Of a DNA stretch of 32,000 bases, positions 1 to 32,000 are shown piece after piece. The stretch comes from Paramicrosporidium saccamoebae KSL3 (Eukaryota; Fungi; Cryptomycota), in NCBI GenBank assembly GCA_002794465.1, contig MTSL01000167.1:2368-34367 (forward strand). Direction: 5' to 3'. Each line of letters begins with the position of its first letter. Position 1 is the stretch's first letter. The translations under genes and the position numbers were made by a program. The notes under the pieces are model-generated. The model made no database searches. It worked only from the letters and a program-made list of their open reading frames with translations, and was not told the DNA's origin.

Positions 1-1712
1 TCCGTTTGTTCTTTGATGAACTCTGGCGATATTTTTCTAGATGGCAGCAGGACGAATTTATCGGTAGTCTTTCCCGGTAACAGCAAATAATCTATTGAGC
101 TATAAATATTGCCTTGATAACTGATATTACGGCGGTTGATCCTCTTGGGTCTGCTGACAGCAACTCAGCAAGTAGCGGTACAATTCGGGTCGAAGTGTAA
201 AGGAAAAGAGTCGGTCCGCTGACTGGAACGCCTTGAATTGCTTGATGATTCGGGCGGCCGTCTGGTGTCGGAACCATGGCACCAGATCGCACCCTATATC
301 ACAGTTGCCGGGTCGTTCTCTGTTACTCGACAAATCTGATAAATACAGTCCCGTAAACGGAATACAAGGGGTACATGCCACTTCTTGCAACTCCATGGCC
401 TTTCTAATGTTTCGAAAGTTCCGCAGGGGACTAACAAAGACCACAAGATCTTCATACAGTGATCGCTCATATTCATTTAATCTCTTCCATGCCTGGTGCA
501 GTCCCTCCACCGACGGATTCTGCAACGCCAGCATAATCTGCATTACCGAATTAAAGTTGGAGTAGCCAAGACACTTGAGGGTGATCCTAATCAGCTTCTG
601 GATGATGACTGCTTGTTCATTGTGAGAGGGAGCTCGCAAAATTTCACTAATCATCCATTGGCACATTTGGTTGAAATGTTCAATACAACTGTCAATGCTT
701 TGAGCACGATGTGGATAGGAGAGAAGTTCTGTCCAAGAGACAGAGTGGAACCACTTGCTTTCAATGAGACATAAATGTTCCGCCATGATTCCAGTGTACT
801 CCACCGCCAAGCAAGAATGCTTCCCATATTTCGTTGCAAGATCGTCGCACTTGGTCCATTGATATCCCAAGGAAATGCTTCCATCAAACCAGGAAAGCTG
901 TCCGGTATCAATAGAAGGAGACACGGCGGAACTTTCATCGCCAGCAACGACCTCTTCTTCAATATTATCCCCCTTTATCACTTTGCGAATTCTCCTCCCC
1001 AGTTTCTTGAACCAAGAAACGCTCCCTGTAGACTCTGATGAGGAGGACATTGAGCTATTCCCTGCCAAATACGTTCCTCGTAATGGATCACGCGACAACT
1101 CTTCGGGGGCAAGCTCTTCTCGATTCACATATTTCTTCAACTTGTTCAATATTTGTTGATCAGCCAGTGTCAACTCGAGCCGTCTCCCTCTAATCTTCTC
1201 AATGGCATCCAGGATGGGCTGCTTCACGTAATCTTCGCCAAAATCAATTTCATAATAATGGCACAGCCATTGCCGGAGTGTAACAAATGTCCTCAGCTTG
1301 ACATTTTCCTCTTTCTTGTCATATGAGTGCATTAGGCGGAAAGACAGCATCTCAGCAAGATCTACAGGAGCAACAAAGGACCGGAATGCCATGAGAAAAT
1401 TATCCATAAATTCTAAATCTAAACATGAGCTTACAACAGTGACATACCAACAACAGTGGTGAGTCGTTCAACCAGCTTTGCTACTGTTGCTGCAATCAAC
1501 TTTCCGCTGGCATCGAACACTATACATTCTGACGAGTCAGCCTTCTCAAACAGACTCTCCCAATTCTGCATAGCGCTAGGTTGCACCAGTGTCAAGCCCT
1601 CGAAAATCTCCTGCAACACCCCACTCCGTCCCCCCAGAGACTTTTCATCGCCCGAGGAGGAGAACAGAGAGCTCGCGGTGCTGTCGGTGTCTGAATTGTG
1701 TACTCGGAGCAT
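1..1712 (-). CDS. Ras guanine-nucleotide exchange factor (REM + CDC25-type RasGEF domain), possibly running off the left edge
   Basis: Exon 1448-1712, 29-nt GTATGT..TTTAG intron 1419-1447 giving KLVERLTTVV-D-LEFMDNFLMAFRSF (REM motif), then CDC25 motifs (NFNSVMQIMLAL, PCIPFTGLYLSDL). The ORF stops at 127, but a 31-nt GT..TAG intron at 100-130 removes that stop and leaves a frame open to position 1; the 3' end is uncertain. Confidence 0.85.
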
Positions 1713-1779
1713 GGAGGTCCATCCAGGCAGAGGTACTTATTAATGCAGTAAATTAATTATTGTGGCTGATTGGTTAGGC

Positions 1780-2364
1780 TTATTCAGTAATCTGGACAAT
1801 CATGTCAATTTCCACCGGCACTATTGGATGAATACCAGTTTTGAAGGGTACCATTGAAGGGGAGGCCGGGTGCACCGACAGCAGTGCGGGCATGGGAGCC
1901 TATTTCACTGCCAAACACCTTGACAAGCAACTCTGATGCTCCGTTAATCACCATTGAATGTTGAGCAAAGGCACCATCAGCGTTCACAAAGCCGTTCAGC
2001 TTGACAATTTTTACAATCTTGTCCAATGAGCCTGCACAATTACAACCCACAGGGATGTACCGATGCAGTCCTTAATGTTCTTTAACATATTGACGGCTAT
2101 CAATTCGGCGACCTTGTTGGCCTCTTCGACACTGAACTGTGCACCCACCTTGCCTTCAAAGAGCGTGCTAGTTCCGGGCTGATACGGCACATGTCCCGCT
2201 GTGTAGAGCATCTTTCCGCATTTTACCACGGGCACATACACTGCCTTTGGGGCTGGCACCATCCACTTGTCTAAATCATAGCCCAGTTCTCTCAGTGTCT
2301 TCTCTGCCTCAACTCTCATATGAATCTGCCGGACCAGCCTCTTGCTCAGCAATATAGCTCGCAT
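1780..2364 (-). CDS. RidA/YjgF/UK114-family enamine/imine deaminase, Rid1 (bacterial-type) subfamily
   Basis: Exons 2061-2364, 1852-2031, 1780-1820; introns 2032-2060 (29 nt) and 1821-1851 (31 nt); 174 aa. Motifs PAPKAVYVP, YTAGHVP, GKVG, IVKLNGFVN, VINGASELLVKVFG, HARTAVG, LPFNVPVEID. Alternative start at 2319. Confidence 0.85.
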
Positions 2365-2383
2365 CTCAGGATTAATTGGTCCG

Positions 2384-3936
<1,553 letters not shown>

Positions 3937-4074
3937 ACTTGCAAATGCTAACAATGCAAAGTGGCTGATTCAGAGAGAGGAGTTATTCATATCTACAGAC
4001 TAGGAATAAAGTACCAACTAGAAGAGATGATATATACAGACCAAAGTAATGATGGTGAAATGGTACAGCACTAT

Positions 4075-4120
4075 CATTGTCATTGTCATTATTATTATTA
4101 TTATTATCATCTTCATCATA
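4075..4120. repeat. (CATTGT)n / (ATT)n microsatellite
   Basis: cattgtcattgtcattattattattattattatcatcttcatcat between the aminotransferase 3' end and PRE1. Confidence 0.85.
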
Positions 4121-4193
4121 AGTGGATACCGCTTAACAGGCTCGGCTACAGACCTCACAATAGTGCGAAACGAATAATATATTTATCGGTAGC

Positions 4194-4805
4194 ATGGAGG
4201 CACTCATTGGCATTACCGGTGCAGACTATGTCATTCTTGCAGCTGACCGTAACGCGGCACGCTCCATCGTGGTTATGAAGAGCACTGAGGACAAATTCCG
4301 TTCCTTGGGGCCGTCGGTCGAGTTGGCCTACTGCGGGGAGCCAGGTGACGCGACCAATTTCGCCGAGTATGTGCAGGGCAACGTAAGGCTCTATGCACTG
4401 AAAAATGGGCTGCAGTTGAGCACTTCGGCTACCGCGCATTACACGCGACGTCTCCTGGCTGATTCGTTGCGTAGCAAAGTAAATTTGGAATTAATATTGA
4501 CAGCATAGACTCCATACTCGACGAATGTGCTGTTGGGAGGATGCACCGATGGGCCGCAACTCTTCTGGATTGATCATCTGGCGACCCTCACAGAACTACC
4601 ATTTGCGGCACATGGATATGCGGCATATTTTGTATTGTCACTGATGGATCGTCACTACCGGAAGGGAATGAACTTGGAGGAGGGAATTGCATTGCTAAAG
4701 ATGTGCTTGCAAGAACTAAATACGCGTTTCATTGTCAATTTGCGGGAATTTTCGGTCAAGATTGTGAAGGCGACCGGCATTGAGAATCTTGTAATTTCTC
4801 TGTAA
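4194..4805 (+). CDS. PRE1: 20S proteasome subunit beta type-2 (beta4)
   Basis: Exons 4194-4478 and 4509-4805 joined by a 30-nt GTAAAT..CATAG intron; 193 aa. MEALIGITGADYVILAAD..ARSIVVMK, GEPGDATNFAEYVQ, AHGYAAYFVLSLMDRHY. Confidence 0.93.
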
Positions 4806-5045
4806 CTTCAATAAACACTGCGTGGGATCCAATCATTATTGCTCCGTGTTCATGCTGTAATGCAGGACGAAATTAGTGTTCAGGTCCATCCTCTAGTTAC
4901 CACACCCACAATTCCCGGCCAATGGAAAACGGATCGCTGTTACCACTCATCGAAATTTTATTTCAACTTGTACAAAATTTGTAAACATTCAATCCTCTCC
5001 TACCCATCGGTACTAAAATCCAAGATATCCAATCAACCTGCCTAT

Positions 5046-6144
5046 TCAAGCCCGCTTAGCGCGTTTAGTCGATTTCTTACCGACAGCAGACTTTTTCGGA
5101 GACGCCTTTTTGGCCGGTGCCTTTTTGGCAGTCTTCTTGACGGGCGATTTCTTTGCGGGAGACTTCTTTGCGGGAGATTTCTTTGTGGGAGATTTCGTTG
5201 CGGGAGATTTCTTTGTGGGAGATTTCTTTGCGGGAGATTTCTTCACCGTCTTCTTTGCTACCTTCTTGGCGGGAGACTTCTTAACAGTCTTCTTGGCAGT
5301 CTTCTTGGTAGTCTTCTTGGCGGGAGACTTCTTGGCAGCCGTGGGGGCAGCAGATGCAGCTTCCGGAGCAGCAGCAGCAGCCTTTGTGGCGACAGTCTTC
5401 TTTGCGGCCTTCTTAGCTCCAGCACGCTTTGTGACGGGCTTCTTAGCTCCGACACGCTTTGTGGCGGTCTTTTTGGCTCCAGAACGCTTTGTGGCAGTCT
5501 TCTTGGCTCCAGCACGCTTTGCGGCCGACTTTTTGGCAGCGGGCCGCTTAGTACCAGCAACCTTGGCGGGTTCAGCTGCTACTGCCGGAGTAGCGGATGC
5601 AGCGGGAGAGGCCTCCTTGACGGCAGTCCTCTTCTGAGGCGCCGCCTTTTTCTTGGGCGAAGCCTTTCGCTTAGGTGAAGCAGCCTTCCGCTTTGGGGAC
5701 GCGGCCTTCTTGGGCGACGCAGCCTTTGTGGGGGAAGCGGCCTTCTTGGGCGATTTCTTTGGAGATTTCTTGGGGGATTTCTTGGGAGATTTCTTTGGGG
5801 ATTTCTTGGGAGATTTCTTGGGGGACTTCTTGGGAGAAGCGGCCTTCTTGGGTGAGACAGCCTTCTTGGTGGGTGTCATGGGAACACCAGCAGCACCAAG
5901 AGAAAAGCGACTCTTGTTGTTGAGCAACTCGCCGTCCTTTACGGCGGCCTTGATCTCCTGATGGACAACGGCGACATTGACCTTTCCGTAATTGTCCTGC
6001 AGATAGCGGGCAATGGAAGTGGCAGTGGAGCCGCCCTTTTCGCGCAGCTCCTCCACGGCCTTGGTGACCATTTCACGGTAGGGCGAGCCCATCGATTTGC
6101 GCGGTGACGTCTACAATGTCAGCGATGGATGCGGTGCTTACCAT
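5046..6144 (-). CDS. Linker histone H1 (globular H15 domain plus long SPKK/Lys-rich tail)
   Basis: First exon is ATG only (6142-6144), 31-nt GTAAGC..CTGAC..TGTAG intron 6111-6141, then 5046-6110; 355 aa. Globular domain PYREMVTKAVEELREKGGSTATSIARYLQDNY..KAAVKDGEL..SRFSL followed by about 280 aa rich in K/A/P/S. Confidence 0.85.
5742..5837 (-). repeat. Eight tandem 12-nt units encoding (SPKK)8 in histone H1
   Basis: Units cttcttgggcga / tttctttggaga / tttcttggggga etc. on the + strand; they differ only at synonymous positions. Confidence 0.95.
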
Positions 6145-6191
6145 TGGTGTGTGTGTTGTGCAACCCGCCAATGCCCCTTTTTATCCTTTGT

Positions 6192-6208
6192 GATTGGATG
6201 GGGCGGGG
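6192..6208 (-). promoter_or_regulatory. CCAAT box plus GC box upstream of histone H1
   Basis: Minus strand reads CCCCGCCCCATCCAATC about 50 nt upstream of the H1 ATG, inside the 93-nt gap after the adenylate kinase stop. Confidence 0.5.
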
Positions 6209-6237
6209 TAAACAAATTTTGCCCGCCAAATTTGGGT

Positions 6238-6979
6238 TTATTGAGGTTGTCGTGTTTTGCTAAGTAGTCGGGTGTGCAATTGGGCATAGATGGTGGCTGA
6301 ATCAAGACCAGCAGCGACAAATAGAATGCCCTTGCGCTCATAATGCCGCTGCAGAGCGTCCCGATGCATAGCGTAGTTGTTATATCGTTTGTCAAAACAA
6401 TCCTACAGGAATTAGTATAGCAGAAAAAGCACCATGTCATCATCGTGACGACGAACCAAAGGCTCACCGGTAAGGTCGTCAAGACCAGAGTGACGGGGCG
6501 GATTAAAGGAGCGACTGTAAATGCGTCCGCTGGGGACATGCACCCAACGGTCCATGATGCGGGACTGGAGGACGGGACGTGGCACGTCGAGCAGACAGAC
6601 GAGATGAGGCTGAATTTCGTGTGCATCCAGCAGTTGGGCTTGTCGCAGAGTGCGAGGAAAACCGTCAATTATCCAGCCCGATTCGGCCGGGTCTGACAGG
6701 GCATTAAAGAGAATGTCAGTAATGCGTTCATCCTCCATAAGCTCTACACTTATTATTCGTGGAGAGTGGGTACCGCCCGAAGCCAGGAAACGACGCATCT
6801 CCTCTCCCAGACTATCCTCTCGTTGGGCAAGTCGTTGGAGAATGGCGCCGGTGGAGACGAGTTGTAGTGGACCAAAGTCGCGTTGTATCCATTTAGCTAT
6901 GGTGCCCTTTCCGCATGCCTAACCATGAGTAAGGACTCAATGGTACGGGTGGTCCGATTAATACAAGTCGTAATGGCAT
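6238..6979 (-). CDS. Adenylate kinase, AK3/Adk2 (mitochondrial GTP:AMP phosphotransferase) type
   Basis: Exons 6947-6979, 6774-6918, 6433-6743, 6238-6402 (introns 28, 30, 30 nt); 217 aa. P-loop LIGPPACGKGT is split by the first intron; GWIIDGFPRT; LID RWVHVPSGRIY..FNPP..GLDDLTGEPLVRRHDD. In-frame upstream ATGs at 7003/7006. Confidence 0.88.
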
Positions 6980-7191
6980 GCCATCATCCCTGGGAATGTC
7001 CATCATAGATTCGTACGACTGCAACATCAGGAAGCAATCCAAAGACAGGGAGTGATCCGAGGAGCAATCTAATTGTCAGATTTCGACGAAATCTCGTTAT
7101 ATTATATTGTTGGAACCAATGTAGACTGGCATTCCGTATTTGGAAGATTTACCCCATATGAGGCCGGGTCCGTGATGATTGGCTGTTGGGA

Positions 7192-8653
7192 ATGTCTGGA
7201 CTGGCAAGGTAAATGCTCGTTGGTCGACTAACCTTATTGTAGTTTGCTACCCAAACCCAAGAATGCTACTATGAGTAGTGTTGAATCTAAAGTTGATGCA
7301 GCAAGTATAGAGACGAGCGGTGAAAAACTGACAGTGACGAGTGGTGAAAAACTGACAGAGACGAGTGGTGAGAAACTGGCAGAGACGACGCTTTGTGGAA
7401 ATGTCACAGTCCAACCGACCAAATACGATCAAATAGCGCACATAGGACATGGACCGGACCGTTTAGTGCAGACACAACTTTCCGACCTTAAGCCAAAATA
7501 TCTTTCAGAGGAGGCGTTGCTACGACCAACACCAGAACAGATAGCCGAAGAGACAGAATCAGCTCGTCAGGCGCTCCAGCTGCTTGTCCGCGAAAAGACG
7601 GCCCGTACACAGCCCAAAAGCTTTTCGGCAGGACGGGACACGGAAATGCTGCGGTATACGGGAAAGACGGGAACAGAGCGGATGGTGAAAATGGTCGAAA
7701 TGCCTGTGGACCCACTGCAACCGCCAAAGTTCCACCATAAAAGGATTCCACGAGCACCGCCCTCCCCACCAGCACCACGACTGCATAGTCCGCCACGAAA
7801 GGTGACGACAGAGGAGCAACGCGCATGGCATGTGCCGCCCTGTATTTCCAGTTGGAAGAATCCAAAGGGTTACACTGTGCCCCTCGATAAACGACTGGCG
7901 GCTGATGGACGCGGGTTGGAGGAAAAAACTATCAACAGCAGAGTCAGTGACCTGGCAGAGGCGCTCTTTTTAGCAGAAAAACACAATAGAGAAGAGGTGG
8001 AGATGCGATCCGTGGTGGAACGCAAAGTACAGCAACAGGAAGCCCGGAAACGGGATGACCAATTGCGATTACTTGCAGAAAAGGCGCGGGAGGAAGCCCG
8101 TAGTCTGGCCGAGGACATTGAACGTGCTGCCCGTCATGAGGAAACGCTGTTGGGTGGAGAGGTCAACACGGGACTCGGTCTTACTGTCCGTGAACGCGAA
8201 CAAATCCGAAAAGATCGTCTCTATGACCGCGAACGGGAAATGCGTCTTTCCCGTCTCCCCCCTGAACAACGAGCCCGATTGGCCGATCGTGACATTTCCG
8301 AACGAATTGCTCTGGGTACCGTTCAACCCGAAAAGGAGACGCTCTTTGATCAACGTCTCTTTGATCAGTCGTCCGGTGTGGGAGCGGGGATGGGCGGCGG
8401 AGAGGACGAATTGTATAATCTGTACGACCGTCCCTTATTTGCGGGCAGCGCAATGCACATGATCTATAAACCGCACTCCCAACCAACTCGAGCAGAAAAG
8501 GCATTCAGTGGTACTGAAGGTGTGGCGGTACGCGAGGGACCTGTTCAGTTTGAAAAGGCTCCAGAAAAGGTCCCTGAACAGACGGCTGATCCGTTTGGAG
8601 TTGAACAGTTCTTGTCAGAGGCCAAGCGTGGAAAGCGTGCCAAGAATGAATAG
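7192..8653 (+). CDS. PRP45: Spliceosomal SKIP/SNW1/Prp45
   Basis: Exon 7192-7208, 34-nt intron 7209-7242 with GACTAAC branch, exon 7243-8653; 475 aa. DPLQPPKFHHKRIPRAPPSPPAPRLHSPPRKVT, WHVPPCISSWKNPKGYTVPLDKRLAADGRGL, RDISERIALG, GPVQFEK. Confidence 0.93.
7309..7389 (+). repeat. 24-nt coding minisatellite (about 3.4 copies) in the SKIP N-terminus
   Basis: agagacgagcggtgaaaaactgac / agtgacgagtggtgaaaaactgac / agagacgagtggtgagaaactggc = ETSGEKLT repeats. Confidence 0.9.
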
Positions 8654-8740
8654 TCATTGGGAATGGTGTAGTTGTGATCTACTAGAGTCATATTCTATTT
8701 GTGAGGTTATTAAAATGTTATTAAGATGTTGTTATAAGTC

Positions 8741-8793
8741 ATTACACACCGTTGCATACCGTTATACACCGTTACATACCGCTACATACTGTT
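8741..8793. repeat. 10-nt period intergenic tandem repeat (5 copies)
   Basis: attacacacc gttgcatacc gttatacacc gttacatacc gctacatact, between the convergent SKIP and branching-enzyme 3' ends. Confidence 0.8.
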
Positions 8794-8869
8794 TATTCAA
8801 GTCATTACATGGCAATCAGACTCGGTATATTGCTACTCAATTCACCATTACAATCCATTGTTACATGGC

Positions 8870-11212
8870 TCACTTGGCTGAGGTGAGACCAGGATGTAGT
8901 AAGACTCCTTGTGGCGCCAGCACTAACACAGTACGACATGGAATGTACACTTGCAAATGATGGCTACGATGACACCATTCCCCCTGACGGGTATGGAACA
9001 CCGAGACACTCTCCATAACCCGTCCATGGCCTCCAAAGTATTCAGCATCACTGTTCAACACAATCCGGTACTCCCCAGGGCAATTCACTCCGACAGTGTA
9101 ATCAACAAAGCTCTTGTCGGGATGCAGATTGATCACAAATAACAATGTACCCCGTTCAAAGACAACTACCTTGTCCGTCTCGTGTTTAAGACTCACATAG
9201 GCTGCCGGTGTGGCTAGCAGATGATGTTGAATGTCCAACTGCATTAGACAGCGATCAAAGCGTTCGAGATGACGATATCGCAGCAACGGATCATCCGCCA
9301 GATGGTACTGTCGACGTGCGTAATGGTAGCTAAAGTTGTTTCCATGGCGAGGAAAGTCTAGCCATTCCGGATGGCCAAACTCATTGCCCATAAAGGTCAG
9401 ATACGCCTCGCCGCCCAATGCAAACGACAACAAACGGATCAACTTGTGCAAGGCAATTCCGCGGTCAATGGTGGGAGTTAGGACCGTCATATCAGACATG
9501 TGTGTGTACATTTCCTGATCCATCAGCCAAAAGGCCAACGTCTTGTCGCCTACCAAGGCCTGATCGTGACTCTCGGCGTAGGAGATGGTCCGTTCCTTCC
9601 AACGACGGTTTGTAAGGGTGTGTACTATCCGGCCCAAATCCCAATCTTCATCGCGTGTCTCCTTTAGCAGCTTAATCCACATGTCAGGGATTGCCATTCC
9701 CAGCCGATAATCAAAGCCCACGCCACCCTCCTCCACAGGACGACACAGCAACGGCATCCCCGACACATCCTCTGCTACTGTCACCATCTTTCCTGGATAC
9801 AACAAATGCAGCATGTAATTGGCCTACACATCAATACAAATCCTCTCCTACCAATTGCAGATAAACCAATGCCTCTCCATCCACTGTCGCTCCAAAGTAT
9901 TCGTGGTAATCGCCACTGAATCCATATGCAATGCCGTGATGACGATATAACATGGAGGTGACGCCATCAAAGCGGAAGCCGTCGAAACGATACTCTTCGA
10001 TCCAAAAACGCAAATTGCTCAGTAGGAAGCGCAACACTTCGCGATTTCCATAATTGAACAGTCGACTGTCCCACAAATCATGACGGCCCCTCCCGCCCTC
10101 GTGGAAATAGCAATGGTCCGTCCCATCAAACTCATTCAGTCCGTCCAATGTGTTCTTGCAGGCGTGAGAATGAACAATGTCCAGTAGCACAGAGATGCCC
10201 AACCCATGCGCCGTGTCCACGAGATGCTTCAGATCCTCTGGGGTTCCATAGCGACTGGAGGCGGAGAAGAAGCTGGTTACTTGGTATCCAAAGCTACCAT
10301 AATAGGCATGCTCCATAATGGCCATCAGTTGGATGCTGTTGTAACCCAGTGCATGGACTCTGGGCAGAATGGTGTCGGCATATTCGCGATAAGTGGCGAC
10401 TTTGGCCTCGTTGGTACAAATGCCCACATGCGATTCATAGATGCGGAGGGTGTTAGGGGCAGTCAGACGATCGTGTTTCCAGACAAATGGGTTGGGGGGA
10501 TCCCAGAACACCCCCTCATACAAATCCTGCGATCTCTTTTGTTCCGCTCGTGTAATCCACGCTGGAATCCGATCGATCCGACGTCCGTTGCTGTCGACCA
10601 TGGAAATCTTGACTCGACTTCCATGCGCAATGGGCAAGGAGCCGTCCGTTCGGCGTGGTAGCACAATCTCCCATACTCCCCATTCATCGCGTTTCATGGG
10701 ATGGCTGCGTCCATTCCATTCATCTAAGAATAAGCCAGGCTGCATGAATTCTACTGAAATCTCCAAAGAAATAGGCTTCGGTGGCACCGGGCGCCCATTC
10801 CCGATACACAATGCCCTCAGTAGTCACATTAATGCCCAATCGATTGTATCCACGAGAGAATGCATCCAAACTGCCTTCACTCTCTACGATACTGTTCAGC
10901 GTATCCAAGAAATACTCATATCAACATCATTTACAACACTGACCCCGTGTACCTTGCCTCAATGGCGGGTCGGAAATGCGTCAGATAATGGTCCAATGCC
11001 ACCGACTTGTCCACGGCCAACTTTGCCGTCAGCAAACCTGCTCGTGGGTCTGATACAGGTGAGTCTAAAACTGACGTCTTCCCCTCACCTGTATCTCTCA
11101 TCTTCCCCTCGACTGTATCTCTCACTCCCCCCTCAGCCGCATCTCTCGTTTTCCCTGCTCCCGTATCAGCGCTTGGCCTGATACAGTCCTCCCATTCCAC
11201 CTCAATCGTCAT
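8870..11212 (-). CDS. GLC3: 1,4-alpha-glucan (glycogen) branching enzyme, GH13
   Basis: Exons 10953-11212, 10755-10921, 9852-10723, 8870-9823; 750 aa. [76 protein letters not shown]. The first intron is ambiguous (see findings). Confidence 0.95.
11077..11167 (-). repeat. 24-nt coding minisatellite (about 3.8 copies) in the branching enzyme N-terminal extension
   Basis: tcttcccctcacctgtatctctca / tcttcccctcgactgtatctctca plus two degenerate copies = [32 protein letters not shown]. Confidence 0.8.
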
Positions 11213-11286
11213 GCCCTATGCCCCGTCAATGGGACATATTTAATCTAATGATTCCCGATTAGGAAAGTGGCAAATCTTACAAAACA
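11213..11286. promoter_or_regulatory. Putative 74-nt bidirectional promoter between glycogen branching and debranching genes
   Basis: It is the only sequence between divergent ATGs at 11212(-) and 11287(+); AT-rich core catatttaatctaatg; no factor site confidently recognised. Confidence 0.6.
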
Positions 11287-14200
11287 ATGACCGGATTGGG
11301 CAACGGGATGCCGTCGTGTCGTAGGACGACTGAGGGACTGGTTGTGCGACTGGATGGACGGGGCGAGCCGTGGCCAGCATACAAGGTAACATTGAGAGGG
11401 AGATGATGATAAAGATAGTTTATACGGACATCTGAACGTCAATTGGCGTTTTTTATCGATGCGGACTATGTGTCGATGGAGGGGGAGGATGTGTTTCTGG
11501 AGATAGGGGAACGTCGGGAAAAGTAAACCAATGATATCGATTAACACGATTTAGATTTGTGGAGGAGAATGGACAGAGCCTTGTGGCACGGATATGTAGT
11601 CCTGACGGAACTTTTTGCTATCGGGTGCGTAATGGAAGTCAATGCAGTAATGGCGGAACCATCCAAACCCTCATCCAACTCCGATTGAAAGACAAGACGA
11701 TATCAGCAGATCAGATTGTGTTGCAGACGTTGGTTTCCAAATGGATGGGTCCAATAGCGGAATGGCAGCCGCATCTGAAAGCAGCTAGTGAAGCTGGCTT
11801 TAATATGATCCATTTTACTCCATTGCAGAAACGGGGAATGTCCAACTCGCCCTATTCCATCTACAACCATTTGGAATTAGACCCCAGCCTATTCAGAGAT
11901 GGCACCCACCAGAACATGGAGGAGCTACAGAGGACAGTAGAATGGATGGAAAAGGAACTGGGAGTATTGGCACTGATTGATGTGGTGTGGAACCACACGG
12001 CCTGCGACAGTCCGTGGCTGGCAGACCATCCTGAAGCGGGCTATACTGTGCAGAATTCCCCCCATCTGGGCATTGCCTTTGAACTGGACGAAGCCATCCT
12101 TAAATACTCTAATGAAATCGAGTCGATGCATAATCTCTCTGCCGAGGTGGGATGTGAGGAGGATGTGCAAAAGATTTTGGAAGTGTTTGGAAACCACGTG
12201 TTGCCAGATCTGGCATTGTGGGAATATTTTGTAGTGGATGTTTCGAGAGCGGTGATGGAATTGGAAGCCGTCTTTCGACGAGAAGCTGTACACTCTCCCA
12301 AAGTGGAAATACCATCGACAGTGACTTTTCTAGAAGAGGCGACTTTGGACGATGGCTGCTTCCGTCGAAATTCTCATCGAATGGATGTGGATATGGTAAA
12401 GACACATTATCGACAAGAATTGGAGGAATACCGTCGGACGCCCAATGAACGCGATCGCAGTCTTTTGCTTTCCCGAGTGCTGAATGAATATCGGCTGCAA
12501 CTCGATCAGATTAACTATCCGCGCTATCAGCGATACGATGAAAAGGTGCAACAAATCCTAACAAATTTGACTAACCGATTGGTCTATGAACGGGTCGCAG
12601 AGAATGGTCCACGGATGGGACCCATTGATGCACAAAATCCTCTCGTTTCCACTTACTTTACTCGCATCCCCCGACAGGATGGTGGAGTGTGGGCTTTTGC
12701 CAATAACGGATGGATTTGGGATGCCGATCCATTACTTAATTTTGCCGAAGCAACCAGCGATGCTTATTTTACACGCGAAGTGATAGTGTGGGGCGACTGT
12801 GTAAAGTTGCGCTTTGGAAAAGGACCGGAGGACAGCCCGTGGCTGTGGGATTATATGCAGCGCTATACGGCTCAGATGGCGTCCCTATTCCATGGATTCC
12901 GTATCGACAATTGTCATTCCACGCCCCTCCACGTGGCAGAGGGACTTTTAAGGGTGGCGCGACAACATCGTCCCAATTTGTATGTCTGTGCTGAGTTGTT
13001 TACGGGATCAGAAGAACGCGATTTGCTGTATGTGACACGATTGGGTCTCAACTCGCTGATCCGGGAAGCCATGGTGGCTTGGGATACCAGCGAATTGGGC
13101 CGTACCACTGCCAAATACGGTGGTCAGCCATCCGGTCCCTTTGATCGTCCCGAGTATCAAAACCCCCAATCAATGGGGATCCGTCCCTACCAATTAACAG
13201 GAATTTGTCCCTCTCAACCACATGCTCTGTACATGGACTGCACCCACGACAATGAAACCCCCACACAACGGAGAACCACTGAAGACGCCCTATCCAATGC
13301 CGCTGTGGTGGCCATGTGTAGTGCCGCCATCGGAAGCACACGTGGCTATGACGAACTTGTAGCAACGCATCTTAATATTGTCACAGAACAGCGCCATTAT
13401 CAAAAGCCCGATCTGACCATGGGAATGTGGAGGGTTCGGGGTGAGCTAAACCGCATCCATCAGCAAATTGTGGAGGAGGGACTGACAGACATTTCGGTGC
13501 AGCAGGATCACGATTTGCTTCTCATCCGACGTACTAATCCAGCCACAACAAAATCACTACTATTGCTCGCCCGTACTGCCTTTGGTCCTACCAACTCTTC
13601 GTCCATCTGTATCAATCCAATTGATTCCATGACTAATCAATTAGACGAACCGATTGTCTCTGAACGGTACAAAATGGCTGCGATTCTATCGGCACGGATA
13701 ATGGTCATCGGACCGTCCACTGAGGGAAGTGACGTGTTTCCTGTAATCCCCACGCGTGTAGAAATGTCCACTGGTCGGATTGTGGAGGGAATGGCGGATT
13801 TGGACCCGACCTGTCATCGATTGGAGCTCACAAACTTTTCTCCTGGTTCGGTTCTCATTCTCTCCTGCGAACCCGAGTTTGTTGTTCCCCGCCCGCTCCT
13901 GCAACGCGACGACTGGAAGGCGGTGGAGGAGACAATTCAAAAGTTGGATCTGGTAGAGTTGAACATTTTGTTGTATCGTTGTGCGGAAGAGGAGAATGAC
14001 AGTCCCAGTACATTGTAGTAGGGTTTGACTCTGTAGTGCAAATTGGAACATATACACTCCCCGGATATGGGGCATTGGTGTATTCAGGACTGCAGGGTTT
14101 CTATGCCGTAATCAAAAAGTTGCAGAATGCCCCCAACGACCATTGTCCGTTGTGTGACAATGTCCAGAGCGGCGATTGGGCTCTTGACTATTTGTGCAAT

Positions 14201-15883
14201 AGACTTGATCGAAAGAATTATCCGCGATTGAGAGAATTGCAACAGGTTCTAAAACCAATCATGGAGGATATTAAGGGATTGGAGTCGAATATGAAGCCAC
14301 GCCGTTTTGTGGAATTGGTATCCCAACTTTGCCAGACGGCCAAAGAACACGCTGTTGCTTTAATGAATCTCTCTAATCAAAGCGAATTGGTTCAGTCATT
14401 GGCTCTCACTTCGGTGCAGCTAATGACGGCAGTGGGATCTACGGGGCTGCATCCGACCGAATCGACTCGGCCCAGTTTGTCAGCGGGATTACCGCATTTT
14501 ACCACCCATCATATGCGTTGTTGGGGTCGTGACATTTTCATCTCATTGCCGGGTCTGCTTCTTCGGACGGGTCGCTTTGAGGAAGCCAAGCACCATCTGC
14601 TGGCCTTTGCAGCTTGTTATTACCGCGGTCTAATCCCCAACCTGTTGGATAGTGGACGAAGACCCCGTTATAATGCCCGAGATGCCACCTGGTTCTTCTT
14701 ACACTCCCTCCAACGTTATTGTCGATTACGGTCTAAGAACCAAGGCACCGAGGGTGTTCGGGATGTCCAGGAGTTGCTAAACACTATGGTGCCCATGCGA
14801 TTCCCCAACGATATTTACGTCGACTATGACGATCCCACCATCTTTACCCGCACCCGTAGACTTGCAGACATTGTACAGGACATTCTACAAGCGCATGCCC
14901 GTGGCATCCAATTTCGAGAGTGGAATGCCGGTCCAGCCCTTGATCCGGTAATGACGGATGGCGGCTTTGCCATTAATGTGCGCTTGGATCCACAAACCGG
15001 AATGATCCATGGTGGCAACCAACACAATTGTGGCACGTGGATGGACAAGATGGGTGAATCAAGCTCAGCAGGAAACCGAGGAGTGCCTACCACCCCACGC
15101 GACGGTGCCAGTATTGAGATTACTGCCTTGTTGGCTTCATGTTTGGACTGGCTGATTGCTGACAATCCCACAGGCAAAAAGTGTGTGACATTGGACAGTG
15201 ACGCCGGAAATAAGACGGGAAAGGGTGGAGTGAAAAAGGAAACTGCTAGCGGAACGAGCGAGTTGACATTTGTCGAGTGGAGACTCCGATTGCAAGAAAA
15301 CTTTGAAAAGTGCTTTTATATTCCCATGGAAAAGGACGACGACAATGGATACAAGATGGATCCCGTCCGAGTGGGTCGGCGTGGCATTTACAAAGACACA
15401 TTCGGCGCCTCTTCTCCATCAGCCGATTACCAATTCCGTCCCAATATGGTCGTTGCCATGGCCATTGCACCGACATTATTTGTCCAAAAACACGCCCAAT
15501 ACGCCCTAAAACTGGTGGAGGAGGTGCTGGTGGGTCCATTAGGCATGCGCACCCTTGATCCGCTTGATCCATCCTATCGACCGGACTATAACAACGGAGA
15601 CGACTCGCAGGATCCTCACATTGCTCGAGGCGCCAACTACCATCAAGGTCCCGAGTGGCTTTGGCTACTTGGATTCCATCTTAATGCCCTCTTCCATTTC
15701 CGTCAAATCACCTCTCTTGAAATGCTACATCGGTTGCAAGCACATTGGAAGTGTCTGCAGGGCGATTGGGAGGGATTGCCTGAACTCACCAACCGCGACG
15801 GTGCATTTTGTCGGGATTCTTGTGTCTCCCAGGCATGGTCATCTGCCACCATTCTCGATGCGTTGCTCTCTCTCAAGGAATAG
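11287..15883 (+). CDS. GDB1: Glycogen debranching enzyme (4-alpha-glucanotransferase / amylo-1,6-glucosidase)
   Basis: Exons 11287-11385, 11419-11522, 11555-14007, 14037-15883 (introns 33, 32, 29 nt); about 1500 aa, with a possible extra stopless 36-nt intron at 13609-13644. GFNMIHFTPLQ..SNSPYSIY, DVVWNHTA, FRIDNCHSTP, CAELFTG, DCTHDNETP, RCWGRDIFISL, PRYNARDATW, NCGTWMDKMGES, NYHQGPEW, QAWS. Confidence 0.95.
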
Positions 15884-15971
15884 AATCCCGACTCAATAAA
15901 GTAGATGGACTTTTTGTACAAAAACAGCTACTATACTCTCTCTCTCATTTTTACATTATCAGTGCCTTTAC

Positions 15972-16569
15972 TTATACAAGTGTGGCTATTGCAATGCAGC
16001 CAGCTATGATGGCGCTTGTGACAAGTGTCCAATCCACATTTACAATCCCTCCATCCCCGCCCCCATCCTTATTCCCATCCACCAGCTTTGCCATGGTGCG
16101 TCGGGCCATCGACTCGCCATCAATGGCACTGCGGATGGCAAAATACACTCGCAGCAAATCCTCCACCGGTTCTCCTTCTGTAATCAGCCGTTGCAATTGT
16201 TCCTCCTCCGTGCTGAAATCGAGGTGGGACGCGTCAAAGCGGTTGTGACACACCAGGAGACTACAGCTTAGACTATCTGGAAAAGTACTGTTGGAGCAGT
16301 ATGGTCTTGCTGAATGGCAAAAGTCGGTAGTACGCCATGTATTCGAGCAGTGTTCCCTTCCGGGCCAATGCATGCAGAATCTCTATCATTTGCTTCTCCG
16401 ACGAGTTGTGGGGGGTTTCCCGCGTATGTGTCGGAGTGGCAGTTTTAGCTTTCCGTGTATACTCTTCTCGGACATAAACATCTAGGGGATAGGTATCTGT
16501 TATGCATTCATCCAGTGTATGTATTTCCCGAGTATGCATACTCTCACTAAGCGTGCATTCGCCCAACAT
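15972..16569 (-). CDS. Hypothetical tail-anchored membrane protein, family not recognised
   Basis: Two ORFs joined in frame by a typical 28-nt GTACTT..TGTAG intron (16261-16288); 189 aa ending in a hydrophobic segment WTLVTSAIIAGCIAIATLV-stop. Start codon uncertain. Confidence 0.6.
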
Positions 16570-16582
16570 AATCCAATTTCCC

Positions 16583-17494
16583 TTACATCAATCGTTTATT
16601 GGTAAAGACAAAGGTCCGTGCCGGTCGCTTGTTAAATGTAACATCATCTGCAACACTCCCAATGGTGCGTCGATGCTGATATCCCACATACCGGGTGGCA
16701 TCAAAGGAAAAGGATTCGTGCAACACTAATCCCACCGAACGGGCAATCTTTTTAACATCCCAGGAATCATACGGATCGCCACACCAACATGTCAAATGTA
16801 TCTCAGGCTGCATTATTGTCTGGCCCCCATCATTCCCATCTTCTTCTTCTTCTTCATCATCGTCCCCATCTTTGTGGTTTCGGGGCTTGGGATCTTTTGC
16901 CATGGCAGCTTTCATCACAGTATTCCTAGTCAAATAGTTCATTTTGCGCTTTTCCTGCTCTCGTAGCATCTTTTCAGCAGACTGCAAAAAGCCCAAGATG
17001 AGCTTTTGTTGGGCCCGGATGTTGTAGTCACGATCCTTGATCCCCTCGCCCGTGTGGGGAAAATTAAAGATGATCCGGACTATCCGTCCCACTCCCTCCA
17101 TCCGTCCAAAGTATTTCTGGCTTAGCTTAGTGGCATCGAGTGAAAATAGCACTTGTGCTCCCGCATCCCGCAGGCGTCTCAGATGGGTGACAGAATCGGG
17201 ATATTTCCGTTGTTGTTCAGATTCGCTGTCCCACACGGTTGCAAGTATCTGCGAACCAGGCAGTGTGTCTAGGAGGGCTGCCGAGAAGCCAAAGTCGCCA
17301 TCACCAACCACTAGAACCGTCGAGTCGTCTTCCGGTCGGTACGGCTGTGGGGTCAGCTTGGCATCGCTCCACTGGTGCCACACAATGCGTGTATCCTTCT
17401 TTGCTACCTTTTCAGCCGGAACAGGGGGCGTCTTGCGCTTGGCTTCGCTCTGTATTATTCGTGCCAGTGATTTTTGCAACCTTCCTCTCTTCAT
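16583..17494 (-). CDS. BMT5: BMT5-like 25S rRNA uridine-N3 methyltransferase (DUF2431)
   Basis: 303 aa, no intron. VLVVGDGDFGFS, LATVWDS..RKYP, LDATKL, RIIFNFPHTG, F..TRYVGYQHRRT; basic N-terminus. Confidence 0.85.
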   Translation of the reverse strand: MKRGRLQKSLARIIQSEAKRKTPPVPAEKVAKKDTRIVWHQWSDAKLTPQPYRPEDDSTVLVVGDGDFGFSAALLDTLPGSQILATVWDSESEQQRKYPDSVTHLRRLRDAGAQVLFSLDATKLSQKYFGRMEGVGRIVRIIFNFPHTGEGIKDRDYNIRAQQKLILGFLQSAEKMLREQEKRKMNYLTRNTVMKAAMAKDPKPRNHKDGDDDEEEEEDGNDGGQTIMQPEIHLTCWCGDPYDSWDVKKIARSVGLVLHESFSFDATRYVGYQHRRTIGSVADDVTFNKRPARTFVFTNKRLM

Positions 17495-17866
17495 CCTTTC
17501 CGGGGTTGCGACAAGTTACGCCATATATGTATACGGATCATGAGGGATGCGCAAATAAATTCCCGCTTATGAGGTTAGGAACAGGACCCTCTATTAATGA
17601 TTGAACTTGCTTTAATGCCAGTAATACGCTATATCCTAGATCTGTTCTTCTGCCAGCGATATGTCGTGTTGCGAGTTTGATTGCCTGTCAGTAACAATGC
17701 ACACATCCAGCTTTACACCAATCATGCGCCTCGAGTTTTACACTAGCCATGTACGTTAGATCTTACACTAAGAATACATTGACAATCCCTTGGACGTTAG
17801 CAGCTCTTCAAGATTGCAGCATAATGATCGTCCATAACATGTCTCTCAGTGCACGTAGCCCCGGAA

Positions 17867-18212
17867 ATGTTCTCATCTCGTGTTCTAATGAGACACCGCG
17901 CAAGTGACGGCTGGCGGTCGTACTTTTTCAGCACCCACTTTTGGGGTCCCGGTAGCATTGGCTATCAATTAATGCATAGTGGTGAACTGGATGCTGCCGC
18001 TAGCCGCCATGGCTGACATGCGCAAGGACGCCTCCATAATCTCTGGGAAAATGACCCTCGCCCTATCCATGTATTCTCTGGTGTTTATGCGCTTCGCATG
18101 GATGGTGCAACCGCGGAATTATCTACTATTGGCGTGCCATGCGACGAACGAGGTGTGTCAGCTGTACCAAGGATATCGGTTCGTGACCCACCATCAGCTC
18201 ACTCCCATCTAA
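17867..18212 (+). CDS. MPC1: Mitochondrial pyruvate carrier subunit 1
   Basis: Exons 17867-17951 and 17980-18212, 28-nt intron; 105 aa. [22 protein letters not shown]....[34 protein letters not shown]. Confidence 0.92.
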
Positions 18213-18324
18213 TCTGTAAATAAATGGCCATGACAATGTGATTGTATCATTCAGACACATTGATCATTTTGCAGGCAAATAGCCATTATCACATCGGCAG
18301 TTGTAAATTTATTATTTAACTTTG

Positions 18325-19213
18325 ATGACTGAGCATTCCCCGCCGTCCCTCTCCACTTGTCTCATTGTATCATCCAATCCATGGATAGTCTCACCTGTAG
18401 GCAGGCGGTGTGGCCGGAACCTCGGTGGACATTATCCTATTCCCCCTCGACACTTTAAAGACGCGTCTCCAATCTGCCGGCGGATTGGCCGCCTCGGGAG
18501 GACTCCGCAGTCTCTACTCGGGTCTTTCCTCCGCCGTCCTTGGCTCTGCACCTGGCGCCGCCCTCTTCTTCCTCACCTATGAGAGCATGAAGCAGGCCTT
18601 TTCCATTCTGGTGCCGACTCAACGCGATTCGCCCTGTGTCCATTTGGTGTCCTCCAGTTTGGCCGAAATCGTAGCATTGCGCATGAATGTTCATTTATAG
18701 AGTGCATGTACGGTGAGGGTGCCTATTGAGGTATTGAAGCAGAGAATGCAAGTTTTTCAATACGAAGCCGGCCTAATGGCTGCCATGAGGCACGTCTACA
18801 GGCATGACGGGCTGTTGGGTTTCTATCGTGGCTTCCAGGCCACCCTCCAGCGCGAGATTCCCTTTGCCTGTCTCCAATTCCCGCTTTACGAGTATTTAAA
18901 GCGTCATTGGCAAGTCGATAAGGCATGGCAGGCTGCCTTGTGTGGTTCAGTCGCCGGCGGAGTCACAGCCGCTCTGACCACTCCCTTGGACGTCATCAAG
19001 ACGCGCACCATGCTCTCCACCAGAGGCGAACTCCATCAATATCGATCACCCTTGGACAGTATTCGCATGTTATGGAAGGAGGGAGGGCTGCGTCGTATAT
19101 TTGCAGGTGTCGGCCCAAGAACCTTGTGGATTTCAGTAGGCGGATTTATTTTCTTTGGTGCCTATGAAAAGTCGAAGCAGATCCTGATGCATAGTCGCAC
19201 CACTAGAGCCTGA
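18325..19213 (+). CDS. PET8: Mitochondrial S-adenosylmethionine carrier (SLC25A26/Pet8 type)
   Basis: Exons 18325-18366, 18401-18670, 18701-19213 (introns 34, 30 nt); 274 aa. AGGVAGTSVDIILFPLDTLKTRLQ, GSAPGAALFF, RVPIEVLKQR, REIPFACLQFPLYE, TTPLDVIKTR. Confidence 0.9.
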
Positions 19214-19443
19214 TTACATAATAGAACAGTTGTAGAGTATGCTGAATAGTAGAGTATTAACAATTGTAAAGTACCAACACCTATGAAATACTGATAACTG
19301 TAATATTCATCGCAGCGTGCCTATAGACAACTGCAAACACGTCATGCTAGTAACATGTAGCCCGATTGGCAGTTGCTAATTACCCCTTTGGGAAGTGATT
19401 GGCTCTGAAACAACTGTCCCTGTTTATAAACACTTTGGTGCGC

Positions 19444-20895
19444 ATGAAACCCAGCAACACAACAGAGACAATGCCTATTGAAGAATTACCAACACTGGGA
19501 CATAAGGTCGCCATGGAAAAGGACCAACTCCGCGATAGCTGTACCTCGATAGAAACGCTCACCAGTGAGAACAGTTTGGTCAAGTTGAAGACTGCTCCCT
19601 CGGCACGCAGCACTGAGGCATTGGCCACCCCACCCAACACGGGCCATCTCCACAACTTGACGACGGAACAACGGGAAAAACTGTTCCAGCTGTGGGAAAT
19701 GCTGTTTGATTACTTCTCGGCGCCGTTTGACCGCACACCCTCAAAACGACAGAAAGAGGTCAGTCTGGAACGACTGGACGGATGTCTTCAAGATGCCTAT
19801 GAGCGGAAAGAAACAACTGTCACAGAGGGCGAGAGTACGGCATTTGAGAGCAATCCGCTGACAGGAGAAATGTTCTCGCAATGCTCCACGGACGACTCTG
19901 ATCGGACTGTGCTGAGGTATTTGCGGGCCAGGAAATGGGTAGTCCCTGATGCCTTTAACATGCTCACCGATGCTCTCAAATGGCGCCATTCGAGCGGACT
20001 ACGTGAGCTAATGTGCGAAGGAGAGCGAAAGATAAAGATGTCCTTAATGGAGGGTGGGAAGAATTTCTTTTGGAAGACGGACAAGGATGGACGTCTCGTG
20101 TGCTATATTAGGTCGCGACTGCATGATAAGAATGCCCAAACATTGGCAGAGTCTATTGACTTTACTATTTTGACTGTGGAAGTGGGTCGTCGATTGCGAG
20201 ACCATGAGGATCAGCTAGTCACGGTGATCTTTGATCTGAGAGACGCCCCTCTTTCCTCCCTGGATGTTGGGATGATGCAGTTCATGGTCCAAGCTCTGCA
20301 ATCCTTCTATCCCGAAATCTTGGGCAAATGTCTGGTGATGGAGGCGCCGTGGATTTTCAATGGATTTTGGAAGATGGTGCGTCCTTTACTGGACCCTGCA
20401 GTGGCTGCCAAAATCGAGTTTATAAAACAGGCCGACTTGACCACCTATGTCGACGCGGACAAGATTCCTCTGGAATACGGCGGAACTGACGTTTTTTCCT
20501 ACCAGTACACCCTCCCCCAGATCACCGACTATCCCCGTCCGGCCTCGGAGAGCGAATCGCAGCTATTGTTGACCCGGTTGGAGGTCCTTAAGACGCGCTT
20601 TGTGGAATGCACCCGGGAAATGCATTCCTTCATGGCGCGAGTTGATTCGCCTCTGGAGTTAGAATCGCTCCTTCTTCCCCATCGTGAGCGACGTGATGAG
20701 ATTAAAAAACAACTTCAGAATTGCTATCGACAATTTGACACGTTGGTCCTGCCCAAGACGCACTATCATCGGATTGGCGTCCTGGATGAGGATTGGCGTG
20801 TGGATTGGAGCCGATACAAGAGTCCACCTTCGCCACCTGAATGTCGCATGTCAGCCCCTCCCATTTTGGAAGAAAAGCTGTATTGTAAAAAATAA
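19444..20895 (+). CDS. CRAL-TRIO/Sec14-family lipid transfer protein (fungal Csr1-like)
   Basis: First ATG at 19444 (the ORF track starts at a TTG). VLRYLRARKW..AFNML..LKWR, DKDGRLVCYIR, IFDL, QSFYPEILG, APWIFNGFWKMVRPLLDPAVAAKIEF, IPLEYGG. Confidence 0.85.
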   Translation: MKPSNTTETMPIEELPTLGHKVAMEKDQLRDSCTSIETLTSENSLVKLKTAPSARSTEALATPPNTGHLHNLTTEQREKLFQLWEMLFDYFSAPFDRTPSKRQKEVSLERLDGCLQDAYERKETTVTEGESTAFESNPLTGEMFSQCSTDDSDRTVLRYLRARKWVVPDAFNMLTDALKWRHSSGLRELMCEGERKIKMSLMEGGKNFFWKTDKDGRLVCYIRSRLHDKNAQTLAESIDFTILTVEVGRRLRDHEDQLVTVIFDLRDAPLSSLDVGMMQFMVQALQSFYPEILGKCLVMEAPWIFNGFWKMVRPLLDPAVAAKIEFIKQADLTTYVDADKIPLEYGGTDVFSYQYTLPQITDYPRPASESESQLLLTRLEVLKTRFVECTREMHSFMARVDSPLELESLLLPHRERRDEIKKQLQNCYRQFDTLVLPKTHYHRIGVLDEDWRVDWSRYKSPPSPPECRMSAPPILEEKLYCKK

Positions 20896-20994
20896 ATTTA
20901 CTATTGTAAAGTGTGAAATGGTTATCTGAGGATTATATTGGTATTACGGCTATATTCCCACCGTAGAACGTTATCTCACAATTACCACCTCGGT

Positions 20995-23235
20995 CTAATA
21001 TGAACATGCAATTACACATTTGGACACTAGCAATGGATCTCCGACAGTTTGTCTTTTGGGAAGGATAATTGCTGGGAACAAGTTTGACGGATGAATTAGT
21101 GTCGACATTGTTCCATGCTGCACATGCAACACGTACCAAATCTGATCCGCGTCAATCTCTGCCAAGCATTTGATCATTCGAACTACATCCGTAGGGTTGA
21201 TCCCAGAACCCGGAGCTAACAACATGTTGGCCGCCTCCCTAATGGTGAGAGGCGATATCCGTCCCAGTGACCGCAGTAGATCGACCACGACGAACACGCT
21301 GCTGACGCGTCCTGTGGTGGCAGATTCTCTGGAAAATACAGCACCAATGTTGGGCAGCAATTCCTTCTGTACACGATCTGCCATAAAGCTGCCCGCAATC
21401 GCCGCTTGGCTACCGATAATCTGGAGGGCATATCTTGCAACTATTAGAGAAGGATCAGTAAGACGTGCCACCAAAGGTCGCCATGTGGAATGGACTACAG
21501 GCAAAAAGACAGACGACCGTTCCTTGGTAAACACTCGACAAGCCCCGTGTAGCACCTCCAGAGCTTCAAGTCGGATCCTTTCCTCATCAGAGGTGACAAA
21601 ATGAATGGCCACCTTGAGGGCAGCGTCTGTAAGCTCCTCCTCAATAGTCATTGGAAGATTCAATGGTTCCTCCTCCTCAATCTTGGGATCCTTTGGAACC
21701 GGCGTTTCACTATTTCTGAATACAGAAAGAGTCGTCTTCAACGCACTTAACAGCGACAGGGAATATCCACTATATCTTTGGTATTGCCACGCCCGATCCT
21801 CTAATTCTCGAACAATGTCGAGTAGGACGGTGGCGTGGAGGGAATAGTCCACCGACCTGATCAGCTCTGCCAGTACCAGCGGAGTGTGAGGGAACAAGGT
21901 TGGGTATCGGAGATCTGCCGAAATATTATTTAACAACACTTCTCCTCGATCTTGGAGCAGTTCATGAAAAGAATCAAACCCAAACAGCACGGCTAGCTTG
22001 GTGCCAGTAACATTCGCTGCTTCCTGTACGGGCACGTTGAGCGCCGTCTTCAGTCTTAATAAGGGACGGATCAAGGATTCACAAGATTTGTCTCCCCAGA
22101 GTATGCAGTTTGCCGCACTACACCATGCCAAATGCCACAGGTTCTCTTCCTTAAGGACATTATCAGCATTCGTGTCCGCCACTTCTCTGTCAGAATACTC
22201 ATCAAACCATCCAATTAGTTTATCAACAGCATCAATCGATTCTTTGTTCGCCTTGCCAAAAACTAATAGTTCATGGGCCTCTGGCCGGCCTTCGAATTCG
22301 AAATTGATCATATTGACATCCCGAAATAGCTCTACTAATTTCATAGATGTCCTGTCAATGTCCGACTCCCAACCCCATTGATCTAGACTATTGAGATAGG
22401 TTGGCAGCTTTGCCTGTTGCGCAAGATGCATAATCACGGGCTTACAGGTCGCAACAGTGGCAGTGGGCCATAAATGTGGGGGAACAAATTCACACAGGCC
22501 ATGAATCTCTTCCAAATGGCGAACCGTAATGACCTTTGGATTTGCCTCAGCAACAAATTCCATTGTAGTATCTAAAACCGTTACGGCCAGCGGCAACGTC
22601 TTTGGTTTCCACGACTTTGCTACCATCTTGGGCTGGCCCATCAGGGCAAGCCCTCTAATTACAGGTAATAATACTGTTTCATCCTTCAAATGTTCAGCTA
22701 GCAAAAGCATCTCTATCAACATTTCAGTATACTTTACAGCGAGTGGTGTGCTCCGAATCGAATAGCAAAGGCCAGCTAGCCTAGTTAACAATATCGAGAG
22801 CTTCCCATCTCTCTCTGCCCTCCTATGTGCTCTTCTTAGCATGCTACTCATGCAGTCAACGGCCATTTTGACAACCTCAATGGGCTCCTTCTCCCAACTA
22901 CAAAGGAATTTTAACAGGGCCGTGCAAGTGCCTGGCATCACGAATTCCGGAAATTCGTCGTTTGGATGACGTCCTAGTAAGGAGCGGACACTTGCGGCAG
23001 CAATCTTGCGATACTCCAAAGCAAAGCTGCCATCGATCGTTTTCAGCAGCACATTCAAAACGTACCCGAGAGGTTGGTACATGTCAACATTTCCAAGCAG
23101 TTCAAGTGGCATGTTTTCTATGAGCATCTGCAGCTCCTTTAGTCGTGCCGTCTTTATGTTCATCGATACGGGCTCAGGAAGCTTGTCATCCAGCGAAGCC
23201 GCCAAGAGGCTCAATATTCGTCCAGCCGAGAGCAT
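20995..23235 (-). CDS. TTI1: TEL2-interacting protein 1 (TTT complex HEAT-repeat subunit)
   Basis: 746 aa intronless helical-repeat protein. EFVMPGTCTAL.K, LLNNISADLRYPTLFPHTPLVL, LPVVHSTWRPLVARL..ALQII..AGSFMADRVQKELLP resemble the conserved TTI1 blocks. Confidence 0.72.
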   Translation of the reverse strand: MLSAGRILSLLAASLDDKLPEPVSMNIKTARLKELQMLIENMPLELLGNVDMYQPLGYVLNVLLKTIDGSFALEYRKIAAASVRSLLGRHPNDEFPEFVMPGTCTALLKFLCSWEKEPIEVVKMAVDCMSSMLRRAHRRAERDGKLSILLTRLAGLCYSIRSTPLAVKYTEMLIEMLLLAEHLKDETVLLPVIRGLALMGQPKMVAKSWKPKTLPLAVTVLDTTMEFVAEANPKVITVRHLEEIHGLCEFVPPHLWPTATVATCKPVIMHLAQQAKLPTYLNSLDQWGWESDIDRTSMKLVELFRDVNMINFEFEGRPEAHELLVFGKANKESIDAVDKLIGWFDEYSDREVADTNADNVLKEENLWHLAWCSAANCILWGDKSCESLIRPLLRLKTALNVPVQEAANVTGTKLAVLFGFDSFHELLQDRGEVLLNNISADLRYPTLFPHTPLVLAELIRSVDYSLHATVLLDIVRELEDRAWQYQRYSGYSLSLLSALKTTLSVFRNSETPVPKDPKIEEEEPLNLPMTIEEELTDAALKVAIHFVTSDEERIRLEALEVLHGACRVFTKERSSVFLPVVHSTWRPLVARLTDPSLIVARYALQIIGSQAAIAGSFMADRVQKELLPNIGAVFSRESATTGRVSSVFVVVDLLRSLGRISPLTIREAANMLLAPGSGINPTDVVRMIKCLAEIDADQIWYVLHVQHGTMSTLIHPSNLFPAIILPKRQTVGDPLLVSKCVIACSY

Positions 23236-23339
23236 TTCGTTAATAAAATTATTTAATCTTTAACGTGTCGATTAGTGTGATTGGCTGTTTATTATGAAAA
23301 TCAATAAATAGGTGAGCTTTGGTCTTTTTGCCAACAAAA

Positions 23340-23864
23340 ATGCACGCGTGTCTCCTCGTTTTGGTAGTGCTCATTATTGCGGTAAATGGAGAATTGTTCA
23401 TGCGCTCACTTTTGCTGTTCGAAGCGGAGGAACTCCCTGATCCAATGCAACTCCTCCCCCGTCAAGACTCTTTGGAGCTCCTCGGTCCTGGGGCTTCTTT
23501 GGCAAGCTTGGCAATTGTTCCTCAGAGCACCAACCTCACCATCTCCTGCACAGACGCATTTCTAGCAATTGTTCGAAACGATTACCCATCGCAGATCTGC
23601 ACGCCGGGCGGAGAGATCCATCTTCGAAATGTAACCGTTACAGGCATCATGGAGGGGGATGTTCTCGTGGCGTCACTTATTGAAGATCTTGCCATCTCTG
23701 CAAGACTCCTCTATGATCTTGCAAAACTACCCGATGAGATGCGTGCGTCCAGAGGCATTACACCGAGAAAGAAGCGTCTCTTGGATGCCACAGCCACAGG
23801 AAAGATTTTACGCACGATAGTGGTACGGGTCGAAAGCGACACGAGCATGTATCAAGAACAGTAA
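23340..23864 (+). CDS. Hypothetical secreted protein with signal peptide, family not recognised
   Basis: 174 aa ORF from ATG 23340, divergent from TTI1; N-terminus MHACLLVLVVLIIAVNG; sequons NLT and NVT; RKKR near the C-terminus. Confidence 0.6.
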   Translation: MHACLLVLVVLIIAVNGELFMRSLLLFEAEELPDPMQLLPRQDSLELLGPGASLASLAIVPQSTNLTISCTDAFLAIVRNDYPSQICTPGGEIHLRNVTVTGIMEGDVLVASLIEDLAISARLLYDLAKLPDEMRASRGITPRKKRLLDATATGKILRTIVVRVESDTSMYQEQ

Positions 23865-23898
23865 CTGTGTAGTGGATGTAAGTAACCACTAAACTTAA

Positions 23899-24091
23899 TG
23901 ACTGCGAATAATAATGGTGGTGACTGTAAATAATACTAATGATGATGACTGTAAATAATACTAATGATAATGACAACTACACATATTGGATAATACCTGG
24001 ATACTACGATCCATAACAACGGCACATCTTCGTTGCTTATAGTGGCTCATATCATAACGGTACATCTTTATTGCTTATAGTGGCTCTTATG
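23899..24091. repeat. Intergenic short tandem duplications (25-nt x2-3 and about 38-nt x2)
   Basis: tgactgtaaataatactaatgatga at 23921 and 23946; cataac(aac)gg(c/t)acatctt..ttgcttatagtggctc at about 24012 and 24053, the second copy touching the RPS10 stop. Confidence 0.8.
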
Positions 24092-24473
24092 CGGTGGCCT
24101 CCTGCTTCCCACGCCATCCACCACGACGGTAGCCCTCCTCTCCGCGAGGACGACGCTCACCCTCCTCTTCACGGGGACGGCGTGCCGCCGCCTTGGCAAT
24201 AGTGGCGGGTACGACGCTCTCCGGCATGTGCAAGTATCCACGGAGATACATGATACCCTCGTCGTTAAGGTAGTAGTAGTGGTGCTGCCACGAGAACTCC
24301 TCAGTGACAAAGCCGCGCGACTTGAGGGACTTTAGGACACTCATGGCATGGAGGTTGGCAACGGGAATATCGGCGTGCTTGGGGAGACGGACGTCCTTCT
24401 TGACCACCATGACACCCTCGGTGAGGAGGTAAGTGTAGATGGTCTTAATGTCGCTCTTCGGTACGATCATCAT
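24087..24473 (-). CDS. RPS10: 40S ribosomal protein S10 (eS10)
   Basis: (M)MIVPKSDIKTIYTYLLTEGVMVVKKD..KH..VANLHAM..LKSLKSRGFVTEEFSWQHHYYYLNDEGIMYLRGYLHMP..VPAT; start at 24473 or 24470. Confidence 0.95.
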   Translation of the reverse strand: MMIVPKSDIKTIYTYLLTEGVMVVKKDVRLPKHADIPVANLHAMSVLKSLKSRGFVTEEFSWQHHYYYLNDEGIMYLRGYLHMPESVVPATIAKAAARRPREEEGERRPRGEEGYRRGGWRGKQEATA

Positions 24474-24800
24474 TTTGCTGGACTGTTGGAAGGATGGATG
24501 GTTTATCCACCGATGGTTCAAGTCCTAGACTTAGAGGCCGAGCAGGGGTAGGGATGACTGGGATGTCGAGGCGCCGGTGCGACGTTGTAGTGGTTTGTAA
24601 TAATACAGTGACGAAGTAGCTATCTAGTGGCTATCTAGTAGTTATATAATGATATAGTGATGCCGCACTGGTGCAATGATGGTGCAGTATTGGTATGATG
24701 CTGATCCAATAATAATGTAATGCTGGCCCAATTGCCAATAGGGTAATGATCACAAATCGCAACCCACGGGTCAAATAACCATACATCATACACCAATGGT

Positions 24801-25158
24801 CTATTGTCTGTCCTCTAAACGGGAACATATTTTAGAAATTCTTTGCAGGAGATCATCAACCGTCAATCGCGCGGTGCTATAGGTTACGGTCTGGTTGTCC
24901 CCTAGAATTGAGTGCATAATGTGATATACTGAAAGTAACAGCCGCACTGGGCTCTGAACCGTAAGCACTAATAGTTGTAGAAATATGCACACTGGGATTA
25001 TTGTCGGAGAACTTTGTGGTCTGGATTCGATTCAGAAGCATACTACAGTGTCACAAGTTGAGTGGAAAGATGTACCGGGCGGAGGAGCTGTCGGCAGAGA
25101 CAGACGGAAAGGCAAGCTTGATAGCCTTGATATTCCGCAAAACCAATTCGCGGCGCAT
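24801..25158 (-). CDS. Mitochondrial ribosomal protein mL53 (yeast Mrpl44 / human MRPL53 type)
   Basis: Not assembled by the ORF track. Exons 25076-25158, 24930-25042, 24801-24901 (introns 33 and 28 nt); 98 aa MRRELVLRNIKAIKLAFPSVSADSSARMLLNRIQTTKFSDNNPSVHISTTISAYGSEPSAAVTFRDNQTVTYSTARLTVDDLLQRISKICSRLEDRQ. The GSEP..V.F.D block and overall size match mL53 as I recall it. Confidence 0.72.
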
Positions 25159-25289
25159 CGGTTACGAGTAAATCAGTTTATTTGTCCAGTCAGAAGACCC
25201 CATTCTCGGAATCTGCCCTGCTATCGCTATCGTTATCGTTATTTACTAACTCTGACATGTAAAACTAAACTCTAAGGGCCTCTTTCCTA

Positions 25290-26917
25290 TCATAAAAGGC
25301 CCTTGAACACGACAATCTCGTCGTCGCTGACGTCAACAGGCGGACTTGTATGCTCTCCTGGATCTTGATGTTCTTTTCCTGGGCTTGCATGTTCTTTTCC
25401 TGAGCTTGCATGTTCTCCTACTGGACTTGCATGTCCTTCTACTGGGTTTGCATGCTCTCCTACTGGACTTGCATGCTCCCCTACTGGACTTGAATGCTTC
25501 TCTACTGGACTTGCGTGCTCCGCTAAATGTTGCTGTTCCTCTGCTGAAATTACGCGTTCTACTGGATTTTGATGCTCCTCCACTGGACTTGCATGATCTA
25601 TTAGGAGACTTGACTCGGCGAATTGACTAAATCCAAGTTCAGGGACCATGTTATCACGAGCGAGTAATTCAGAGAGAAATTCTGATCCTTCGGATGGCAA
25701 GGACTCTAGTATCGGCTCAAAAATGTCAAATCCCTGTAGTTGCTCCATCATTTCCATAGATTTGCTGCTTAGTATTAATTTTCTATGCTCCCCAAGCCAC
25801 CGAACAACTTGTTCGCACTGTGACGTATCTGTCAGCCTCCAAACAGCAACCATGGCTGCGATACAAAAGAGACGATCGTCGTTGGTCCCTTGATGAACGG
25901 ATGCTTTCGAATCTGTTTGTACAAAGACGTTCAGAAACCTTCCCAGACACTGCCTGAAAGAGCCGCCAAAGTCACCAGTGATCCTGGCGGCGGCTCCCAA
26001 AATCATCAAAATGGACGCAAACTCAAAAGAAGACATTTTCAGCACCCTCTTCCTCATCCATGTCTCAATCTCCAAAGTGTCAATTGTCAAAGTGTCTTTA
26101 GACAAGGCATCGTTGATAAACCGCATAAATGGCTTCCACACAGAGACCTCATTTACAGCCTCAGTATCTTTCAGAATCACCTTTTCCAAATAGGCCTTCA
26201 GGTTGGTCCTCGAAGCTGTAAACGGAAGCGCACAGCATTCGGCCCGCAAGTACCAAAGAACTGTCATCAACACATCCTGCAGCATACTGCAAATAACGGC
26301 AATTTGATTACAGGCGTGGCCATGATCGGGATTCATCTCCCGTGCCGCCACATAGATGCGCCAGGAGAGCTGATACGAATCTTCCTGAAAGTATTTGTTA
26401 AATTGGCTGCGATATCGGGCCAAATCCCCACAAAAGATAAGCAGCCGATAAATGACCGCATTGAGGCCAGGTGTAAAAGTGTCTGTTGGTCTGGCGGGTG
26501 GTAGACCGAGCAACTTGAAAATCTCATCGAGGATGGCCACGTTTCCAAGAGAGACTAGCTCATGGAGAAGCGTGGCAATAAAGGCAATGCCCGAATCGAT
26601 AATTCGATTGAGCTCACAAAATGCCCAGCGTCCCTGCGGAGACTTTGAGTCACGGACACGACGGCGGTAGTAGTCTACTGGCTGGTGGAAACAGTGCCTC
26701 CAGAGCATCGAATCGACATTTTCTGTATGCGAGTCACCTGGATATTCCAGAATGCACTCCCGATATCGCAGCTGAAGACTACAAGTTCAGAACGCATCCA
26801 CAAGTACTCATATCGTTGCCGCGTCACTTTGACATCCTCCATCCCATCGGTCCTAATGACATCCTCTAGCCTATCCTCCAATTCTTTTATTTGAGCCAAC
26901 TTTAGCCCAAATTCCAT
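25290..26917 (-). CDS. Est1/SMG7-like TPR protein (NMD / telomerase-associated family)
   Basis: Exon 26808-26917, 29-nt intron 26779-26807, exon 25290-26778; 532 aa. LQLRYRECILE..VDSMLWRHCFHQPVDYYR, LIFCGDLARYR, AREMNPDHGHACNQIAVI, WYLRA..PFTASRTNL, C-terminal SDDEIVVFKG. Confidence 0.82.
25350..25595 (-). repeat. 21-nt coding minisatellite (about 8 tandem plus 2 further copies) in the Est1/SMG7 C-terminus
   Basis: atgctctcctactggacttgc-type units encoding EHASPVG / EHASPGK heptads. Confidence 0.9.
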
Positions 26918-26934
26918 TACGACACAGCCCCGGA

Positions 26935-29007
26935 TCAGGAGTCTTTATTCTTAAGCAGCGAATCAAGTGGGACCAGTGCCCCCAATGCCCTTCGTTCCAA
27001 TTTCGTCAGGTATTGCTGGCCGACCAGATAACTTGCATTCATCCAGGCAAACCCCTCGCGCGGCACTTTTTTAAATTCAGTCCCAACATTCCCATACTCG
27101 GCATCCACTTTGTGTGACATCTGGACAACATTGAACTTTTCAGGAACCACGCCATTAAAGTCCACAAAGGCGCAGGTGATCATGTACAGCCAGCGATAAA
27201 CAAGTCGACGGGCATCGTCAGAGTATCCGTAGTTTACGAGACCCTCCCAAGCAAGTATCTGATGTGGCACCCATCCGGTTGGGTAGTCCCACTGTCTGTT
27301 AGGCCGGTCTAGAGATACAGCACCCAAAGACTCCTTAGTCCCACTAACAATTCCGCCCGACACTTCAAACCTGCAAAGGGCCTTGGTTACTAGCAAGTTG
27401 GCCTGGTGCGTAGACGCCATCTGCGACCATAGCGCCCAGAACATGGTTGCGGATTCATAGGTTGTCTGGCTTTGACTAACAATATTATAGTCAAAGTACA
27501 TTCCCTTTTCCTCGTTCCACAAATACTTATCAGCCAATTCCCTCCTGCAATCAGCCTTTGCAGCCCAATCGCAGCTTAGATGTTCCTTACCATCAACACG
27601 GAGACATCCTCCGCAAGACTGCTCAATGTAATTGGCAATGTCACGTTCATACTTGTACAGCAAGGAACATAGATCTATTGTCAGCAGGTTTGCGGCACAA
27701 TTATCCAGGCGATAGGTTGTATCGTGGCCAGACTCTCGTACTGACCGATCATGGCAAAAATATTCGTCCAACTCGGGTTCGTCGATAGTTTGCTCATTGT
27801 ACATTTTGATAAATGTGGAAATGTCACATCCATACTTCTCGGCAAAAGGCTTCAGGTGGCTATCAAAATGTGATGCTTCGGTTTCGGGGGGCACGCCTTG
27901 CCCTTTACTGTAATATCTGCTCAAGCCAATCTCCTCTACCAATCTTGGCGCCGACATCCAAACTTGTTCGTATTCTTTGATAGCGGCCGCCATTACTCCC
28001 CTCAGCCACTCATCAGCGTTGGCTGGCTCTTCTTTTTCGCCTTCCGCACATTTTGTACTCTTTAACTTTTGGTAGACCCTGAGACCCATATCTGTAAGAA
28101 ATGGTGGCTGTGATCTAAGCAGGTAGTAGCTTCGATTGGCATTTAAAATTTTGCCATAATGGTTAATCTGATAAACAAAATTATCCACCATTGATTTTGC
28201 AATATGCACAGCATTTGCGCTGGGGTCAACGAGTAAACCAAGTGCAGCAAAGTAAGAGTCCCATCCATACATTTCATTAAATCGTCCCCCAGGAACAATA
28301 AATGGTTTTCCGACAATATCAGAGTGGTCATTTCGCTCAAGGTCAAGGGATAGGATGCCGGGCCTATCGTTGATGCTGCATACGTATTCGGGGGTGATGA
28401 GGGCAGGCAATCTGATCACTTCCAAATCCAGATAAACTCTTGTTTTTGAAACCTGCTCAAAGTAGTCAAAAGCAAAGTCATCTCCGTTCGGCACGTAGAC
28501 TCTCGGCCGTTTATTTGCGCTGCGATTCTTAGGATCCATGCAAATAACCGTCAGCCCGTCAGCATCCACCCTCCTAACCAGCGCCGGCCAAAAGTACTGG
28601 CTAATCATACGATTTAGTCTGTCCACTGGATTTTCTTTTAGTTGACTTTCCGAAATGACCGCATGTGACCTCAACACCAGCGGCTCTGGACCTTCCGTTG
28701 GTAGACCCTCCAACAGCGCCAGTTCCTGTAATAGCGATGAAATCATGTAATTTCCCTTGACACTACGACGAGCATAAGAGGACTGGGTAGTAGGTAGGGT
28801 CATATGCTTGGGCCCAGTGTCGTGGATGGTGACGCGTTCATCGCCGTCAGTGTCCTCCTGACGCAGGAGACGAGCCTTGGTCCGATGCACATCTACAAGA
28901 AAGATATTGGGACGGGTATGGCCTTCGGAGATAGAGTTGCGGCGATGGGGAAGGGGACTAGAACTCCGACTGTCGTCGTCGTCCTCCAATATGTACCGCA
29001 ATGACAT
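26935..29007 (-). CDS. NTH1: Neutral trehalase (GH37 with Ca-binding N-terminal domain)
   Basis: 690 aa, no intron. LLRQEDTDGDERVTIHD, VKGNYMISSLLQEL, PFIVPGGRFNEMYGWDSYF, ILNANRSYYLLRSQPPF, VRESGHDTTYR, RQWDYPTGW, VPEKFNV, EYGNVG, EGFAWMNASY. Confidence 0.95.
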   Translation of the reverse strand: MSLRYILEDDDDSRSSSPLPHRRNSISEGHTRPNIFLVDVHRTKARLLRQEDTDGDERVTIHDTGPKHMTLPTTQSSYARRSVKGNYMISSLLQELALLEGLPTEGPEPLVLRSHAVISESQLKENPVDRLNRMISQYFWPALVRRVDADGLTVICMDPKNRSANKRPRVYVPNGDDFAFDYFEQVSKTRVYLDLEVIRLPALITPEYVCSINDRPGILSLDLERNDHSDIVGKPFIVPGGRFNEMYGWDSYFAALGLLVDPSANAVHIAKSMVDNFVYQINHYGKILNANRSYYLLRSQPPFLTDMGLRVYQKLKSTKCAEGEKEEPANADEWLRGVMAAAIKEYEQVWMSAPRLVEEIGLSRYYSKGQGVPPETEASHFDSHLKPFAEKYGCDISTFIKMYNEQTIDEPELDEYFCHDRSVRESGHDTTYRLDNCAANLLTIDLCSLLYKYERDIANYIEQSCGGCLRVDGKEHLSCDWAAKADCRRELADKYLWNEEKGMYFDYNIVSQSQTTYESATMFWALWSQMASTHQANLLVTKALCRFEVSGGIVSGTKESLGAVSLDRPNRQWDYPTGWVPHQILAWEGLVNYGYSDDARRLVYRWLYMITCAFVDFNGVVPEKFNVVQMSHKVDAEYGNVGTEFKKVPREGFAWMNASYLVGQQYLTKLERRALGALVPLDSLLKNKDS

Positions 29008-29120
29008 GTGTTAATAGCGGGATACAAATAATTACTTTATCCATGTGGGAAAATAATTTAGTATAAGCAAGTGTAACGGCTTGTTAGCCAGAATCCTGTG
29101 GGAACAGATGTTGCCAGCCA

Positions 29121-30304
29121 TTAACGGGTGAAACCCGTGGCAGGCTTCGGGATCGGCAATCTACGTTCTGGGTCATAATTACGCTCATCCTCGCTGTCGT
29201 CGTTGATGATAGTCTTTCGACTTGGTGTTCTACTAATCTTTTTTTGGAAAAACGACTCGACATCGTCTGTCCACTTGATTCGGTAGTTTGCAAAGTCGCT
29301 GGCTGTCTGTCCGTCAGTTTCAGTGCTATGTTGGGGTTCGTGGCTGTTGTTTTGCCAGCTGAACGGATTGTATCCCTACATGGTCAGATAAGACCTGCGC
29401 ACAGTACAGATCCATTGTAGAGACTCATAAAGGATGGGGGATTGGCAGATTGGCCCTACACATGAGGTACGCTTACAATGCCTTGCCTTTGGCTTGATAA
29501 ATTCGTCGTGTAAATTCCACCACATTTGGACATACTCCAAATGCACCTTGGTTCCGTCTCCACGTGCAGCAACCTGGCCATCAGAGAACCTGCTGAAATG
29601 CCATGGCTTTGTGGATCCAATAAAATGCACCGCCCGCACTTCATTCTTGTTACGTTCAAAGGCCGGCAGGTAGCTGTAGCAGGCATTAAAAGTCAAATTG
29701 TATGTAAAGGGGATCCGACGGGATGACGATCCGGTGGCCCAGTCCGAAAAGTAGCTGTTAAGTAAGCCTTGGTCCCCACCTACAAAAATAAGGATATTGC
29801 ACTGATTTTACCATCAAAACTTCCCTGTGTCTGAGCGAGCTTCCATAGGCCATTGAAGGTATCCAAATTGGGCTTGCATACAAATAGACCGGAATTGAAG
29901 CAGTCCGGCCATCCCACATCCGCGCACGCCGAAAACTCTTCCCTTTCAAACAAATCATCGATATTCTTCAAAACCATCATGTCGGCATCCAGAAACACCG
30001 CCTTCTTCAAGTCTGTCAATGTCCACAACTGAATCTTTGTGAACGTCTGTCCGAGCTCCGGCCGACCCAGCAGACGCAAACTATGCTCGTCCCCAGAGTC
30101 TAACGGAGCAACAAACCGCACGTCGTAGAGCTCCCGAAGGCTGGCTACACAGTCGGCAGCTAGATGAGAGGTTGCCAGACAAACTAACGGACGAGTGGTG
30201 CCAGAGCGGCGGAGAGATTGTGCGAGGACGAGGGCACCGACGACGTACGCATCACTGGTCACCAGCGTGACATATGCCTCACCTTCGGTTGTGGTGTTTG
30301 TCAT
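29121..30304 (-). CDS. Glycogenin (GT8, self-glucosylating glycogen primer)
   Basis: Exons 29812-30304, 29487-29779, 29408-29455, 29121-29375; 362 aa. AYVTLVTSDAYVVGALVLAQSLR, LGRPELGQTFTKIQLW, FLDAD, ADVGWPDCFNSG, SFDGGDQGLLN, YNL..YSYLPAF, VHFIGSTKPW. The C-terminal exon model needs a GC-AG intron. Confidence 0.9.
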
Positions 30305-30808
30305 GTGGGATGGGGAATAAGGTTCCGAGTCACTGTAACGGACTTGCAAACCAAAGATGGTCTAATTAAAGAGGAAATACTAATGCCCGCTCATAACAAG
30401 ACCCTCTTCCAAATATGGAATATTGCACTTCAAAGTCATCAATCAATGGCAATGGGGGTGGTGATAACCGGCGAGTCTATGCTTATAGTAAAGACTCATT
30501 ATCTCTTTTTCGTAGATATTATCCCTGCTCCATCGAGGTGTTATCGCTGTCCCATAGAGACATTATCTCACAATAGATCCTGTTAAATAGTATCCGCTTA
30601 TGATTGGTAATCCCGATATTAATGCTATCCCACAATTCGCCGCATTAGTCTATATAGGCGCCTTTAATGAGAAATACTCGCTTATCAACGAGACCTTTAT
30701 TTCGGTCCCGCATTCTATGGTTCAAAGGGCTGTATTTTCTCTCAGAAATCTCTTTATTCTGGGTCCGTTTATATGATATACTCTCCCCCGACAGTCAATT
30801 ACTTCAAA

Positions 30809-31978
30809 CTATTGGCGTAGTTGGATCCTGAAATATTCTTGCAGTCTATTTGCACGCACACTGACTTTTTGGTCCCATTCTTTACGCCGCTCGCCGTCAC
30901 GACGCTGATCTATGATGTATTTGCGTTCTGCTGCTGGCTGCATCATTCCAGCCGCGAGATAGTGATCTGACATTCTTGAGATGAGGGCCTGGTGTTCACT
31001 TCGTCGCGAGGGCCGCTCGTCCCGCTCTACGGGCAAGTTTTGCTTGTAATATTTTCTGTAAGCCCGGTTTCCAAGTCGTTTCCCGGAGGGTAGAATGAGT
31101 TCAGTCTCGTCAGGTGAAATCACCAGGGCACTCTCAAACTCTCCTTCGTCATCAACGTCGACAAACTCATCATCGCCGTCGTCGCTGAGAATCTCTTCAT
31201 AATTGTAAAAATCTGCCAGTTCTTGCATTCCTTCGTCATCAAAGCGGATTTTCAAGTGCCCCTTGTCCAGCATATGCCTACGGACTGATTCGATGCTAGT
31301 GAAAGGCTGCACTGAGGCGTTGCAGTATAGACAGCAAAATGCAACAGAAACCTTGTCAGCCAAATATGAAATCATTCCAGGCAAGTCTTCCACAAACTCC
31401 AAATCTGGAACGTACAGACCATGGTCCTTTACCATATGTTCCATGTTGTCGTTGAATGACTCGAAACTGTGGTTACAAAAAATACACTCTTCTGGCTTCA
31501 GCCTACGTGCCATACTAAGCTTAGACTCTAGAGCTTCGCGTATCTGTTCTTCAGTAGCATCTTGATCGAGGTAGCTGTCTTTGTTTAACTCTGGATTTGC
31601 TTTGGCCTTGGGCTTGATAACCAACTTGGGCTCGCCCAGACCAACAGTCTCATTTTCCAAATGTTTCTTGGACTTTAGATGATTTGCATAAGAATTTTCT
31701 GACGCAAAGGATTTTCGACAGGCCTGACACTCCATTTTCAAGCCTTCAGGCTTGGGAGCCTTTTCATCAGGGTTCAAAAACGCGTATAGTCGCTGGCCAA
31801 AAATAGCCTCTGTCACAGGTGGGAGCTCAGAAACTTTTCGACGCAGGTTGTAGCGATGCCAATCAGACTGGTAGTGTGTCCTCTGTGCATCTCCACTCTC
31901 AAAGATGGCGTGGCAGCTCGCACAAGTGAAAGCCGGCCTTCCAGTAGTGAAACTTTGCTTTAGGTCTACTAAGGTCAT
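30809..31978 (-). CDS. REI1: Cytoplasmic 60S maturation factor Rei1/ZNF622 (C2H2 zinc fingers)
   Basis: 389 aa. FTCASC....AQRTHYQSDWHRYNLRRKVSELPPV, CQACRKSF.S.NSY.NHLKSKKH, CIFC..NMEHM..HGL, CLYCN, VRRHMLDKGH, LPSGKRLGNRAYRKYYKQ. Confidence 0.93.
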   Translation of the reverse strand: MTLVDLKQSFTTGRPAFTCASCHAIFESGDAQRTHYQSDWHRYNLRRKVSELPPVTEAIFGQRLYAFLNPDEKAPKPEGLKMECQACRKSFASENSYANHLKSKKHLENETVGLGEPKLVIKPKAKANPELNKDSYLDQDATEEQIREALESKLSMARRLKPEECIFCNHSFESFNDNMEHMVKDHGLYVPDLEFVEDLPGMISYLADKVSVAFCCLYCNASVQPFTSIESVRRHMLDKGHLKIRFDDEGMQELADFYNYEEILSDDGDDEFVDVDDEGEFESALVISPDETELILPSGKRLGNRAYRKYYKQNLPVERDERPSRRSEHQALISRMSDHYLAAGMMQPAAERKYIIDQRRDGERRKEWDQKVSVRANRLQEYFRIQLRQ

Positions 31979-32000
31979 CCAAGAAACTCCACACCCCGGC

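Follow-up and report, generated by a model that had tools for sequence, protein, structure and literature searches.

A conserved head-to-head pair of glycogen branching and debranching enzyme genes in Paramicrosporidium saccamoebae and its relatives, and its candidate shared promoter

The genes for the glycogen branching enzyme (GBE) and the glycogen debranching enzyme (GDE) of Paramicrosporidium saccamoebae lie head-to-head on opposite strands of contig MTSL01000167.1, and the same divergent pair recurs in six uncultured lineages. We propose, with confidence that stands about midway between doubt and acceptance, that the pair arose in the common ancestor of the Paramicrosporidium-like Rozellomycota (short-branch microsporidia) and that an element shared between the two genes co-regulates both. 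As the layout is kept in the uncultured relatives but is absent from other fungi, a shared control region appears likely, and the spacer may plausibly serve both genes as a promoter. In the searched literature, no paper links eukaryotic GBE and GDE genomically; hence, the pairing appears to be undescribed, as the earlier note on this DNA had surmised. The features discussed below were found in a window of 32,000 nt, the whole stretch of DNA that was analyzed (Table 1).

The two genes and the distance between them

The minus-strand gene is predicted to encode a eukaryotic glycogen branching enzyme (GH13_8). Its three ORF pieces match, in this order, the Pfam domains CBM_48 (PF02922), Alpha-amylase (PF00128) and Alpha-amylase_C (PF02806), and removal of introns of 61, 31 and 28 nt yields a product of 740 aa, as compared to 724 aa in the NCBI model. 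The four conserved GH13 regions, including ESHDQ, are directly readable in the spliced translation; as in GH13 enzymes generally, these would supply the catalytic Asp, Glu and Asp. The protein is 63–66% identical to named fungal GBEs over 98% of its length and 78–81% identical to those of the uncultured relatives.

The plus-strand gene is predicted to specify the eukaryotic bifunctional type of debranching enzyme (AGL/GDB1), with the transferase, central and amylo-1,6-glucosidase domains in one polypeptide. The ORFs at 11559–14018 and 14036–15883 contain the hDGE_amylase (PF14701, 1.8e-154), hGDE_central (PF14702) and GDE_C (PF06202, 7e-104) domains, and removal of the third intron (29 nt, 14008–14036) joins them in a single uninterrupted protein of 1500 aa. 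The motifs RIDNCHS, AELFTG and CTHDNE are invariant across the six ingroup GDE proteins. Pfam did not find the hGDE_N domain (PF14699) on the spliced N-terminus, nor is it in the Pfam listing for the closest homologs (P0001–P0016), although this region is conserved among seven lineages. The Pfam domains on the two strands thus bear out the head-to-head arrangement of branching and debranching enzymes claimed in the earlier note.

The 5′ end of the GDE gene is missed by the ORF list, which begins it at GTG 11559, as had been remarked before. The public NCBI model (P0001, 1379 aa, labeled 'partial') begins at window position 11556; it lacks 69 aa at the 5′ end and skips 52 conserved aa internally. 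The earlier note had instead placed the start at ATG 11287 by way of two tiny introns. These introns (33 and 32 nt, both of the form GTAA..TAG) splice in frame, but an open frame alone is little proof, because 45 other two-intron GT-AG combinations at this end are also open. The model is favored over these alternatives since the peptides of exon 1, '..V.(I/V)(R/H)(F/L)D..G.P.P.Y(K/R/Q)', and exon 2, 'F.RLPA...', are both conserved in six relatives. Additionally, L002, L003 and L004 show an interruption at the position of intron 1, following the Y(K/R/Q) codon, as judged from their translations, where a Val (GTN) codon comes first and, in L002 and L004, AAG or TAG last. Introns of 28–33 nt are the norm at this P. 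saccamoebae locus and, together with the faulty public GDE model, matter for the re-annotation of this genome.

Table 1. Features of the analyzed window (window coordinate = coordinate in the P. saccamoebae locus L001 + 1555)
Feature	Position	Strand	Description	Basis
Third TTCC-N6-GGAA site	7132..7145		TTCCGTATTTGGAA; 5′ end of adenylate kinase gene	
GBE	8870..11212	-	GBE1/GLC3 orthologue	Pfam, spliced model, identity to fungal GBEs
GBE exons	11212-10953, 10891-10755, 10723-9852, 9823-8870	-		Spliced model
Tandem repeat	11077..11155		24 nt, 3.3 copies, CT-rich on + strand	TRF
Alternative GBE start	11099..11101	-	M38 (ATG 11101)	Leader comparison
Spacer	11213..11286		Candidate shared promoter region; TATA-like TATTTAAT at 11237-11244	Between maximal-ORF starts
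Palindromic element	11252..11267		TTCCCGATTAGGAAAG; near-palindromic, Mcm1/SRF (MADS-box, CArG/ECB)-like	Sequence match
GDE (corrected)	11287..15883	+	AGL/GDB1 orthologue, 1500 aa	Pfam, homologues, exon conservation
GDE exons	11287-11385, 11419-11522, 11555-14007, 14037-15883	+		Spliced model
Neutral trehalase	26935..29007	-	NTH1-type, Ca-binding domain	Pfam: Trehalase 3.8e-145, Trehalase_Ca-bi 2e-9
Glycogenin (GT8)	29376..30304	-	298 aa; one 32-nt intron (29811-29780)	Glyco_transf_8, spliced model
CArG box	30407..30420		TTCCAAATATGGAA; perfect CC(A/T)6GG flanked by TTCC/GGAA	103-116 nt upstream of glycogenin ATG

Between the two maximal ORFs lie the 74 nt given in the earlier note. This figure is only a minimum, because the start codons are predicted and other plausible starts (M38 of GBE, M8 of GDE) exist, with which the ATG–ATG distance becomes 95, 185 or 206 nt. 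The spacers of the six relatives measure 148–326 nt, such that in all seven lineages the distance between predicted start codons falls below the limit of 1 kb that applies to the 5′ ends of bidirectional-promoter pairs.

It is a serious possibility, although we would place it short of probable, that the short distance mostly reflects the annotation, with the true starts at M38 of GBE and/or M8 of GDE (ATG 11308) forming an ordinary pair about 185–206 nt apart. In P. saccamoebae, a GBE leader of 72 aa precedes the conserved LDxYLxxF motif, as against 24–43 aa in the six relatives, an N-terminal extension unique to P. saccamoebae in this comparison, and a start at M38 would leave 35 aa, similar to the relatives. 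The extra segment is a species-specific tandem repeat that encodes, in frame, leader residues ~20–45; if GBE starts at ATG 11101, this CT-rich stretch would putatively be promoter or 5′ UTR rather than coding sequence. On the GDE side, the L002 and L004 proteins begin with MPS/MPT at the residue that aligns to M8. Against this reading, no stop codon interrupts the frame that begins at ATG 11212, the period of the repeat is a multiple of three and the NCBI GBE model likewise begins at 11212. Moreover, such a correction alters the number but neither the head-to-head layout nor its conservation, and thereby refines the proposal of co-regulation rather than rivaling it.

Conservation of the pair and its genomic background

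The six uncultured lineages with the divergent pair (L002, L003, L004, L005/L006, L009 and L010) have GDE proteins that are 43–59% identical to that of P. saccamoebae. Counting the latter, GBE and GDE are linked in seven of eight lineages. In the eighth (L007/L008), a SKIP_SNW+GBE block is inverted with one breakpoint exactly in the GBE–GDE spacer and both genes are kept, indicating that their separation is tolerated. The pair was not found in Syncephalis, Rhizopus, Amoeboaphelidium (an aphelid) or Spizellomyces (a chytrid), nor in any of 80 metagenomic GDE loci. Thus, among the lineages compared, it is restricted to the Paramicrosporidium-like clade, and the two genes are unlinked, as the earlier note had stated for yeast and humans, in every outgroup tested. 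That note had also allowed that the pair would amount to chance adjacency if it were no closer than other divergent pairs and unlinked in all relatives: 74 nt is indeed no outlier among local divergent pairs, but the linkage in seven of eight lineages speaks the other way.

The local background is that of a compact genome (7.28 Mb, 3750 genes, 1.9 kb per gene), in which a gap of 74 nt is ordinary because other divergent gaps on the contig (104, 113, 393 and 393 nt) reach down to 104 and 113 nt. This lends substance to an alternative that we regard as possible but, on balance, doubtful, namely that GBE and GDE are chance neighbors frozen by compaction, each with its own minimal promoter and no selected co-regulation, breakpoints being rarely tolerated in genomes with intergenic spacers of 20–400 nt. 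In compacted microsporidian genomes, compaction slows rearrangement and gene order is conserved; the present locus resembles them in its very short spacers, its tight tail-to-tail neighbors and an order kept between strongly diverged lineages. The whole block of SKIP_SNW, GBE, GDE, BMT5-like, Mito_carr, CRAL_TRIO, TTI1, S10 and EST1 recurs in the same order in L002 and L007. Furthermore, adjacency is retained among the relatives for SKIP_SNW–GBE in 4/4 lineages, for GBE–GDE in 6/7 and for GDE–BMT5 in 4/6. SKIP_SNW and GBE, which lie tail-to-tail 22–216 nt apart, are without functional link and yet stay together wherever visible, including in the lineage that split GBE from GDE; therefore, background microsynteny alone could explain the conservation of the GBE–GDE pair. 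The retention of both genes after that split also favors chance adjacency.

Other observations are less readily accommodated by frozen adjacency. The pair remains intact in L005 and L009 despite rearrangement of the genes downstream on the GDE side. Compaction predicts no functional relation between neighbors, whereas the same bond is the target of both GBE and GDE and a conserved non-coding element lies between their genes, and two further reserve-carbohydrate genes lie within 21 kb. By simple, post hoc arithmetic, the chance that this named pair adjoins among 3750 genes is p ~5e-4, and ~5e-3 when every pairing among five core glycogen genes is counted; conservation in the relatives is a stronger argument than this estimate. 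Even if the adjacency is neutral, it would still be a useful microsynteny marker for placing uncultured Paramicrosporidium-like contigs.

The spacer as a candidate shared promoter

Near the middle of the spacer is the 16-mer TTCCCGATTAGGAAAG, its center ~28 nt away from the start codon of GDE and ~46 nt away from that of GBE. It is identical (16/16) in the spacers of P. saccamoebae and L003, which are otherwise unalignable apart from a similar flanking sequence, TTTAxTxTAAT; across 2000 shuffles, the longest shared word stayed below 13 nt. Related sites occur in the same orientation in the L002, L004 and L010 spacers, placing the element mid-spacer in five of seven, while none was found in the L005 and L009 spacers, and an intact site was found at neither of the new promoters created by the L007/L008 inversion. 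Hence, the sequence of the candidate element recurs between lineages and may be under constraint. An identity of 16 nt in non-coding DNA is unexpected without constraint where the GDE proteins are only 56–59% identical, which argues against mere chance adjacency, although the motif statistics are in part post hoc: the P = 0.001 for a motif in three of five independent spacers (dinucleotide shuffles) comes from a criterion set after viewing the sequences. In unbiased searches, the 6-mer GGAAAG, present in six of seven spacers, was marginal (P = 0.03), as was CCAAT (P = 0.05–0.09), and nothing significant was found at k = 5, 7, 8 or 9.

The element shares with Mcm1/SRF sites (P-box TTTCCTAATTAGGAAA; CArG box CC(A/T)6GG) the TTCC...GGAA flanks and the exact 6-nt spacing from CC to GG. 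However, it differs from these in its core, CC-CGATTA-GG in P. saccamoebae and L003, which has two non-A/T bases (4/6 A/T), and the L002 site has one C replaced, such that it is best described as a putative site predicted from sequence. Perfect CArG boxes are present in L004 (CCAAATTTGG) and L010 (CCATATAAGG). Mcm1 is not known to regulate glycogen genes, and a literature search combining MADS with Paramicrosporidium returned no relevant paper. At 9/10 specified positions, the P. saccamoebae site agrees with the Mcm1 consensus of yeast, TTNCCNNNTNNGGAAA (PMC1779545).

With 5′ ends so close (74–206 nt in P. saccamoebae and 148–326 nt in the relatives), GBE and GDE would have to draw on the same regulatory DNA. 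We infer that the central TTCC-N6-GGAA/CC(A/T)6GG-type element is bound by a dimeric factor, most plausibly a MADS-box protein of the Mcm1/SRF type, that it acts in both directions and that the expression of the two genes is correlated. Were this so, the bound factor would activate transcription both ways, branch-making and branch-removing capacity would rise and fall together, and the direction of flux would be set post-translationally, as in yeast. The single bidirectional promoter posited in the earlier note therefore stands in part: short spacers in all pair-bearing lineages (74–326 nt) and a palindrome mid-spacer in most of them speak for it, while the equal or better conservation of SKIP_SNW–GBE, the L007/L008 split and the marginal outcome of unbiased motif discovery speak against it. 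The site itself lies just 21–35 nt from the start codon of GDE; a core promoter and 5′ UTR would hardly fit on that side, except with a very short UTR or overlapping transcripts.

That cramped geometry, with 74 nt between the maximal ORFs for two core promoters and their UTRs, and the overlapping transcription known from compacted microsporidian genomes could also point to an antagonistic coupling, in which overlapping or competing transcription units (TSSs inside the neighbor, antisense 5′ ends or promoter competition) let one gene dampen the other, a switch in cis between net gain and net loss of branches. We consider this very improbable, given that the spacers of the relatives are roomy enough for two promoters, that the crowding vanishes if GBE starts at ATG 11101 and that the yeast counterparts are co-induced rather than alternated (PMC6249869).

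Should the spacer function as a bidirectional promoter, it would be the first eukaryotic case found of a writer and an eraser of glycogen branches hard-wired for joint expression. It would also provide a small, tractable promoter (74–326 nt) that exists in seven natural versions, with L007/L008 as a naturally 'broken' control, a set that would allow the study of transcription in an unculturable parasite lineage with compact genomes at the base of Microsporidia. P. saccamoebae itself is a parasite of amoebae, and RNA-seq exists for it (PMC5701793).

Comparable systems and the wider reserve-carbohydrate neighborhood

Divergent, co-regulated pairs whose members share an upstream activating region are exemplified by GAL1-GAL10 (with a spacer of ~680 bp) and the histone genes HTA1-HTB1 of Saccharomyces cerevisiae. 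As in the GAL1-GAL10 type, GBE and GDE are same-pathway genes placed head-to-head with a short shared region that holds a putative symmetric or dimer-type site; unlike in GAL1-10, bidirectional function is only proposed, the spacer is far shorter and the two enzymes oppose each other on the same bond. In the Escherichia coli glgBXCAP operon, glgB (branching) lies beside glgX (debranching) and both are expressed with other glycogen genes. The immediate neighborhood of the two functions is common to both arrangements, but the operon is a same-strand polycistron while GBE and GDE point apart on opposite strands, making this an analogy only. GlgX is, moreover, a single-activity isoamylase-type GH13 enzyme, in contrast to the bifunctional GDE with its hDGE_amylase and GDE_C domains. 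The operon and the divergent pair arose independently.

The Msn2/Msn4-STRE regulon of yeast (GLC3, GDB1, GLG1, GPH1, GSY2, NTH1) contains the same four gene functions as the window. Enzymes of synthesis and of breakdown rise jointly in this regulon: GDB1, GPH1, GLC3 and GLG1 are all induced by an active Msn2 allele, and NTH1 is under STRE control (PMC6249869). With this co-induction in yeast and glgB and glgX sharing an operon in E. coli, co-expression of opposing branch enzymes is no paradox. In yeast, these genes are scattered and their coordination is trans-acting, via the STRE (CCCCT), whereas those of P. saccamoebae are physically close and their candidate element is a CArG/Mcm1-like palindrome.

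The other two functions are a glycogenin, which matches the human and rabbit glycogenin-1 structures (phmmer E = 6e-78), and, directly downstream of it, a neutral trehalase, with which the window's reserve-carbohydrate genes number four. Glycogenin lies 13–14 kb, and the element upstream of it 14.5 kb, from the GBE–GDE pair; all four genes fall in a stretch of 21.4 kb, with eight unrelated genes standing between GDE and trehalase. Neither glycogenin nor trehalase was found at the GBE–GDE locus of any relative, and L007, which extends past EST1, has a different gene there. The similar element upstream of glycogenin suggests that GBE, GDE, glycogenin and trehalase form one co-regulated reserve-carbohydrate set, which would be a cis-linked counterpart of the trans-acting yeast regulon. 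That the Paramicrosporidium lineage assembled such a regulon across 21 kb, driven bidirectionally by a MADS-box-type palindrome, we nevertheless hold to be unlikely. If true, it would be an independent eukaryotic counterpart of the bacterial glg operon and an example of compaction converting a trans-regulon into physical linkage.

The glycogenin site (CCAAATATGG) is a perfect CArG box, of which ~5 per 32 kb are expected by chance, mostly within genes. The TTCC-N6-GGAA arrangement occurs at only three sites in the window, two of them ahead of glycogen genes; the third, not conserved in the relatives, adjoins the divergent spacer between ADK and SKIP_SNW.

Corrected gene models and the spacer between them

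The glycogen branching enzyme (GBE) and debranching enzyme (GDE) genes of Paramicrosporidium saccamoebae lie on contig MTSL01000167.1 of assembly GCA_002794465.1 (coordinates of this locus record, L001, become window coordinates by adding 1555). The genome measures 7.28 Mb and has 3750 protein models, a density of one gene per ~1.9 kb; its annotation was made by MAKER with a Trinity transcript assembly, and 73 million RNA-seq read pairs exist for the species (Quandt et al. 2017, PMC5701793). The minus-strand GBE ORFs carry CBM_48, Alpha-amylase and Alpha-amylase_C (Pfam) and, once three short introns (61, 31 and 28 nt) are removed, encode 740 aa that include all four GH13 signature regions and are 63–66% identical to fungal GBEs. 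A minimal-intron search had yielded a biologically wrong three-intron solution, and homology-guided splicing was used instead. In the GBE search the highest score, above those of uncultured close relatives, belongs to P0121 from Brassica cretica (1018 aa, titled "hypothetical protein, partial"), for which no identity was given; contamination of that plant assembly or a fused gene model in it may account for this match.

On the plus strand, hDGE_amylase, hGDE_central and GDE_C are found on ORFs 11559–14018 and 14036–15883 (Pfam). At 100% identity the GDE ORF matches the public P. saccamoebae protein "Glycogen debranching enzyme, partial", and the NCBI model (P0001), flagged partial, starts at 11556. 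The earlier note had placed the GDE start at 11287 by splicing two tiny introns, and the analysis bears it out: with introns of 33 and 32 nt, exons 11287–11385 and 11419–11522 run in frame into 11555, and six related lineages conserve the peptides of both exons. The open frame is insufficient proof of these introns, because 45 other two-intron GT-AG solutions also stay open, and homology was used for this purpose. As inferred from translations, the position of intron 1, after a Y(K/R/Q) codon, is interrupted also in three loci of uncultured relatives (L002, L003 and L004). Tiny introns are the local norm (28–33 nt in GBE, GDE and glycogenin), and a third one in GDE (29 nt, 14008–14036) restores a conserved segment, GTYTLPGYGALVYSGLQGF..., that the NCBI model loses by splicing from ~14018 to 14204, thereby dropping 52 conserved residues. 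That model also lacks the 69-aa N-terminus, on which Pfam gives no hGDE_N match; the corrected GDE has 1500 aa as against 1379 in the public version. Elsewhere in the window, two neighboring annotated same-strand Mito_carr genes, 45 nt apart, look like a single mitochondrial carrier gene divided by a missed tiny intron, which, if so, would be a further sign that 28–33-nt introns are under-called in this annotation.

Between the maximal-ORF starts lie the 74 nt originally proposed (11213–11286), a lower bound on the gap. M8 of GDE (ATG 11308) lines up with the starts of L002 and L004, which read MPS/MPT. Ahead of the conserved LDxYLxxF motif, the GBE leader has 72 aa in P. saccamoebae versus 24–43 aa in relatives, its extra residues being encoded by a tandem repeat (24-nt unit, 3.3 copies; plus strand CT-rich) that specifies species-specific (K/V/M)RD..EG. 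units of a putative N-terminal extension. This repeat could alternatively be 5′UTR or promoter rather than coding sequence, and a start at M38 (ATG 11101) would give a 35-aa leader. Depending on the starts chosen, the ATG–ATG gap is 74, 95, 185 or 206 nt; elsewhere on the contig, divergent CDS–CDS gaps measure 104, 113, 393 and 393 nt. The gap is small, yet unexceptional for this genome. Of the two signs of chance adjacency that the earlier note named, a pair no closer than other divergent pairs and unlinked in all relatives, the first is seen, 74 nt being no outlier among the contig's divergent gaps, and the second is not, the pair being linked in relatives.

Features of the locus and of related loci (window coordinates unless a locus handle is given)
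Feature	Position	Strand	Remarks
GBE	8870–11212	−	
GDE	11287–15883	+	
24-nt tandem repeat	11077–11155		
16-mer element; TTCC-N6-GGAA site 1	11252–11267		spacer between GBE and GDE
TTCC-N6-GGAA site 2	30407–30420		TTCCAAATATGGAA; perfect CArG-type, 103–116 nt upstream of glycogenin
TTCC-N6-GGAA site 3	7132–7145		TTCCGTATTTGGAA; 12–25 nt inside annotated adenylate kinase (ADK) 5′ end, beside 113-nt ADK/SKIP_SNW divergent spacer
Related spacer site, L002			TTCTCGAAAAGGAA; same orientation
Related spacer site, L004			GTCCAAATTTGGAA; same orientation
Related spacer site, L010			TTCCATATAAGGCA; same orientation
L005/L006 spacer	L005 9439–9695		
SKIP_SNW–GBE interval	8653–8870		
SKIP_SNW–GBE interval	L002 2104–2127		
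SKIP_SNW–GBE interval	L005 7197–7224		
SKIP_SNW–GBE interval	L009 2529–2607		
SKIP_SNW–GBE interval	L007 7130–7208		
Glycogenin	29376–30304	−	Pfam GT8; E = 6e-78 to glycogenin-1 structures
Neutral trehalase	26935–29007	−	Pfam 3.8e-145; immediately downstream of glycogenin
Two Mito_carr genes	17888–19213		L001 16333–17658
Proteasome-subunit gene, Amoeboaphelidium	L013 12382–12963		

Conservation of the pair and of its surroundings

Looking up the contigs that encode GDE homologues, we found GBE(−) and GDE(+) head-to-head in L002 (GDE 54% identical to that of P. saccamoebae), L003 (56%), L004 (52%), the single lineage L005/L006 (43%), L009 (45%) and L010 (44%), the GBE N-terminus of the last being located by tblastn. 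In one further lineage (L007/L008; GDE 41%), a SKIP_SNW+GBE block is inverted with one breakpoint exactly within the former spacer, and GBE(+) and GDE(+) lie ~3 kb apart with SKIP_SNW in between. No GBE–GDE linkage was found in Syncephalis, Rhizopus, the aphelid Amoeboaphelidium or the chytrid Spizellomyces. Scanning metagenomes for more ingroup spacers, with an alignment of the ingroup GDEs as query, returned distant loci only (32–39% identity), which were kept as an outgroup panel; GBE is in the flanks of none of these 80, the upstream flank being at least 3 kb in roughly half. The geometry of the pair and its conservation are solid, and, because the linkage is present in the relatives and missing from the outgroups and the metagenomic loci, we take it to be a derived, clade-restricted trait of Paramicrosporidium-like organisms.

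Much of the surrounding gene order is also kept at the same loci. SKIP_SNW and GBE are tail-to-tail, with 22–216 nt between stop codons, in all four lineages where this is visible, including L007, in whose inversion they travel as a unit; their 3′ UTRs probably overlap. Adjacency is retained in 6 of 7 lineages for GBE–GDE and in 4 of 6 for GDE–BMT5-like. Measured against its neighbors the pair is not unusually well retained, so its conservation cannot alone prove selection for co-regulation. The main rival explanation, neutral adjacency kept by genome compaction, draws on three facts: SKIP_SNW–GBE is equally conserved, L007 tolerates its inversion, and the GBE–GDE gap is of ordinary size. Counting in the pair's favor, it is retained in L005 and L009, where the GDE-side genes are reshuffled. 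Neutral retention appears to us a real, if somewhat doubtful, possibility.

A proteasome-subunit gene directly adjoins GBE in Amoeboaphelidium and lies upstream of it at a distance of three or four genes in P. saccamoebae and L005; its presence near GBE in the aphelid too could be a coincidence or a remnant of older synteny.

A symmetric spacer element and similar sites in the window

The spacers of P. saccamoebae and L003, otherwise unalignable, have an exact 16-mer in common, TTCCCGATTAGGAAAG, while the longest common word in 2000 shuffles is at most 12 nt; the AT-rich stretch just upstream is also alike in the two. Under a criterion set after seeing the data (no more than one mismatch in TTCC/GGAA, with four or more central A/T), three of the five spacers outside the motif definition carry a site (P = 0.001 by dinucleotide shuffles, on this post hoc criterion). 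The element is spaced like MADS-box CArG boxes (CC-N6-GG) and agrees at nine of ten specified positions with the yeast Mcm1 site, TTTCCTAATTAGGAAA / TTNCCNNNTNNGGAAA (PMC1779545). Perfect CArG boxes are weak as standalone evidence, about five occurring in the window, mostly within genes. No CArG-like site is present in the L005 and L009 spacers; that of L005/L006 has a perfect 14-nt palindrome, GGGGAAATTTCCCC, in which the same GGAAA/TTTCC half-sites are arranged the other way round. In the broken arrangement of L007, neither the GBE nor the GDE promoter has an intact site, and the former retains CCAAT and GGAAAG 25–40 nt from the ATG. An unbiased k-mer search of seven spacers singled out only the 6-mer GGAAAG/CTTTCC (6 of 7; P = 0.03, marginal), with k = 5, 7, 8 and 9 not significant, and CCAAT in six of the seven is likewise marginal (P = 0.05–0.09). 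Two other signals were discarded by eye: a heat-shock element, as TTC and GAA are 8 nt apart, outside the 5-nt register, and GAAnnTTC fits only the L005 palindrome; and the STRE (CCCCT), which is in the CT-rich tandem repeat and was not seen in the glycogenin and trehalase upstream regions.

The 32-kb window has only three TTCC-N6-GGAA sites, versus ~0.5 expected by our own arithmetic, one of them upstream of glycogenin; the site at adenylate kinase has no counterpart at the matching place in relatives. Trehalase and glycogenin stand in tandem 11–14 kb from GDE, the four reserve-carbohydrate genes spanning 21.4 kb. In yeast, GLC3, GDB1 and GLG1 are co-induced by active Msn2, and NTH1 is under STRE/Msn2 control (PMC6249869). 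Neither trehalase nor glycogenin was found in the relatives' loci, and L007 contradicts conservation of the wider four-gene cluster. Scanning the window for Rfam families and tRNAs gave no matches.

Regulation and novelty of the arrangement

The most economical reading is that one regulatory region would serve both GBE and GDE. It is favored because the spacers are short everywhere and a putatively constrained symmetric element lies in the middle of five of the seven, and because a similar element is present at glycogenin and there is precedent for expressing synthetic and degradative glycogen genes together. We regard the shared promoter, which the earlier note had proposed as a single bidirectional one, as about an even proposition. 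The start-codon revision is a refinement that fits the shared-promoter and neutral models and antagonistic or overlapping GBE/GDE transcription alike, the last of which we consider very improbable.

That the pairing had not been described agrees with the literature searched, where nothing relevant turned up on a bidirectional promoter or a head-to-head layout of branching and debranching enzyme genes. Gene linkage is not taken up in a phylogenomic study devoted to the "branching and debranching enzymatic duo" (PMC4236520), and the Paramicrosporidium genome paper mentions neither glycogen, introns nor intergenic lengths (PMC5701793). The arrangement is a fresh example of a familiar class, the divergent pair of pathway genes, rather than a new type of system, and its closest functional analogue is the bacterial glgB–glgX neighborhood.
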